A DNA stretch of 64,000 nucleotides, from positions 9,382-73,381 of the forward strand of contig CAZYEX010000108.1 of assembly GCA_964646605.1 (NCBI GenBank). Reading direction: 5' to 3'. Below, piece after piece: positions 1 through 64,000 of the stretch. The notes under the pieces were generated by a model, which saw nothing but the letters and a program-made list of their open reading frames with translations, made no database searches and was not told the DNA's origin. Both the position numbers and the translations under genes were made by a program. The stretch comes from an uncultured Phycisphaera sp. (GTDB taxonomy: Bacteria > Planctomycetota > Phycisphaerae > UBA1845). Positions within the stretch are counted from its first letter, which is position 1; each line of letters starts with the position of its first letter.

Positions 1-298
1 TGTATCCCTCCTGCCATGCGAACGCACCAAGTCTTGGGAAGGACTGATGCACCCACAACGACGAGCGGGCTTTGACAGTCCGCATCAAGCCCGAGATGGC
101 GGCATCTGGCCGCCAGCGAATGTACATGTGGACGTGATCATCCATGCCACCCATGTCGAGGAGCACGCCCTTCTCCGCCCGGACTAGCCCGCCCATGTAG
201 GAATACATGCGTTGCGCGAGGTCGGGCGCGATCCACGGCTCCCGATGCTTGGTCGAGAACACGATGTGAAGGAGAATCTGGGAGTACGTGCCGGGCAT
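1..298 (-). mobile_element. IS200/IS605-family Y1 (HUH) transposase-like gene, REP-associated tyrosine transposase (RAYT) type; 3' end runs off the window
   Basis: Minus-strand translation from ATG 298..296 reads MPGTYSQILLHIVFSTKHREPWIAPDLAQRMYSYMGGLVRAEKGVLLDMGGMDDHVHMYIRWRPDAAISGLMRTVKARSSLWVHQSFPRLGAFAWQEGY and stays open past position 1. It has an HUH motif (HVH) and the overall pattern of IS200-like/RAYT proteins as I recall them. It is missing from the ORF track because it is open at the window edge. Confidence 0.8.
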
Positions 299-329
299 AG
301 GCTTCCCTTCGTTGGCGCGAAAGATTCCT

Positions 330-346
330 GCGCCCCTCCGGGGCGC
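330..346. repeat. REP-like GC hairpin (GCGCCCC-TCC-GGGGCGC)
   Basis: Perfect 7-bp stem read directly, immediately upstream of the RAYT-like gene. The same GCCCC-N3-4-GGGGC design recurs at 428-445 and 7641-7656. Confidence 0.6.
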
Positions 347-427
347 GAAGAAATTACAAAGGCCCATCTCGTACCACGGGTTCCGCGACGCTCGGGTCGG
401 GGTCGCTCCACCCGTGGCGACATTCCG

Positions 428-445
428 ACGCCCCGTCTGGGGCGT
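428..445. repeat. REP-like GC hairpin (ACGCCCC-GTCT-GGGGCGT)
   Basis: Perfect 7-bp stem read directly. It is the second copy of this hairpin design between the RAYT-like gene and the restriction gene. Confidence 0.6.
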
Positions 446-480
446 TCCTCAATCCCTCCACATCCGCATCATCTGCCGGT

Positions 481-1533
481 ATGCTATCGCGGGTCGTGGA
501 TGATGTCCTGAGCGATCAGATGATTCCAGTATTCCAGGTCGGGCAGTTGTATTCAAGCGACGACATACAATCGGCGCTTAAGGTCGGGAACGCGGGCGGC
601 GTGCGCATGTCGATCGGCGACGGGGGCACGGTGCGGCGGGCCGTGATTCTCACGTCCGTCGCTACGGCGCGGCAGGCGACCGAGAACCCCTACCACGATC
701 GCGTCGAGAACGACATCCTCGTCTATACCGGTGCAGGCCGCGAGGGCGACCAGACGCTCGGCGGGGTGAACAAACGGCTGCCGCAGCAGCTTGGCGCGAA
801 CTTTCCCGCCTACGGGTTCGTTCTTGTCGGCAGCCGGCGCGACCCCGCGATCGGACCGAAACGCTGGCGGTTCCTTGGGTTGCTGGAATACGTCCGGCAC
901 TATCCGGACACGCAAGCCGATACCGGCGGCCAAGTTCGCAAAGTGTGGTTGTTTGAAATGCGGATTCACGCCAGCCCGGAAGCAGTTGTCGTGGCAGAGG
1001 ATTTGGAACTGTCCGAGCGCTTGCTAACGGAATCGCGGAAGGAGTACAAGCAAACATGCGAGGATCGCGAAATCGGTGAAACGCCGCTGGTCGTGCCCGC
1101 GTCGAGCAGGGAATTCGATCCCGTGGAGATCGAAGGCATCCGGGCCCAGTTGCTCGCCAAGCCCGCCGAGGGGTTCGAGCACTTCGTCAAGGATCTGCTG
1201 CTCTGCACCGGCTTCGTCAACGTCAGCGTCACGAAGTTTAGCCAGGATGGGGGTGTGGACGTGAACGCCTACGCCAGCGCGGTCATGTGGCCCGTCGAGA
1301 ACATGCTCGTGCAGATTCAGGCGAAGAGATGGTTGCACACGGTCGGGCGCAAGGAAGTGGCTGAGTTGCGCGGCAGCCTACAACCGTTCGCGCGGGGAGC
1401 CGTCGTCACCACGAGCCACTACAGCAAGGCGGCGATCACCGAGGCGTCGAGTGTGGGCAAAGCCCCGATCGTGCTGGTCGATGGTTATTCACTCGCGCTA
1501 ATCGTCCGGCGTATCGGGATGCAGTTCCAATGA
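481..1533 (+). CDS. Mrr-type restriction endonuclease with an N-terminal SRA/YDG-like (modified-cytosine reader-like) domain; probable type IV methyl-directed enzyme
   Basis: 350-aa ORF. The C-terminus, FEHFVKDLLLCTGFVNVSVTKFSQDGGVDVNA...LVQIQAKRW...VAELRGSL...GAVVTTSHYSKAA, fits the Mrr_cat pattern (D...QxK core). The N-terminus, AVILTSV...NPYHDRVENDILVYTGAGREGDQTLGGVNKRL, resembles the SRA/YDG 'YTG.GG...dQ.l..gN.aL' signature. The domain calls rest on motif memory. Confidence 0.7.
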   Translation: MLSRVVDDVLSDQMIPVFQVGQLYSSDDIQSALKVGNAGGVRMSIGDGGTVRRAVILTSVATARQATENPYHDRVENDILVYTGAGREGDQTLGGVNKRLPQQLGANFPAYGFVLVGSRRDPAIGPKRWRFLGLLEYVRHYPDTQADTGGQVRKVWLFEMRIHASPEAVVVAEDLELSERLLTESRKEYKQTCEDREIGETPLVVPASSREFDPVEIEGIRAQLLAKPAEGFEHFVKDLLLCTGFVNVSVTKFSQDGGVDVNAYASAVMWPVENMLVQIQAKRWLHTVGRKEVAELRGSLQPFARGAVVTTSHYSKAAITEASSVGKAPIVLVDGYSLALIVRRIGMQFQ

Positions 1534-1557
1534 TTCCTTTCAAAGGAGTTCGAAAAA

Positions 1558-1803
1558 ATGACAGCTGAATCCATCGACGACGCAACGATGTCACATGGAG
1601 AAATCGACAGCAAGGCGGTGCTCGATCTAGCACGGAAAGACCCGAAGGTCCATGAAGGGGAGTTGGAGATCGACGACAACGCAGTTGTTTCCTATGGAGG
1701 GGACAACGGTGCCTATGTCCAAGCCTGGCTTTGGGTAGACTTTGCCGGTACGTCCTTGGACGAAGAGGGAGAAGACGAGAGCGAGGAAGCCTCAGCCTGC
1801 TAA
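1558..1803 (+). CDS. small acidic hypothetical protein (81 aa)
   Basis: An AAAGGAG Shine-Dalgarno lies 8 nt upstream of the ATG, which is 25 nt after the restriction gene stop. The protein is rich in D/E and ends EEGEDESEEASAC. It contains 'GELEIDDNAVVSYGGDNGAYVQAWLWVDF'. I recognise no domain. Confidence 0.55.
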   Translation: MTAESIDDATMSHGEIDSKAVLDLARKDPKVHEGELEIDDNAVVSYGGDNGAYVQAWLWVDFAGTSLDEEGEDESEEASAC

Positions 1804-2382
1804 AGCGTCGCCCCGCCTCCGTAGAACACCATAGTTCGCCGCGTTGAGGAGCTTGTAGACGACGTTGTCCTTGAGCGCGTTCCGCTTGCCGCTGGTGACT
1901 GCCTTCTCAAGGCGGGCGTGGTGATCGGTCCATTCCTCGTCGCCCTTGGGAACGATCCCGGGGTACGTAAGCTGCTGGATGATGTAACTGTAGTAATTGG
2001 CAAAGCTCTTGCGGAGAAGCCCCTTGACATTCTCGAACAAGAACGCCTTCGGTGCGATCTCCCGGATGGCTCGTACCGCGTGCGGAAACATGTTCCGCCC
2101 GTCATCCATGCCCCGGTGCCTTCCGCCGATCGAAAACGGCTGGCAAGGGGGGCCGCCCGAAACGAATTCGGCCTCACCGGCGTGCCGTCGGAAATCGTAC
2201 GCGGCGACATCGCCTTCAACTATCCTACAGTCACGGACGCGCGCGACCCCCGCAGCGAGGTTCCGTCGAATGGTGTTACAGGCATTGCGATCCCATTCAA
2301 GAACGGCCACATGATCGAACCCGGCGTTTGCTGTCGCCAACGTCAATCCGCCAGCGCCCGCGAATAGCTCGATAGATTTCAT
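1792..2382 (-). pseudogene. truncated DNA (cytosine-5) methyltransferase (Dcm family), N-terminal 196 aa only
   Basis: Motif I IELFAGAGG, motif IV GGPPCQPFS and motif VI FLFENV are present. Where NAA(D/N)YGVPQRRER is expected, the sequence reads NAANYGVLRRRGDALAG followed by a stop. The TRD and motifs IX/X are absent. The 3' end overlaps the convergent acidic ORF by 12 nt. Confidence 0.8.
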
Positions 2383-2883
2383 GGACTAATCCTATCCGGA
2401 TCCGACCTGGACGCGATCATACGGCTTTTGTTAGGAAACGTCAAGAGAATTCTTGCAAGCCCCTGGCTCGCCTGTGAGATTTGCACCGGGCTCGCCGCAA
2501 GACCCGAGTGCTCTCTATTGCCGATGAGGCGGACGTACTATGAGCTCGGCTTGGCCCTGGGGAGGCGCCAAACTGCACCCGAGCTTAGCCTCCATTGCGA
2601 GCTGGACCTGCGGGACTTTGCGATCCTGCAACAGGACATCTTCGGTCCGTGACCACGGACCGCCCCGCGCCGGGGACAAGCCCCGACGCTACACGATCCT
2701 GCAAGGCGATCTGTTTGGGCCGTAGTGATTGAGGACGGCGGACGACGAGGCGACCCCTTCAGGGTCGGATGGATCGTGGGGGGTCGGGGATCCGTGGGCG
2801 GCGCTGCGCTCTGCCCACGGCTACTATAGTGCAGCCTTTCAGGCTGGAAGACGGCGTGGCACCAAGGGGTGAGGCGGGCGTTT

Positions 2884-2926
2884 GGACCCTCACCCCGGCC
2901 CTCTCCCTGCAAGGGAGAGGGGTTCG
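2884..2926. repeat. GC-rich palindromic intergenic repeat, family 1 (GACCCTCACCCC...CCCTCTCCCT-GCA-AGGGAGAGGG)
   Basis: Perfect 10-bp stem at 2899-2908/2912-2921. Related copies that start with GACCCTCACCC lie at 14056-14107 and 57702-57740. Confidence 0.7.
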
Positions 2927-2942
2927 TCCGCCCGGCGCCTGC

Positions 2943-3281
2943 TCACGCTCCGCCGCCGAGCATTTGCGAGAGGCCGGGGATGTTGAGGCCGCCGGTGAGA
3001 GCGCCGAGTTCCTGTTTCATGGCCTCCTGCGACTTGGCCACACCGGCTGCGACCGCCGCTTTGACCAAGTCTTCGAGGAGTTCCACGTCGCCGGTCGCCT
3101 GGGGGTCGATCTTGATGGCCACCAGCGACCCGCGACCATCGACCGTGGCCAGTACCAGCCCGCCGCCCGCCGCACCCTCAAAGCGCCGCGCCGCCAGATC
3201 TTCCTGGAGTTTGGCGAGGTTGGATTGCAGATCCTTGGCCGATTTCATCAGCCCGGCGAGATTTCCAAGACCACCCAGCAT
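2943..3281 (-). CDS. ybaB: YbaB/EbfC family nucleoid-associated DNA-binding protein
   Basis: 112 aa: MLGGLGNLAGLMKSAKDLQSNLAKLQEDLAARRFEGAAGGGLVLATVDGRGSLVAIKIDP... It sits in the classic position directly downstream of dnaX. Confidence 0.9.
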   Translation of the reverse strand: MLGGLGNLAGLMKSAKDLQSNLAKLQEDLAARRFEGAAGGGLVLATVDGRGSLVAIKIDPQATGDVELLEDLVKAAVAAGVAKSQEAMKQELGALTGGLNIPGLSQMLGGGA

Positions 3282-3287
3282 GATCGA

Positions 3288-4790
3288 TTACTCCGTTCCC
3301 AAAAGCGACGCTTCGCCCTCTTCGGATTCCGACGCGTCAGACCCGCCAGCGCCGTCCGGCGTCGTTGTCCCTTTCTCTCCGTCGGCGCCGACGATCTTCG
3401 TCGGGCGAACGTCGAGCAGCGTTCCGTCCACGGCCGCCTTTACCCGCTCCACCAACGGATCGCGGGCGGCGCGCTCCCACTCGGCTCGACGTGGAGGCGG
3501 CGCTGCCGTTGCCGTGCGGAGTTCCGCCCCCACGGACCCCGACCTCGATGCAGGCGCGGCCCCGACCTTCGCCGCCGCGTTGCCGGCGGGCCGAATCACG
3601 TCAACGTTTTTTTTTACGTCCCCGCCGCCCGTCGGCGCGCCCGCGACGCTGCCCCCTTCCGCCAAGCGCTCGAGAAGCTGCGTCAGATCGCTGAATTGAT
3701 GGGCCATGGCCAGCCGCGTGATCGCCGCGTCCGCCAGCGCTCGCGCCGCCCCGCTGTATTTCACGTTGCGACGCAACTCCTCCAGCAACGTAATCATGTA
3801 GACATACGTCGCGGCGTCGAACTTGGCGGACTGTTCGACCAGTCGCCCGCGCACGGTAGAGGCCGCGTCGACGAGGTCCGTCTCCGCTCCGCAGACACGC
3901 AGCAGCATCAGCGATCGAACATGGTCGATGAGATGGTCGCAGAATCGCTCGATGGTTCGACCGGTTTGCAGCGCTTGATCGAAGATCCGCAACGCCCCCG
4001 CGGCATCCCGCGACCCCAGACAATCCACCAGGGCCAGGGAAAGTTCGTCATGCGGCGGCGGCACGATTTCGTCCACCGAAGCCAGCGTCAGGCGATGGGC
4101 GTCGAAGGAGAGCAGTTGATCCAGCAGCGATAGCGCATCGCGCATCGAGCCGTTCGCCAACCGCGCCACCCGTCGCAGCGCCGCCTCCTCGGCCTCGACT
4201 CCCTCGACCTTGGCGATCCGCGCCAGATGCGCCGACATGGCCACGACCTCGATGGACTTGAAATCGAATCGCTGGCAGCGGCTGACGATCGTCGCGGGAA
4301 CCTTGTGGGCCTCGGTCGTGGCCAGGATGAACTTCACGTGCGAGGGCGGCTCCTCCAAGGTCTTGAGCAAGGCGTTGAAGGCCTGGGTGCTGAGCATGTG
4401 AACTTCGTCGATGATGTACACCTTGAAGCGCGCCCGGGCCGGGCGCAAGGTGGCGTTGCTGCGCAGCTCGCGGATGTTGTCCACGCCGGTGTTGCTGGCC
4501 GCGTCGATCTCCACCACGTCAATGTCCTGACCCTCGGCAACGGCCCGGCACGACTCGCACGTCCCGCAAGGCGTGGGGGTCGCCGCGGGGGCGGATAGAC
4601 AATTCAAGGCTTTGGCCAGAATGCGGGCCATCGACGTCTTGCCCACCCCGCGTGTGCCCGTGAAGAGATACCCGTGATGAATCCGACCGGAGCGGATCGC
4701 GTTGGTCAACGTCGTGGCGATGACCTCCTGCCCCACGACCTCCTCGAAGGTCGCGCTGCGATAGGCCCGAGCTAGTACGCGATAAGACAT
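3288..4790 (-). CDS. dnaX: DNA polymerase III subunit gamma/tau
   Basis: MSYRVLARAYRSATFEEVVGQE...GYLFTGTRGVGKTS (Walker A), a CGTCESC zinc module and IIDEVHMLS (Walker B). I place the start at ATG 4790. The 117 codons upstream in the 617-aa ORF look like translated non-coding sequence. Confidence 0.9.
   Translation of the reverse strand: MSYRVLARAYRSATFEEVVGQEVIATTLTNAIRSGRIHHGYLFTGTRGVGKTSMARILAKALNCLSAPAATPTPCGTCESCRAVAEGQDIDVVEIDAASNTGVDNIRELRSNATLRPARARFKVYIIDEVHMLSTQAFNALLKTLEEPPSHVKFILATTEAHKVPATIVSRCQRFDFKSIEVVAMSAHLARIAKVEGVEAEEAALRRVARLANGSMRDALSLLDQLLSFDAHRLTLASVDEIVPPPHDELSLALVDCLGSRDAAGALRIFDQALQTGRTIERFCDHLIDHVRSLMLLRVCGAETDLVDAASTVRGRLVEQSAKFDAATYVYMITLLEELRRNVKYSGAARALADAAITRLAMAHQFSDLTQLLERLAEGGSVAGAPTGGGDVKKNVDVIRPAGNAAAKVGAAPASRSGSVGAELRTATAAPPPRRAEWERAARDPLVERVKAAVDGTLLDVRPTKIVGADGEKGTTTPDGAGGSDASESEEGEASLLGTE
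3607..3615 (-). promoter_or_regulatory. A9 slippery run inside dnaX (candidate programmed frameshift / transcriptional slippage site that would make a short gamma form)
   Basis: The coding strand reads GAC GTA AAA AAA AAC GTT GAC GTG ATT. The -1 frame gives AAA CGT TGA and the +1 frame gives ACG TTG ACG TGA, so both alternative frames stop within 2-4 codons. The site is about 393 codons into the 501-codon gene. Confidence 0.5.
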
Positions 4791-5133
4791 CAGATTCTCG
4801 AACGCCCCGATCGTCAGTTCCTTGGTCGCACGGACAGTGGCCCGTTCATGCCCGTCCGCCCGCCGGACCATCCTATCCGGAAGCTCGCGTCCCCGAAACG
4901 ACCGTGGTTCAGGCCACCGGCCCCAACTTTTCGAGCCCTCGCACGCCGATCGCCCGCACGCCGAGGCCTGTATGTAGGGCGTTCCGGTTATCGGGCGACT
5001 AATGGCGAGCGATCGGGAATGAAGCTGGGAGTTTTCCGCCTCCGGCGTTATATTCGACGACACTTCCGACCGGGCTGGAAGCGGAGAGAAGAACATGGGC
5101 ACTTTTAACAGGACTGGAAACGGAGAGAAGAAC

Positions 5134-6945
5134 ATGCGCATTCAATTGGTCATTGGTTCCTTGATCGCACTCGTGGCCGTCGCACCCTCGCGGGGTGAGA
5201 TACCCTTAGGCACGGCCTTTACTTTTCACGGACAACTCAAAGAGGGCGGCGTGCCGCTCGAGGACACGGCCGACTTCGAGTTCACGCTGTGGGACGACGA
5301 GGGCAACGGCAATCCACCCGTGGGTGGTTTGCAAGTTGGCGGCGTGCAGGCGATCAACGCCCTGCCCGTCACCGCGGGCCTGTTCAGCGTTACGCTCAAC
5401 GACGGCGGCGAGTTCGGGGGCGATGCCTTCATCGGAAACGCCCGCTGGCTTCAGATCGCGGTGCGCAGTCCGGCGGGCGGCGGCGTCTTCACCACGCTCG
5501 CGCCGCGTCAGGCGCTGACGGCGACGCCTCACGCCCTACTCGCCCTGAACGCCCTGAACGCCGAGCAGTTGGGCGGCATCGACGCCATTGAATATGTTAC
5601 GACTGCAAACGCTGGAAACACATTTATTGAAAACGACACAGTCCAACAGCCGACCGCGAATTTCAATATTTCCGGCAATGGCACGGTTAGCAGTCTGAAC
5701 GCCAACGGCGCAGTTTCGTTGGGCGGCATCGCGCCACCGGCGGCGGCGCCCGCCGGGCAAGGACGAGTCTATTTCGACTCGGCGTCCAACAAAGTGAAAA
5801 TCTCCGAAAACAACGGTGCCTACGTTAATCTGATCGGCGCCGGCGGTGTCGGCGGCAGCGGCAACATTGGCAGCATTCCATATTGGAGCGGCGCCACGAC
5901 ATTAAGCGATTCTGTAATCACGCAAAACGCCAACGGCGTTCAACTGCCAAACGGCGTTCAATTGGCGGTAGGGGCACAGGGGAACCAGATGTCCTTCGGC
6001 TCACCCAACGGGGAAACAGGACTGTCCATCGCAGGGGCCAGCGGCAGGGCTGACGTCAGATTTGATGGCACAACACTTAGACTGAATGTTGGTCCGCCGG
6101 GCACACCGCCTTCGAATGGAATTGCTATCACTTCCACTGCCGTTAAGTTGCCAAACGGCGTTCAACTGGCGGTAGGGGCACAGGGTAACGCGGTCGCATT
6201 CGGCTCGCCAAACGGGGAAACAGGAATGACAATCGCGGGGGCCAACGGAAGAGCCGATCTTAGATTCGACGGCTCAACGCTCAGAATATTCAACGGTCCG
6301 GCAGGCACGCCGCCGGCAAACGGGATAGCTATAAACGCATCGGGCAACGTGGGCATCGGCACGACTACGCCGAATACCCGGTTAAGTTTGAGCGGCGGAC
6401 CCTCGTGGACTTCCAACTTCTGGACCGCCTCGATGAATTTACAAAATGCCTCAGCCATCGGTTGGGAGGCAAATGCCTCAGGACAGCTATACGGCATTGG
6501 CCACACTACCGGTGGATTGACTTTTTTCCGCACACCCAGCGTTTTTGGAAACAACAGTGCTCCGGCTAACTACGATATGATCATCACCGATACCGGCAAC
6601 ATTACGCAACCGCTCGCCAACAACGGTTTAGTCAAGGCAATGGCGTATGTTCGGGTCTACCGCGATTGTATTGGTGGAGTTTGCTCAGAACTAGTGCCGA
6701 GCATTGTACGTTGCTACAACTCCACCAACAACGCGACAAGCGGAAATTGCGGGTTCTCTTTCCCCAATGTTTACAGCTACGGTGTTGAGATCAACTTCGG
6801 CTTTCAAGTCGAAAATCGTTTTATTTCGCTGACAGCCAGCGATGGAGCCGGCACCGCCAGCGTCTATAATTTTCCAAACGCAAACACCGTTTATGTTCTC
6901 AACGGAAACGGTAACACGACCCAGTTTTTCATTTACATCTACTAG
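5134..6945 (+). CDS. secreted tail-fibre-like / repeat protein (mosaic)
   Basis: Signal peptide MRIQLVIGSLIALVAVAPSRG. The N-terminal module GTAFTFHGQLKEGGVP...ARWLQIAVR...PRQALTATPHA is paralogous to the 34352..36547 protein. There is an internal 68-aa tandem duplication and a GIGTTTPNTRLSLSG motif. An alternative in-frame ATG lies at 5095. Confidence 0.75.
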   Translation: MRIQLVIGSLIALVAVAPSRGEIPLGTAFTFHGQLKEGGVPLEDTADFEFTLWDDEGNGNPPVGGLQVGGVQAINALPVTAGLFSVTLNDGGEFGGDAFIGNARWLQIAVRSPAGGGVFTTLAPRQALTATPHALLALNALNAEQLGGIDAIEYVTTANAGNTFIENDTVQQPTANFNISGNGTVSSLNANGAVSLGGIAPPAAAPAGQGRVYFDSASNKVKISENNGAYVNLIGAGGVGGSGNIGSIPYWSGATTLSDSVITQNANGVQLPNGVQLAVGAQGNQMSFGSPNGETGLSIAGASGRADVRFDGTTLRLNVGPPGTPPSNGIAITSTAVKLPNGVQLAVGAQGNAVAFGSPNGETGMTIAGANGRADLRFDGSTLRIFNGPAGTPPANGIAINASGNVGIGTTTPNTRLSLSGGPSWTSNFWTASMNLQNASAIGWEANASGQLYGIGHTTGGLTFFRTPSVFGNNSAPANYDMIITDTGNITQPLANNGLVKAMAYVRVYRDCIGGVCSELVPSIVRCYNSTNNATSGNCGFSFPNVYSYGVEINFGFQVENRFISLTASDGAGTASVYNFPNANTVYVLNGNGNTTQFFIYIY

Positions 6946-6997
6946 AGAACAACTGCGGACGAAAGGAGCAATGGAAGATGAAAATTCAGAGAATTGA

Positions 6998-7400
6998 ATT
7001 TATCGCGGTACCGTGGTGCTCGATGGCGCGGGTGAGGCCGTGATCGAGCTGCCGCACTATTTCGCCAAGATCAACAAGACGCCGAGCCATTGGCTCACCG
7101 CCGTGGGCGCCCATGCCCATGCTACACGTGGCCGGGAAGATCGACGAGGCCGCCCTGAGCGCCGGGGCAACGGGCGGGGCGGGTGTGGCCGCGCCCGCGT
7201 GTACGTTTCGCATTCCGGGCGGCGCGCCCGGTGCGAAGGTATCCTGGCGCGTCGAGGCCTTGCGCAACGACCTGTGGGTCCAGAAGCGCGGCATGCCCGT
7301 CGAGGTCGAGAAGCAGGGCCGTGAGAAGGGCACCTACCAGCACCCCGAGCTCTACGGCCTGTCAGCGGAGATGGGCATGGACCACGCCGCGCCCGCCCAG
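6998..7400 (+). pseudogene. orphan, frameshifted C-terminal fragment of a tail-fibre-like protein
   Basis: Frame A reads GTVVLDGAGEAVIELPHYFAKINKTPSHWLTAVGA and is open from 6998. A one-nt shift near 7110 leads into frame B: PMPMLHVAGKIDEAAL...CTFRIPGGAPGAKVSWRVEALRNDLWVQKRGMPVEVEKQGREKGTYQHPELYG. Together these match a C-terminal module I recall from tail-fibre-like proteins. There is no N-terminal part and no start codon. Confidence 0.6.
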
Positions 7401-7681
7401 AAAGGCCCGCGCCAGGACGCGAGACGACGTTCCACAGATCCGATCGGGCCCTCTCTGCGCAGAGGCGAGGGTGGTTCCGGCGATCTTCGTCACGTCCGCA
7501 CCGGCGCGCCCGCGCCGGAGGGCGCGGCGGAAGCTCGCGCCGTCGCGGTTCCGCCGCCCCGTCGGAGCGGGTTCATTCTTGTCTCCCAGCGCCACGGGTT
7601 CCGTCCGGCGCCGCCGGACTCCACCGGTGGCTACACTCCGGCGCCCCTTCGGGGCGAACGGATGCTGACGTTGGGGCGCGA

Positions 7682-7703
7682 GCCACTGCTCAAGAGCAGT
7701 GGC
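7682..7703. other. perfect 22-nt palindrome GCCACTGCTC-AA-GAGCAGTGGC in a ~430-nt non-coding leader
   Basis: Read directly. It lies in the hairpin-rich gap between the tail-fibre fragment and the ATCase-like gene, which also holds the 7641-7656 GCGCCCC-TTC-GGGGCG hairpin. Confidence 0.5.
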
Positions 7704-7832
7704 ACCGCTGGAACGCTTGACAAACGGAGCGCCTGCGTGTCTACTTGTGGGGGTTCCGAATCCGCGCTCGGTGGTCCTGCGAATCGGAGGCCGCGTCCGG
7801 GTGGACGAGACGCACCCACGATGGGGTGAACC

Positions 7833-8945
7833 ATGACGACGACCATGACCAACGAACCGCATACGTCGCCGCAGCTCGACTCCGCGCATCGCGTGGCGGC
7901 GCTCAATCGCAACGACAAGCCCTTTCACGCCGTGCTGGCGCAGCAGTTCGACCGGACGGTTCTGGATCAGTTGTGTCAGCTTTCCGACATGATCCGGTCC
8001 ATCGGCGGTTCGCGGCAGGGGAGCCAATTCCTAGCCACGCTGCTGAGTCATCGGCGGGCGATGCTCTATTTCATCCAGCCGTCGACTCGGACGTTCTTGT
8101 CTTTTACCTCGGCTTGCCAGATCGTGGGGATGCGCTACAGCGAGGTGCGGGATCGTTCGACCTCCTCGGAAGTCAAAGGCGAGTCGGAAGACGACACCAT
8201 CCGCACCTTCAGCCAATACTTCGACTTGATCATCATGCGGCATCCGATGGAAGGGTTCGCGGAGCACGTGGCCACCATGCTTAACGAGATGCCGCGGACC
8301 ATTCCGGTGGTCAACGCGGGATCGGGCAAGGACCAGCATCCCACGCAGGCCCTGCTGGACATCTACACGTTGTATCGCTCGTTCGCCGATCCGCGGGCGG
8401 CGCGGAGCGAGCCGCGCTACAGCCGCAACGTCTTCGCGGGTAAGACCATCGCGTTCGTCGGCGATCTGAAGCGCGGGCGGACGGTGCGCTCGCTGACCTA
8501 TCTGCTATGCCGCTATCCGGGCGTGCGGCTGATGTTTGTCTCGCCGCCGGAGCTGCGCATCGGCGACGACATTCTCGAGTACGTCGGTCGGCACGGAGTG
8601 GAGTTCGAGATCGGTGACGACGTGCGAAAACAGATCGGCGAGTGCGACGCGGTGTACATGACGCGCTTGCAGGATGAGCACGACGTGGCCGGGGAGTCGA
8701 AGAAAATCGACTACGATGCGTATAGCTTGACCTACGAAATGGCGTCGCAGTTCAAGCCGACGTTGGCGATCCTGCACCCCTTGCCCCGCCGGCACGAGCT
8801 TGACCAGCGTTTGGATTCGCTTCCTCAGGCGAAGTATTGGGCCCAGGTCCGAAACGGCATGTGGATGCGTGCGGCGCTCATGGCGTCGATCCTGAACGTC
8901 GAGGTCGCCATCCGCGATCACTATCAGGCCTATTACACGTTCTAA
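7833..8945 (+). CDS. aspartate/ornithine carbamoyltransferase family protein, ATCase-like but atypical
   Basis: Motifs present: PSTRTFLSF (STRT), KGESEDDTIRT, HPTQALLD, VGDLKRGRTVRSL and HPLPRRHEL. HPTQ and HPLPR favour the ATCase branch. It has a ~50-aa N-terminal extension and reads STRTF where STRTR is usual. Confidence 0.75.
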   Translation: MTTTMTNEPHTSPQLDSAHRVAALNRNDKPFHAVLAQQFDRTVLDQLCQLSDMIRSIGGSRQGSQFLATLLSHRRAMLYFIQPSTRTFLSFTSACQIVGMRYSEVRDRSTSSEVKGESEDDTIRTFSQYFDLIIMRHPMEGFAEHVATMLNEMPRTIPVVNAGSGKDQHPTQALLDIYTLYRSFADPRAARSEPRYSRNVFAGKTIAFVGDLKRGRTVRSLTYLLCRYPGVRLMFVSPPELRIGDDILEYVGRHGVEFEIGDDVRKQIGECDAVYMTRLQDEHDVAGESKKIDYDAYSLTYEMASQFKPTLAILHPLPRRHELDQRLDSLPQAKYWAQVRNGMWMRAALMASILNVEVAIRDHYQAYYTF

Positions 8946-9006
8946 CGGGCCGCACAGCCTGAATCACGATATGCGGTTTGCGAGGCGGGTCCGGTCAACT
9001 TAGAAC

Positions 9007-9057
9007 GCGGCCCGGATTCCGAACCGACTTATGGGTCGGTCCTCAATCCGGGCCGCA
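9007..9057. terminator. long hairpin between convergent genes (putative bidirectional terminator)
   Basis: GCGGCCCGGATT...AATCCGGGCCGC is a perfect 12-bp outer stem, with an inner CCGAC/GTCGG pairing. It lies between the 8945 stop (+) and the 9097 stop (-). No clear U-tract. Confidence 0.45.
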
Positions 9058-9096
9058 GTCGCAAATCCGTGTTCGGCTCGCGGGTGCCGCGCCTAG

Positions 9097-9501
9097 TCAC
9101 CGACTGTGGAAGGAGAACCCACCGCGGTGGTGACGGCTGCCGTAACCGAAGCCCACGCTTATGCCGGAGGGTCGGTAGTAACCGTGACCGTAATGCACCG
9201 GGGCGTATGGCCGCTGGTACACGACCGGCGGATAGTATGCCGGGCGGTGCCCGTAAGTCACCGTCCGCACCGGGGCCGGGTAGGCATACGGCTGGGAGTA
9301 TACGACCGGCTGGGCATACACCACCGGCGACGAGTACACGACCGGCGCCGAATAGACCGGAGCGTTGTAGTAGTAACTCGGGACGTAACTCACGTACGTT
9401 CCGCAGGACCGGCGGTAATGGTCCGCGTTCGCCGAAGCGCTCCCCAGACCCAGAACTCCCGCGACCGCGACCAACCCCGCAACTTTCGTTTTGCCGAACA
9501 T
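9097..9501 (-). CDS. small secreted Tyr/Pro/Val-rich low-complexity protein
   Basis: AGGAG lies 7 nt upstream of the ATG. Signal peptide MFGKTKVAGLVAVAGVLGLGSASA. Degenerate repeats follow: PVYSAPVVYSSPVVYAQPVVYSQPYAYPAPV... Confidence 0.65.
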   Translation of the reverse strand: MFGKTKVAGLVAVAGVLGLGSASANADHYRRSCGTYVSYVPSYYYNAPVYSAPVVYSSPVVYAQPVVYSQPYAYPAPVRTVTYGHRPAYYPPVVYQRPYAPVHYGHGYYRPSGISVGFGYGSRHHRGGFSFHSR

Positions 9502-9667
9502 GGCTGATTCTCCTGTTTAGACCCAGGGGCCTTAGGCCCCGTTGCTCTCATAGACATCCTACATCACCGGTTGGATAGTCTTCACCGTCGGAAGATGTCA
9601 GAAAGCGTGACGTTAGTTTAGTCATTTTATCTTATGTCAAATCTGGTATTGCAGGCTCCGTGGTTGG

Positions 9668-11584
9668 TTATCGGTCGTTGGATAGCCATTCGGCGATCTG
9701 GCGACGCTCGGCGGGTGTGAGGCGGTCTCTGAAACTGGGCATTCGGGCCCTCTCGCGGCCAGTGCTGCGGTAGCGGGTTTCGTGGTCGGGTTCGGCGATC
9801 ATGCGTTCGATCCAGGCGGGGGCGCCGTAGTTTTTCATTTCCGGGGCGCGAGTGGTTCCGGTTCGGTTGCCGTCATAGGAGTGGCACTCGTTGCAAACGG
9901 ACATGAAGACTTCGCGGCCGCGATGGATCAGAGATTCGTTCGCGGCGGCGGAGGGCGTGTCCGCGGGCTGGCGCTCGCGGCTCTGAAGGTCGGGTCGCTT
10001 CCGCTCCCCGCTCTGATTGGCGAGAAAGGCGGCGACGGCGTCGAAGTCGGCGGAGATTTGGCGGAGCATTTCCTCATCGGCGCTTTCGGTGCGCTCACGG
10101 ATGAAGCGGGCCATGCGGGTATGGGCGGGATCTCCTTCGGGGGTTCGCATGAGGCCGAAGTAGCGGGGGCTCATGGGATCGGTGAGGAGTCCTCGAATCC
10201 AATCGCGAGAGGCGAAGCCGCCAAGGTCGGATGAGGTCGCGGGTTCTGCGGGGGTGCGGCCCAGGGCGTCGTGGCCGTCGAAGCGATGGCAAGTCGCACA
10301 GTGAGCGGCGAAGAGTCTGGGGCCCTGTGTCATGGGGTCGGCAGCGAGCAGTTCCCACGGACCTGTCGGGGGGATGCCATGCGCCGCGGCGAGTTCGTGG
10401 GCGCGGGTCGCGGTCCGGCGAGCCAGGGCGCGTTGTTCGTGGAATTGTCGGGCTTGCAGGGCATGTTGGTCCGCGAGCGTCAGCGGTTCGCCTTGCTGCT
10501 GTTTGGCGCGGATGGCGTCCACGGTTTTCGTGATTGGGTTTCGATCGTCGAGTAGCGCGGCGGCGGTGAGGATCAGGATGCCGGCGGCCAGGGCGGCACA
10601 GAATCCGCGCGCTATGCGGTCTGCGAAGGCCACGGGCATAAGACGCTGCAACCAGGGAAGGCAGAATAAGAGCATGGTCACCGCACCGGGGATAAGGATC
10701 GCACCGGCGACCTCGGCCGTGGGTCCTTCGAACCCCTTGAGCCATTGGAAGAGGAACAAGGTGTGCCACTCGGGGCGGGCGGGGTAGTCGGTCGCGGTCG
10801 GGTCGGCGGGGGCGTCGAGGAGAGAGGAATCGAGGAGGATGTGCGCGCACCAGGTCGCTCCGAACACGGCCAGGATCACGATGAGGGGGGAAATCGCGAC
10901 GAGGCCCGCCCGTTCGCGGTCGCGGTCCAGAACGGCGGCTGCGTCGGGAAGCGATGCCAACCCCGCGCCACCCACAGCCCTTCGCGTCGCCGGAGGCGAC
11001 GCGCCGGGGACGACGCTCCATTCTCGGTCGCCTCGTCGGGGTGGCGCTACACGTCGGCGGATCAACCACGCGAAGGCGAGCGGCAAGACCAGGACGTGGA
11101 GGGTGTAGAAGCGGGTGAGGGTGAGGTTGCCGAGGTCGGGGCCTCCGAGGAGAAGTTTGGCGAGAGGCTCGCCGAGCAGCGGGGCCTTGGCGAGGATGTT
11201 GGTTCGGACCTTGGTTCCCCAGAAGCCCTCTTGGTCCCAGGGGAGCAGGTGGCCGGTGAGGGAGAGGGCGAGTGTCAGCCAGAGGCACCCAAGAGTGACC
11301 GTCCACAAGCGCCATCCCGGCCCGCGGTAGGCGCGTTGGAATACGATCCGGCCGGCGAAAAGCGCGAGGAGCACGATCAGAGCGTCGGAGGCGAAGTGGT
11401 GGACTCCGCGAATCAGCCATCCCGACGGAACCTGGGTTTGGATGTACCAGGTGCTTCCCCAGGCGGTGGTCGTCGAGGGGCTGTAGACGGTCATGAGGAC
11501 AATGCCCGTCGCGACTTGCACGGCGAACAGGGCGACGATGGTCTTACGAAGGCCCGGCATGGCGCTACTGTACCGCGAGGGCAT
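9668..11584 (-). CDS. cytochrome b-like (bc/b6f-type) membrane domain fused to a C-terminal di-heme cytochrome c domain
   Basis: Cytochrome b signatures: FAVQVATGIVLMTVYSPS, IRGVHHFASD, LTGHLLPWDQEGFWGTKV, RFYTLHVLVLP and PEWH (equivalent to PEWY). Two CxxCH motifs: CATCH and CNECH. The start is uncertain. I chose ATG 11584 because the first ~94 codons of the 732-aa ORF look non-coding. Confidence 0.8.
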   Translation of the reverse strand: MPSRYSSAMPGLRKTIVALFAVQVATGIVLMTVYSPSTTTAWGSTWYIQTQVPSGWLIRGVHHFASDALIVLLALFAGRIVFQRAYRGPGWRLWTVTLGCLWLTLALSLTGHLLPWDQEGFWGTKVRTNILAKAPLLGEPLAKLLLGGPDLGNLTLTRFYTLHVLVLPLAFAWLIRRRVAPPRRGDREWSVVPGASPPATRRAVGGAGLASLPDAAAVLDRDRERAGLVAISPLIVILAVFGATWCAHILLDSSLLDAPADPTATDYPARPEWHTLFLFQWLKGFEGPTAEVAGAILIPGAVTMLLFCLPWLQRLMPVAFADRIARGFCAALAAGILILTAAALLDDRNPITKTVDAIRAKQQQGEPLTLADQHALQARQFHEQRALARRTATRAHELAAAHGIPPTGPWELLAADPMTQGPRLFAAHCATCHRFDGHDALGRTPAEPATSSDLGGFASRDWIRGLLTDPMSPRYFGLMRTPEGDPAHTRMARFIRERTESADEEMLRQISADFDAVAAFLANQSGERKRPDLQSRERQPADTPSAAANESLIHRGREVFMSVCNECHSYDGNRTGTTRAPEMKNYGAPAWIERMIAEPDHETRYRSTGRERARMPSFRDRLTPAERRQIAEWLSNDR

Positions 11585-11629
11585 CGGATGGGAATGTCGT
11601 TGGGACGGGGCGGGATTGCGGGGGAAGTC

Positions 11630-11655
11630 CGAAGTTCGAAGGTCGAAGTTCGAAG
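11630..11655. repeat. two direct copies of CGAAGTTCGAAG (each contains the palindrome CGAA-G-TTCG), 14 bp apart
   Basis: Read directly in the divergent intergenic region between cyt b/c (-) and the 11840 ORF (+). Possibly an operator. Confidence 0.5.
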
Positions 11656-11839
11656 AAGGAGTCGCCGACGGGTGGAGTCGCCGAGTCGGAGTACGACGTG
11701 GCACCGGGCCCGCGGTGGCATGTCCAAGGGGCAAATCGACGCAAAGCGGGGGGGTTGTTGGGAACCGGAGGAGGCTTACAATGGCCAAACAGGAGGTCAG
11801 AGACTGCTTCGTCGGAGTAGGCAAGAAGAGGTGCGATGA

Positions 11840-12664
11840 GTGGAAGAAATGGCTGACATCGACCAATCAGAGACATTCGAGCAAGCGCGCGCTGAACTGC
11901 CCGATGTCTCGCCGCACGTGTCGGTTTTCTGGAAACCGCTACGCTGTCTTCTCGAAGAAGGCAAGCCGATCGATCCGGTCACGGTCCTTTTCTACGATTT
12001 GGGTGACGGCAAACGATTGCCATTTGCGGCGGTCGCGAAAACGCCCGGTGACCGGCTTATTCTGTGGCCAGCCTGGGACGCCAGTGAGCCCGGCGAGTCT
12101 GAAGATGGGCAGGCGTTCCCAATCCATCATGCAACGCTCGAGCTCGCGAACGGGAGGACGCATTTCACTTATTTTGGCGCAGGTGGGCAACGTCTACATG
12201 AGGATTGCGGTTGGGAACTGGCTAGTTTCAAAGGTGGATTGCAGTTATGGCTGGTCAGTGCGTTCAGCGTTGGATTGCTGGAGCAGCAAGTCGGCGCACT
12301 CGAGCAGAAGGTGCGGGTCCCCGAAATCAATGATCCTAAGCGTCGGGAGCGTGAGTTCGCGCGCTACGCCGCCGAGATGAAGTCCGTGGACCTGCAGACG
12401 CCGCCGCTGCGCGGCAACTGCCTTGTCAGTGTCATTCATCTGATGCCCGATTCGGCGGGCTTTCGCGGTCCGATAGAGCCGGCTCACTTTCCGATGGGGA
12501 GCTTTTGGAACGATTGGATTGACGGTTGGGCGGATGGCGACAGCTTTCAAATCGCTCCGACAGGCGTGAACGTGGGCGGAGTGAATTTGATTGTGCTTAC
12601 CGCCGCGCCGCTCGGGTGCCTGAGGGCTTCCGGTTTTCTCGGAGCAAGTAGTTCCCACCCCTGA
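11840..12664 (+). CDS. hypothetical protein (274 aa), no recognisable domain
   Basis: GTG start with GAGGTG 6 nt upstream (ATG at 11849 is an alternative). Codon usage looks coding. Sampled GC is about 53-62%, below the flanking genes. The stop lies 10 nt before the next ORF. Confidence 0.55.
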   Translation: MEEMADIDQSETFEQARAELPDVSPHVSVFWKPLRCLLEEGKPIDPVTVLFYDLGDGKRLPFAAVAKTPGDRLILWPAWDASEPGESEDGQAFPIHHATLELANGRTHFTYFGAGGQRLHEDCGWELASFKGGLQLWLVSAFSVGLLEQQVGALEQKVRVPEINDPKRREREFARYAAEMKSVDLQTPPLRGNCLVSVIHLMPDSAGFRGPIEPAHFPMGSFWNDWIDGWADGDSFQIAPTGVNVGGVNLIVLTAAPLGCLRASGFLGASSSHP

Positions 12665-12674
12665 GGTCCGATAC

Positions 12675-13805
12675 TTGGCTCTACCGTTCTTCAACGACGT
12701 CGAGAACCGAGAACTGGTCCAGCGGATTGAACTTGCGCAACGGGACGAGCGAAGCCGTCATGGGCAACGATCGGGGGCAATCTCTAGCGATTACGTGAGT
12801 CGCGGTCTGTCCTCTTCTTCCATGTGTTTTGCTGACCAGTGGCGGGAAAAGCTGGACCACCAAGTGAAGTTGGCAGAGATCGTAATCGATCAGGTGTTCC
12901 AATTGGTAGAGGCAGTCGATCGGCGACTCACTGGGAACGACGAGACCGCCATCATCGAGGCAGTCGTGCCGCCATGCAACCAGGCCATGCAGAGCTATAG
13001 TCAAGAGCAAGAAAAGGGGTTGAGAGACCGCGGACTGGCGAGTTCTACGTTCACTGGGTCCATGAATTCCATGTGGAACATGACGTGCGCTGAGGCGACG
13101 CAGAGGATTACCGCAACAGTTCGGACGAGGACACGAGACTGGGATCGCAAACGGCGGGAGGCGAGGAGACTGAGGCGCAAGGAGTGGCTCGACCGCATTC
13201 CGGCTTGGTGGTCCATCATTCTGGCGATTGGCGGCGTGGCTATCGGATGGGTCGCGAGGGATTTCGTTCCAGATGTGGTACCGCAGGAGAAGAAAAACAT
13301 GGGCGAACTGAAGTGGTTTGACTACTCGGGCCAGTCGACAGAGGAGATGCTCACGCTGGAGGGGAAGTACCGGACGGACTCGCTGGTTGTGGCGTTCGAC
13401 CAAGCCGTGGGGCAAAAGGCTACGCGCGTCGGGGAAGAAAACCTAACGCAGGAGGAGAGGATCATCCTTATCATTGAGGCCCTGGAGAGCGAGGTCAATA
13501 ACGGCGGATACGAGCAGTTTTTCGGCAACACCTCTGGGGAATATGCTCCGGTCCTCGTTGACGCCCTGAACCGCATCGGACTTCCCGGGACAGCGGTCAT
13601 CAGCCAGCAGGCAATCGATGCCCTTGGGATCCGAGGGCCTCTTACCGTGGATGCCATCGATCGGGCGATGCAAGAAGAAAGTGAAGAACGAACCAAAAAA
13701 CTCCAGGCGTGCGACAAGCGATACTTCGCGGAGGCGGGGGACCTGTCGGGGCCGCTGCTGGAATTCATCAAGGCGAATCGAGCGAGCATTCGGTTGAGGG
13801 ATTAG
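12675..13805 (+). CDS. hypothetical membrane-anchored protein with a C-terminal DUF4375/DMP19-like domain
   Basis: The C-terminus, EERIILIIEALESEVNNGGYEQFFGNTSGEYAPVLVDALNRIGLPG, matches the 'NGGf.QFF.N' signature I associate with DUF4375 (DNA-mimic DMP19 family). A central hydrophobic helix reads IPAWWSIILAIGGVAIGWVA. The start is TTG with a GAGG about 8 nt upstream; the first ATG is 49 codons in. Confidence 0.55.
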   Translation: MALPFFNDVENRELVQRIELAQRDERSRHGQRSGAISSDYVSRGLSSSSMCFADQWREKLDHQVKLAEIVIDQVFQLVEAVDRRLTGNDETAIIEAVVPPCNQAMQSYSQEQEKGLRDRGLASSTFTGSMNSMWNMTCAEATQRITATVRTRTRDWDRKRREARRLRRKEWLDRIPAWWSIILAIGGVAIGWVARDFVPDVVPQEKKNMGELKWFDYSGQSTEEMLTLEGKYRTDSLVVAFDQAVGQKATRVGEENLTQEERIILIIEALESEVNNGGYEQFFGNTSGEYAPVLVDALNRIGLPGTAVISQQAIDALGIRGPLTVDAIDRAMQEESEERTKKLQACDKRYFAEAGDLSGPLLEFIKANRASIRLRD

Positions 13806-14055
13806 AGGGCGACGTCTCGAAGGAGCGGTATGCTCCGCGTGCTCGGCGCGAGGGCGACCGTACCGTTTCTGTCGCGGTTCGGTATCGCGCGCGGGACTGT
13901 TCCGTTCCGCGGCGGCTGGGATCATCCGGTCGCTTGCGCATCCAGCTCTGAAAGTCCGCGGCTCGTTTTGCTGAACGCCCGCGGCTCTGGGGAGGCGGCG
14001 CGTTCTCGTCACCCACGAGGGGTGACGCTACATGGGAAGCGGCGGGCGGCGGTGC

Positions 14056-14107
14056 GACCCTCACCCTGCCCTCGCCCTTGGAGGGAGAGGGGGTCAGGTG
14101 AGGGGGC
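14056..14107. repeat. GC-rich palindromic repeat, family 1 copy
   Basis: GACCCTCACCCTGCCCTCGCCCTTGGAGGGAGAGGGGGTCAGGTGAGGGGG is an imperfect palindrome. Its right arm overlaps the last codons and the stop of the Rieske gene. Confidence 0.65.
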
Positions 14108-14621
14108 GTTTCTCGGCGAGGCCGGTTTGGAACTCGGTGTACTGGACCTCGATCCAGCGGAGGCCGGATTCGTCGGGCTCGGTGACACGGCATGGCAGTT
14201 GGTCCATGTCGCGGGGGGAGGGTCCGGAGCGGCGGCGGCCGGAGGCGTCGAAGTCGCTGGCGTGGCAGGGGCAAGAGAACGCGCTGCGATCGGCGGCGTA
14301 GTCGATGCCGCATCCCAGGTGCGGGCAAATCACTTGTAAACATCGGACATCGGCGTCCGGCGTCGCGCGGGTCAGCCAGACCGCCCCGACGGGGGCCGCC
14401 GGATGGTGCATGTAGGCATCCTGCCGATCGGCGTGTACCAAGGCGCGAAGCGGCCGGCCTGGGGTGAGCGAATCCAGCGGCGCGAGGCGCAGGAAGCGCT
14501 CTTCGCGGCGCTTTCGGCGGAGAGGCTCGGTCAGGAAACGAAAGGCGGGAACGGCCACCAGCAGACCGACGGCGGCGTTCATCGCGGCGGCGAGGACTTC
14601 GAGGAACTTTCGGCGGTTCAT
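14094..14621 (-). CDS. Rieske [2Fe-2S] protein (ubiquinol-cytochrome c reductase iron-sulfur subunit-like)
   Basis: Tat-type signal MNRRKFLEVLAAA. Cluster motifs CPHLGC and CPCH. GGAG lies 7 nt upstream of ATG 14621. Confidence 0.9.
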   Translation of the reverse strand: MNRRKFLEVLAAAMNAAVGLLVAVPAFRFLTEPLRRKRREERFLRLAPLDSLTPGRPLRALVHADRQDAYMHHPAAPVGAVWLTRATPDADVRCLQVICPHLGCGIDYAADRSAFSCPCHASDFDASGRRRSGPSPRDMDQLPCRVTEPDESGLRWIEVQYTEFQTGLAEKRPLT

Positions 14622-14642
14622 GCAGGGCTCCAAGCAAGGATG

Positions 14643-15296
14643 TCATGGGTCGGTGGAAGCTTGCGAGCGATGGCGAAGATACTCGACGGCGAGGGGCAAG
14701 AGTGAAATGGCGACGATGACCAGGACGACCAGGGAGAAGTTTTCCTGCACGACGGTCAGTCCGCCGAAGAAGTACCCAGCGCCCACGCAGGCGCCGACCC
14801 AGAGCAAACCGCCGATGACGTTGTAGGCCAGGAACCGCCGGTAGGTCATGGTTCCGATTCCCGCGACGAAGGGTGCGAAGGTGCGCACGATGGGGATGAA
14901 GCGGGCGATGATGATGGTTTTCCCGCCGTATTTTTCGAAGAAGGCGTGGGTGCGGTCGAGGTGGTCCTGCTTGATCCATCGGCCGGTGTGGCGGCGGAGG
15001 ATGTGTTCGCCGAGGTATTGGCCGATCCAGTAATTGACCGTGTCGCCGAGAATGGCAGCGGCGGAAAGGACGAGGAACAAAATAAGTCCGTCCAACGAGC
15101 CGCGTCCGGCGAAGGCCCCAGCGGCGAAGAGCAAGGAGTCGCCGGGGAGGATGGGGGTGACGACGAGTCCGGTTTCGGCGAAGACGATGAGGAAGAGCAC
15201 GAGATAGGTCCACAGTCCGTAGGCTTCGATCAGCCCGGCGAGGTGGTGGTCGAGGTGGAGGAGGACGTCGAAGAAACGGGCGATCAGATCAACCAT
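14643..15296 (-). CDS. DedA family (SNARE-associated) inner-membrane protein
   Basis: 217 aa with FAETGLVVTPILPGDSLLFAAGAFA...GDTVNYWIGQYLG...KYGGKTIIIARFIPIVRTFAPFVAG, the typical DedA signature. Confidence 0.85.
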   Translation of the reverse strand: MVDLIARFFDVLLHLDHHLAGLIEAYGLWTYLVLFLIVFAETGLVVTPILPGDSLLFAAGAFAGRGSLDGLILFLVLSAAAILGDTVNYWIGQYLGEHILRRHTGRWIKQDHLDRTHAFFEKYGGKTIIIARFIPIVRTFAPFVAGIGTMTYRRFLAYNVIGGLLWVGACVGAGYFFGGLTVVQENFSLVVLVIVAISLLPLAVEYLRHRSQASTDP

Positions 15297-15999
15297 GCAA
15301 GCGCTCCTCGTGGCCGAGGAAGCGGTCGATCAGGCCGTGGATCAGGTAAATCAGCGGGGTGATGAGTACGGCGATCAGCAGCTTGTAGGAGTAGTTTCCG
15401 ATCGCGACCTGGGCGAACTTGGACCAGGTGAGTTCGTAACCCGGGACACCGAGCATCGCCGGGAGGCGGAATCCGACGAAGAGCACGACGAACGTATCGA
15501 CGAGCTGACTGATCACGGTGCTTCCCGTGGCGCGGAGCCACAACATGCGTCCTGCGGTGTAACGTTTGAGGGCCTGGAAGAGAGTGACGTCGAGAAGTTG
15601 GGCGATGAGAAACGCGGCGAGCGATCCGACAATGATCCACATGGATTGGCCGAAGACTTTGGCGAACGTGTCGTGCGGAACGGGCGAACTCTCCCACGCC
15701 GGAACCTGAATCGCGGCGAAAAGCACGATGAACGCGTAACAGATCATGCCCACGGCGAGGAACGTGAGTCGACGGACGCCTGCCTGGCCGAAGTATTCGT
15801 TGATGAGGTCGGTGGTGATGAAGACCACGGGCCAGGGGATGACACCGATGGAGAGCACGACCTCCGTTAGCCCGGTCCAGCCGAGTCCGTAAGCGGGCAT
15901 GGAGAAAAGCTTTCCGCCGGTCAGTTCGCCGAGAATGGCGTTGGTCAGAAAGAACCCCCCGAGGATGAAATATATCCAGTCGCGGCGTGTGGTGGGCAA
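15289..15999 (-). CDS. yhhQ: queuosine-precursor transporter (YhhQ/Vut, DUF165 family)
   Basis: 236 aa, polytopic. Motifs: WPVVFITTDLINEYFG, GSTVISQLVDTFVV, IGNYSYKLLIAV. TTG start with AAGGGA 9 nt upstream. Overlaps the DedA gene by 8 nt. Confidence 0.75.
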   Translation of the reverse strand: MPTTRRDWIYFILGGFFLTNAILGELTGGKLFSMPAYGLGWTGLTEVVLSIGVIPWPVVFITTDLINEYFGQAGVRRLTFLAVGMICYAFIVLFAAIQVPAWESSPVPHDTFAKVFGQSMWIIVGSLAAFLIAQLLDVTLFQALKRYTAGRMLWLRATGSTVISQLVDTFVVLFVGFRLPAMLGVPGYELTWSKFAQVAIGNYSYKLLIAVLITPLIYLIHGLIDRFLGHEERLHG

Positions 16000-16041
16000 G
16001 CGGTCTATCCCTTACACCGACATCTGACTCATGCGGAACGG

Positions 16042-16063
16042 CACTGGCAGCAAGCTGCCAGTG
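16042..16063 (-). terminator. hairpin CACTGGCAGC-AA-GCTGCCAGTG downstream of the 16132 gene
   Basis: Perfect 10-bp inverted repeat read directly. No U-tract follows, so the function is uncertain. Confidence 0.3.
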
Positions 16064-16131
16064 GCACCCGCCATCGGCACCCGCCAACGGTCCTTCTCTG
16101 TAGTGTCGCGGCGGGAGTGCATCGCTGCAAG

Positions 16132-16716
16132 CTACAACGAGGGAGTGCGCGACTGTGCGGCGCGCCAGCGGTCGATCATGGGTCGGAGAATTCGGACGGC
16201 GTCGAATTCGTCCGCGAGGGCGAAGCGGAGGATGGTCCGGTTGAGCGGGGCGCGAAGGTCGGGGTGTGAGATTCGCGGCAAGAGGGTCGCGCGTTGCTGC
16301 TCCTCGGGGAGGAAGGACTCGAAGGAGGCGTCGTCCTCGTCGTCGGCGAGCTCGAAGGGGTAGCGGAGTTCGAGGCGGTCGGCGTCGAAGGTCATGCGGC
16401 CGAACGAGCCTAGCGAAAAACGGAGTTGGCTCGACGATGCGACGATGCCGAGGCTGCCGGGCCAACCAGCGAACAGCAACCAGCGCAGAGCTTTGCACGC
16501 CGTCCAGAGGGCGGCGAGGGGCATGGGCAAGGCGATGATCGCCACGCTGTATTCCACGAGGCGGTTGGATACGCTGGAGGGGACGAAGTGCAAGTCGCGG
16601 TAGATGAGCGCGGTCGTGGCGGAAAGCAGGACGGTCGGGACGCCCCATACCAGTGCGCGGGTCAGGGCGCGAGTTCGTGAGACGGGGAGAAGGATGGCGT
16701 CGGGATCGCTTTGCAT
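16132..16716 (-). CDS. hypothetical membrane protein (194 aa)
   Basis: Start taken at ATG 16716 (MQSDPDAILLPV...), because the upstream VWA gene stops at 16755. Two hydrophobic helices and an acidic ELADDEDDASFESF segment. Last gene of the VWA/TPR operon. Confidence 0.55.
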   Translation of the reverse strand: MQSDPDAILLPVSRTRALTRALVWGVPTVLLSATTALIYRDLHFVPSSVSNRLVEYSVAIIALPMPLAALWTACKALRWLLFAGWPGSLGIVASSSQLRFSLGSFGRMTFDADRLELRYPFELADDEDDASFESFLPEEQQRATLLPRISHPDLRAPLNRTILRFALADEFDAVRILRPMIDRWRAAQSRTPSL

Positions 16717-16754
16717 GGTCCGGATGCGGTTTCGCGTGAACGGGCCCGGTTTCG

Positions 16755-18773
16755 TCAGGCGAACACGCGGCGATTGTAGATGATCCACTCCAACAAGAGG
16801 ATGACGAGGATCGCCAGGAGCAAATAGGGCCAAGCGGGCTCGGTCACGGTGATGCCGGCCACGCGGGGCTGCAGGCCGTCGCCGCCCAGTTCGACCACGG
16901 GGGCGGGGGCGATGTTGCTCTCCGTGGCGTTGAAGAGGTTGACGGCGAAGAGCTCGTCGCCAGGGACGGCCGGCTCGACCTTATACAGGCCGACGGAGCG
17001 CGTTCGGGGGTAGTGGATGGTGTCGCTGCCGGCGGTGGGGACGGAATCGGTCGTTCCGCTCGGGGTCTGGATTCGGATCTCGGTGGTTCCCGCGGGCACG
17101 GAGAGGGTCACCGGTTCGCCGGGGGCGAGGCCTCGTCTTCCAACGGCCACGACGTTCGAGGCGAGGAAGTCGATGGCGTTCTGGATGAAGACGACGAAGT
17201 CGACGCTGGCCACCCAGTCGGTGTTCATGCGCGGCCCACCCAGCTCATCGTTTACGATGAGGCCGAAGGCGCTGATGAGGAACTGCCCGGCGTCGCGAGT
17301 CAGATGGGCGAGGAGGGAAGAGGTTTGACCGTCGATGATGGAGACCGCGTCGCGCGGCAGGGCAAGGGTGAACCACTGGGAAACTTCGATGGTTTCCACG
17401 GCGACGTAGCGCAGGACGGGGTGGGTTTCATCCCAATCGAAGATGATCTGATCGTCGATGAGAGGTCCGATCGAGAGGCCGGTGAGCGTCGGGACGGCGC
17501 CCCAGAAGAAGTAGTTTCCGCGCGGGAGTCGGGCCGAGGAAACGCGATCGAACATGACCACGTCGAAGGGGCTGCGCTCGCCGTCCACGAGGCGGGCGTC
17601 GGGGGCGCTCTCGTAGGCCGCGGGAGTGAGCAAGGTCAATTCCAGGGGTAGAGTTCGCAGGACGTTTTCGAGAAACAGGTTGCCCTCGCCGACCAGCAGG
17701 ACCTTCAAGCGTTTGGGGGGCGGAAGGACGGTCCAGGCGCGGTTGTCGATGGAAAGGGCGTCGTCGAGGTTGAGGACGACCTCGACGGCGCCGCCGCCCG
17801 CGAACTCAATGCGATCGAAGACGGCGAGCTTGGCGGAGTCGACCGCGATGGATGCCGCGGCGTTGTCATCGGCGTCGCGTGCGCCCGGGCCGAGCTGGAG
17901 GGTTTGGACATCGACGTTCTCGCCGTCGATGTAGAGGGTCACGTCCACGGTGCGCGGCTGGGGCGAGAAGTTCTGGACGGAGGCGACGACTTCGAGGAGT
18001 ACGGGGCGGTCGTAGTCGCGGCGGGCGTCCATGGTCACAATGCCGACGTTGTCGTCGCGTTTGCCGATGCGGGTGACCTGCATCCGAGACATGTCGAGCT
18101 TTTCAGGATTCACTTTCTTGGCGTCCTCGATGCGGCCGTCGGTGAAGAGAAAAACGGAGGCGTCCGGGGCGGTGGATTCGGGAGCGATGTCGCTGCCGGG
18201 ACGCTCGCCGCCGATGATGAGGTTCTGCGCGTAAGCCTCGGCCAGGGCGATCGCCTCACCCAGCGAGGAGGTGCTTTGCGTCTGTTCGATGGAGTCGATC
18301 TGGCGTTTCAAGGCACTCTTGTCGTTGTTGAAGGAGGAGGCGACGTTGGCACGGTCGGAGAAGGCGATGACCATGGCCCGGGCGTCGCCGCCGAGGTTGT
18401 CGATGCAACGCTTGGCGCTTTCCTTGGCGAGGTCGAGGCGCGTACGAGCGCCCTCCTCGAGGACGGACATCGAGGCGGAGTTGTCGATCAGCAGGATGAC
18501 GGTGTCCTCGGCGGTTTCGGCTCGTTGCCAGATGGGTCTGCCGAGAGCGATCGCGGCGAGGATGAGTACGAGAAGTTGCAAGAGCAGCAAGAGGTTCCTT
18601 CGCAGTCGCTGAAAAGGGGCGTTGACGTGGAGGTCTTCGACGGCGCGTTTCCAGAGCAAAGTGGAAGGGACGAGTCGAACCTGGCGGCGGAGTTTGAGAA
18701 AGTACAGGGCGATGAGCGGCGGAAGGGTAAGGGCCGCGGCGACACCGATCGTAAACGGGTCGAGGAAAGTCAT
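16755..18773 (-). CDS. BatA-like protein: N-terminal aerotolerance-regulator TM domain plus a von Willebrand factor A domain
   Basis: The N-terminus, MTFLDPFTIGVAAALTLPPLIALYFLKLRRQ...LLWKRA, is BatA_N-like. The VWA MIDAS motif is VILLIDNSASMS. Confidence 0.8.
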   Translation of the reverse strand: MTFLDPFTIGVAAALTLPPLIALYFLKLRRQVRLVPSTLLWKRAVEDLHVNAPFQRLRRNLLLLLQLLVLILAAIALGRPIWQRAETAEDTVILLIDNSASMSVLEEGARTRLDLAKESAKRCIDNLGGDARAMVIAFSDRANVASSFNNDKSALKRQIDSIEQTQSTSSLGEAIALAEAYAQNLIIGGERPGSDIAPESTAPDASVFLFTDGRIEDAKKVNPEKLDMSRMQVTRIGKRDDNVGIVTMDARRDYDRPVLLEVVASVQNFSPQPRTVDVTLYIDGENVDVQTLQLGPGARDADDNAAASIAVDSAKLAVFDRIEFAGGGAVEVVLNLDDALSIDNRAWTVLPPPKRLKVLLVGEGNLFLENVLRTLPLELTLLTPAAYESAPDARLVDGERSPFDVVMFDRVSSARLPRGNYFFWGAVPTLTGLSIGPLIDDQIIFDWDETHPVLRYVAVETIEVSQWFTLALPRDAVSIIDGQTSSLLAHLTRDAGQFLISAFGLIVNDELGGPRMNTDWVASVDFVVFIQNAIDFLASNVVAVGRRGLAPGEPVTLSVPAGTTEIRIQTPSGTTDSVPTAGSDTIHYPRTRSVGLYKVEPAVPGDELFAVNLFNATESNIAPAPVVELGGDGLQPRVAGITVTEPAWPYLLLAILVILLLEWIIYNRRVFA

Positions 18774-18776
18774 GGG

Positions 18777-19838
18777 TTACGGTTCAGTCCGCACGGGTAG
18801 ACCTATTCGTTCCAACAGTTTGGTCCAGCGCGGGTCCTTGTGCAGGCTCTTGAACATCGGATCGAACGGCAGTTCGAGTAGCTGCGGGGAGCGGTCGGTA
18901 AAGGCCTTGTCCAGCCAACTGAAGGCGGGCTCGATGTCCGCGGCGGCGGCGTAGGGGCGGGCCAGGTCGATGGGGGAAACGAAACGTTCCCGTGAAATGG
19001 GGTTCAACTCCTGATTGGTTTCGGCGGCGGCGAGGCTGCGTCCGGCCGCGGCGTGGACGGCGCCGAGGTAGGCGATGGGCGAGGGGTCGTCCCCGCAAAG
19101 CGAGCGGGCCTTTTGCGCCGCGGCGGTGGCGTCGTCGAGCTTGGACTGGGCGACGTATGCGCGGGCGAGTTGGAGGTAGGCGGGGTAGTAGTTTGGGGCG
19201 AGCTTGGTGAGCTTGACAAGTTGGGCCTCGGCCTCGCCGTGGTGTGCCATCGCCAGGAGGGTCAAGCCGAGTCGCAGGTTGGCGGCGATACCCTGCGGAT
19301 CGAGTTCGAGAGCGCGGCGGCTTTCGCGAAGGGCGTCCTCGTTACGATTCATCGCCAGAAGGCAGGCCGAGTAGCTGAGGTGGGCTTCGATGGACTTTGG
19401 ATCCAGCTCAATGGCCCGTTGGAACTCCGGCTCTGCGGTTTTGAAGCTCCATTCGTAGTAGAGCTTGAGGAGGGCGAGGGCGAGGTGGGCGTCGGCGAGT
19501 CGGTCGTCGAGTTCGAGGGCCTTGGCCGCGGCGGTCTTGGCTTGGGGGACAAGTTGGTACGGGGTCGCGTGGCCGAGGTAGGCAAGCTCGCTGTAGGCGA
19601 TGGAGAGCGCGGCGTGTGCCCGGGCCTGACGAGGGTCGGTTTCGATGACTTGCTTGAATAGCTCGGCGGCCTTGGCGATGTCGGCGGGCGTGTAAGCCCG
19701 CATGAGTTTGCGCCCCTGCTCGTACGCCTCGCTCGACGAGGGGCGGTCTGACGCCGGAGCGGGGGCGGTTTGAAGCCCGCCGACGCCGATCAGCGTCGAG
19801 GCGAGGGCGAGCAATTCGATAAAGAGGGTTGTGGTCAT
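18777..19838 (-). CDS. secreted tetratricopeptide-repeat protein
   Basis: Signal-like N-terminus followed by repeated TPR units (AHAALSIAYSELAYLGH, AHLALALLKLYYEW, AHLSYSACLLAMNRNEDA...). Its stop lies 4 nt before the VWA gene start. Confidence 0.8.
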   Translation of the reverse strand: MTTTLFIELLALASTLIGVGGLQTAPAPASDRPSSSEAYEQGRKLMRAYTPADIAKAAELFKQVIETDPRQARAHAALSIAYSELAYLGHATPYQLVPQAKTAAAKALELDDRLADAHLALALLKLYYEWSFKTAEPEFQRAIELDPKSIEAHLSYSACLLAMNRNEDALRESRRALELDPQGIAANLRLGLTLLAMAHHGEAEAQLVKLTKLAPNYYPAYLQLARAYVAQSKLDDATAAAQKARSLCGDDPSPIAYLGAVHAAAGRSLAAAETNQELNPISRERFVSPIDLARPYAAAADIEPAFSWLDKAFTDRSPQLLELPFDPMFKSLHKDPRWTKLLERIGLPVRTEP

Positions 19839-20075
19839 TCAATTCTCCGGTCATCAAAACGGTTCCCGGACCATCGGTGCATCGTGGGCGAAGTATACCC
19901 GAACGGGAGGGGGCGGTGAACGGCGCGGCGGCGTTGCAAGCGCCGTCCCCGGCGAAAGAAGCGTAGGCGACGGCGTGGGCGTGTCCGATCCTGTGCGCCC
20001 GATAAGGCGAGTTGCAAATCCTGCCGGTGGAAGTGAGAATCCCTAAGAACCCCGTACGGGGTCGGCGGATGCGAA

Positions 20076-21770
20076 ATGAGCGATAACACGCAACAGGCAG
20101 CGCATGGTAGGCAGGCTCCCCATCGCGAGGGGATCAAGGAGACCATCGAGTCAATCGTCATTGCGCTGATTCTGGCCTTTGTTTTCCGGGCGTTCGTGGT
20201 CGAGGCGTTTGTGATCCCGACCGGGTCGATGGCTCCGACCTTGTACGGGGCCCACGGGACCATTTTGTGCGAGGATTGCGGGACGGAGTTCGCCTATGGG
20301 GTCCGCGATCTGGATGACCAGCGGCAAGCGACCCCGGTCGGCGCCAGCGCCCACGCCATCTGCCCGAACTGCAACCACGACAACTCGGACCTGCCCATCA
20401 GCGATGAGCAACGCAACGCGGAAAAGGGCGACCGCATTCTGGTTCTGAAATGGCCGTTCGACTTGGCCGGCAAGTGGCTGGACCCCAGGCGCTGGGACGT
20501 GATCGTCTTCAAGGACCCCGCGGACGGCACCACCAATTTCATCAAGCGGCTTGCGGGACTGCCCAACGAAGTGCTGATGATCCTCGACGGAGACGTCTAT
20601 TCCGCACCCACGGGGGAACTCTCGGCGAGCGCTCTGGAGGAACTCGAGCGTCAACGGCATGAAAAACACGAACTCACGGTGGGGAAGCGAAACGGGCGGC
20701 TGGAGCCGCTCTCCGCCGCAGTGTTCGAGGAGCTGGACGAAAAGCTGGTCATCGCCCGCAAGATGCCCTCGGCGCAGGCACCGCTGTGGTTCGTGGTGTA
20801 CGATCACGACTACCCGCCGCGAAAACTGGACGCCCACCAGCCGCGTTGGACGCCGGGGTTCGGGACCAACTCCGGATGGGACGCAGGTCGGCGGCGCGTG
20901 CTGTTCAAGGACCGCGACAAGCCCGGCGACTACATCGACCTGACGCAAAAGGAGATCCGCGCCACCTGCGCCTACAACATTCACGCGGCGCCCGCGCCGC
21001 CGGTTTCCGATCAGCGCGTCCGATTCGTGCTGACCCCCGAAGGGTTGGAGGGTCGAGTGCTGATCCGGTTGGCGAAGTCGGGGCGGAACCTCTGGGCGGA
21101 AGTGGAGATGGGCGGGCGGGTCAGTCTGTACGAATCGAATGAAGTGCCAACGGTCGTCACTCCGCGGATGGTCTCGAAGGAACTGCCGCGGTTCCTCCCC
21201 GGCCGGGCGCTGGAGATCGGCTTTGAGAACGTGGACTATCGGCTGGCTCTGCACGTTGCGGGCGAGGAGGTGCTGGTCAGTTCGTCGGACCGCGCTTCGC
21301 CGGCCTACTATGGACCCAACGTCAAGGTCCTTCGACAGATGCGCCGCGAAGCGCCGTCCGTGACCCCGCGCCTCGTGGCCGAGGCCGGGAACTTCGAGCT
21401 TAGCCATCTCGTCGTGGAGCGCGACGAATATTACTACCACGATTCCAAACAAGCGGCGTTGGCGAAACTTCCCTGGGCCCCGCGCGGCGGATGGGGAAGC
21501 CCCAACAGTCCCATCCTGCTTCGCGAGGGCGAGTTTTTTATGCTCGGCGACAACACCGCGGCGAGCAAAGATTCCCGCCTCTGGGATGACGTTGGGGGGC
21601 ACCTCAAGGAGCGCGGAGAAGCCTTTCAGCTCGGGACCGTGCCCCGCGATCAGCTCATCGGGAAGGCGTTTTTCGTCTATTGGCCCAACGGGTACCGCTT
21701 CAAGTGGCTGCCCATCTTCGGCGATTGGGGACCGGTGCCCGACGTGGGGCGGATGCGCTGGATTCGTTAG
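20076..21770 (+). CDS. lepB: signal peptidase I (S26) with a large insertion carrying a CxxC...CxxC element
   Basis: Box B IPTGSMAPTLYG, GDRILVLKW, FIKRLAGLPNEVL, FFMLGDNTAASKDSRLW. The inserted segment reads CEDCGTEF...ICPNCNHDN. 564 aa is long for this family. Confidence 0.85.
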   Translation: MSDNTQQAAHGRQAPHREGIKETIESIVIALILAFVFRAFVVEAFVIPTGSMAPTLYGAHGTILCEDCGTEFAYGVRDLDDQRQATPVGASAHAICPNCNHDNSDLPISDEQRNAEKGDRILVLKWPFDLAGKWLDPRRWDVIVFKDPADGTTNFIKRLAGLPNEVLMILDGDVYSAPTGELSASALEELERQRHEKHELTVGKRNGRLEPLSAAVFEELDEKLVIARKMPSAQAPLWFVVYDHDYPPRKLDAHQPRWTPGFGTNSGWDAGRRRVLFKDRDKPGDYIDLTQKEIRATCAYNIHAAPAPPVSDQRVRFVLTPEGLEGRVLIRLAKSGRNLWAEVEMGGRVSLYESNEVPTVVTPRMVSKELPRFLPGRALEIGFENVDYRLALHVAGEEVLVSSSDRASPAYYGPNVKVLRQMRREAPSVTPRLVAEAGNFELSHLVVERDEYYYHDSKQAALAKLPWAPRGGWGSPNSPILLREGEFFMLGDNTAASKDSRLWDDVGGHLKERGEAFQLGTVPRDQLIGKAFFVYWPNGYRFKWLPIFGDWGPVPDVGRMRWIR

Positions 21771-21805
21771 CGCAAACCACTCGCGGAATTCGACGGACAA
21801 GGCGG

Positions 21806-23359
21806 TCAGAACTCATGCGCCGGCCGGTCCATGCCGTCGTCGATGTGCTGTTGGGTGGACTGTTCGCCGTCAAAACTGAAGAGGATGGGTTCGTCGTCAA
21901 TGCGGGCGCTGAGGTGCGCGGGACGCTTCCACACCTTGTGAATGCGTTTGAGTGTTTCCGTCGCGTATTTGATGTCCAAATCAGCGCCGTTGTGACGATG
22001 CGTCAAATGCAGTTCACCGCGATTGCGATAATTCCCGTCGGTCACGAAGATGTAGGGTTGCGCGTGGTTGGTGAGCATGAACAGTAATTGCTGTTTGACC
22101 TTGTCGAAGTCATGATTGACCACTACCATTTTTCCCGTGGCGGGGTCTTGTCGGTATTGATACAGCTTCTGGTCCTCGACGAATTCGGGAGTGAGGTACT
22201 CGTCCAGGAAGGTCACGTCGTTGTAGAGTGCGCGGACTTGGTAGATTTTCTCGCGCCCCGGTGATCCCTGCCCGACCACGCGTCCCTTGGGGGCTTTGTC
22301 CTTTCCCCATTCGCGGCGGACGGACATGTCGTCGCAGGCGTCGTAGCGGGGACCATAGCGACCGGTGTTCCAACGGCGTTCAATGTCGCGAAGCAGTTCG
22401 ATGCCGATCTTGTAAGGATTCAGACGTCCCGGTGAGGTGGCCAATGTACCCGCGTGATGCTCGCAATAATCAATGACTTCGTCATCGCGCAGTACATAGT
22501 TGGTCATGATCGTGGAATGCCAATAGCTCGCCCAGCCTTCGTTGAGGATTTTGGTCTGCCCCTGGGGAGCGAAGTAATACGCCTCCTCGCGAATCAAGGA
22601 AAGGACATCGGCCTCCCAGTCTTCCAGCGGGGCGTTTTCGAGAAGAAACAGAAGAAGGTCGCGCGTGGGGCTCAGAGGGAATCGGTCTTTGTCTTTCTCG
22701 GCCTCCGCCTGTTTGGCGGCACGGTCACTGGCCATCCGTGAGGGCGGGTTGATGTATCGATCCATGTATGTTTTCGCCGGAAAGCGCACCACGGACTCGC
22801 GGGCGCGCTTCTGACGTTCTTCGGTGGGAATGGCCTCCTCCTGACGACGCATGAACATGGAATGGGGATCAATGAGGTTTTCCAGTGAAAGGAATGTGTC
22901 GATGCGTTGCTCGACCTCATCGAGTCCGAACCGCTCAGTGTACCGCCGGATGCGCGTGGCATGGTTGGCCATGTCGTCGATCATCCTGCGGTTGGTGCGG
23001 CTGAACGAGACGTTGTTCTTGAAGAAGTCGCAGTGTGCGTATACGTGGGCCATGACGGTCTTATGATCGACAAGCATGTTGTCGAGCAGGAGGTAGGCAT
23101 AGCAGGGATTGTTGTTGATGACCATTTCGTAAATGCGACTCAGGCCGTATTGGTTTTGTTTGCGCAGGCGCTCATACTCCATTCCAAACCGCCAGTGAGG
23201 ATAGCGCTGGGGAAATCCGCCGTAGGCCGCGACCTGGGCCATCTGCTCGGAGGTCAACACCTCGAAGACGGTAGGGAAAAAGTCGAGCCCCTCCCGCCGA
23301 GCGAATTCGGCGATCACTTGCGCATGTCTGGCCAGTTCCTTGGGTAGCGTTGGGTTCAT
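21806..23359 (-). CDS. spoVR: SpoVR family protein
   Basis: 517 aa with ...[23 protein letters not shown]...NNPCYAYLL..., typical SpoVR/YcgB. Third gene of the prkA-yeaH-spoVR operon. Confidence 0.85.
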
Positions 23360-23395
23360 GGGATGTTTACACCGCGTCGGCCGCGAGCCGAGCGC

Positions 23396-24493
23396 TCATC
23401 TCCCCGGTGAAAAAAAGGTCCGTAGACTGTCGTAGATATCGTCCTTGGAGTTCACGCGACTGGTCACGATGCCGGCCTCCTTGGCGAAATGCTCCAGAAG
23501 GACGTTGATAAAGTTCCCGCTGCCATAGGCGCTGGCGACTTGGCAGTATCCGAACAGGTTGAGCGACGGCATCAGGTGCTCGCGCATGATCGTGCAACAT
23601 TCCCGGCTGTCGGATTCGCTGCTGTTGTCGCCGTCGGAAAAATGAAAAAGATATACATTCCACTCCGAGGGGGCGTAGTGGGAGGTGATCAGTTCTCGAG
23701 CCAAACGGAATGCACTGCTGATGCGCGTTCCGCCGTCCTCGCGTATGCGAAAAAAGGTCTCTCGGTCGACCTCGCCGGCGCGTACGTCATGAACGATGTA
23801 TCGACTCTCGATCCCTTGATAGTTCCTGCGAAGCCAGGCGTCGATCCAGAAGGCCTCCAGGCGGACCAGCTCCTTCTGCTCATCCCCCATCGAACCGGAT
23901 ACGTCCATCATGTAGATGATGACCGCGTTGGACTGCGGATTCAGGACCGTCTTCCAACTGCGGTAGACTTTGTCGCGGCGCTCGAAGATGATTCGTGGGG
24001 AGTCGGGGTTGTATAATCCAGACATGATCTGGCGGCGCAGCGCCCTACGGAACGTCCGCTTGAAGTGTCGAAGCGACTCGGGACCGGATTGGCGCATGCC
24101 GCTGTAGCGATCGCGCTCCGCCGTGAGACGGTGCTTTCCCTTGGGGCGAATGCGAGGAAGTTTCAATTCCTCGCCGAGAATCTCGGCCAGTTCATCGAGG
24201 CCGACATCGACTTCCAGGATATGGTTGCCCTCTCCGGTGCCGCCGGGACCCATTCCGCCTTCGCCGCCGACCCCGTCGCCGACCTTGCCGTCGCCGCGCC
24301 CGACGCCGGAATCGTCATTGTCGCCGTAACGAAAATGAGGAATGTCAATACCGTGGACGGGGATGCTGATGTATTTTCTTCCCTCGCGGCCCAGAAGCTC
24401 GCCGCGGGTCAGAAACTTGCGCAGATCATCACGGATTTTTCCCTTGACGATGCGCCTGAATCTCTGATGATCCTTGTCGATCTGAAACGCCAT
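23396..24493 (-). CDS. yeaH: YeaH/YhbH family protein (DUF444, UPF0229)
   Basis: MAFQIDKDHQRFRRIVKGKIRDDLRKFL..., plus a VWA-like C-terminus (IIYMMDVSGSM). GGAGG lies upstream of ATG 24493. Confidence 0.85.
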   Translation of the reverse strand: MAFQIDKDHQRFRRIVKGKIRDDLRKFLTRGELLGREGRKYISIPVHGIDIPHFRYGDNDDSGVGRGDGKVGDGVGGEGGMGPGGTGEGNHILEVDVGLDELAEILGEELKLPRIRPKGKHRLTAERDRYSGMRQSGPESLRHFKRTFRRALRRQIMSGLYNPDSPRIIFERRDKVYRSWKTVLNPQSNAVIIYMMDVSGSMGDEQKELVRLEAFWIDAWLRRNYQGIESRYIVHDVRAGEVDRETFFRIREDGGTRISSAFRLARELITSHYAPSEWNVYLFHFSDGDNSSESDSRECCTIMREHLMPSLNLFGYCQVASAYGSGNFINVLLEHFAKEAGIVTSRVNSKDDIYDSLRTFFSPGR

Positions 24494-24592
24494 GTTCCCG
24501 AACACCCTCCGCGGAGGGGACCGCAAGGCCGCCCATTCGCCCATCCCCGGGCGCTGCAAAACCGGCGTGCCGCATCACGGCCATTCCCTACC

Positions 24593-26659
24593 CTACTTCT
24601 TCTTTTCCTCCTTGGCGTCCCCTCGGGCGAAAATGCTGGCGACGTAGTTGAGCACGTCCGTGGCACTGGTCTCATTGTATCCGAAGTACTTGATGAGCCG
24701 TTGCTTCACGACGTCGATTTTCGCCTGGGTCTCATCGTCCACCACGCCGGACACGACGTTTTTCAGTTTGATCGTGTCGCGCTGGTCCTCGAACAGCTTC
24801 AGTTCCAACGCTTTGTGCAGTCGGGCGTTGGTATGATAATCGAACTTTTTTCCGTCGAGCGAAAGAGCGCCAATGTAGTTCATGATCTCCTGGCGGAAAT
24901 CATCCTTGCGGCTTTCGGGAATATCTATTTTCTCCTCGATGGAGCGCATGAGCCGCTCGTCGGGAGGCTCGTCCTTGCCGGTGTAACGGTTGCGCACCCG
25001 CTCGTGCTGGGTATAGGCGCGGACGTTTTCAATATAGTTCGAGCACAGGCGGGCGATGGCGTCCTCATCGGCGCTGATGGCCCGTTGCACCTCCGATTTG
25101 AGAATATCTTCGTATTCCTCGCGGATCATCACCAAGAGTTCGCGGTAGCGGTTGCGGATCTCTTCATCGGTGATCAAACTGTGATGAGACAAACCCGATT
25201 CGAGCTCGTTCATCACCATGAAGGGGTTGATGCACTTTTCCTGAATCGCTTGGTCGCTGACCAGTGCATTGGAGAGTTTGTCCTGGATATATCGCGGGCT
25301 GATGCCCTGCATACCTTCGCGCGGGGCTTCGTCGCGCAACTCGCGCACGGAGTCCTCGGTGAAGTTGGGGATGCTCTTACCATTGTACAACTTCACCTTT
25401 TGCATGAGGGTGAGTCCGGCCTTCTTGGGTTCCTCCAAGCGCGTGAGCACCGCCCACATGGCCGCCATTTCGATGGTATGCGGCGCAATATGGATGCCGC
25501 GAATGCGTTCTTTGTTGAAGTCCTTGTTGTAAATGGCGATCTCGTCGTCCAGGCGAATGTTGTAGGGTATATCAATCTTGATGGTACGATCGCGGAACGC
25601 TTCCATGAGTTCGTTCGACTGGAGCTTCTTGTACTCGGGCTCATTGGTATGCCCGATGATGACTTCGTCGATGTGCGTCTGAGCGAACTTCTTGGGCTTG
25701 ATGACGTGCTCCTGCGACGCCCCGAGCAGGTCGTAGAGAAACGCCACGTCAAGTTTGAGCACTTCGATGAACTCGATCATGCCGCGATTGGCGATGTTGA
25801 GTTCTCCGTCGAAGTTGAAAGCGCGGGGATCGCTGTCCGTGCCGTACTCGGCGATCTTGCGGTAGTTGATGTCCCCGGTGAGTTCCGTGGAATCCTGGTT
25901 CTTTTCGTCCTTGGGCTGGAAGGTGCCGATGCCCACGCGGTCCTTTTCACTGAGGACCAATCTGCGGACGTGGATGTGATCCATGACCTTCCGCCAGTCG
26001 CCGCCGTAGCGCAGCAGCAGATCATCGAACATCCGGCGGCAGAAGGGATCGAGCGAGCCGTCGATGCGGATCTGGGCCCCTTCCCCGAGGTCCTGATTGA
26101 TGTGCGTCAAGACCGCCTTGCGTCCCTCGGGCGGGATCAGCTTGAGGGGCTCTTCGTGCATGGGGCAGGGATGGATGCACATCTTGCCGTTTTCGTCGGG
26201 TATGTGCCACGAGAAGGTATAGACCGCTCCCTCATCGAGCTTGGAGTAGTACTCCAATCCCTTCTTCAGAAGGCGGGCGATGGTGCTCTTCGAGGAACCG
26301 ACCGGGCCGTGAAGCAAGAGAATCCGACGCTCCGTGCCGTACTGATGGGCGGCGGACTTGAAGAAATCGACCAGGTTCATCAGCGGCCGGTCCAGGCCGT
26401 AAATGGCGTCGGCGCCGCTGTCGATGGGATCATCGAAAAACTTGTAGCGGACGAGTTCCTGGCGGAGCATCGAATAGCGCCGCTGCCCGAAGTGCATCAC
26501 CATGTCGTACATTCGTTGGAAGGCGTTGCGGGCGATGCGCGGATTGCTGGTCACCAGGCCGAGGTATTCCTGAAAGGAACCTTCCCAATGCTGCTCGCGA
26601 AAGCGATCGGGGTTGAGGTGCTGCTCTACGACGCTAAAAAGGTCCTGGGCCGTTGTCAT
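24593..26659 (-). CDS. prkA: PrkA family serine protein kinase (AAA+ type)
   Basis: [33 protein letters not shown]..., Walker [14 protein letters not shown]. Start taken at ATG 26659; the upstream 55 codons look non-coding. Confidence 0.9.
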
Positions 26660-27076
26660 ACACGCCGATCTCCCTTCCGACGTCGTCCTTCGCGCCGGGT
26701 TCGGTTGCGGTCGTCGCACGGAATCGGGGAGGGGTTGTACGTGCGATGGGCTCCGGCGCGTGCATCCGTTCGCCGATCCGTCGGAACGTTTCGGTCGACC
26801 GTCGCCTTCCAGGCCGCTTCCCAATAGTCACTCAACTTTAGGACCCTGCCACGCCGGAGTCAACGAACCACGGCACCAAAGTGTCCTGCAACGCGACCGT
26901 TCCGAACGTACTCCCGCGCTCCGCCGCCTGCCGGGCGCGGTGACCAGTAGTCGATATCGACCGCGGGCGTTGTCCTCTGTTGAAAGAGTTTCAGTTGGGC
27001 CGTGAATGGGTGGGCTTGGCGTGCATGGACGAGCCCTGCCGGGACCTACAAGTCAATTGCGGCGACCGATATTCTC

Positions 27077-28177
27077 TCAGGTGGGTTGGCTTGGGGCGGT
27101 GTTGCGCGGGTCCGCAAATCCCATTGCGGAATCGACAATTTTCCGCAGGCGGCGCGTAGCCGAGGGAACATCCGCATGGGCGATGACCGCCTGGCAGACA
27201 CACAGGCCGCAAGGCGTTTGGCGGAGCACGTCGCCCGCGTTCGACTCAGTGATCCCGCCGATGGCTACCACAGGAATCGAGGTCACTTTCCTCGCGGCGG
27301 CGAGCAAGGCAGGGCCGGCGATATGCGCCTGGGGCTTGGTCGGCGAGTCGAACATGGGGCCGACGGCGATGTAGTCGGGCGCGACGGCGGCGGCCGCTCG
27401 GACCTGGTCGATGGTGTGCGTGCTGACGCCCACCAGCATGGTGGGGGGAAGAATGCGACGCGCCGCCGCGACGGGCAAGTCGTCCTGTCCCAAGTGTACG
27501 CCGTCCGCGCTCGCCGCTAGAGCGATGTCGGGACGGTCGTTGACCACGGATAGGACGGCATGGTCCCGGCAGAGCCTGGCGAGCTTTTTGGCGCGCTCCA
27601 AGAGCCCACGGTCGGAAAGGTCCTTCTCGCGCAGTTGAATGCAGTCCGCCCCGCCGTCGATCGCGGCGCGGGCCGTCTCGAACCAATCACCGCGGCAAAG
27701 CGACTCCGTCAGGAGCACATAGAGGCGAACGCGCGCGAAGCGTTGGCGAGCTTGCGTCGTCAAGACGAGGCGGCGTTCGAGGTCGTATCCTTGGTATCGA
27801 AGGCGTTCGACGGCGCGGGCGAAGTCGATATTGATGGTCTTGCCGAATTCCTCCAATACGCGAAGGGCTTCGCTGAGGCGCTTGGCCGCGGCGACGGCGA
27901 CTTCGGATGCGTCCCCGCGCCGATACTCCGTATCCACGGCGATTTCGCGCCCGACATCGCCACCCACGTCGCGACACTCGACCCCCGAACCCCTGTCGTC
28001 CGTCGGGGAGTAGAACCGTCGCTGGGCGTCGGCAAGAGCGTGGCGAAGTTCCTTGATGGGCGCTGCCAGACCCGCGTCATCTAGCGCAAACCGCGCATAT
28101 TCCTCCATGACCCGCAACGCCTCGCGGGCCCGGTTGAAGTTGGCGTCGAGAATGCGAAGGCAAGCAGGGTCCGACAT
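27077..28177 (-). CDS. thiE: thiamine-phosphate synthase with an N-terminal extra domain
   Basis: The C-terminal ~210 aa (RLYVLLTE...ADCIQLREKD...VNDRPDIALA..ADGVHLGQDD...VGVSTH...ADYIAVGPMF.SPTK...VVAIGGI) are classic ThiE. The N-terminal ~150 aa (LRILDANFNRAREALRVMEEYARF) form a fused domain of unknown role. Confidence 0.85.
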   Translation of the reverse strand: MSDPACLRILDANFNRAREALRVMEEYARFALDDAGLAAPIKELRHALADAQRRFYSPTDDRGSGVECRDVGGDVGREIAVDTEYRRGDASEVAVAAAKRLSEALRVLEEFGKTINIDFARAVERLRYQGYDLERRLVLTTQARQRFARVRLYVLLTESLCRGDWFETARAAIDGGADCIQLREKDLSDRGLLERAKKLARLCRDHAVLSVVNDRPDIALAASADGVHLGQDDLPVAAARRILPPTMLVGVSTHTIDQVRAAAAVAPDYIAVGPMFDSPTKPQAHIAGPALLAAARKVTSIPVVAIGGITESNAGDVLRQTPCGLCVCQAVIAHADVPSATRRLRKIVDSAMGFADPRNTAPSQPT

Positions 28178-28511
28178 TCCAGCACCTTCAACGGTCGGCG
28201 GTTCCTGGCACGCCGGCCTGAGCTTCGTCCATGGATCTCCGCCACCCCCAGCCGAGCCGCACCGGTACTATGGGGCCTATCCCACGACAGTGTAGCGATC
28301 GGAGTTCGGGGGTGCGAAGCACATCCTTCGCTCCGCCCGAAGGTGGTGTTGTTTCGAGGGCGCTTCCTTTGAGAATATCGGTCCCACCGGCCACGCCGTA
28401 ACCTATCCATGAGTCGGCGATCCCTTGGACCACAGAACCCCCCTGCGGCATCCGATGAACGATGGACGTTTCTGGTGAGTCAGGCTAAGTTCATTTACGG
28501 AGTGTCAAACC

Positions 28512-29117
28512 ATGACGGGACGAACGATGCAAATTGCGGGCGTTTTGGCGGCGGTGGGCCTTGTGTTGTCGGCCGGGTGCGGAGGCGCGGGCGGCGGCGC
28601 CTTGCCGGACGCGGTGACCCTCGAACTACCCGACGGTACGACGGTCGAGGTCGATCAGGGGGCAGGCGCGCCGTCGCTGGAGAATACCACCTGGCAATTC
28701 TATCGCACCGCGGGCTCGGCGCAGTCGCTGCCCTTCGTCACCATCACCTTCGGCGAGGGCGGGACTCTGGAACGCTTCGACGACAACACCTTCGCGACGC
28801 CGATTTTCGGGGACAGCGTCGTCTTTGATGGGGAGCGGCACACCACGACCCAAAAGGGGTTGACCTACTCGGCGGCGACCTTTGGGGCGGAGACGTCGGA
28901 TGCCACGGGCTTCACCTTCGAGGGTCGATTGGCGGCCTTTGCCGCGGGGATCGAGGCGGCAACGGCCACGGCGACGGCGGCGGCGACGTTCGACGCCGAT
29001 GATCCCGACACGGTGGTGGGCACCTTCACCTTCACCAGCCGGGTCACCCTGGCCTCCATCCCCGAAGGCAACACGGACGACGAGTTCACCTTCATCGGGC
29101 ATCGAGTGACAGAGTAG
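28512..29117 (+). CDS. hypothetical lipoprotein
   Basis: Lipobox LVLSAGC after MTGRTMQIAGVLAAVG. Alanine/threonine-rich. No domain recognised. Confidence 0.6.
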   Translation: MTGRTMQIAGVLAAVGLVLSAGCGGAGGGALPDAVTLELPDGTTVEVDQGAGAPSLENTTWQFYRTAGSAQSLPFVTITFGEGGTLERFDDNTFATPIFGDSVVFDGERHTTTQKGLTYSAATFGAETSDATGFTFEGRLAAFAAGIEAATATATAAATFDADDPDTVVGTFTFTSRVTLASIPEGNTDDEFTFIGHRVTE

Positions 29118-29138
29118 CGGCACGAAGGTCCCAGCGCG

Positions 29139-31034
29139 CTACGGGCAGGCCGTGGCGCCGGACAGGGGATAGGGCAGGCCCTTGAAGGCATCGACGGTCA
29201 AGGTCACATCCAAGGCGTCGATCACTTGGTCGGGTGCGGAAGGGTAGAGGTCGGCCTGGGGCACGGTCGGAGCCCCGGGGACCTGCTTGAACTTGTCGAT
29301 TTGTCCGACGATGTCGAAGGCGTCGACAATGCCGTCGGGCTCCAGGCCCCCCCCGGATCCGATGATGTCGCCCCATAGGGCGGAGGTGGATACCGGCGTG
29401 GCGGTGGAGAAGTTGGCCTCCACGGATCGCGCACATAACGTGCGGATGGCCTGAATCTCGTACGACCCGCCGGGCACGATCGCCGGGTCGGCGATCTCCA
29501 TGGCCCCTACCGACCCCCAATCCATGAAGGCAGGAGTGCAGCGTAGCCGCGAGCGCATGAGGCTGGTCGGCGGGTTCGTTCCGTCGATGAACGACGCCGG
29601 TCGATCGAGCCAGAACGTCGATCCCTCCAAGGATTCAAACGGCGGGGGCATATCCAGAATCCGAAGCCGCAGCGCGGTGTACTCACCAGCGCTGCCCGGG
29701 ATGACGCTCAGGTAACGGTTTTTGGCGACGAAAGGGACCCGCGCTTGCGGCGCCTCCGGCGGGGTGCAGGTTGGTCCGACGGCCTCGGAGGGATCCAGAA
29801 CGAACAAACCGGCCTGCATGTCGGAGATGAGGATAGACCCGCTGGGCAGCCCGCCGTAACAACCCCAGGCCCCGTTGAAGCTGCGTCCGTTGTTAAAGGG
29901 GTAGGTGTCGAAATATCCGACTTCGTGGGCGGCGTTGACATTGGCGATGTCCTGGACGCGGTATCCCGTGGTGTAGTTGGCCTGGTGCGTGAAGTTGCCG
30001 CGGACGTACTGGTTGTGGTCGATGGAGATTTGGCCGTTGGTGAAGCTGGTCACCAAGAACGGGGCGCTAAGGTTCGACACGTTGACCACATAAGTCGTCG
30101 TCGTGGGAACCAACCCTTGCGACTCATCCAATTCGTCGTCGATCACCACGTGTTGCCGGTCGGCGGTGAGCTCCCCCTGGTGGCAATAGGCGAGCGTGGG
30201 GTAGGTCAAAGTGGCCATCGTGAACATATTGGATTTTGTGGTTACGTCCACGATTTTCAAACCCTGTCCGCCGCAATAACAGAAGGCGATTTCGCGCCCC
30301 GCGTAGGGGCCTTCGTTGTAGGTCACGATTTGGGCGGCGTGTACGTACGTGGCTTGGATCATCTGCCCGGCGATCTGCGGCGAGGCCGGGTTGGCGAGAT
30401 TGATGGCGACCAGTCGTCCGCCGCCCAGGTTGGACCCGGAGAGATACGCGAAGCGACTCTGGGTATTGAGATACAAGGTGTGCGAGGTCTGGAGTCCGCT
30501 CTGGTTGAAGACCCCCGCCAGCGTTACCCGTCGAGTCGGCGGATCGATCTCCGAAAGGTTGATGATCTGCATGCCCCCGCCGGACTCGTTGACGTTGTAG
30601 GCGTAGGGCCAAAGGACCTTCATGTCGCTCCAGATGGAATTCGAGTCGCTGATCGCCCCCACGACGAACGGGTTGTAGGGGTCGGTTACATCGACGAAGC
30701 CCGTTCCCACGCGCAGGCCGAGAACGGCGTACTCGCGGCCCAACTTGGAGACGAACCCCCACACATCGTTGGCGCAGACGTTGGTGGAGGAAGGGTTACA
30801 GGTGGTGTTGGTGGAGAACTGTTGAGGGAGAACTTGACTGAGGAGGGCCACGTCCTGAGAATCGAAGACCGCTGCGGTCGAACCGCCGGCGACCGCGACG
30901 TCATCGGACATGGCTTGGCGTTCCAGGTCCTCCTCGGTGAGCCATGGTGGGATCGACACGGCGCGCTGGGCCGTAACCGCGAACCCCAACAGCATCACGC
31001 CAACAAAAAGGCCCGTCCGAGCGGATCCGCCCAT
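29139..31034 (-). CDS. secreted LVIVD-repeat / choice-of-anchor-B-like beta-propeller protein
   Basis: NDVWGFVSKLGREYAVLGLRVGTGFVDVTDPYNPFVVG...WSDMKVLWPYAYNVNESGGGMQIINL, GLKIVDVTT, GLFVLDPSE. AGGAGGG lies upstream of ATG 31034 and is followed by a signal peptide. Confidence 0.7.
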   Translation of the reverse strand: MGGSARTGLFVGVMLLGFAVTAQRAVSIPPWLTEEDLERQAMSDDVAVAGGSTAAVFDSQDVALLSQVLPQQFSTNTTCNPSSTNVCANDVWGFVSKLGREYAVLGLRVGTGFVDVTDPYNPFVVGAISDSNSIWSDMKVLWPYAYNVNESGGGMQIINLSEIDPPTRRVTLAGVFNQSGLQTSHTLYLNTQSRFAYLSGSNLGGGRLVAINLANPASPQIAGQMIQATYVHAAQIVTYNEGPYAGREIAFCYCGGQGLKIVDVTTKSNMFTMATLTYPTLAYCHQGELTADRQHVVIDDELDESQGLVPTTTTYVVNVSNLSAPFLVTSFTNGQISIDHNQYVRGNFTHQANYTTGYRVQDIANVNAAHEVGYFDTYPFNNGRSFNGAWGCYGGLPSGSILISDMQAGLFVLDPSEAVGPTCTPPEAPQARVPFVAKNRYLSVIPGSAGEYTALRLRILDMPPPFESLEGSTFWLDRPASFIDGTNPPTSLMRSRLRCTPAFMDWGSVGAMEIADPAIVPGGSYEIQAIRTLCARSVEANFSTATPVSTSALWGDIIGSGGGLEPDGIVDAFDIVGQIDKFKQVPGAPTVPQADLYPSAPDQVIDALDVTLTVDAFKGLPYPLSGATACP

Positions 31035-31180
31035 CGGTTCACCCTCCTGGAATCTGCCACCCCACGTCCCCGGCACCCCTATGCCCCCCACGGCAGGTCG
31101 GCGACCCATAAGTATATCCGATTGGCGAGCGTTTGGAAACACCCCATCCGTCGCATTCTCGAGCCCTGGCCGGGTCTGCG

Positions 31181-31555
31181 TTATTGGGGACAAGTGACTT
31201 CCAGAAGGTTCGCTTCCGGGTCCTGAAAATAGATGGACAGGGCGACGCCGTGGTCGATGGGCCCGCGGAAATTGATGCCGCGGCCCGCCAGATGGCGTTG
31301 TGCGGCCTCAAACCCGGCCCGATCGGTCCGCCAAGCCACTCGATGCCAGCCGGGCGTGCCGTCTGTCCGCTTTGCCGTGTCCCCCGTGCTTTGGAACAGC
31401 GCCAGCGTTGTCCCCCCCGCGCCGATCATGATCGGCTCGGGATTCCAACGACAAACTTCGACCAGCCCCAGGACCTCGCCGTACCAGCGGATGGCTGCGG
31501 GGATGTCGCGCACGAACAGCTCTACGTGGTCGATTCCCTCGACGCGAAACGTCAT
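31181..31555 (-). CDS. VOC family (glyoxalase/bleomycin-resistance/dioxygenase fold) protein
   Basis: MTFRVEGIDHVELFVRDIPAAIRWYGEVLGL...SIYFQDPEANLLEV is a typical VOC beta-alpha-beta-beta-beta module. Confidence 0.75.
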   Translation of the reverse strand: MTFRVEGIDHVELFVRDIPAAIRWYGEVLGLVEVCRWNPEPIMIGAGGTTLALFQSTGDTAKRTDGTPGWHRVAWRTDRAGFEAAQRHLAGRGINFRGPIDHGVALSIYFQDPEANLLEVTCPQ

Positions 31556-31656
31556 TCGTCCTCCAGGCACACCCGTCCGTTGCGGCGCGGTGCGGGGAGG
31601 CTACAGTATCGCAACCTCTCGCCGCTGTCAGCCGCCGACGGAGGGACGCAAGCACG

Positions 31657-34320
31657 ATGACGACCTTGAAGACACCGCTTTCCTCTCCCCCTTCGGCGCC
31701 CACGGGGACCGATGCCCTTACCCCGGCCATGCGGCAGTATACCGAGCAGAAAAAACGGGTCGGCGAGGCCGTCCTCCTCTTCCGGATGGGCGACTTCTAT
31801 GAGACCTTTTACGACGACGCCGTCTTGTGCTCCAAGGTTCTGGGCATTGCCCTGACCTCGCGCAGCAAGCAGAACGACAAGCCGATTCCGCTGGCGGGCA
31901 TCCCCTATCACGCCTTGGACAGCTACCTCGGCAAGCTCGTTGCGGCGGGATACAAGGTCGCGATTTCCGAGCAGCTCGAGGACCCCAAGGCGGCCAAGGG
32001 GGTGATCCGCCGCGACGTGGTCCGCATCGTCACCCCCGGGACGCTCACCGAGGAGTCTTTGCTCGACGACCGGGATGACAGCACACTGGCATCTCTCTGT
32101 CTTCGCGGCGGTCGCGCGGGGTTGGCCCTGGTGGATCTGGCCGGCGGACGCTTCGAGGTGCAGGAAACGTCGTCGGGCGAGGCCCTGGATTGGTTGGTCC
32201 GCGCCCGACCGGCGGAACTGCTGATCGACGACGGGCGCGGTGCGGACGTGGAGTCCGTCGCCCAACAACTCCACGATCTGTGCGCCACGACCGTCACCCG
32301 CCGCTCGCTCCAGGAGTTTGCCACGTATGCGGCCCAGCGAGCGCTGCTCGACCACTTCCAGGTCGCCACCCTGGCCGGGTTCGGATTCGAGGAAATGGAC
32401 GCGTCGCTGTGCGCCGCGGGGTGCGCCTTGGCGTACCTCAAGGAAACCCAGAAAACGGCGCTGGTCCATCTGGCCACGCTTCGCCGCCGCGAGGCCGCCG
32501 ATCATGTACACATCGATCACAGCAGTTGGCGCTCCCTGGAGATCGAGCGGACGCTGCGCGGCGGCGCCTACGAGGGGAGTCTTCTCCACGCCATCGATCG
32601 GACCGTCCACCCCATCGGGGGACGCAAACTGCGGCACTGGTTGCGGGCGCCGCTCTTGGACCGAGCGGAGATCCTGGGGCGGCAGGAAGCCGTCGCGTGC
32701 CTCGTTGATGACACTCTCTCACGAACCAAGATTCGCCAACGACTACGCACGCTGGCCGACGTCGAGCGCATCGCCGGTCGGGCGGCGCTGGCCCGAGCCT
32801 CGCCGAGAGACCTGAGCGCCCTGGGAAAAACGCTTGCCGCCCTTCCGGACTTGGTCGGCCTGCTTCCCGAGGCTCGTGCGGAGTTGTTGACCACAATCGG
32901 CGAAGACTTTTCCGGAATGGGCGAACTCGCCGAACTTCTGGGGCGGGCCCTTGGCGACGACCCGCCGATGAGCGTCCGCGAGGGCGGGTTCATCGCAGGG
33001 GGTTACGACGCGGAGCTGGATCGCCTCCGGGCCATCGGTCAGGACGGGCAGCAATGGCTGGCCGAATACCAGCGTCAGCAGATTCAACGGACCGGCATCG
33101 CCAACCTTAAAGCCGGGTTCAACCGCGTCTTCGGGTATTACCTCGAAATTCCCAACAGCGGCCGCGACAAGGTCCCGCCCGAATACATCCGCAAACAGAC
33201 CGTCAAGAACGCCGAGCGCTACATCACCGAGCAACTCAAGAACTACGAGACGGAAGTGCTCACCGCCCAGGAGCGGGCCAACGAGTTGGAGTACACGCTC
33301 TTCGAGCGCCTGCGCGAGCAGGTCGCGGGTTGGATGTCCGCGCTGCTTCGCGTGGCCGACGCCGTCGGGCGATTCGATTGCCTTTCCGCACTCGCGGAAC
33401 TGGCCGTCCAGCGGCGTTACGTGCGCCCGCAGATCGTGGAAGACGGGAGGCTCGAAATCCGCGACGGACGCCATCCGGTCTTGGATCAGGTGCTCGCGGA
33501 TTCGTTTGTCCCCAATGACACGCTGATGATCGGCGACGACGCCCGGGTCTTTGTGATCACCGGGCCCAACATGGCCGGGAAAAGCACGTACATCCGCCAG
33601 GTCGCCCTGCTCACCCTGCTGGCCCAGGTCGGCTCCTTCGTACCGGCCAGGGCCATGTCGTTCTCCATCGTCGATCGCATCTTCGCCCGCGTGGGCTCCT
33701 CCGACGAGATCATGCGCGGGCAGTCCACCTTCATGGTCGAGATGACCGAGGCCGCCAACATCCTGCACCACGCCACGCGCAGCTCCTTGGTGGTCCTCGA
33801 CGAATTGGGGCGGGGCACGAGCACCTTCGACGGCCTGTCGCTGGCCTGGGCCATCACCGAGCACCTCGCCAACGTCACGCAGTGCCGCACGTTTGTCGCT
33901 ACGCATTATCACGAGATGACGGAGCTGGCCGATCTGCTGCGGAACGTACGCAACTACAACGTAGCCATCCGCGAGTACCCCCCCAGCGGCGACCGCGACG
34001 GGGGGATCATCTTTCTGCATAAGATCGTGGAGGGCGGGGCGAGCCAGAGCTACGGTATTCACGTCGCCCGGCTGGCCGGTCTGCCGCCCGCCGTGGTGCA
34101 GCGCAGCCGCGAGGTGCTCGAGGAACTGCAACGCGGATTCGCCAAGGAATCCCACTCCCCGCAACTGGCGAGGAAAAAGACCCGCGACGACGGCCAACTT
34201 CCACTGTTCCGCGATTCCAGCGACGAACTGCTGGACGCTTTGCGCGGGATGGACCCCAGCCGAGTGACGCCGTTGGAGGCGTTGCAGAAGCTCACGGAGT
34301 GGAAACAGCGGTTTTCGTAG
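31657..34320 (+). CDS. mutS: DNA mismatch repair protein MutS
   Basis: 887 aa. TPAMRQYTEQKKRVGEAVLLFRMGDFYETFYDDA, Walker A ITGPNMAGKSTYIRQ, STFMVEMTE, DELGRGTSTFDG. Confidence 0.95.
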   Translation: MTTLKTPLSSPPSAPTGTDALTPAMRQYTEQKKRVGEAVLLFRMGDFYETFYDDAVLCSKVLGIALTSRSKQNDKPIPLAGIPYHALDSYLGKLVAAGYKVAISEQLEDPKAAKGVIRRDVVRIVTPGTLTEESLLDDRDDSTLASLCLRGGRAGLALVDLAGGRFEVQETSSGEALDWLVRARPAELLIDDGRGADVESVAQQLHDLCATTVTRRSLQEFATYAAQRALLDHFQVATLAGFGFEEMDASLCAAGCALAYLKETQKTALVHLATLRRREAADHVHIDHSSWRSLEIERTLRGGAYEGSLLHAIDRTVHPIGGRKLRHWLRAPLLDRAEILGRQEAVACLVDDTLSRTKIRQRLRTLADVERIAGRAALARASPRDLSALGKTLAALPDLVGLLPEARAELLTTIGEDFSGMGELAELLGRALGDDPPMSVREGGFIAGGYDAELDRLRAIGQDGQQWLAEYQRQQIQRTGIANLKAGFNRVFGYYLEIPNSGRDKVPPEYIRKQTVKNAERYITEQLKNYETEVLTAQERANELEYTLFERLREQVAGWMSALLRVADAVGRFDCLSALAELAVQRRYVRPQIVEDGRLEIRDGRHPVLDQVLADSFVPNDTLMIGDDARVFVITGPNMAGKSTYIRQVALLTLLAQVGSFVPARAMSFSIVDRIFARVGSSDEIMRGQSTFMVEMTEAANILHHATRSSLVVLDELGRGTSTFDGLSLAWAITEHLANVTQCRTFVATHYHEMTELADLLRNVRNYNVAIREYPPSGDRDGGIIFLHKIVEGGASQSYGIHVARLAGLPPAVVQRSREVLEELQRGFAKESHSPQLARKKTRDDGQLPLFRDSSDELLDALRGMDPSRVTPLEALQKLTEWKQRFS

Positions 34321-34351
34321 CGCCGCCCCGCCAATCGACGTGCCGCGCCTT

Positions 34352-36547
34352 CTACTGCAGATTCACCAGGACCAGAACCAGTCCGCGACCGTCCGCAAGG
34401 CCGGTCATGGCCTTGCCGATGACAGCGCCGTGGGCCCGGGACCCGTCGGCGGCTTTCATGGCGTGACCCAAGGTCGGCGACGTGGTAAGCAGATCGCCGG
34501 GTTCGATGGGACCCGAGCCCGCGTCCGACGTGGCGTCGCACCAACACCAGACCCGCCCGGTAAGTGCCACAAGCTCGGCACCATCGCCGACCGCTTGCCG
34601 GTTGGCCTTCATCACCATGCCCGGAGAGAGCCCATTCGCCCCGCTGATGACCCCCGCGACTTTTCGATCGTAGGGGTCGCTGGAAAGCGTCATGGCGCCG
34701 GGGTTTTGCCGATCAATCACCACGACCATACCCGCGACCGCCTGCGGCCAGTCGTCGGACCCGTCGCTTGCGCTCCGGGTTCGGATTGGCCCCTCGCTTG
34801 CGATCGGGGCTCGGATGGACGAGCGGTCGGTGATTTCGAAGGGCTCGGCCAGGTCGCCGCCGTCGAGGATTTCGAGGGTTCGGACTTTGGCGTGTCCGTC
34901 GGCGAAAAGGGCGTCCCCGCCGCCGTCGTTGCGGAAATACCCGCCCGCGGCGAGGAGGTCGGCGGTGATGCCGACGACGCCGTTTCCGACGGCGGCTTGT
35001 CCTTGAGCGCCTTCGGTGATTCCTCCGAGCCAACCTTGGTTGCCGGCGGCGAGGTTCTGTCCGTAAATGGCGTTGGTTCCGTTGGTGGTTTTGGCGACCA
35101 GCCCCGTGCCGTTGAGGCTCTCCGCCCAAGCCCCTTCGTTGAGTCCCCCGAGCCAGGCCCGGTTGCTGTTTTGGGTCCGTTCGGCGTAGAGGGCTTGGGC
35201 GCCCGTGGCGGTTGTGGCGTAGACTCCCGGCCCGGCACTGCTCGCCCCGTACACCCCGCGGCCCGCACCCGCGTGGTTGCCGAAGACCGCGTATCCCGCG
35301 TCGCTGTCGCAAAGGCCCTGCACGCCGTAGGTTTTTCCGACGTTGCCCGTAGCGTGTCCCAGAACGCCGGAGGCCCCAAGGGTCGTGGAGTTGGTTTCTC
35401 CCTGCACGCCGTAGGAAAGGCCCGTGGATGCGGTGGCGATTCCGAAGACGCCCTGACCGCCGTTGCCGGCGCTCTCCCCATACAGCCCGATGGTGGCGCC
35501 CGCGGAGTTGGTGGCTAACCCCTGAATGGCCTTCGCCCCGGTGATCCCCGAGGCGGTCTCGGCCAGGATCGCCGCCCGCGTTCCCGCTGGGGAGGAATGT
35601 CGGGCGAAGAGGGCCCAACCGTTGGAGTTGGAACAGAGGGCGCGGACGGCGGCTTTGCTGTCGGCGTCGGTCTGACCGCTCACGCCGTCTCCCTGCGGAG
35701 CATAGCCGAAGACGCCGACGCCGGAGGTACTGGCGCTCTCGCCGTAGACCCCGTAGGCAGTGCCCGTGGCGGCTGTCGCTTTTCCGTACAGCCCGCGGCC
35801 GGCGGTGCTGGGACTCTCGCCGAATACGCCGTAGTTGACGGCGGCGGTTCCGTTGACTCGACCATGCACGCCCGCGGCCGATCCGGAGTTCGAGGATGAC
35901 TCTCCGGTAACGCCCGCTCCGCTGCCCGAGGTCGCGGCATGTTGGCCGAGGACCCCGATCCCGCCGCTGCTGGCAGCCACGCCCCACACGCCGAAGGTGG
36001 CCCCGGTGGCAGCCGTCGCCTCACCCAGGACGCCCTGCGCGCCGGCGGTCGCCGAGGAGTTCGAGCCTTGGATGATGGGACTGCCGGCCGCGTTCCCCGT
36101 CAGCGTCAGAGGGTTGGGTACGGCTTGCAAGAAGGCCGAGCTGTCCAGCCCGTCCAGCACGTCGGCGCTTACGGCATGGGGAGCGGCGCTAAGTCGTTGA
36201 CGCGGTGTCAAGATCGTGACATTTACATCCCCGCCGCAGCGCACGCCGACTTGCAGCCATCGCGCTTCGCCCGGAAATGCGGCGGCGCCGAAATCCAGCT
36301 CCACCAGGAACAAGCCGTCCACCACGGTGATGCCGGGCAACACGAGGGTCGAACCGATCTGCGTCCCATCGACGGCGCTGTCGAACAAGGCAAACTGCAT
36401 CTCGCAGTCGGCGTTTTCCGGCACTCCGCCGCGTTTGAGCTGCCCTTGATACGTGAACCCCGTCCCGACGCCCGATCCCCCCACGGCCGCGACGACGGTC
36501 AGCAGAACGTAGCTCCACGCGCTTACGATAACTCTCTTCGCCCTCAT
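34352..36547 (-). CDS. secreted tail-fibre-like protein with Gly-rich beta-helix-type repeats
   Basis: AAGGAG lies upstream of ATG 36547. Signal peptide MRAKRVIVSAWSYVLLTVVAAVG. The N-terminal module GTGFTYQGQLKRGGVP...ARWLQVGVR...PRQRLSAAPHAV is paralogous to 5134..6945. It carries roughly 20 or more repeats of the G(V/I)xGxSxSxxGxGVxG type and a distinct C-terminal module (...VAGVISGANGL...GRVWCWCDA...IEPGDLLTTSPTLGHAMK). Confidence 0.75.
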   Translation of the reverse strand: MRAKRVIVSAWSYVLLTVVAAVGGSGVGTGFTYQGQLKRGGVPENADCEMQFALFDSAVDGTQIGSTLVLPGITVVDGLFLVELDFGAAAFPGEARWLQVGVRCGGDVNVTILTPRQRLSAAPHAVSADVLDGLDSSAFLQAVPNPLTLTGNAAGSPIIQGSNSSATAGAQGVLGEATAATGATFGVWGVAASSGGIGVLGQHAATSGSGAGVTGESSSNSGSAAGVHGRVNGTAAVNYGVFGESPSTAGRGLYGKATAATGTAYGVYGESASTSGVGVFGYAPQGDGVSGQTDADSKAAVRALCSNSNGWALFARHSSPAGTRAAILAETASGITGAKAIQGLATNSAGATIGLYGESAGNGGQGVFGIATASTGLSYGVQGETNSTTLGASGVLGHATGNVGKTYGVQGLCDSDAGYAVFGNHAGAGRGVYGASSAGPGVYATTATGAQALYAERTQNSNRAWLGGLNEGAWAESLNGTGLVAKTTNGTNAIYGQNLAAGNQGWLGGITEGAQGQAAVGNGVVGITADLLAAGGYFRNDGGGDALFADGHAKVRTLEILDGGDLAEPFEITDRSSIRAPIASEGPIRTRSASDGSDDWPQAVAGMVVVIDRQNPGAMTLSSDPYDRKVAGVISGANGLSPGMVMKANRQAVGDGAELVALTGRVWCWCDATSDAGSGPIEPGDLLTTSPTLGHAMKAADGSRAHGAVIGKAMTGLADGRGLVLVLVNLQ

Positions 36548-36659
36548 GGTGTGCGCACTCCTTTCGCCTCGATATGCATTGTACGCCCCGAATCGCCGCC
36601 GGGCAGGGCCGGTCATGGCGTCGAGAGATCGTGTTATCGGGCGGGCGGCGGGTTGGAAA

Positions 36660-37241
36660 TCAGAGGGTTTCGACGAAAACGGCTTTGCCGCGAAGGGCAC
36701 GCATGTGGGATCGGACCTGTTCACCGACCTGTTCGGCCCCGGCCACCCCGTCGATGGTCACCTGCCGATCGGTCAAGTCGGTGGACAGCAACGAAATGGT
36801 GCCCAGACCGAAGACGCGATCGAAGAGCGTCTTTTGCACGCGGACGTCGTCAATGCGGATTAGTTCCGTCTGGTCGATGGTCCTGCTGAGGATGCCGGTC
36901 TCGATGAACAGTCGCTGCGTGGTGAGGCGATAGCGCCGACCGAGGATGTGCAAGAAAACTCGCGTGAGCAGCAAACCGCCGGTAATCAGAAGAATCGTCA
37001 GGACGATCCAAAACGCCCGCGCGGCCGTGAGCCACGGCGAGGAAGAAGCAATCCAAGAGATCGCCACGGTGGCGGTGACGTTCATCGCCGCCCAGAGCGT
37101 CACGCGGCCGATGTAGTGTTTCCAACTGGTTCGTCCGACCCAAAGGTCCGTCTCGGGCGGCGTGGGCTGCGGACCGGATGCACCGGGTTGGGTGGGTCGG
37201 GGGCCGGCAAACGCCGGACTGGTCTCGTTGGCCGTTTCCAT
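36660..37241 (-). CDS. membrane PH-domain protein (bPH_2/YdbS-YdbT-like)
   Basis: Two TM helices followed by RRYRLTTQRLFIETGILSRTIDQTELIRIDDVRVQKTLFDRVFGLGTISL, the bacterial PH (DUF304) signature. Confidence 0.7.
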   Translation of the reverse strand: METANETSPAFAGPRPTQPGASGPQPTPPETDLWVGRTSWKHYIGRVTLWAAMNVTATVAISWIASSSPWLTAARAFWIVLTILLITGGLLLTRVFLHILGRRYRLTTQRLFIETGILSRTIDQTELIRIDDVRVQKTLFDRVFGLGTISLLSTDLTDRQVTIDGVAGAEQVGEQVRSHMRALRGKAVFVETL

Positions 37242-37326
37242 GTCGTCACTCCTTTGACGGTCCACATGGTACCGTGCCTGGGACGTGGAGTGCAACAGCA
37301 CGGTCTTGGGGAGCGCCTGCAACGGG

Positions 37327-37367
37327 TCCGCGGGCTTGCCCTTGACGCCTCGCGGAAAGGGGAGCCG
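37327..37367. repeat. 41-nt dispersed repeat, family 2 (TCCGCGGGCTTGCCCTTGAnGCnTCGCGnAAAGGGGAGCCG)
   Basis: Matches 57753-57793 at 38 of 41 positions by my direct comparison. A more diverged copy lies near 58268-58300. Confidence 0.75.
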
Positions 37368-37429
37368 TCCGCGGCTCTGTGGGGTGCGCTCCTTTTGACG
37401 TTGCCGCGTTTCCGCCCGACGATGTCCGT

Positions 37430-38713
37430 ATGAACGTCCTGGTCATCGGCGGCGGGGGGCGCGAGCATGTCATCGCTCACTTGTTGGCGCAGTCGCGGCG
37501 GGTGTCGCGTGTGTTTTGTGCTCCGGGCAACGCGGGCACGGCGGAGGTGGCTGAGAACGTGGCCGTCGAGGCTACGGACATCGACGGGTTGATCCGTCTC
37601 GCCCGCCAACATTCCGTCGGGCTTACGGTGGTAGGGCCCGAGGCGCCGCTCTGCGCGGGGATCGTGGACCGGTTTGCGGCCGAGGGGCTTCGCATCTTCG
37701 GTCCGACGGCGGCGGCGGCGCGGATCGAGGGGGACAAGGCCTATGCCAAGCGGCTCATGATACACGCCCATGTGCCCACGGCGGAGGCGCGGATTTTCAC
37801 CCGCTTCGCCGACGCCCAGGCCTATGTGGCCACGCGGGAAACGGGAATGGTGGTCAAGGCCGCCGGGCTTGCGGCGGGAAAAGGGGTCACGGTCTGTCCC
37901 GATCCGGCGGATGCGTTGCCGGCCATCGAGCGCATGATGGTCAAGCGCGAGTTCGGGGCCGCCGGAGACACCGTGGTCGTGGAGGAACTGCTCAAGGGAC
38001 AGGAGCTTTCGATCCATGCGCTGGTGGACGATCGTACGGTGTACGTTCTGGAATCGGCGCAGGATCACAAGGCCGTCGGAGACGGCGATACCGGTCCCAA
38101 CACGGGCGGGATGGGGGCCTACAGCCCGGCCCTCATCGCCACGCCCGAGGTTTATCGCGTCGTGGAGCGCGACGTCCTGGTTCCCATCGTGGATGCTCTT
38201 CGCGGCGACGGGGCCCCCTATCGCGGCGCATTGTACGTGGGTCTGATGCTCACCGCGGGGGGGCCGAAGGTGTTGGAGTTCAACTGCCGGTTCGGCGACC
38301 CCGAGGCCCAGGTGCTGCTCACGCGATTGGACTGCGATTTGCTGGACGTGCTCGAAGCGGTGGTCGAGGGGCGACTGTCGGACGTTGACATTCGGTGGAA
38401 ACCGCTGGCGAGTGTCTGCGTGGTGATGACCTCGCGTGGATATCCGGGTTCGTATGAGACGGGCAAGGTGATCGAAGGCCTGGACCTCGCAGGGCAGATG
38501 CCCGACGTACACGTCTTTCACGCGGGCACGAGACAAATCGAGCACTTGACCGTGTCCACGGGCGGTCGTGTCCTGGCGGTGACAGCCTTGGGCACCGACA
38601 TCGCCGACGCCCAGGCCCGCGCCTACCGGGCCGTGGAACGCATCCATTTCGACAACGCCTACTATCGACGGGACATCGCCCGGAAGGCGCTGGTCCCGAC
38701 CTTAAGCCCGTAA
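37430..38713 (+). CDS. purD: phosphoribosylamine--glycine ligase
   Basis: MNVLVIGGGGREHVIAHLLAQS..., ATP-grasp core, VLEFNCRFGDPE. Confidence 0.93.
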   Translation: MNVLVIGGGGREHVIAHLLAQSRRVSRVFCAPGNAGTAEVAENVAVEATDIDGLIRLARQHSVGLTVVGPEAPLCAGIVDRFAAEGLRIFGPTAAAARIEGDKAYAKRLMIHAHVPTAEARIFTRFADAQAYVATRETGMVVKAAGLAAGKGVTVCPDPADALPAIERMMVKREFGAAGDTVVVEELLKGQELSIHALVDDRTVYVLESAQDHKAVGDGDTGPNTGGMGAYSPALIATPEVYRVVERDVLVPIVDALRGDGAPYRGALYVGLMLTAGGPKVLEFNCRFGDPEAQVLLTRLDCDLLDVLEAVVEGRLSDVDIRWKPLASVCVVMTSRGYPGSYETGKVIEGLDLAGQMPDVHVFHAGTRQIEHLTVSTGGRVLAVTALGTDIADAQARAYRAVERIHFDNAYYRRDIARKALVPTLSP

Positions 38714-39059
38714 AGTGCGACTGCGTGAGATCGCGCCGTCTGTCTTGCGTGGCATGCGTTGGCACCACCCCGAGTTCGGGAAGAGTCACGTCCGTGTGGC
38801 CTAGCGGAGCAGTCCGGCACTCAAAGACGTGCTGCAACTGTCGGAATTATCGAGAATGGGACTTGGCGCGGGTCGATAATGAGGTACGTTGAGAACAAGA
38901 TGTCGCCTCGATTTCCATCTGAAGATATCCAACCAAACACGATTCGCACGACAAGACGTACTCTGAGCATTTGGGCTTCGGTTACCGTGCCAATCGGAGT
39001 GATCTCAAGAGTGTCGGTGTGTCTCCGTAGCGCCCCGGAATGACTATCGGAGGTGTAGA

Positions 39060-39512
39060 ATGAGAACGAAAATGGGTTCTGTTGGGTTGGTCGGTTTCCT
39101 CCTTATGACTTTGAGCACAGCGTTGCTCTGGTTTCCGGGATCGCGGCAGCGGGGCATCGAGCGCGCGATGGGGGACCCTGGAGGAGGCGGGGGCATCTGT
39201 TTGGTTGGAAGCTGTAAGAAGATCGTCGGGCAGAACGGCGGGTGCCTTGCGGTCGAGTGCTGTGGAGGGGACGTGACCTACTGCCCCGGGGTCCTGCATT
39301 CTCCGGTTCCGGTCCCCAAATACAAGACCCCGCCTGCCGGTGTCACTGGAATCTGTGTCATTTTCGACGGGCCAAACACGAACGAGTGCCTCGTCCAGGA
39401 TTGCGGAGGCGCCACGTTGTGTTCCGAAGGCACTTGCAGTCCGGTCGGTGATCAATCCTACACGCAGGTACCGACCGCGACCGCTCATGGCGGTTGTCTA
39501 ATGGCAAATTAG
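39060..39512 (+). CDS. small secreted cysteine-rich protein (150 aa, 13 Cys in the Cys-rich region after the signal peptide)
   Basis: GGAGGTG SD. Hydrophobic N-terminal signal/anchor, then GICLVGSCKK...GGCLAVECCGGDVTYCPG...GICVIF...NECLVQDCGGATLCSEGTCSP. It follows a ~350-nt lower-GC non-coding stretch. Confidence 0.6.
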   Translation: MRTKMGSVGLVGFLLMTLSTALLWFPGSRQRGIERAMGDPGGGGGICLVGSCKKIVGQNGGCLAVECCGGDVTYCPGVLHSPVPVPKYKTPPAGVTGICVIFDGPNTNECLVQDCGGATLCSEGTCSPVGDQSYTQVPTATAHGGCLMAN

Positions 39513-39527
39513 TTAGCGGAGATTTTC

Positions 39528-40931
39528 ATGTCGCTGGCCGGCGCGCTGACCTCGCTGTGTGTCCTGTGGATGCAGACGGAGAGTGCCTACCCGCGCCAAC
39601 TTGAGGCGGTGGTCGCCCAAGCGCCGTGGCGCACGTCCCAGTTGGAGTGGACCGTCACCTGGGTCGGCGGGAACGACGAGGGACTCGTCGAGCGATATGT
39701 GACCCGTACGGCCGGGGACACGGTGTGGGAGAGCAACCAAGGGGACGAAAACGGGTTCCACCCGGCGCGTTTTCGAAATGCCCCGCCCGGCGAATACGAC
39801 GAAAATAAGCGCGCCTACGCGATCCCCAGGGACGAACTGGCGGGGACGCAGAACACATTGCGCGCCGAGGGTCAGTTGTGGCGCCTGGAATACGCGGAAA
39901 AACCCCACACCGGATTACTCACCCCCGACACGGAGCGGCGAGCGTACACACCCGTCGACGTCAAGGGGATGGGGCTCATGCCCGCTTTCGACGGCGCGCT
40001 TGCCGGGCGGACCCCCATCGCGCTTCCCTACGTCGCCGCCGACGCATTCGATTCCGCCGTTTTTGCGACTCGAACGGAGGGGGTACGTTCCGTCGTTGAA
40101 GCGACTTTCGGGGAGTACCGTCTGGCTTGGGACTTTGACGATGCGCAGGGCGGACAACCGGTGCGAGCGCAGCTCTATCGTAACGATGCCTTGCAATACT
40201 ACTCCGAGTCGGAATACGGGTCCGTAAACGGACGGTGGATTCCCACGAGCGTGCGATTCTATCGCGGCGACGACAAAACTCCGTATAAGATCGTGGCTGT
40301 CCAGCGGGCCACCTTTGACGAACCCAGTCATCTGCAGGAGATCACCCCGAGTGACATTGGGGCGCTGCGCGGGACCATGTTTACTACGCCGACCGGGGCG
40401 ATGGTGTGGACCGGCGTCGACCTCGTCGATCAGGACGAATACGCGAATATGGACGGTGTGTATGGCATTCTGCCCGATTCCTGCCTCCTGGAGGATGCCG
40501 CCAAGAGGCTCGGCATGAGCGTCGACGAGTACGTTCAGCTTCAGGGAAGACAGAGGGATCTCTTCCGCGAGGTCTACGCGAAGAACCACGGGGAGCGCCC
40601 GTGGTTGGAAGTGGAGAAGAAGAGGAAGAAGGAAAAGGACGACTGGGACGTTTACGTTGAGAAGTTCCTGGCCGAGCACAAACTGCCCGAGCCCGCGATC
40701 GCAAAAGCTCGCGAGATCCTCGATCAAGCGAAGTCCATGCGTGATGCCCGTAGGCGACATCATGCCGCGCGGGTGCGCGAAGCGAAGAACGAAAACGATC
40801 AGCGCAAGATCCAGTACTATGAGAAACTTGAAAAACGCCTTTTTGAGGGCGTCCTCGTTCGGCCGCTGAACAAGCTTCTTCCCGACAAACGACCGGAGGT
40901 TGCCAGGCAGCCCGAAAGCGGATCACCGTAG
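39528..40931 (+). CDS. hypothetical protein (467 aa) with a Lys/Glu/Arg-rich helical C-terminus
   Basis: GGAG lies 6 nt upstream of the ATG, which is 15 nt after the Cys-rich ORF. I am confident of no domain; the central region is only vaguely LolA/RseB-like. Confidence 0.6.
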   Translation: MSLAGALTSLCVLWMQTESAYPRQLEAVVAQAPWRTSQLEWTVTWVGGNDEGLVERYVTRTAGDTVWESNQGDENGFHPARFRNAPPGEYDENKRAYAIPRDELAGTQNTLRAEGQLWRLEYAEKPHTGLLTPDTERRAYTPVDVKGMGLMPAFDGALAGRTPIALPYVAADAFDSAVFATRTEGVRSVVEATFGEYRLAWDFDDAQGGQPVRAQLYRNDALQYYSESEYGSVNGRWIPTSVRFYRGDDKTPYKIVAVQRATFDEPSHLQEITPSDIGALRGTMFTTPTGAMVWTGVDLVDQDEYANMDGVYGILPDSCLLEDAAKRLGMSVDEYVQLQGRQRDLFREVYAKNHGERPWLEVEKKRKKEKDDWDVYVEKFLAEHKLPEPAIAKAREILDQAKSMRDARRRHHAARVREAKNENDQRKIQYYEKLEKRLFEGVLVRPLNKLLPDKRPEVARQPESGSP

Positions 40932-40990
40932 AGGACCCAGGCGGGTCGCTTCGTCTTGGACCCTTTGGCACAGGCGGTCGTCGCGACGAA

Positions 40991-41173
40991 TCAGGGACCT
41001 ACGAGGTTAAAGGCCCCGAAGACGAAGCTGCTGATCAAACTGTTGGCGATGTACGTGACCAGTCCGCCGGCCAAGGCGTTGGTGTCCAGACCGCAACCGT
41101 TGGCCTGAAAAAGCATCCCCGCGCCCAGCAGCGGAACCGTACGTCGAAGCAGCGAATAGAAGCGATTCGTCAT
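40991..41173 (-). CDS. small (60 aa) secreted/lipoprotein-like peptide
   Basis: GAGGAG SD upstream of ATG 41173. MTNRFYSLLRRTVPLLGAGMLFQANGCGLD... has a possible lipobox (ANGC) and ends ...FNLVGP. Confidence 0.45.
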   Translation of the reverse strand: MTNRFYSLLRRTVPLLGAGMLFQANGCGLDTNALAGGLVTYIANSLISSFVFGAFNLVGP

Positions 41174-41217
41174 GAGAGACGTTCTCCTCGTGAAATCCGC
41201 GCGACGCCCTGGCCGCG

Positions 41218-42477
41218 CTAGTTCGGCCCCGTTTCGGCGGTTTTCTCCTGCGGGGCGGTGAGCGGGACCAGTTCCCGCGCGATATAGATGGGGATCGGGT
41301 TGACCCCGCCGGTCTGGATTCGTTGGGCGGAGGCTCGGACCCCCACCCATTGACCGAGGAACGGACCGACGTCGAGCCCCGAGTCCTGTGCGATTTCCAC
41401 GTAGCCGATGGTGCGGTCGTTCTTGTCCGAGGGGTCCACGAGCCGGTATCGCGGCGTGGGGGAATCGGGCGGATAAAGGGCGCTGATGCGCAGCTCGCCC
41501 TGAATCTCCACGCCGGTGGGCGGTGTAAACGGGATCGGCTCGGGGATGAGGTTCCGGGCGGCGAGGAAGTCTCGACGCTTGCTGAGCCCCTTCTCATCGA
41601 GCCCGCGGACGCGGTCGATCGCTTCGGTCAGGGAGGCCAAGTCGCCGACCTGCACCAGCCGGGCCTTGGCATACTCGCGGGCGAAGTCGTCTTCGGTTTG
41701 CCCGGCAATGGGTTCATAGCGGGCAGCCATGGGGGCGAAGCGCCGTTCGAGGACCGGTTTGGAAAGCTCCGCGCGAGCGGCCACGTCGATCTCTTCCAAT
41801 TGCCGACGCCACGTGGTTGTCGCCGCCCCGACCATGGGGGAGGAGAGTTTCCTTGCCGATTCCGCCGCCGAGGAGCTGACCGCGGGCGGGACTCCCACAA
41901 CGCCCTCCAACGGCTGAGATGTGGGCGGTGTGGGGGATTCGGCGCTGGACTCGATGGTCGATCCTCCACGCATCCCCACAAAGTTCTTGTGGATCCAAAG
42001 GGTGGCCCCCGCGGGAGGTTTGATCCTCACGAACCCGTCCGGGTTGCGGCCAAAGATGGTCACCTCGGTTCCCTTGGCGACGAGGGTTTGCACGGTGTAC
42101 TTGTTCTCGTTGAGCAGGGAGCCGGCGCGGACGCGGACGTTATCCCCGTTGATCACCCCCGATTGATTGTCGGCGGTGTCCACGAAATCGCCGGAGACCA
42201 GGCTGAAGGTCCCGGGCGGCGGGACGATTTCGTACCACTCGCCGCGCTCGCCGACGACCGACACCTGGTCGCCGGCTTGGAGTTTGCAGATGGTGTAATG
42301 GTTGAGACTGTCGCCGCTGCGGACGTAGACATCGTTGGCGTTGATGGAACCCACGCCGACGACGCCCCGCGTCTCGCCCGCGGATTGACCCATCGCCAGC
42401 GCCGGCAAGAACGCCGGCAAAGCCGCTGCGATGAATACCATCGCGTTTCTTTCGATTCTTTTTCGGTTGATGTGCAT
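41218..42477 (-). CDS. secreted protein with two bacterial SH3 domains
   Basis: The signal peptide ends ALAMGQ. SH3b-like units: INANDVYVRSGDSLNHYTICKLQAGDQVSVVGERGEWYEI and INGDNVRVRAGSLLNENKYTVQTLVAKGTEVTIFGRNPDGFVRI. Confidence 0.7.
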   Translation of the reverse strand: MHINRKRIERNAMVFIAAALPAFLPALAMGQSAGETRGVVGVGSINANDVYVRSGDSLNHYTICKLQAGDQVSVVGERGEWYEIVPPPGTFSLVSGDFVDTADNQSGVINGDNVRVRAGSLLNENKYTVQTLVAKGTEVTIFGRNPDGFVRIKPPAGATLWIHKNFVGMRGGSTIESSAESPTPPTSQPLEGVVGVPPAVSSSAAESARKLSSPMVGAATTTWRRQLEEIDVAARAELSKPVLERRFAPMAARYEPIAGQTEDDFAREYAKARLVQVGDLASLTEAIDRVRGLDEKGLSKRRDFLAARNLIPEPIPFTPPTGVEIQGELRISALYPPDSPTPRYRLVDPSDKNDRTIGYVEIAQDSGLDVGPFLGQWVGVRASAQRIQTGGVNPIPIYIARELVPLTAPQEKTAETGPN

Positions 42478-42625
42478 GGTTGGCGATCCTTCGTCCTTGT
42501 GGTTCGGTTTTCCCTCCCGAATACAACGTGCGGTACGCTACCCTCCGCGTCGAAGGATGTCAATCATTTTTTGCGGAACGGACCCATTCAAGACCGCCCT
42601 GCGGACCGGGTATACTGCCCGGTCG

Positions 42626-44062
42626 ATGATGGCTTCCCCACTCACCGCGGTGGATGTGATTTTTCAACCGTTGGACGTGCCCGTCACGGTCGAGGAGGCC
42701 TTGTCGGCCTTTTCGACCTGTGAGCAATGGGTGGCCCTGGAAAGCTCCCTATCCGGCGGGGCGTACGGAGGGTTCACCATTTTGGCCGCCGATCCGGTGA
42801 TGACCGTGGAACTCGCCGCGCCGCCGAGGGGCTGTCCGTGGCGGTACCTGAGGGACCGTTTGGACGGTATTAAGGCGCCCATGATTCGATCGACCCCGGT
42901 GCCCTTCGCCGGGGGATGGATCGGATTTTTCGGTTATGAGCTGGGTGCCGTCTCCGAGGGGGCGGGGAGTGCGAAACCCGACGCCCACCGGATGCCGTCG
43001 GCTCGCCTGGGGTTGTTCGACACGGCCGCGGTGTACGACCATGAATGCCGGCAGTGGTATACGGTGGCGGTCGAATGGGCGGAAGGGACATTCCTTCACT
43101 GCCCATCGGCGTCCCGGCGGCTTGCAACCCTTAGAGGGCGACTGATCCGGGCCACGGAAGACCCGGTCGTCGATTCGCCGCGCCCCCTGACGACGACGCC
43201 GGTTCCCGACATGTCGCATGCTTCGTACCTCGCCAACATCGGACGAATCAAACGCTACATCGAGGCCGGTGACGTGTACCAGGTGAACCTCACCCAGCGG
43301 TTCGCGGCGCGGACCACGGCCTCACCGTTCCAGCTCTACCAGCGGTTGCGGAAGACAAGCCCCGCCTCGCACGGAGCGATTTTGGTTTGGCCGGGCGCAG
43401 CCGTGATTTCTTCCTCGCCGGAGCTGTTTTGGGATCTTCGCGGTCGGCGAGTGGTGACGCGTCCCATCAAAGGGACTCGCCCGCGGTCGTCCGATCCGCT
43501 GCGGGATCGACGGCTTCGCGCCGAGTTGGCAGCCAGCGAAAAGGATCGCGCCGAGTTGATCATGATCGTGGATGTGCTCCGCAATGATCTGGGTCGGGTT
43601 TGTTCGATGGGCAGCATTCGCGTGCCGCAGCCGTCGCAGATCGAGGCCTATTCGACCGTCTATCACCAGGTCGCCACCATCGAGGGCGAGTTGAAACCCG
43701 AACTGGGTTGGGCGGACCTTCTGCAAGCCACGTTCCCCGGCGGGTCGATCACCGGGGCCCCGAAAATCCGGGCCATGCAGATCATCGACGAATTGGAGCC
43801 GACCGCCCGCGGGGTCTACTGTGGGTCGATCGGATGGATCGGCCTTGGCGGCGACGCCTCCTTCAACATCGCCATCCGCACGCTGGTCCAGCGCCGCGAC
43901 CGCGTGCATCTGTACGCGGGCGGGGGGATCGTCGCGGACAGCGATCCGGAGGAGGAATACGAAGAGGTTCTGGCGAAACTCAAGGGAATGCTTCTGGCGC
44001 TGAACGCCGGTGAGCCTCGTAAGTCCCATGTGGCCCGACGCCGTACAGTGACAGTATCGTGA
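42626..44062 (+). CDS. pabB: aminodeoxychorismate synthase component I (chorismate-binding enzyme)
   Basis: GDVYQVNLTQRF, SPELFW, IKGTRPR, ELIMIVDVLRNDLGRV, FPGGSITGAPK. Followed by pabC. The start is uncertain: ATG 42626 was chosen, with ATG 42557 as an alternative. Confidence 0.8.
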   Translation: MMASPLTAVDVIFQPLDVPVTVEEALSAFSTCEQWVALESSLSGGAYGGFTILAADPVMTVELAAPPRGCPWRYLRDRLDGIKAPMIRSTPVPFAGGWIGFFGYELGAVSEGAGSAKPDAHRMPSARLGLFDTAAVYDHECRQWYTVAVEWAEGTFLHCPSASRRLATLRGRLIRATEDPVVDSPRPLTTTPVPDMSHASYLANIGRIKRYIEAGDVYQVNLTQRFAARTTASPFQLYQRLRKTSPASHGAILVWPGAAVISSSPELFWDLRGRRVVTRPIKGTRPRSSDPLRDRRLRAELAASEKDRAELIMIVDVLRNDLGRVCSMGSIRVPQPSQIEAYSTVYHQVATIEGELKPELGWADLLQATFPGGSITGAPKIRAMQIIDELEPTARGVYCGSIGWIGLGGDASFNIAIRTLVQRRDRVHLYAGGGIVADSDPEEEYEEVLAKLKGMLLALNAGEPRKSHVARRRTVTVS

Positions 44063-44925
44063 CACCCACCATCTACTTCAACGGCGCTTTCGTCGCACCG
44101 CAAGAGGCGGCCGTGAATGTCTCCGACGGCGGCTTCCTTCACGGGGCGGGTTTGTTTGAAACGCTCCGTGCGCAGGCGGGGCGCATCTTTCGCCTCGAAT
44201 CCCATCTGGAGCGCCTGCGGCGTTCGGCGGCGCGACTCCTCGTGCCTCTGAAGCGCGACGACCTTCCTTCGGCCGACGTTTTTCATGAACTCCTGGAACG
44301 AAACGGGCTGCCGCAGGCCCGCGTACGTCTGACCGTCACCGCCGGTTCCATGCGCGACGAGACCGAGAACGAAGAAGGCCATCTGACCGTCTGTGTGACC
44401 GCCACGGAACTGTCGCCTTACCCGGCGGGGCACTATGAACGGGGGGTGCAGGTGGCGGTGTGCGATTTTCGGCAATCGAGCAGCGACCCCGTGGCGGGGC
44501 ATAAGACCACGTCCTACCTTCCCCGCCTTCTCGGTCTGCGAACCGCACACGCCAAGCGATGCGTGGAGGCCATCTGGTTCACCACCCAGAACCGCCTCGC
44601 CGAGGGGTCGATTTCCAACGTGTTTGTTGTACGAGACGGATGCCTGAAGACCCCACCCCTGGACACGCCGGTGCTTCCGGGGATCACCCGCGGCGTGGTC
44701 CTGGAGTTGGCGGAGGCCGCGGACGAGCCCGTCGAGCAAACGTTGCTCGGCGTCCACGACCTGCTCGATGCCGACGAAGTGTTTCTGACCAACGCGGTCA
44801 TGCAGGTCATGCCCGTGATCCGCGTCGAGCGCCACGACATCGCCGACGCCAAGGTCGGAGTGATCACCCGCCGCTTCCGCGAGGCGTATCTGGATTTGGT
44901 GAATGAGGAGTGTGGAACGCCATGA
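44059..44925 (+). CDS. pabC: aminodeoxychorismate lyase / class IV aminotransferase
   Basis: GTGA start/stop overlap with pabB. GGFLHGAGLFETLRA, HKTTSYL, EGSISNVFVV, PGITRG (fold-type IV PLP family). Confidence 0.8.
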   Translation: MTPTIYFNGAFVAPQEAAVNVSDGGFLHGAGLFETLRAQAGRIFRLESHLERLRRSAARLLVPLKRDDLPSADVFHELLERNGLPQARVRLTVTAGSMRDETENEEGHLTVCVTATELSPYPAGHYERGVQVAVCDFRQSSSDPVAGHKTTSYLPRLLGLRTAHAKRCVEAIWFTTQNRLAEGSISNVFVVRDGCLKTPPLDTPVLPGITRGVVLELAEAADEPVEQTLLGVHDLLDADEVFLTNAVMQVMPVIRVERHDIADAKVGVITRRFREAYLDLVNEECGTP

Positions 44926-46061
44926 ACCAAGATCGACCCTCCCGAGGCGGTCGGCGGACCCGGACCGTTTGTGACGTCTGCAAAGCCATGGAGCGGATCG
45001 CGCCGCTCAAGCTGGCCCAGGAGTGGGACAACGTGGGGCTGATCGCGGGCGACGCGCAGAGCCCCGTCCGACGACTCTTGCTGACCATCGACCTCTCGGG
45101 GCCGGTCGTGCAGGAGGCCGTCGAACGTCGTTGCGAAATGGTCATCGCTTACCATCCGCCGATCTTCAAGCCGATTCGCTCCTTGCGGGCGTCGAGTTCG
45201 GGCATGGAGGCGTTGGTGTTTCGATGCATTCGCGCCGGCCTATCTGTGTATTCGCCGCACACCGCCCTCGATGCGGCCGAGGGCGGGACCAACGACGTGT
45301 TGGCACGGTTGTGCGGGCTGACCCGAACCGAGCCGATCGAATTCGTGGACGATCCCCGTGGAGCACAGTGCAAGTTCGTGGTCTTCGTGCCGGCGGAGCA
45401 CGTGGAAAAAGTATCCGACGCGATCTTCACCGCCGGGGCCGGGCACATCGGCGACTACAGCCGTTGCAGCTTTCGCATCCCCGGCGAAGGGACGTTCCTG
45501 GGCGGAAAAACGACGAACCCGCGCGTCGGACAGCGTGGACGCGTGGCGGCGGTCAAGGAGATTCGCGTCGAGGCCGTGGTATTCGTGCGGGACCTTCCGG
45601 CCGTCGTGGCGGCGATGGGCGGTGCCCATCCCTACGAGGAACCGGCCTTCGACATCTATTCGCTACGCGGTGCCCCGGTCCGAGGGATCGGTCGGATCGG
45701 ACGGTTCGAGAAGCCAAAGACATTGTCGGCGCTGGCTCGCGCGCTCCGCACCGCGGTGAAGGTGGACCGCGTGCAGGTCGTGGGCGATGCTGGACAGAGG
45801 ATCGAACAGGCCGTAGTCGTCGCCGGGGCGGCGGGCGATCTTCCGTTCCGCGTGCCCCTGGGCCCGCGGCACGTCATCGTCACCGGCGAAATCCGTCACC
45901 ACGACGCCCTCACCATCCGCCGGATCGGATGCGCCGCGCTCGCCCTCGGCCACTGGGCGAGCGAACGGCCCGCGCTGACCCCGCTGAGGGCGAGGCTCCA
46001 TGAACTTCTCAACGTGAGCGTAACCGTCAGCGCCGCGGACGCCGATCCGTTTGGCGGGTAG
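44922..46061 (+). CDS. Nif3-like dinuclear metal centre protein (YbgI/NIF3 family)
   Basis: ATGA overlap with the pabC stop. ERIAPLKLAQEWDNVGLIAGD...VIAYHPPIF...LSVYSPHTALD...TGEIRHHD. Confidence 0.8.
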   Translation: MNQDRPSRGGRRTRTVCDVCKAMERIAPLKLAQEWDNVGLIAGDAQSPVRRLLLTIDLSGPVVQEAVERRCEMVIAYHPPIFKPIRSLRASSSGMEALVFRCIRAGLSVYSPHTALDAAEGGTNDVLARLCGLTRTEPIEFVDDPRGAQCKFVVFVPAEHVEKVSDAIFTAGAGHIGDYSRCSFRIPGEGTFLGGKTTNPRVGQRGRVAAVKEIRVEAVVFVRDLPAVVAAMGGAHPYEEPAFDIYSLRGAPVRGIGRIGRFEKPKTLSALARALRTAVKVDRVQVVGDAGQRIEQAVVVAGAAGDLPFRVPLGPRHVIVTGEIRHHDALTIRRIGCAALALGHWASERPALTPLRARLHELLNVSVTVSAADADPFGG

Positions 46062-46084
46062 CTGTTTGATGCGCGTTGCGCCGT

Positions 46085-46369
46085 CTACGGGCAAACGTCG
46101 GTGATTGTGCCCAGTGGCTGGAGATCGTCACAAGCCCCAGGGACGGTACAGGCCGGATCCACACAGAAGTCGCCGACCTCCGCGTTGTTCACTTCGAAGT
46201 CGCCGGGGGCGCAATTGGCGAGGACGGTCCCGCAGGGATCGAAATACCGCGTCACGGCGATCAGCCGATCATCGCAGGACCCGATGAATCCCGGAACGGC
46301 CGCGCCGCTGGAAAGAAGGGCCAGGAATCGGAAACATCGACGCTTGACGTTCCTAGGTCGAAGGCTCAT
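46085..46369 (-). CDS. small Cys-rich lipoprotein-like protein (94 aa)
   Basis: GAGGA SD. The signal carries a lipobox FIGSC. 8 further Cys. Ends ...PLGTITDVCP. Confidence 0.55.
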   Translation of the reverse strand: MSLRPRNVKRRCFRFLALLSSGAAVPGFIGSCDDRLIAVTRYFDPCGTVLANCAPGDFEVNNAEVGDFCVDPACTVPGACDDLQPLGTITDVCP

Positions 46370-46436
46370 TCTAGCTCATCCTCAATGAAACCACAGTACG
46401 CGGTCGGTCACACCGGAACGCGCAGTGCATCGGCGG

Positions 46437-46700
46437 TCACGGGCCACTGGGGCAATCGGTAAACAGCGGCAGTTGTGAATCCCCCTCGACGGTCTGGTTT
46501 CCACTGCCGATACCACTGCAGGGGTCGATCGTTCCGCCCAGAATGCCGTTCTGGCAGTCGAAGATAAAGCAGAGATCGGCGGTGACCAGGGCGCTTTGCC
46601 CCGCGAAACTACTGCAGCTTGTGCCGGGACCGGCCATCAAGTACCCGGCAGAGCCGAGAAGCGTCAACGCCGAGATCACCTTCCGCCCGCGTTTATGCAT
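46437..46700 (-). CDS. small Cys-rich secreted protein (87 aa from ATG 46700)
   Basis: GGAAGGA SD 8 nt upstream. MHKRGRKVISALTLLGSAGYLMAG... 6 Cys. Ends ...LPLFTDCPSGP, resembling the C-terminus of its neighbour. Confidence 0.5.
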   Translation of the reverse strand: MHKRGRKVISALTLLGSAGYLMAGPGTSCSSFAGQSALVTADLCFIFDCQNGILGGTIDPCSGIGSGNQTVEGDSQLPLFTDCPSGP

Positions 46701-46945
46701 TGTCGAGGTCCTTCCAGCCGCCAACCGAGGTCAACCGACGCCGACATTGGCCGCACCGCCACCGACGCTCCACCGAACCACTCGGAGCATAGGGGCTGCG
46801 GCGGCGGTTCGCAAGTCGCCGCAAACCACCGACGCCTCACGATTTTCTCGGAACCGACGTGTCCAGACAAGTCGGGCAGGCGTCGATTTTCCGGGGATTC
46901 CCATGGAGCCGTGCCCCACCCGCGTGGCCGGGGACGCGATCGAGG

Positions 46946-48052
46946 TCACGGGACGCCCAGAGCTTCACAGATGCGGGCGGCGCTTACGGGCTGGATAATC
47001 CCTCGTTCGGTGATGAGTCCCTGGATGAGTTCCGCGGGGGTCACGTCGAAGGCCGGGCAATAGCAGGCTACGTCGGCGGGGGCCGTCGGCGTGCCGAACC
47101 CGCGACGGACCTCCTCGGGGCTTCGTTCTTCGATGGGGATCCGGGAACCGTCAGGGAGGGAAAGGTCGAACGTGCTGCTCGGGGCGGCGACGTAGAAGGG
47201 GACGCCGTGAGCCCGCGCCAGGACGGCCAGCCCATAGGTGCCGATCTTGTTGGCCGTGTCCCCGTTGGCCGCGATGCGATCGGCCCCGGTGATGACCAGA
47301 TCGACCCGCCCCGATTTCATCAACGACGCGGCCATGCTGTCGCAAAGAAGCGTGACGTCGATCCCGGCGCGACCCAGCTCCCACGCCGTCAGCCGCGAGC
47401 CTTGCAGCAAAGGCCTGGTTTCTCCAGCAAAAACGTGGAAATGGCGACCCTGCTCGTGAGCCGCGTAGAGCGGGGCCAAGGCGGTTCCGTAGTATGCGGT
47501 CGCCAGACTCCCCGCGTTGCAGTGGGTCAGAATCCCCATCCCCGGCTTGACGAGGGCTTCCCCGTGGCGACCGATGGACCGGCACATGGCCTCGTCCTCG
47601 TCGCGGATGCGCTTCGCTTCATCGAGCAAGACTTGTTTGATCGCCGCCGCATCGGTCAAGGGCGTCGAGCGGGCGTAGGCGTGCATTCGATCTAGCGCCC
47701 ACTGGAGGTTGACCGCCGTCGGACGAGAAGTGCCAAGATACTGACACACTGCGCTCAGCCTATCGAGCAAACCCCCCCGATCCGTCCCGGCGTGGTCGCG
47801 GATGCCGAGCACCGCCCCCATCGCCGCGGCGATGCCGATCGCCGGCGCCCCCCGGACCCGCAACTGACGGATAGCCTCCCACATGGCCTCAACTTTGCGG
47901 CATTCGACGATGCGCAGCTCCCCCGGCAGCAGCGTCTGGTCGACCAGGGCGACGTGCCCATCCAACCCGCCGATCCATTCGATCGTTCTTGGCAAGTCCC
48001 CGAGGCTCAAGGTCACATTCCCACAGGTCCGCGGCAGTTCACCGAAAGTCAT
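46946..48052 (-). CDS. mtnA: S-methyl-5-thioribose-1-phosphate isomerase (eIF-2B alpha/beta/delta family)
   Basis: IEWIGGLDGHVALVDQTLLPGE..., RVRGAPAIGIAAA, NLQWAL, ILTHCNAGSLAT, ETRPLLQGSRLTAWEL, ADRIAANGDTANKIGTY. Confidence 0.85.
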   Translation of the reverse strand: MTFGELPRTCGNVTLSLGDLPRTIEWIGGLDGHVALVDQTLLPGELRIVECRKVEAMWEAIRQLRVRGAPAIGIAAAMGAVLGIRDHAGTDRGGLLDRLSAVCQYLGTSRPTAVNLQWALDRMHAYARSTPLTDAAAIKQVLLDEAKRIRDEDEAMCRSIGRHGEALVKPGMGILTHCNAGSLATAYYGTALAPLYAAHEQGRHFHVFAGETRPLLQGSRLTAWELGRAGIDVTLLCDSMAASLMKSGRVDLVITGADRIAANGDTANKIGTYGLAVLARAHGVPFYVAAPSSTFDLSLPDGSRIPIEERSPEEVRRGFGTPTAPADVACYCPAFDVTPAELIQGLITERGIIQPVSAARICEALGVP

Positions 48053-48180
48053 CCGAAGCTTAGCGGGGTCGGGGTTGACATAGAAACCCAGCCATGTTCC
48101 GCGCAGCGGAATCGACCACAAAACACTAATTGCCGCCACACTGCAATACACATTTAGACATATTGTACAGAACATAATTC

Positions 48181-48209
48181 TTGACAAGCTGCGATTCATG
48201 TAGTATTAG
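48181..48209 (+). promoter_or_regulatory. candidate sigma-70-type promoter for the Lrp/AsnC gene
   Basis: TTGACA (48181-48186), a 17-nt spacer, then TATTAG (48204-48209), in the only strongly AT-rich stretch of this region. It lies about 29 nt upstream of ATG 48238. Confidence 0.4.
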
Positions 48210-48237
48210 TTCTGAAATAAGTGAGGAGATGAGAACG

Positions 48238-48714
48238 ATGGACAGGATTGACCGTGAAATATTGAAGATGTTACAGGCCGACGGGCGGGTGGCAAATGCC
48301 GAAATCGCCCGTCGGGTGGAGATGGCCCCTTCCGCGGTCTTGGAGCGAATTCGCAAGCTGGAAGATCGCGGCCTGATTCTTGGATACTACGCGCGTCTTG
48401 ATCCCAGACTCCTGGGACAGGGGTTGCTTGCCTACGTCCTGGTTCGCTCGGACGGCGGCGCTTGGCAGGCAGACACTGCCGTACAGCTTTCGAATCTGCC
48501 CGAGGTGCAGGAGGTCCATCATATCGCGGGGGAGGACTGCTTTTTGGTCAAGGTGCGGACCAAAGATACGGCCAGCCTGGGCGAGCTCCTCCGCGAGCGG
48601 GTCGGTTCGCTGCCCAACGTTCGCAACACTCGAACGACCATTGTTTTGGAAACCGTGAAGGAAACGCTGGACATCGCCGTGGCCCTGCCGGTCGCGGAAG
48701 AGGTTCTGGCATGA
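48238..48714 (+). CDS. Lrp/AsnC family transcriptional regulator
   Basis: MDRIDREILKMLQADGRVANAEIARRVEMAPSAVLERIRKLEDRGLI (HTH_AsnC) followed by an ACT-like RAM domain. GAGGAG lies 9 nt upstream. Confidence 0.88.
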   Translation: MDRIDREILKMLQADGRVANAEIARRVEMAPSAVLERIRKLEDRGLILGYYARLDPRLLGQGLLAYVLVRSDGGAWQADTAVQLSNLPEVQEVHHIAGEDCFLVKVRTKDTASLGELLRERVGSLPNVRNTRTTIVLETVKETLDIAVALPVAEEVLA

Positions 48715-49709
48715 GCGCTCGACCGAGCGCCGCGCCTTCGCGGCTAGGGGTGATGGCTGCCTTCGCAGCCGTCTACGTGATCTGGGGATCGACCTACCTG
48801 GCGATCCGCTTCGCGCTGGAGACGATCCCGCCGTTGCTCATGGCGGGGATGCGTCACCTGCTCGCGGGGACGATCCTCTACACGTTGGTTCGTTGCACGG
48901 GATGCCCGCGTCCATCGATGGTCCAGTGGCGTTCGGCGCTGGTGATCGGCACGATGCTCCTGCTGGTCGGCAACGGGGGCGTCTGTTGGGCGGAACAAAC
49001 CGTCCCCTCCGGCCTTACGGCACTCTTTGTGACCACCGTTCCCGTTTGGCTGGTGATGCTGAATTGGCTGCGCCGCGACGGGGCCCGGCCGGGTTGGGTC
49101 GAAGTCGCGGGCGTAACCATGGGCCTGCTGGGGGTCGGCGTGCTCATGGGGGGCGCAGGATTGGTGGGCGGCGAACCCGTAAACCTGGTCGGCGCTTTGG
49201 TCCTGATGGTGGCGTCGCTCTCGTGGGCGTGGGGATCCATTTATTCACGTCACGCGCCGTTGCCGGCGTCGCCGCTCTGTTCCACGGCCATGCAGATGCT
49301 GTGCGGCGGGGTCATGTTGCTGATGACGGGACTGCTCTGGGGCGAGGGTTCGAGGTTCGCATGGGAGCAGATCTCCTTGCGCTCGGCGCTCTCGGTGGGA
49401 TACCTGACCGTCTTCGGGTCTCTGGTGGCATTCAGCGCCTACGTTTGGCTGCTGCAGGTCTCGACTCCGGCGATGGTGGGAACCTACGCCTTCGTGAACC
49501 CCGTGGTGGCGGTATTGTTGGGCTATTTCTTCGGCGGCGAACCGCTGTCGGCTCGGACGATGATCGCGGCGGTGATTATCGTCACGGCCGTCGTATTGAT
49601 TACCGTGCATGCCAAACGTGCCGCGAAAGGAAAGAACCTTCCCGCGGAGCCCGAATCGGCACTGGCCGGCAACGTTCGCACCTCGCGGCGCGAGTTTTGC
49701 GAGGCGTAG
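48711..49709 (+). CDS. EamA/DMT-superfamily transporter
   Basis: ATGA overlap with the regulator stop. MSARPSAAPSRLGVMAAFAAVYVIWGSTYLAIRFALE... About 10 TM segments, two EamA halves. Confidence 0.8.
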   Translation: MSARPSAAPSRLGVMAAFAAVYVIWGSTYLAIRFALETIPPLLMAGMRHLLAGTILYTLVRCTGCPRPSMVQWRSALVIGTMLLLVGNGGVCWAEQTVPSGLTALFVTTVPVWLVMLNWLRRDGARPGWVEVAGVTMGLLGVGVLMGGAGLVGGEPVNLVGALVLMVASLSWAWGSIYSRHAPLPASPLCSTAMQMLCGGVMLLMTGLLWGEGSRFAWEQISLRSALSVGYLTVFGSLVAFSAYVWLLQVSTPAMVGTYAFVNPVVAVLLGYFFGGEPLSARTMIAAVIIVTAVVLITVHAKRAAKGKNLPAEPESALAGNVRTSRREFCEA

Positions 49710-49758
49710 GTTCCAATGAATCGTTGGCCGACTCTTACACTCGACGGAGGCTAGAGTG

Positions 49759-50595
49759 ATGACTCCCTCAAACGATCCATCTGCGTTGCAGGACACGGTA
49801 CGCCAAGCATACGGAAAAATCGCGCGCGGGGAACGGGCCTCGTGTGGACCGCAGTCGGGGTGTTGTGGAAGCGCACAGGTCACAGAACGGATCGGGTATG
49901 ACCCGGGCGATCTGCGATGCCTTCCCGAAGGGGCGGATATGGGGCTGTCGTGTGGAAACCCGACGGCACTGGCCTCGCTTCGGGACAGCGAAATCGTGCT
50001 CGATCTCGGAAGCGGCGGCGGGTTGGATTGTTTCATCGCCGGACCCAAGGTCGGCGCGAACGGGCGGGTCATCGGCGTGGACATGACCGCGGACATGCTT
50101 TCGCTCGCACGGCGGGGCTGCGCGGACTACCGGCGTCGCACGGGCCTGGACAACGTCGAGTTTCGGCTCGGGGAGATCGAACACCTGCCCGCGGGCAATG
50201 CCAGCGTGGACGTGGTGATTTCGAACTGCGTCCTGAATCTCTCGGGCGACAAGCCGCAGGTCTGGCGTGAGATTTCCCGCGTCCTACGTCCCGGCGGGCG
50301 GGTGGCGGTGTCCGACCTGGCGCTGTTGCAACCGTTGCCCGAGGAAGTCACCCGCATGGTCGAAGCCCTTATCGGCTGCGTCGGCGGGGCGGCGCTCCTC
50401 GCGGACATTCGGACCATGATGAGCGATGCCGGACTGACCGAAATTCGCCTCGACCCCAAGCCCAACTACATCAAGACCCTGGGTGAGCTGAAAGACCCGA
50501 TCTACCGCACCGTTGCTGCGAAGCTTCCCGCAAGCGCAACCCTCGACGAGTTCATCACCAGCGTCGACATTTCCGCCCGCAAACCGTCGAACTGA
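49759..50595 (+). CDS. arsM: arsenite S-adenosylmethionine methyltransferase-like
   Basis: VRQAYGKIAR...SCGPQSGCCGS...LSCGNPTALA...VLDLGSGGGLDCF. Class I SAM motif plus N-terminal Cys pairs typical of ArsM. Confidence 0.7.
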   Translation: MTPSNDPSALQDTVRQAYGKIARGERASCGPQSGCCGSAQVTERIGYDPGDLRCLPEGADMGLSCGNPTALASLRDSEIVLDLGSGGGLDCFIAGPKVGANGRVIGVDMTADMLSLARRGCADYRRRTGLDNVEFRLGEIEHLPAGNASVDVVISNCVLNLSGDKPQVWREISRVLRPGGRVAVSDLALLQPLPEEVTRMVEALIGCVGGAALLADIRTMMSDAGLTEIRLDPKPNYIKTLGELKDPIYRTVAAKLPASATLDEFITSVDISARKPSN

Positions 50596-50615
50596 TCGCC
50601 GCGCAAACACACAGC

Positions 50616-50657
50616 CCCGCCGCCTGCGAAACTCGGCAAGCGGCGGGACTGTTTTGG
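50616..50657 (+). terminator. candidate intrinsic terminator after arsM
   Basis: CCCGCCGC (50616-23) pairs with GCGGCGGG (50640-47) and is followed by ACTGTTTTGG. The loop is long (16 nt), so confidence is modest. Confidence 0.4.
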
Positions 50658-50693
50658 CGCGTGACTCCCCCTTGTCGTAGAGGAATGTGACCC

Positions 50694-52994
50694 CTACGGG
50701 TTATTTGACACATCCGTGGGCCGACCGGCGCTGCCGCTGCTCGCACCGCTGCCGTCGGTGGAAACCGTACCGCCGTCGATCGGATCAATGACCTCGATGG
50801 GAACCGGCTCGGGTTCGACGATGACCGGGGGCTCCTCGACGAAGACGGGTCCGTAAAAGAGTTCGTGCTCGACCGAGGACGGACTGCTGGACGGCGCTTC
50901 GCGCACGCCCAGGTTCGTCACGGCATAGAACTTGTCCTCGATGAACACGCCGCGGGTGAAGGAGGTCCCCCAATAGGGCGATTCCTCGAAGCGCGTGCTG
51001 ATGCGGCCAAGCTCCGACAAGCCCGCCTCGGGAGTAGCTCGGAACACGACCACGCCATCAAACCCGTCGTCCACCGGAATGGGCGAATCTTCGACGCTCA
51101 CGCCGCCGTCGCCCACCACGACTCCACCCGTGCCTCCGCCGTCATCGTAGATGTACGTCGCGTACACCGACACGGGCAGGGCCACCAGACCCTGAGACGC
51201 AAAGTACGTGAACGCCTTCGGGTCGTAGATCGCCTCGGAATAGGCCCCCGAGTCGCCGCCGATGATCACGTTCGACGTCCTCGTGGGGTTCGCGAAATCG
51301 GTCACGTCGAAGATCGAAACTTGCACGCCCCACGTGCCCCCGGCGCCCGGCGGGGGAACGTATTGTCCCACGGCCAACAGGTGATTCGCGTCCATCGGCG
51401 TCAGGTAGGTGGAGAACCCCGGAACCTCGAGCTCACCGACGACACGAGGGTTGGTCGGGTCGGAAAGGTCGAGGGTGAACAACGGGTCGGTCTGCAGGAA
51501 GGTGACGACATAGCCGCGGTCGCCGATGAAACGAGCGGCCTGAATCGTCTCCCGCGGGGCAATGTCACGCACGCTCCCCACCTCCGACAATGTGTCGTTC
51601 ACCTGCGACAGGACGTAGACGTTGTTGTGCGCCTCTTCGGTCTGGGCGCACTCGAAGAAATTGCACGTGAACTGGGCGTCGAGAGTCGTGGCGGCGCGAA
51701 GGTTGCCCTGGTATTCGCTCATCGAGTACTGATTGAGGATTCGTCCGGGGACGGCTCCGGTGGCGACGGGCCGCGCTCCGCGATTCTCGTAGTCGAACTT
51801 GTAGACGTTGGTCGTGGTGCGGGCGTTGCCCAGGTAATCGTAGCTCGTGTTGGTCAAATACATGGCTTCCAATGAGGAGTAGATCAGTCCCGGCTCGGCG
51901 ACCACGCCGACGGCCGTAAACTGGCCGTCGTTGTCCACGTCCAGGCTGACCAAAGTCACCGTGCCGAACCCGTCGGGATCGACCGGGTAGTACATCTCCC
52001 GCCAGGTCACCACGGGACCCGCGGACTCACTTTCGTCGGCGTCGAGGCGGGTGAATTCGGGCAGAATCACCTCGACCTGGACCTCGTCCACGTTCAACTC
52101 CGGCCGGCCCAGCATGGGCAGCACGTCGAAGTAATACTCCTGGTAATTGCTGATGACCATGTGCAGCACGCCGTCGATCATGCGCGTCGCGGATTGCGTG
52201 CCGTCAAACTTGGTCTGCGAAAGCACTCGCGGGTTGGCGGTGTCGGACGCGTCGACAACGGTGACGATGGTGTGTGGTCTCTCATACTGGTACTCGTCGC
52301 CGCCGAACGGTGGTGCAATGGAAATCGCGTCGCCGTCCACGGGTTCGGAGCCGATGATCTCCACCCCGGTGGGTTCATCGGGGGCGGCTACGTCCTGCGC
52401 CGCGATGGCATCGATCAACGGGTAGTAGTAGAAGCCGCCGCCCGTGGTGACGGCCACGACCTTGTCCCCGCGGAGGTACAGATCACGGCCATAACCCTCC
52501 AGGTCGGTTTCGCTGACCACGCCGAGCGAATCGGTTGGGTTGGCGCGCACGATCCGCAGAACGCTGCCGTCGTTGATGGTGTCTATCATGTACAGGTACG
52601 TGCCGTCGGTCTTCACGACGTCGGCTTCGTCGACTCCGGCTTCCTGGATGGTGGTTCCGGAATGGTCACCATCGGTGGGGGCGGAACTCGGCGGCGCCTC
52701 GGCGAGCCCACTGGCATCGTCCATCGCCGATCCGTCGCCAACCGCCTCGCCGCCCGGCAGCGAGGGGGTGGTTTCCAGCACATCGCGATTGAACTCAGTG
52801 TAGTCCGCGTTGCGCTGTCCGAGCTGCTGCTTGAAGTATGCCTCCATTTCCTCCTGGGATGTGAAGGCCTTCAATTCCGGCGACCCGCTTCCCACGGTCG
52901 GCGCCAGGCCTGGGAAAAGCTCATATACGACGTTGCAACCGCCTACCGCAGCCAAAACCAGGAACAAACTGCGTTGCGTCCAAGTACGTTTCAT
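50694..52994 (-). CDS. secreted lipoprotein of the beta-propeller-domain family (Beta_propel-like)
   Basis: AAGGGGG SD. MKRTWTQRSLFLVLAAVGGC lipobox. TIQEAGVDEADVVKTDGTYLYMI and later propeller strands typical of that family. Confidence 0.7.
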   Translation of the reverse strand: MKRTWTQRSLFLVLAAVGGCNVVYELFPGLAPTVGSGSPELKAFTSQEEMEAYFKQQLGQRNADYTEFNRDVLETTPSLPGGEAVGDGSAMDDASGLAEAPPSSAPTDGDHSGTTIQEAGVDEADVVKTDGTYLYMIDTINDGSVLRIVRANPTDSLGVVSETDLEGYGRDLYLRGDKVVAVTTGGGFYYYPLIDAIAAQDVAAPDEPTGVEIIGSEPVDGDAISIAPPFGGDEYQYERPHTIVTVVDASDTANPRVLSQTKFDGTQSATRMIDGVLHMVISNYQEYYFDVLPMLGRPELNVDEVQVEVILPEFTRLDADESESAGPVVTWREMYYPVDPDGFGTVTLVSLDVDNDGQFTAVGVVAEPGLIYSSLEAMYLTNTSYDYLGNARTTTNVYKFDYENRGARPVATGAVPGRILNQYSMSEYQGNLRAATTLDAQFTCNFFECAQTEEAHNNVYVLSQVNDTLSEVGSVRDIAPRETIQAARFIGDRGYVVTFLQTDPLFTLDLSDPTNPRVVGELEVPGFSTYLTPMDANHLLAVGQYVPPPGAGGTWGVQVSIFDVTDFANPTRTSNVIIGGDSGAYSEAIYDPKAFTYFASQGLVALPVSVYATYIYDDGGGTGGVVVGDGGVSVEDSPIPVDDGFDGVVVFRATPEAGLSELGRISTRFEESPYWGTSFTRGVFIEDKFYAVTNLGVREAPSSSPSSVEHELFYGPVFVEEPPVIVEPEPVPIEVIDPIDGGTVSTDGSGASSGSAGRPTDVSNNP

Positions 52995-53246
52995 GGTTAA
53001 AACCCCCTTCAGCTGGTGGTTAGAGGCCATTCCTATACCGATCCGCGCGTCCTCGCCGCGCACCCTTAACTATCGGTTACCCAAATGACCGGTCAAGCAC
53101 GCCAATTGGGCCTGCCGCCGAGGTTTCTACAAGAAAAGACGCTCCGAACGATCGTTGTCGCACCCCGGGGATTCCAAATCGTGGTTCGAGGTGATAAGAG
53201 AAGCAATCGCGCGGCATCGAACTGGAAACGAGGCGAGAGACCGAAA

Positions 53247-54428
53247 GTGACGACGTGGTGGGCGGATCGACTGAGCGAGCTTCCGCCGTATCTGTTCGTG
53301 GAGATCGATCGCCGGAAGCGCGAGGCGATCGCCGCGGGGCGGGACGTCATCGACTTCGGCGTCGGCGATCCGGACTTGCCCACGCACGGGTTCATTGTCG
53401 AACGGATGGCGGACGCCGTTCGCCAGCCGGCGAATCATCGCTATCCGTTGGGACTAGGGACGCTCGAATTCCGCAAGGCGGCGGCGCAATTCTTCGAGCG
53501 GCGCTTCGGCGTGGGACTCGATCCGCAAAGCGAGGTCCTCGCGTTAATCGGATCCAAGGAGGGGTTGGGACATTTTCCCACCGCGGTGGTCAACCCCGGG
53601 CAAGTGGTGCTGATCCCCGATCCGGGGTACCCGGTCTACACCGGGGGGACGATTTTCGCCGGTGGAAAGTGTCATTATATGGCACTTACGGAGGATCGCG
53701 GCTGGCTGCCCGCGTTGGAGGACATCCCCGCGGACGTCCGGCGAGCGGCGCGGCTTATGTACCTCAATTACCCCAACAACCCGACGGCGGCGTGCGCGAC
53801 TCTCTCGTTTTTCGAGCAAGCGGTAGCCTTCGCCCGCGAGCATCGCATCCTCGTCGCCCAGGACGCGGCCTACAGCGAGGTGTACTTCCACGCCGACCGC
53901 CCGCCGCCGAGCATCTTGCAGGTCGATGGGGCCAAGGACGTGGCCGTCGAGTTTCATTCGCTTTCCAAAATGTTCAACATGACCGGCTGGCGGGTGGGAT
54001 TCGCGGTGGGCAATCCCGAGGCCTTAGCGGCGTTGGCCCGCGTCAAGAACAACATTGACTCGGGTGTCTTCGGGGCCGTGCAAGAGGCGGCGATCGAGGC
54101 CCTTCGCGGCTTGCAGCGACCCGAGGTCCAAGCCCACATCGGGCCCAATGGCGTGTACCGTCGCCGGCGGGACGTACTGGTCGGCGGGCTGCGCGAGGCC
54201 GGATGGTCGGTGGCGCAACCCGAGGCGACGTTCTACGTCTGGGCCCGATGTCCAAAAGGAACCGACTCGATGGGCGCAGCCGCACGTCTTCTCCGCGACG
54301 CGGACGTAGTGGCCATTCCGGGGGTGGGGTTTGGTGCGGGCGGAGAAGGCTACGTGCGATTCGCCTTGACCGTCGAGGAAAAGCGGATCGCGCAAGCCGT
54401 GGCACGTCTGCGACTCCTTCACTGGTAG
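53247..54428 (+). CDS. class I/II aminotransferase, LL-diaminopimelate aminotransferase (DapL2)-like
   Basis: LSELPPYLFVEIDRRKREAIAAGRDVIDFGVGDPDLPT..., LNYPNNPT, SLSKMFNMTGWRVG (PLP lysine). I prefer GTG 53247 with an upstream GAGG. The listed ATG 53085 would add 54 atypical residues. Confidence 0.65.
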   Translation: MTTWWADRLSELPPYLFVEIDRRKREAIAAGRDVIDFGVGDPDLPTHGFIVERMADAVRQPANHRYPLGLGTLEFRKAAAQFFERRFGVGLDPQSEVLALIGSKEGLGHFPTAVVNPGQVVLIPDPGYPVYTGGTIFAGGKCHYMALTEDRGWLPALEDIPADVRRAARLMYLNYPNNPTAACATLSFFEQAVAFAREHRILVAQDAAYSEVYFHADRPPPSILQVDGAKDVAVEFHSLSKMFNMTGWRVGFAVGNPEALAALARVKNNIDSGVFGAVQEAAIEALRGLQRPEVQAHIGPNGVYRRRRDVLVGGLREAGWSVAQPEATFYVWARCPKGTDSMGAAARLLRDADVVAIPGVGFGAGGEGYVRFALTVEEKRIAQAVARLRLLHW

Positions 54429-54533
54429 ACCCCGAGACCCCGACTGCGGCGGGCGCTCGTTCCGAACCACACACCCTCCCGTGCGTAGGCGCGCGTCGAG
54501 GGCCATGGCCTTGATACTGAACGTACCGGAGAG

Positions 54534-54677
54534 GATTGGCGATTCTCGATTGTCGATTTTCGATTGGAGATTGAGCGGCGAAGCGACAAGCGACGAAGCG
54601 GGCCGCGGGGGGCGGGGAATTGGCGATCCTTGACACTCCGCGTCAAGGACAGGTTTTCGCTTTTCGATTGGCGAAAA
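54534..54677. repeat. CGATTG-rich short tandem tract plus three small hairpins (left border of the 54.8-57.7 kb islet)
   Basis: GATTGGCGATTCTCGATTGTCGATTTTCGATTGGAGATTGAG. Hairpins: CCTTGAC-N7-GTCAAGG (54629-54649) and TTTTCGC-N10-GCGAAAA (54654-54677). The reverse complement of the tract motif (CAATCGGCAAT) recurs at 57958-57983 and 58166-58203. Confidence 0.65.
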
Positions 54678-54777
54678 CGCCGAGTTTCGCATCAAACAGT
54701 AGAATGTCCTCATTGAGCCTCTCCCTTCCATCGAGAGGCCCGGGGTGGGTTCCGTGCGTTCCCAAAGCTACACCGGG

Positions 54778-55662
54778 TCACTCCGGTCGACGGCAAACGC
54801 CGCGGACCGGGTTCACCAAGGGCTTGCTCATGGTCTTTGCAATTGTGATCCACTCCTTGTCGTTGTTCGCGGCGAAAACATCCATATTCTTTCCGTCAAC
54901 AGCAATGATCGAATCTGCGAGCTTGGAGCAGTGTTTGTCATCACATAGATGAATCGCTTCTCGCTGGGCCAGACGAATATGCTCACGCATAGTCTTAAGT
55001 TCGTGCGACGCATCCGCGTTGGAATCGATCTCATTGGCGAGTTGAGCGAAATGTTCCTGGTTTTCCGAAAAGAAGATGTGCACTCGGCATTGGATTTTGT
55101 CAGGGGAACAGCGCCGGATCGTCACGTTGAGCGAACCGTCGGAGTGTTCTGTAGGAGGTTCCTCAGCCCGCACACACCCCGTACCCTTGAATTCACCCGT
55201 TATCGCCTCTCGCAACGCTATCGCGGCCTCAAGCACCCGCGTTTTGCAGAACGCTCGCAGACGAGCGAGTTGTGCTCGATCTGAGAGAGCGCCCTTTGTG
55301 ACTTCGAGAAACGCCGCGATCGCCTGCAGGCACGTCTGCACCCCTCGCTGCTGGTGCGGATTTGAAAGCCTTCGTTGGACGCGATCCACCACATCCGCGA
55401 ACGAACGCATGTCCGGTTCACGGCATCGTTCGTGGATGTACGCAATCTCCTTCACCCAAGCCCGTTTGAATTCGAGCTTCGAGTACGACGAGGCGCCTTT
55501 GAACCTGAAGCCCGATATTGCTTGGCGCACCGGCAGCGCGTACTTGTCACGCTTCTGCAGCTCGATCAACAGTGATGTGTCAAGCAAAACCGTTTCACGC
55601 AGCTCGACTGTCGCGGTTGGGGTCGCCACGGCTTCCATGCCATCGGGCTCTGCCAGGCGCAC
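54778..55662 (-). CDS. large PIN-like domain protein (294 aa) with an internal Cys4 cluster; gene C of a three-gene operon
   Basis: GTG start with GGAGGAG 9 nt upstream. The N-terminal VLLDTSLLIELQ and C-terminal LADSIIAVDGKNMDVFAANNDKEWITI look like the first and last acidic motifs of the PIN fold. The insert carries RRCSPDKIQCRVH...HLCDDKHC. The call rests on motifs only. Confidence 0.45.
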   Translation of the reverse strand: MRLAEPDGMEAVATPTATVELRETVLLDTSLLIELQKRDKYALPVRQAISGFRFKGASSYSKLEFKRAWVKEIAYIHERCREPDMRSFADVVDRVQRRLSNPHQQRGVQTCLQAIAAFLEVTKGALSDRAQLARLRAFCKTRVLEAAIALREAITGEFKGTGCVRAEEPPTEHSDGSLNVTIRRCSPDKIQCRVHIFFSENQEHFAQLANEIDSNADASHELKTMREHIRLAQREAIHLCDDKHCSKLADSIIAVDGKNMDVFAANNDKEWITIAKTMSKPLVNPVRGVCRRPE

Positions 55663-55668
55663 CGCAGT

Positions 55669-56289
55669 CTACTCCTCCAAGAACCCTAGCGGTTGAAAGC
55701 CCGCCTCGACGAACTCCGAACGAATGGACTCGGCGTTCGAACGAACCAGGCGCGGCTGCTTCAGGAAGTGAACCGCCCCACGAATGGCAAGCGATTCGTC
55801 TGTGGATAGGCTTCGCCCCCGCCCTGCCGCAACCCGAACCCCGTTCTCGAGCGTAGCCAGGATCTCCTGGTGGATGTCCGACGCCTCCGCGGCGCTCTCC
55901 CACAAATCGGAAACGATCCCAACGAGCCCGGCAAGAAGCAGTTGCATGTCGATCTCGTCCGCGTCGTCGAGACTGTTGAGCGTTTCTTCGGCGCGCCTGA
56001 GAAGCGCCGCATCGATCGGCTGCCCTTGGGTCCGAGCTGCGCTGGGATAGCGGTTCGCGTGTCCGTGCCGTACTGTCCGTGTATCGGACCTGTGTTCGCT
56101 TAGTAACGCGAATTCCTTGCCCGAATTGACGGTTCCCCGATCTGCGCGAACCGCTGGCCGAGTTTCGGCTCCAGGTTCTGAACCGCCGCCTGCAACCCCG
56201 GTGACACCTGACAGTGCTCCGAAAGCTGACTTCTCCTGGCTCGCCCACCGACTGGCCAGCTCTGAAACCGACGGTGTACCTTCGTTCAT
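55669..56289 (-). CDS. hypothetical protein (206 aa); gene B of the three-gene operon
   Basis: ATG 56289 is preceded by AAGGTG. A GTG at 56298 that overlaps the gene A stop is an alternative. The N-terminal half is low-complexity and the C-terminal half is acidic and helical (DDADEIDMQLLLAGLVGIVSDLWESAAEASDIHQEILATLENG). No domain recognised. Confidence 0.5.
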   Translation of the reverse strand: MNEGTPSVSELASRWASQEKSAFGALSGVTGVAGGGSEPGAETRPAVRADRGTVNSGKEFALLSEHRSDTRTVRHGHANRYPSAARTQGQPIDAALLRRAEETLNSLDDADEIDMQLLLAGLVGIVSDLWESAAEASDIHQEILATLENGVRVAAGRGRSLSTDESLAIRGAVHFLKQPRLVRSNAESIRSEFVEAGFQPLGFLEE

Positions 56290-56294
56290 GGTTC

Positions 56295-57083
56295 TCACCT
56301 TGGACGTTCGAGAAAATCCTTCTCAAGAAGTTCGGCCTCTTCCTTCGCCACTCGCGCAAACTCAACAACCGAATGTTCCGTCGTCGGCCACATGCGATAG
56401 AAATCGATGTCGATGCTGAGACCCACTTCAGGGTCTTCGCGTTCTTTCGTTCGGCGCCTCATCTGTTCGAGCAGGGCTTCGCGCTGTCCCTTCGGCAGAT
56501 GATGAGGTGGAAGGCGCAGACGTTCATCGACATGCAACTCGACGCCGACCCGCGCAAAGGGTTTGACGGCGATGCGAATTCCCCTATCTCTATCCTCGGA
56601 TTCAAACCGATACGCTTCCTCGTACTCGCGTGCGACAAGTCCTACCGATGGTTTCTGCCGCCAGTCACTTGCGCGCGAATACTTTACGGACAGTTTCTCG
56701 GCCTCGTCCAAGTCCAGCGTAGGGAGAAGCTTGATCTGACGCCATCCGAAGCGCCGCATCCTCTCCAGCCCGAATCTCCCCGTAATCAACCCGAGAGCAT
56801 CAGCTGCGGTCGCAGCAAAGTCGAACGTCACCGCGCCGACAGGGTTTTGGTCCAGAATGAGGTTCTGCGCGTTAAAAACGAGTGTCGCATCAAGTTCTGG
56901 ACAAATCATCCTCGCCGCAGTTGGCGTGGCCTCCGTGGGAAGCCAGATGCATCTCGTTCCTGCGGTCAGCAAGTCCTCAAGAATAACCATCGCGTCGCCG
57001 CAACGGTCGAGGTAGCGGTACCCTCGCTCGTAGCGGGCTTCGAAGATCCGCTGCCTGAGAACCGGCTCTTTTCGGGCTACCAT
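56295..57083 (-). CDS. TIGR04255-like uncharacterised protein (262 aa); gene A of the three-gene operon
   Basis: Three anchor motifs resemble what I recall of the TIGR04255 family: PVLRQRIFEARYE (aPi.Eai.dlR), MRRFGWRQIKLLP (itRl.vRYiNri.iP) and VGLSIDIDFYRMW (vilDiDlfr). The start is ATG 57083, or a GTG at 57089. Confidence 0.45.
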   Translation of the reverse strand: MVARKEPVLRQRIFEARYERGYRYLDRCGDAMVILEDLLTAGTRCIWLPTEATPTAARMICPELDATLVFNAQNLILDQNPVGAVTFDFAATAADALGLITGRFGLERMRRFGWRQIKLLPTLDLDEAEKLSVKYSRASDWRQKPSVGLVAREYEEAYRFESEDRDRGIRIAVKPFARVGVELHVDERLRLPPHHLPKGQREALLEQMRRRTKEREDPEVGLSIDIDFYRMWPTTEHSVVEFARVAKEEAELLEKDFLERPR

Positions 57084-57305
57084 GGCCACACAAGCGCTTA
57101 GGAAAGGTCGCGGTCCATCAACGTATACCCTACTAATTGTATCGGCCGACCCCGCGAATGCCTAGCCCCTGCCGCATTCAACCGCCTACGGTTTGGGTCT
57201 GATAAGCCGAATCACGTCCCACAATAGATAACTTGCACCCCGATCGCTCCAAGTTGCCCGTTTGGGCGATCACCCCCTCGCGTCGTACCCAAGGCGGGGC
57301 CGTGA

Positions 57306-57671
57306 AAACAGGTAAAAGACCTGCTTTGGGCAATTCATTGTCAAACGGGGCGACATTCTGATTTTCGCGCCGCGAAAGACCCCAAGCTCAAGAAACGCAC
57401 GCTGACCAACCTGTACAACGAACGCCCGACGTGGCTGCGGCTGCTGCACGAACAGCTCGACCGGGCCGTGCTGGCCGCTTACGCCGCGACCGACCCCGAG
57501 GGCGAGTGGTCCGAGGACTGGGCGCGGGTGTGGGTCGATACCGGGGCCGGGCAGCCGCTCCCCGCCGACCACGAACTCACCGATCTGCGCAAGGAGACCG
57601 ACCAGCGCGTGCTGGCGAACCTGTTGCGGATGAACCTTGACCGGGGCGAAGATTCGGTTCAAGCGGTATGA
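57306..57671 (+). pseudogene. 3'-terminal remnant of an MmeI-type (type IIL/IIG) RM enzyme / N6-adenine DNA methyltransferase
   Basis: The open frame from 57306 reads ...DPKLKKRTLTNLYNERPTWLRLLHEQLDRAVLAAYAATDPEGEWSEDW...DQRVLANLLRMNLDRGE followed by a stop. 'RTLTNLYNeRPtWL...H..LD.AV..AYgw' and '...iL..LL.LNleR' are the C-terminal signature of that family as I recall it. The ~800 aa expected upstream are missing. Confidence 0.65.
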
Positions 57672-57701
57672 GCGCACACCATCTCGGTGATGCCGCGGTT
57701 C

Positions 57702-57793
57702 GACCCTCACCCCCGGCGCTTCCCTTGAGGGGGAGACTGTGGAGACGGCATGTCCGCGGGCTTGCCCTTGAGGCTTCGCGTAAAGGGGAGCCG
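57702..57793. repeat. composite of a family 1 (GACCCTCACCCCC...) and a family 2 (41-mer) intergenic repeat
   Basis: Family 1-like at 57702-57740. The family 2 copy at 57753-57793 matches 37327-37367 at 38 of 41 positions. Confidence 0.7.
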
Positions 57794-57954
57794 CTTGGGG
57801 TTCGGACGGGGCGCTCGGTGGCCGAGGCGAATTCCACCGATCACCCCGCGCGTTATCTAGGTTGGATGAACAGCCCTCGCTCATTCCGCCCCATCTCCCG
57901 CCCGAACCCGTCTGTCCCCTTCAGTCTTCAAACTTCCGTCTTCAGTCTCCGTCC

Positions 57955-58275
57955 TTCAATCGGCAATTGGCAATCGAGAGTCCCACCATCGCTATTTTCC
58001 CATCGTGGTTCGGCGTCCAACACCGCTCCCTCACGGTCGCGGCTCGGATCGGCGCCGCGCGCAAAAAAAAGATACCAAACGAAGCCATTCAAAAGTGTCG
58101 CTGCACAGGGAAACCCCTCTAGCAAGGTCAGACTTGGGTTTGGTGCCGCTTATGTCGGTCCTGATCAATCGGCAATTGGAACTCGGCAATCGGCAATCAA
58201 TCGTGTCGCTTCCGCTTCACGCTCGGATCCGCTCCGCGCTAGCGGTCGGGGCTCGGATGGGTGCGCGCCGCATGA
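57955..58275. repeat. two ~200-bp composite repeat units (CAATCGGCAAT tract ... GCTCGGATnnGCnCCGCGC)
   Basis: CAATCGGCAATTGGCAATCG lies at 57958-57983 and CAATCGGCAATTGGAACTCGGCAATCGGCAATCAATCG at 58166-58203. Each is followed 50-70 nt later by a GGCTCGGAT...CCGCGC element (58031-58052, 58221-58240, 58250-58272). No convincing ORF. Confidence 0.6.
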
Positions 58276-58482
58276 CCCTTGACGCTGCGCGTAAAGGGCG
58301 GGCTGCGACGGGTCGACGTGGCGGCCGACCCGCGCCGGGAGAAAATGACTCCAGAGCCTTCCGTCTTCGTCACCGGTGGATGAATTCATCGGCGCCGCCC
58401 TCTGGACCCACCGCCGGACCTATTCACCGTATCTGCGGTTTTCTGCGCTCCGACGGCGTGCATCCGGGGGACAATCGCTTCG

Positions 58483-61071
58483 TCAACGTTCCGGCGGGGG
58501 CGATGCCTCGAGCTTCGCGCGATATTCGGCGGCCAAGTCCGGCTTGCCCCAGGCATCATAGAGATCGACGATCCTCTGGAGGGCTCTGATCGAGTCTTCG
58601 TCCTGTTCACCGTGGGCGGCTTGGAGGACCGGGTAACTGTTCGTGAGAAGCGGCTCAGCCTCGTCATACTGGCGCAGATCGGCCAAGCATCGACCGAGGA
58701 GACTTTCGGTGTAGGCGATACGCCAATGCTTCTCGGGTAGAGTTTTCAGTTGGATCGCAAGGGCTTCGCGCAAGGCGGCCTGCGCGCCCTCCGGATCGCC
58801 CTTCGCGGCGAGCACGTCCCCCAAGAGAACGAGTATGTACATGAGAGACACGGGCTGCGGCACTCGGAGCTTTCGATGTATACTTACGGCCTCGCGGACC
58901 AGCGGCTCGGCAGAGGCAACGTCGCCCTTTTTCCTCAAATATAAGTCCGCCAGGTTATTGAGGATCTCAGCCTCCGTGCCTTGGCCTCCAGGCGACTTCC
59001 GGGCGATGGCCAACGCTTCGAGGTAAAGTCGCTCGGCCTCGTCGTCGTTACCTTTTTCCTGCAGACTCATCGCCAGGCGGTTATGTGAAGTGGCTATGTT
59101 GCGGTGCTCTCGGGGCAAGATGGTCACATTCTGGCTCAGAGCCTCGCGAAGTCCGCTTTCCGCCTCGTCGTAGCTCCCCTTTTTCTGGAGCACCATCGCC
59201 AAGTTGCTGCGCGATATATTTACGTCGGGGTGTTCGTCGCCCAGAAGCCTCCGCCGAATCGCCAGGGCCTCGCGAAACAGCCTTTCCGCTTCGTCGTACT
59301 CGTCTCTGTTGAGGAGCACCGTCCCAAGATAGTTCAAGGACCTGGCCACGTTCACGTGATCGTTACCGAGATGCCGCCGAAGGCTTGTCAGGGCCTGGCG
59401 GAGTAGTGATTCCGCGGTCCTGAAGTCGCCCTGCCACTGCAACGTCCACGCTACGGAGGCAAGCGTTGCGGCGACGTCCGGGTGGTCCTCGCCCAGCATC
59501 CGCTCGCGTATCAGCAGCGCCCGCCGTAAGAGCGACTCGGCGGTCGCAAAGTCGCGCTTCTGCACCATCAGCCAAGCGAGGTCCTCTAACGCCCGCGCCA
59601 CTTCGACTTCTTCTTTTCCAAAGAGGCGCTCACGGATTTCCAAAGCATTGCGAAGTTGCGCTTCTGCCGGTTCATAAAGTCCCAACGCGCAATACGTACT
59701 GCCAATTGTGGAGCGCACCGCAGCCTCGGTTTCGGGCTCGTTCCGTAGAGATCCCTGGTCGACCCGATTCGCTGCCGCGTCTAGTGCCGTCCGGACGGTG
59801 ACGTCTGGACCGAGCAGCTTGTCCGGGTTGGCCGAGGAAAGCATTTCCTGAAGAAACGTATTCACCGCTTCGGCAACTTTGCGTTGCCGGCCTTCATTCA
59901 ACTGCGCATATTCGGCCTGACGCCACAAGGTCAGGGAAGTAATGAAACCGACGGTCACAACCAGGACAAATCCGGCGGCAATCGTGGCCGCAAGCCTGAA
60001 TCTACGGAGTTGCTTGAAGAGAACGTAGCGAATGGAATCGCGTTTGGCTTCGATCGGGTCGCCTGCCAGGTAGTGCCGGACGTCGCGGGCGAGTTCGCCC
60101 GCCATCTGGTACCGGCGTTCGCGCTCCTTGGCCAGGCACTTCAGTATGATCGTGTCCACTTCGTCATTGAGACCTCTTCGGATCGCGCTGGGACGGTTGG
60201 GCTCTGCTATTTGGATTCTGGCGAGAACCTCGCGCATGCTTCCGGTGACGTCGTAGGGCAACTTTCCGGTGAGCATCTGGAAGAGAATCACCCCGAGCGA
60301 GTAGACGTCGGTGCGCGTGTCGATGTTGGAGAGGATGCCCTCGGCCTGCTCCGGCGACGCCCAGGGGGGCGATCCCACGAAGGCCCCCGTCATGGTCATC
60401 ATCGACGCATCCGCTGATCCCGCGGGCAACTTCGCCAGCCCGAAGTCGAGAATGTGGGGTTCGCTGTTCCCGTCGATTCGAATGTTCCCAGGTTTCAGAT
60501 CGCGGTGAATGACTCCGCGTACATGGGCGGCGTTGACTGCGTCGCAGATCGCCGCGAACAAGCGCAACGTCTCCTCGACGCCGCGTTGCCCGCCGGCCAT
60601 ATGGACGTCGAGCGGCTGGCCGCTGATGTAATCCATCACGAAGTATTGGTGACCGGCCGCCACCCCCGTGTCGTGAATCGCGACAATGTTCGGATGCTGC
60701 AACTGGGCGAGGACCTGGACCTCTCGCTCGAAGCGCCCCCTATCCGCGGTGCTGGCGAAAGGGCCCTCCTTCATGACCTTGATCGCGACCTTGCGTTTGG
60801 TCGACTTCTGAATAGCCTGGTACACGACGCCCTGCCCGCCGCGGTGAATCTCGCGGATGAGTTGGTAACCTGTGAATGAATCGGGCGGCGGTCCGTCGGA
60901 TTGCAGATCGCCGGAAAGCGCAGGAGGTCCCGGCGAAACGCCGTCTGACATCCGCCTCGCACTGCTGACATGTGCAAGCCGGGCGTGTACCGCCTGGGCG
61001 CAGGCGTCCTGGATCAGGCGATTCTGCCGGGCCTGCACCTCCGCATCTGGTTCAAGGATGCCGCCGGTCAT
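58483..61071 (-). CDS. Ser/Thr protein kinase with one TM helix and a long C-terminal TPR array
   Basis: Kinase motifs GGQGVVYQAIQKSTKRKVAIKVMK, HRDLKPGNI, DFGLAK and SPEQAEG. A TM segment RLAATIAAGFVLVVTVGFITSL. About 12 or more TPR_10/12-like units follow (ALNNLA..Y...G.Y.EAE.L..EAL). Confidence 0.9.
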   Translation of the reverse strand: MTGGILEPDAEVQARQNRLIQDACAQAVHARLAHVSSARRMSDGVSPGPPALSGDLQSDGPPPDSFTGYQLIREIHRGGQGVVYQAIQKSTKRKVAIKVMKEGPFASTADRGRFEREVQVLAQLQHPNIVAIHDTGVAAGHQYFVMDYISGQPLDVHMAGGQRGVEETLRLFAAICDAVNAAHVRGVIHRDLKPGNIRIDGNSEPHILDFGLAKLPAGSADASMMTMTGAFVGSPPWASPEQAEGILSNIDTRTDVYSLGVILFQMLTGKLPYDVTGSMREVLARIQIAEPNRPSAIRRGLNDEVDTIILKCLAKERERRYQMAGELARDVRHYLAGDPIEAKRDSIRYVLFKQLRRFRLAATIAAGFVLVVTVGFITSLTLWRQAEYAQLNEGRQRKVAEAVNTFLQEMLSSANPDKLLGPDVTVRTALDAAANRVDQGSLRNEPETEAAVRSTIGSTYCALGLYEPAEAQLRNALEIRERLFGKEEVEVARALEDLAWLMVQKRDFATAESLLRRALLIRERMLGEDHPDVAATLASVAWTLQWQGDFRTAESLLRQALTSLRRHLGNDHVNVARSLNYLGTVLLNRDEYDEAERLFREALAIRRRLLGDEHPDVNISRSNLAMVLQKKGSYDEAESGLREALSQNVTILPREHRNIATSHNRLAMSLQEKGNDDEAERLYLEALAIARKSPGGQGTEAEILNNLADLYLRKKGDVASAEPLVREAVSIHRKLRVPQPVSLMYILVLLGDVLAAKGDPEGAQAALREALAIQLKTLPEKHWRIAYTESLLGRCLADLRQYDEAEPLLTNSYPVLQAAHGEQDEDSIRALQRIVDLYDAWGKPDLAAEYRAKLEASPPPER

Positions 61072-61203
61072 TGATCCAACTCCTAGCCGCGCCCGGTCCG
61101 CTCCGCTTCACGGGGGCAAGCTGGTGCGTGGCATGGGAACCCTTCCGGTTCGGGGAAGAACGCAGGGCGGTCCAGGTATCAAGCGATGCCGGACGAGGGC
61201 CGG

Positions 61204-61827
61204 TCACGCCGAATCGCTGAAAAATCTGGATCGCGACCCAAGAGCCTCCCGAAGCCGGTCCCGGGCACGGGCCAGCAACATCTTCACCGCACCCGGCGAG
61301 CGCCCCATGGCCGCGGCGACCTCCCGCCCCGGGCGACCTTCCAGTTCGTACAGGCGCAAGACTTTTTCGTAGTCCTGCGGCAAATCCTTGAGCGCCGCTT
61401 CGACGATCTCTTGGAACTCATGCGCCGCCGCGTGTCGGCTGGGTGTGGTCGTGGTTCCCGCGAGTTGGTCCACGAGGGCGACATACGACTCGGCGCCGGG
61501 CGGGCCGTTGACCCGGTTCTGCGGGCGCTTCTGGCGTTCCAGTCCCTTGATCGCATCGCGCAGATTGTTCTCCGCAATTCGACGCAGCCAGGATCTGAAT
61601 GCATCCGTACCGGCGGCCTGGAAGTCCAGGATGCGCATGAACGCCTCAAGATAGGTTACCTGCATCACGTCGTCGGCATCGACCACGCCGTTCCACTTGG
61701 GGCTGATTTTCAATTCGTTGCGGATCGACAGCCCGTGATGCTCGAGCAGCGCACGCAGGGCTTCCGCATCGCCGTGCGTTGCCTTCGCCACAAGCTCGTC
61801 GTCGGATGTGATCACGTTCCAGCCCAC
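61204..61827 (-). CDS. ECF-type RNA polymerase sigma-70 family factor
   Basis: Region 2: DADDVMQVTYLEAFMRILDF...FRSWLRRIAENNLRDAIK. Region 4: LPQDYEKVLRLYELEGRPGREVAAAMGRSPGAVKMLLARARDRLR. GTG start. It lies directly upstream of the kinase. Confidence 0.88.
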   Translation of the reverse strand: MGWNVITSDDELVAKATHGDAEALRALLEHHGLSIRNELKISPKWNGVVDADDVMQVTYLEAFMRILDFQAAGTDAFRSWLRRIAENNLRDAIKGLERQKRPQNRVNGPPGAESYVALVDQLAGTTTTPSRHAAAHEFQEIVEAALKDLPQDYEKVLRLYELEGRPGREVAAAMGRSPGAVKMLLARARDRLREALGSRSRFFSDSA

Positions 61828-62006
61828 TCAGCCAAATTGCCCAGGCACGAGACCCCGTGAGTCTAATCCGGGTGGGATAGGGGCGTCAACCGCGTGACCG
61901 TGCCCGGGCATTCGTCGCCCTTGTCCTTGTGCCGTTCCCGAAGCGGGAGGCGGAAACTCCTGCTCGCAAGCGGCCGCAGTAGACAAAAACGACAAGGAGA
62001 TTAGCC

Positions 62007-64000
62007 ATGAGACACACGGTTTGTTCCAACGGGTTGGTCGCGTTCGCCCTTGCGGTAAGCGTGCCGGTCGCCTTCGCCGCCGACATTGGCACGGCATTCA
62101 CGTACCAGGGGCATCTGGAGAGAGGCAGCTCCGCGCTGCAGATCGCCGCTTGCTCGCTGAACGGTTGGGGTTCCAACTCGGATGGGCAGATTAACGTCCC
62201 CTCCGGGCCGTTCACCGCTGTTTCCGCGGGTCTGTTTCATAGCCTGGCGATCCGCGGCGACGGCACCCTAGCCGGCTGGGGGCGCAACGCAGATGGGCAG
62301 ATCAACGTCCCCCTCGGCACGTTCACCGCCGTGGCCGCGGGTCAGTTTCACGGTTTGGGAATCCGCAGCGACGGGACGCTCGCGGGCTGGGGGCGCAATA
62401 CAGATGGCCAGACCAACGTCCCCGCGGGCACCTTCATCGCCATCGCCGCGGGCGGTCACAGTCTGGCGATCCGCAGCGACGGTACGCTGGTCGGTTGGGG
62501 CCGCAACATCGAGGGCCAGACCACCGTCCCCGCGGGGACGTTCATAGCCGTCGCCGCGGGGGGTGCTCACAGCCTGGCGCTCCGCAGCAATGGCACCCTG
62601 GCCGGATGGGGGATGAACAATGAGGGTCAGACCAACGTCCCTGCGGGGACGTTCACTTCCGTTGCCTCGGGCAACCGTTACGGTCTGGCTATCCGAAGCG
62701 ATGGCACGCTGGCCGCCTGGGGTTCCAATCTGGAAGGGCAAACCAACGTCCCCGCCGGGACGTTCACCGCCATCGCCCAAAATGCCGGGCATCACGCCTT
62801 GGCCATTCGCAGCGACGGCACGCTGGCTGGGTGGGGACTCAACAGCAGCGGGCAGACCAATGTCCCCGCCGGAACGTTCGCCGCCGTCGCCGGGGGCCTC
62901 AATCACAGCCTGGCGATACAAGCCTGCGTCCCCCCATGCACACCCCCTCCCTCCGGGATGGTCGGCTGGTGGACGTTGGATGAGACGGCGCCGCCGACGG
63001 CCTTTGATTCGGCGGGTAGTAGCGACGGCACACACATCGGCGGACCGACCCCGTTGATCGGGCAGTATGTGGCCAACTCCCTGAGCTTCAGCGGGAGTAA
63101 CTACGTCAACGTGCCCAGCACCGCGCCGTCGAACTTCGGTGTCGGCGACTTCTCCATCGACGCCTGGGTTCGCCCCACGCAAACACCGGGGGTCACGATC
63201 ATCGTGGACAAGCGCGAGGAGTTGGCCGGCGGGGTAACCGGCTATTCACTTTTTCTTTCCAACGGCGTACTGGGGTTCCAGATCGCGGACGGCGGCGGGA
63301 GCGCTGTTTGTGCTAGTTGTCCGACGGCTGCGTCCTGTACCAACTACACTTCGGGCGTCGCCGTGCCGCTCAATCAGTGGACGCACGTCGCGGTCACGGT
63401 GTCTAGAGCGACGAACGGCGGCACCTTCTACGTCAACGGCGTACCGGCGGGTGCGGTATTCAATCCGGACTGTCACCTGGGCACGGTCAGCAACCCAAAC
63501 CCGTTGCGTATCGGCAGCCGTTCCTCGTCGGTCACCGGCCTGTTCATCGGCGACATCGACGAAGTGGAACTCTTTAACCGTGAACTGGACGCAACGGAGA
63601 TTCTGCGCCTCTATCAGGCGGGCAGCGGCGGCAAGTGCAAGTGCGCGAATCCGGCGCTGGACTTCGTTGACATCGTCTACGACGGCGGTCGCGACGAAGG
63701 CTGCGCCATGACCGCGCCGAACGATCCCGCGAAGCGCAGTAAGTGCCTCAACAAAGCGTATCCGACACCTGGTCTCGGTTGGAGAGACTTCGATGACATG
63801 ACCCCCAATTACTTCTTCGGGCACACGTTCGACAATCTTCCCAAGGGGATTATCGGTGCAACGCTGGAAATCTGCATGAAACCGCACAGCGACATTCCCA
63901 GCAACGACACTATTGGCCTTTGCTTGAACGGATGCAGCCCTCCTGCGTGGGCGTGGAGTTCGTTCATCGCCGACCTTCCAGCAAACGGCGGCACATGGAA
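62007..64000 (+). CDS. secreted RCC1-like 7-repeat propeller plus LamG/concanavalin-like domain protein (3' end beyond the window)
   Basis: AAGGAGA SD. Signal peptide MRHTVCSNGLVAFALAVSVPVAFA. Seven repeats of the form GWG.N..GQ.NVP.G.F.A.A.G..H.LAIRSDGTLAGWG. The LamG-like part reads ...SLSFSGSNYVNVPS...GDFSIDAWVRP...GYSLFLSNGVLGFQI...WTHVAVT...TFYVNGV...IGDIDEVELFNRELDATEI. The frame is open to position 64000 and is absent from the ORF track because it has no stop in the window. Confidence 0.8.
   Translation, partial: MRHTVCSNGLVAFALAVSVPVAFAADIGTAFTYQGHLERGSSALQIAACSLNGWGSNSDGQINVPSGPFTAVSAGLFHSLAIRGDGTLAGWGRNADGQINVPLGTFTAVAAGQFHGLGIRSDGTLAGWGRNTDGQTNVPAGTFIAIAAGGHSLAIRSDGTLVGWGRNIEGQTTVPAGTFIAVAAGGAHSLALRSNGTLAGWGMNNEGQTNVPAGTFTSVASGNRYGLAIRSDGTLAAWGSNLEGQTNVPAGTFTAIAQNAGHHALAIRSDGTLAGWGLNSSGQTNVPAGTFAAVAGGLNHSLAIQACVPPCTPPPSGMVGWWTLDETAPPTAFDSAGSSDGTHIGGPTPLIGQYVANSLSFSGSNYVNVPSTAPSNFGVGDFSIDAWVRPTQTPGVTIIVDKREELAGGVTGYSLFLSNGVLGFQIADGGGSAVCASCPTAASCTNYTSGVAVPLNQWTHVAVTVSRATNGGTFYVNGVPAGAVFNPDCHLGTVSNPNPLRIGSRSSSVTGLFIGDIDEVELFNRELDATEILRLYQAGSGGKCKCANPALDFVDIVYDGGRDEGCAMTAPNDPAKRSKCLNKAYPTPGLGWRDFDDMTPNYFFGHTFDNLPKGIIGATLEICMKPHSDIPSNDTIGLCLNGCSPPAWAWSSFIADLPANGGTW

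Follow-up and report, generated by a model that had tools for sequence, protein, structure and literature searches.

Our data point toward a programmed transcriptional slippage site in the dnaX gene of a member of the Planctomycetota (class Phycisphaerae). A run of nine adenines on the coding strand of this gene is the candidate site, and it resembles the slippage site in dnaX of Thermus thermophilus; one gene would thereby give rise to a full-length, tau-like and a truncated, gamma-like DnaX protein. We give this reading a probability of roughly two in three. A programmed slippage, of either the ribosomal or the transcriptional kind, had been proposed in an initial annotation of the window, that is, the whole stretch of 64,000 nucleotides that was analyzed. 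The proposal gains support from the comparison of sequences: a run of nine or ten adenines is present at 37 of 50 related loci, stop codons are enriched in both alternative frames, and in three relatives the two reading frames are exchanged. The coordinates of the features are compiled in Table 1.

Table 1. Features of the dnaX locus. Positions are those of the window; the slippage products are predicted.
Feature	Position	Strand	Basis	Remarks
dnaX coding sequence	3288..4790	minus	ORF list, Pfam and NCBIfam dnaX models	zero frame gives the tau-like full-length product, 500 aa (53.2 kDa)
Clamp-loader domains I-III, residues 1-378	3657..4790	minus	PF13177, PF22608, PF12169	common to both predicted products
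Hypervariable linker, residues 379-429, predicted disordered	3504..3656	minus	AF2 and alignment	holds the putative slip site
A9 slippery run (putative)	3607..3615	minus		reads (GT)A AAA AAA AA(C), codons 392-395; T9 on the plus strand
-1-frame TGA	3601..3603	minus		would terminate translation of an A10 message or after a -1 ribosomal shift; ...VKKKR, 396 aa
+1-frame TGA	3596..3598	minus		would terminate translation of an A8 or A11 message; ...VKKTLT, 397 aa
Conserved C-terminal motif, residues 430-462, ...AEWERAARDPLVERVKAAVDGTLLDVRP...	3405..3503	minus		in the full-length product only
ybaB/ebfC	2943..3281	minus	Pfam PF02575 and TIGR00103	directly downstream of dnaX; context only

The gene is dnaX, encoding the tau/gamma subunit of the clamp loader. 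The names of its homologues point to Phycisphaerae/Planctomycetota. Its product contains the AAA+ domains I to III, with Pfam matches to PF13177 (DNA_pol3_delta2), PF22608 (DNAX_ATPase_lid), and PF12169 (DNA_pol3_gamma3), and it scores well above the cut-offs of the dnaX-specific family models (426.5 bits for NCBIfam TIGR02397, cut-off 250; 471.8 bits for PRK05563, cut-off 400). Furthermore, residues 1 to ~365 match the gamma/tau chains of the E. coli clamp loader (Foldseek, E=1.7e-27, 40% identity). The start codon is the ATG at 4790, where MSYRVLARAYR aligns with MSYQVLARKWR of E. coli, as is also seen in the alignment of homologues. With this start, the gene has 500 codons plus a stop, and the run therefore occupies codons 392-395, in good agreement with the ~393 codons counted initially. 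The annotated protein, P0001, has 527 aa and was called from a start further upstream. The pair dnaX-ybaB is the usual gene arrangement, and ybaB/ebfC also follows dnaX in the relatives L137 and L138.

In its context, the run reads GGG GAC GTA AAA AAA AAC GTT GAC GTG ATT, which encodes G D V392 K393 K394 N395 V D V I, and both the GTA AAA AAA AAC context and the position of the T9 on the plus strand are as the initial annotation had them. No other A/T run in the window reaches nine nucleotides (i.i.d. expectation 0.03 for runs of this length); the GC content of the window, 62.9%, is slightly lower than the ~65% that had been assumed. Given the peptide V-K-K-N and the codon usage of the window (AAA is 38% of the Lys codons and GTA 8.5% of the Val codons), the probability of an A9 is ~0.012. 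Past the run, the zero frame continues without a stop for a further 106 codons and takes in the C-terminal motif. The early termination that had been noticed in both alternative frames is indeed present: the -1 frame, equivalent to an mRNA with ten A's, reads GTA AAA AAA AAA CGT TGA and stops two codons past the run, and the +1 frame, equivalent to an mRNA with eight A's, reads GTA AAA AAA ACG TTG ACG TGA and stops three codons past it. The calculated masses of the two predicted short products, 42.9 and 43.0 kDa, agree with the earlier estimate of ~42 kDa for a short form. A role of the T9 on the plus strand as part of an antisense intrinsic terminator was considered and rejected; there is no terminator- or promoter-like site in 3300-3900.

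The run lies between the conserved core of the protein and a conserved C-terminal segment, as had been described. The match to PF12169 ends at residue 376, and the AF2 model is confident through a helix at residues 366-377, which places the end of domain III at 376-378. Residues 380-426 have pLDDT values below 50. Since the candidate slip site is located in this disordered linker just past domain III, truncation would leave a complete domain I-III protein. The C-terminal motif is conserved in an alignment of 60 homologues and is modeled as two helices, 435-442 and 445-454, with pLDDT values of 73-85. Iterated profile searches found it again at the C-termini of DnaX proteins from Acidobacteriota, Nitrospirota, Desulfobacterota, and Brocadiia. 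The initial annotation had called this segment conserved and tau-specific; the conservation stands, and the label tau-specific, in the sense of binding Pol III alpha, is an interpretation. The motif looked similar to the C-terminus of E. coli tau (...DNNIQTLRRFFDAELDEESIRPI). However, neither BLASTP, nor a profile tested alongside shuffled controls, nor a profile iterated for four rounds yielded a significant match between the two, and on E. coli tau the motif profile scored -1.6 to -1.9 bits, no better than on shuffled sequences. Searches of the C-terminus gave no Pfam match at E<=10 and no meaningful match among PDB sequences. The motif is thus a putative tau-specific module for binding the alpha subunit of Pol III. 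If so, the short form would behave like gamma, having lost the alpha-binding element.

To follow the run in relatives, a clade-specific C-terminal alignment was compared to metagenome contigs, which yielded 54 useful loci; the set used here comprises 50 non-redundant dnaX loci from this clade, with 53-74% identity. Conservation of the run and of the out-of-frame stops in related genomes had been suggested as a check, and both were found to be conserved. At the homologous position in the linker, 23 of the 50 loci have A10 and 14 have A9; the remaining ones have A8 (1), A7 (2), A6 (2), or no run (8). The linker around it is otherwise unalignable; in the ~70 linker columns of the alignment consensus (60 homologues), K-K is the sole conserved residue pair. 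The clade loci add up to 212 kb and contain 39 A/T runs of at least eight nucleotides, 37 of which are the dnaX site. In a broader sample of Planctomycetota, a run of at least A8 is present at the site in 15 of 19 assessable genomes among the matches listed (14 with A9 or A10), and these include Phycisphaerae, Sedimentisphaerales, Planctomycetia, and Gemmata. The cross-phylum background was taken from loci that a full-length alignment to genome contigs returned, mostly from distant phyla; among the matches listed, 6 of 60 genomes of other phyla have A9 or more anywhere in dnaX. A run of at least nine is absent from 13 of the 50 clade loci and from the complete Phycisphaerales genome CP070744.1 (L137), so that some lineages evidently do without it.

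It is imaginable that the run merely encodes a conserved linker patch, Lys-Lys(-Lys/Asn), which might serve as a protease or interaction site, that no recoding takes place, that the stops are incidental, and that any short DnaX is made by proteolysis. Consistent with this, conservation of the K-K is also seen in the proteins; some lineages keep the KK with a decayed run (A7 in L084, A6 in L085); and production of gamma by proteolysis is known from Caulobacter (bioRxiv 10.1101/2022.11.10.516041). However, the codons at the site speak a different language: 95 of 101 Lys codons there are AAA (94%), compared to 26% elsewhere in the same genes, the base ahead of them is A irrespective of which residue (V, S, I, A, or G) comes before the lysines, and the run is found in all three codon phases. 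Together with the enrichment of both out-of-frame stops and with the two-ORF relatives, which would miss an essential C-terminus if slippage did not occur, this makes a mere lysine patch very improbable.

The out-of-frame stops were evaluated at the 34 single-ORF loci that have an A9 or A10 run. A stop in the -1 frame occurs within 4 codons at 29 of the 34 loci (null 0.08-0.10), at a median distance of 3 codons, where the null gives a median of 29-40 (p=7e-27 for the whole-gene null and p=8e-25 for the linker-only null). In the +1 frame, 31 of the 34 loci have a stop within 13 codons (null ~0.3), with a median distance of 7 codons compared to 24-30 in the null (p=1e-12 and 2e-14 with the two nulls). 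Since the clade loci share ancestry, these binomial p-values, in either frame, overstate the number of independent events. At the level of sequence, the comparison of the loci shows that purifying selection acts strongly on the run, and likewise on the stops of both alternative frames, throughout the clade.

Three relatives (L118, L128, and L131) have the reciprocal layout: an A10 is followed 4-7 codons on by an in-frame stop, and the C-terminal motif is found in the -1 frame. With the frames reversed in this way, the tau C-terminus can be reached only by slippage. The gene in the window, whose zero frame runs to the tau C-terminus, does not have this two-ORF layout, and single-ORF and two-ORF forms of dnaX coexist within one clade. 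Antonov et al. 2013 (PMC3711429) described a two-ORF architecture in 17 dnaX genes, of which nine have A10. The three loci match these genes exactly (A10, tau in the -1 frame), and the window shares with them the gene, the poly-A motif, and its position; unlike them, it represents the single-ORF form, in which tau is in frame and gamma is proposed to arise by slippage.

The three frame-broken loci, like the variants in run length, come from metagenome assemblies, homopolymers are prone to indels, and miscalls are possible in principle; A9, A10, and two-ORF variants might then reflect replication slippage at a hypermutable homopolymer or errors of sequencing and assembly. However, dnaX is essential, and heritable frameshifts in it would be lethal unless decoding made up for them. 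Assemblies with the run number 37, are independent of each other, and stem from many samples, and the run is also seen on contigs of 629 kb (L138) and 1.19 Mb (the Gemmata scaffold, L019), the A10 and -1 geometry of the two-ORF loci is the one known from finished genomes (PMC3711429), and conservation of stops in both frames is beyond the reach of error. Of all explanations considered, an artifact or a purely DNA-level event has the slightest chance of being right.

If the run is a recoding site, the slip could occur during transcription or during translation. In the latter case, ribosomes on A_AAA_AAA (codons 392-394) of a homogeneous mRNA would slip back by one nucleotide and terminate at the TGA at 3603-3601, and the product would be the same ...VKKKR protein, as at E. 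coli dnaX. An in-frame heptamer of the type X_XXY_YYZ is available, the -1 stop is more tightly conserved than the +1 stop, and both mechanisms are used among dnaX orthologues (PMC3711429). Furthermore, a distant relative (L133) has an A7 followed by CCA TAG and encodes its tau C-terminus in the -1 frame, a layout that suits a ribosomal shift better than transcriptional slippage. Stimulatory elements were sought. Pairing to the anti-SD sequence in the 20 nt upstream of the run is slightly above that in control windows (p=1e-4 and 0.002), a weak enrichment in favor of ribosomal shifting, but canonical GGAG/GAGG/AGGA cores are found at only 10 of 37 loci, with spacings of -5 to -14 and no fixed position, and are absent upstream of the run in the window. 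A conserved downstream hairpin was not found across the 37 loci, whose downstream folding energies equal those of control windows (median percentile 0.52, p=0.37). In the window itself, the 62 nt downstream of the run fold with -25.3 kcal/mol (z=+0.93 compared to shuffles), and the first 45 nt with -18.6 kcal/mol, which is fairly stable (8th percentile of its own gene). The covariance model of the E. coli dnaX element, Rfam RF00382, gave no match in 3300-3900 of the window at E<=10; the positive control, E. coli dnaX, scored 96.8 bits. Nor does the A9 contain an in-frame A_AAA_AAG. Given the missing covariance match and the unremarkable downstream folding in the window and in relatives, an E. 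coli-type frameshift element was rejected. The heptamer that is present, A_AAA_AAA, is far less shift-prone than A_AAA_AAG in E. coli assays (PMC5009743).

Two further observations favor transcriptional slippage. The run lengths peak at 9-10, approximately the length of the hybrid in RNA polymerase, although 7 A's suffice for a -1 ribosomal shift. Moreover, the enrichment of the +1 stop (p ~1e-13) is left unexplained by a -1 ribosomal shift, whereas products of slippage with two extra A's or one A fewer would account for it. Taken together, the evidence leans toward a slip at transcription, and we regard programmed ribosomal frameshifting as unlikely, though it deserves to be taken seriously.

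In our model of transcriptional slippage, the all-A:T RNA-DNA hybrid on the T9 template would realign under RNA polymerase and produce dnaX mRNAs with 9, 10, 11, or 8 A's. Messages with 9 (or 9 +/- 3n) A's would be translated into the full-length tau-like DnaX. One extra A would bring the ribosome to the TGA two codons on (...VKKKR), and two extra A's or one fewer to the TGA three codons on (...VKKTLT). The outcome in each of these cases would be a 43-kDa gamma-like protein that consists of domains I-III and ~15 linker residues and does not contain the C-terminal motif.

Slippage at dnaX of Thermus is reportedly transcriptional (Larsen et al. 2000 PNAS 97:1683, as described in PMC1088944 and PMC5009743). 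That gene has nine A's on the sense strand and stops nearby in both non-zero frames (PMC1088944, PMC5009743). As far as Thermus is known to us from secondary descriptions, the gene in the window resembles it in several ways: a sense-strand A9 is located past the clamp-loader core and ahead of the presumed tau-specific C-terminus, a single ORF suffices for tau, both non-zero frames have close stops, and the predicted short product comprises domains I-III. Unlike Thermus, the organism studied here belongs to the Planctomycetota (class Phycisphaerae); the site is at ~78% of the gene, compared to "seven-eighths" in descriptions of Thermus; and the C-terminal extension is very short, with ~105 aa, of which only a motif of ~30 aa is conserved. 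The -1 element of E. coli dnaX (RF00382) is in the same gene, has an A-rich site shortly past domain III and a -1-frame stop within 1-2 codons, and leads to tau and a truncated gamma, the outcome predicted here; in contrast, the site in the window is an A9 rather than A_AAA_AAG and has neither a canonical SD-like core ~10 nt upstream, nor a conserved 3' stem-loop, nor a match to the covariance model. A third route is found in Caulobacter crescentus, in which DnaX is processed by ClpXP so that tau and gamma forms arise from one gene (bioRxiv 10.1101/2022.11.10.516041); unlike the mechanism proposed for the window, this route is post-translational and needs neither a slippery motif nor out-of-frame stops.

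The mechanism as such is already known, and its breadth in Planctomycetota appears to be unreported in the literature that we searched. A more far-reaching, tentative view, to which we give slightly less than even odds, is that slippage of the Thermus type in dnaX is ancestral across Planctomycetota, is ~50% efficient, and that lineages flip repeatedly, by single-base changes of the run, between a tau-in-frame and a gamma-in-frame gene.

The question of what purpose the truncated DnaX (gamma) serves beside tau is more than 30 years old. That gamma matters is argued mainly from the different routes to it that have arisen in unrelated lineages, namely by frameshifting of ribosomes, by slippage during transcription, and by proteolysis. 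Our analysis adds a deep and well-sampled clade, the Phycisphaerae and more widely the Planctomycetota, in which the run and both stops are clearly under selection and both gene layouts are present. For annotation, this means that dnaX in these genomes should carry two products, and that the A10 dnaX "frameshifts" in these MAGs should not be labeled as pseudogenes or assembly errors. The site may also serve as a simple, testable reporter of slippage by RNA polymerase in a phylum whose molecular genetics is little developed. If an ancestral, flip-flopping slippage is true, the clade would offer a natural experiment for asking why the gamma subunit is retained in bacteria.

On the strength of the sequence, we consider it highly probable (about 0.9) that the A9 run in the dnaX gene of the window is a functional recoding site. 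The gene was identified as dnaX by NCBIfam (TIGR02397, dnaX_nterm, 426.5 bits; PRK05563, 471.8 bits), its ORF matched DNA_pol3_delta2, DNAX_ATPase_lid, and DNA_pol3_gamma3 of Pfam, and an AlphaFold model of DnaX with 60 homologues as input resembled the E. coli clamp-loader gamma/tau chains in Foldseek (E = 1.7e-27). The mechanical ORF reaches upstream to 5141, and homologues and E. coli tau begin to align at the ATG at 4790 (MSYRVLARAYR). With this start the gene has 500 codons plus stop, and the run therefore occupies codons 392 to 395 (V K K N) within the minus-strand sequence GGG GAC GTA AAA AAA AAC GTT GAC GTG ATT CGG. One base back, the reading is AAA CGT TGA, ending in ...VKKKR, and one base forward it is ACG TTG ACG TGA, ending in ...VKKTLT; the predicted masses are 42.9 and 43.0 kDa for these short, gamma-like products and 53.2 kDa for the full-length, tau-like protein. 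Hence, the run, the gene identity, the codon position, and both alternative-frame readings given in the initial annotation agree with the window sequence and the family models, while its GC content of ~65% is slightly off the measured 62.9%.

The run is the only A/T homopolymer of at least 9 in the 64 kb (i.i.d. expectation, 0.03), and with the codon usage of the window (AAA, 38% of Lys codons; GTA, 8.5% of Val codons), the chance of a V-K-K-N peptide being encoded as A9 is ~1.2%. The second-longest A/T homopolymer, an A8, lies within two mechanical plus-strand ORFs. Divergent from dnaX is a 616-aa ORF in which a hydrophobic N-terminal segment is combined with internal repeats (...LPNGVQLAVGAQGN.V.FGSPNGETG...RAD.RFDG.TLR...); its product is probably a repeat protein that is secreted. 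A 196-aa ORF carries C5-cytosine DNA methyltransferase-like motifs (ELFAGAGGLT..., GGPPCQPFS); being much shorter than a normal enzyme, it may represent a gene that has been truncated or frameshifted.

Coordinates of the features in the window and in dnaX loci of other genomes and metagenomes (L numbers)
Feature	Locus	Coordinates	Strand	Basis or sample
A9 run (T9 at 3607-3615, plus strand)	window	3615-3607	minus	sequence
dnaX	window	4790-3288	minus	
G-rich segment before the run	window	3616-3640	minus	
A8 run	window	58063-58070	plus	
ORFs containing the A8 run	window	57668-58282; 58005-58589	plus	
196-aa ORF	window	1792-2382	minus	
616-aa ORF	window	5095-6945	plus	
A10 run	L118	2707-2716		clade dnaX loci
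A10 run	L128	2709-2718		clade dnaX loci
A10 run	L131	2689-2698		clade dnaX loci
A7 site	L133	1439-1445		
A7 site	L132	2707-2713		
dnaX	L137 (CP070744.1)	201-1667		

The comparative data argue against chance much more strongly than these within-window statistics. The homologues retrieved in a protein search were Phycisphaerae and Planctomycetota MAG proteins (58 to 73% identity), and most of the 120 matches listed carry KKN or KKK near residue 393, the homologous position. From metagenomes, 54 loci were obtained by use of a clade-specific C-terminal alignment; after removal of duplicates, the sample comprised the window and 49 clade loci (n = 50), with runs of A10 in 23, A9 in 14, A8 in 1, A7 in 2, A6 in 2, and none in 8. 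Conservation of the A run and the out-of-frame stops in relatives, raised as a check in the initial annotation, is thus borne out, with A9 or A10 in 37/50 loci and stops enriched. At the site, AAA accounts for 95 of 101 Lys codons versus 26% elsewhere in the same genes, and of the A/T runs of at least 8 in 212 kb of clade loci, 37 are at the dnaX site and 2 elsewhere (both of length 8). Since the run occurs in different codon phases and behind different amino acids (V, S, I, A, G, L, and others), the conserved unit is the nucleotide string and not the peptide alone. The 20 nt before the run are G-rich in the window and at homologous positions of the clade loci, and an acidic codon (GAC/GAT/GAG) often stands two codons ahead of it. 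The complete Phycisphaerales genome L137 exemplifies loss of the slippery run: its dnaX has no A run of at least 6, although the protein retains ...RKKTN... at the site. For the background, dnaX loci mostly from distant phyla were taken from the matches listed in a genome-contig scan. Among these, a run of at least A8 follows domain III in 15/19 assessable Planctomycetota dnaX genes (14 of them A9/A10), including Sedimentisphaerales, Tepidisphaeraceae, Planctomycetaceae, Pirellulales, and Gemmata, and at least A9 occurs anywhere in dnaX in 6/60 genes of other phyla. Outside Planctomycetota, long runs after domain III were seen in a Leptospira biflexa MAG (L043; two A9, codons 418 and 450), Fibrobacteria (L061; A11), Desulfobacteraceae (L056; A10), and Clostridia (L064; A9 plus A10), with out-of-frame stops near most of them.

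The stops were analyzed in the 34 loci with A9 or A10 that encode the tau C terminus in the zero frame. A −1-frame stop lies within 4 codons of the run in 29/34 loci (median, 3) and a +1-frame stop within 13 codons in 31/34 (median, 7). Against a null drawn from every codon position in those genes (−1, median 40, P[≤4] = 0.083; +1, median 24, P[≤13] = 0.32), the P values are 7e-27 (binomial) and 1e-12, and a linker-restricted null agrees (8e-25 and 2e-14), although the loci are related by descent and these values are hence not counts of independent events. In L138, a 629-kb contig with A9 at codon 392, the stops follow after 3 (−1) and 6 (+1) codons. Stop identity (TGA, TAG, TAA) and exact position differ between loci, which suggests that the stops have been maintained repeatedly. 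A K-K motif conserved purely at the protein level is at odds with codon bias, phase independence, and the conserved stops, and DNA-level hypermutability fails to explain why the run is conserved in an essential gene.

Domain III ends at residue 376 (Pfam), and the AF2 model is confident through helix 366-377, falls to a pLDDT of <50 at residues 380 to 426, and ends in short helices (435-442 and 445-454; pLDDT, 73 to 85) and a disordered acidic tail. In 60 homologues (60 to 74% identity), the linker consensus is 'x' nearly throughout, one P aside, except for K-K at the slip site; conservation resumes at about residues 430 to 462 (WERAARDPLVQRVKEAVDGTLxDVRP). Because the run falls in this variable linker between domain III and the motif, a product truncated there would comprise all of domains I-III and a short stub of linker but lack the motif. 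As described for E. coli, tau binds DnaB by domain IV and Pol III alpha by domain V, and gamma, without both, does not bind the polymerase tightly (PMC11470591; PMC4756838). The extension past the run comprises only about 105 residues, in which a single two-helix motif is conserved; it matched neither Pfam nor PDB sequences, and the motif profile scored no better on E. coli tau than on shuffled sequences. An iterated profile search found the motif at DnaX C termini of Brocadiia, Acidobacteriota, Nitrospirota, and Desulfobacterota, and it therefore appears to be a widespread DnaX module; from its position and conservation, we infer that it may bind the polymerase.

Homopolymers of A or T about 9 nt long make bacterial RNA polymerases slip. 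In Thermus dnaX, a sense-strand A9 is described to yield mRNAs with variable A number, and stops in both nonzero frames give gamma ~1:1 with tau (PMC1088944; PMC5009743). Given a functional recoding site, transcriptional slippage is probably the main route in the window as well, because run length is kept at 9 to 10 although a heptamer suffices for a ribosomal shift, stops are conserved in the +1 frame as well as in the −1 frame, a conserved 3′ structure is lacking, and RF00382, the Rfam model of the E. coli −1 frameshift element, does not match. The 45 nt downstream of the run in 37 loci folded no better than same-gene controls (median percentile, 0.52; Mann-Whitney P = 0.37), the 62 nt downstream in the window showed no unusual fold (z = +0.93 versus dinucleotide shuffles), and RF00382 gave no match to window positions 3300-3900 at E ≤ 10, with E. 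coli dnaX as the control at 96.8 bits. A −1 ribosomal frameshift is the less likely alternative: an in-frame A_AAA_AAA heptamer lies within the run, and a −1 shift there would give the identical product; anti-SD pairing of the 20 nt upstream is slightly above controls (P = 1e-4, whole gene; 0.002, linker). Canonical SD cores occur in only 10/37 loci, with variable spacing, and are absent from the window. An antisense terminator at the T9 of the plus strand is excluded.

In three clade loci (L118, L128, and L131), the layout is reversed: the zero frame ends 4 to 7 codons past A10, and the −1 frame is open for 92 to 124 codons and holds the conserved C-terminal motif, e.g., WKDAVRHPLVQRVQQAVDGTIVHVRR. 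Antonov et al. [quoted passage not shown] If the assemblies are correct, slippage at the run would be the sole route to tau and, since tau is essential (bioRxiv 10.1101/2022.11.10.516041), would have to be efficient; the frame breaks may also be homopolymer miscalls in these metagenome assemblies. The more distant L133 (52% identity) resembles a ribosomal site more: it has only A7, followed by CCA TAG, and its −1 frame encodes a long tau C terminus ending in NPLVIHAMQALGATIRTIRP. L133 is a candidate for a two-ORF layout that relies on ribosomal −1 frameshifting, and L132 has a similar A7 site.

Mechanism, gene, and reversed architecture have already been published for other phyla, and the window site is a well-supported further example, by sequence comparison, of a known recoding type. 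On dnaX slippage in Planctomycetes, the full-text literature yielded Antonov et al. alone, where the phylum appears only in a genome-count table (PMC3711429), and the phylum-wide distribution of the run in Planctomycetota is apparently unreported. A recoding specialist would expect the finding and not be surprised by it; its use lies in the annotation of dnaX and in the comparative study of the purpose that gamma serves.
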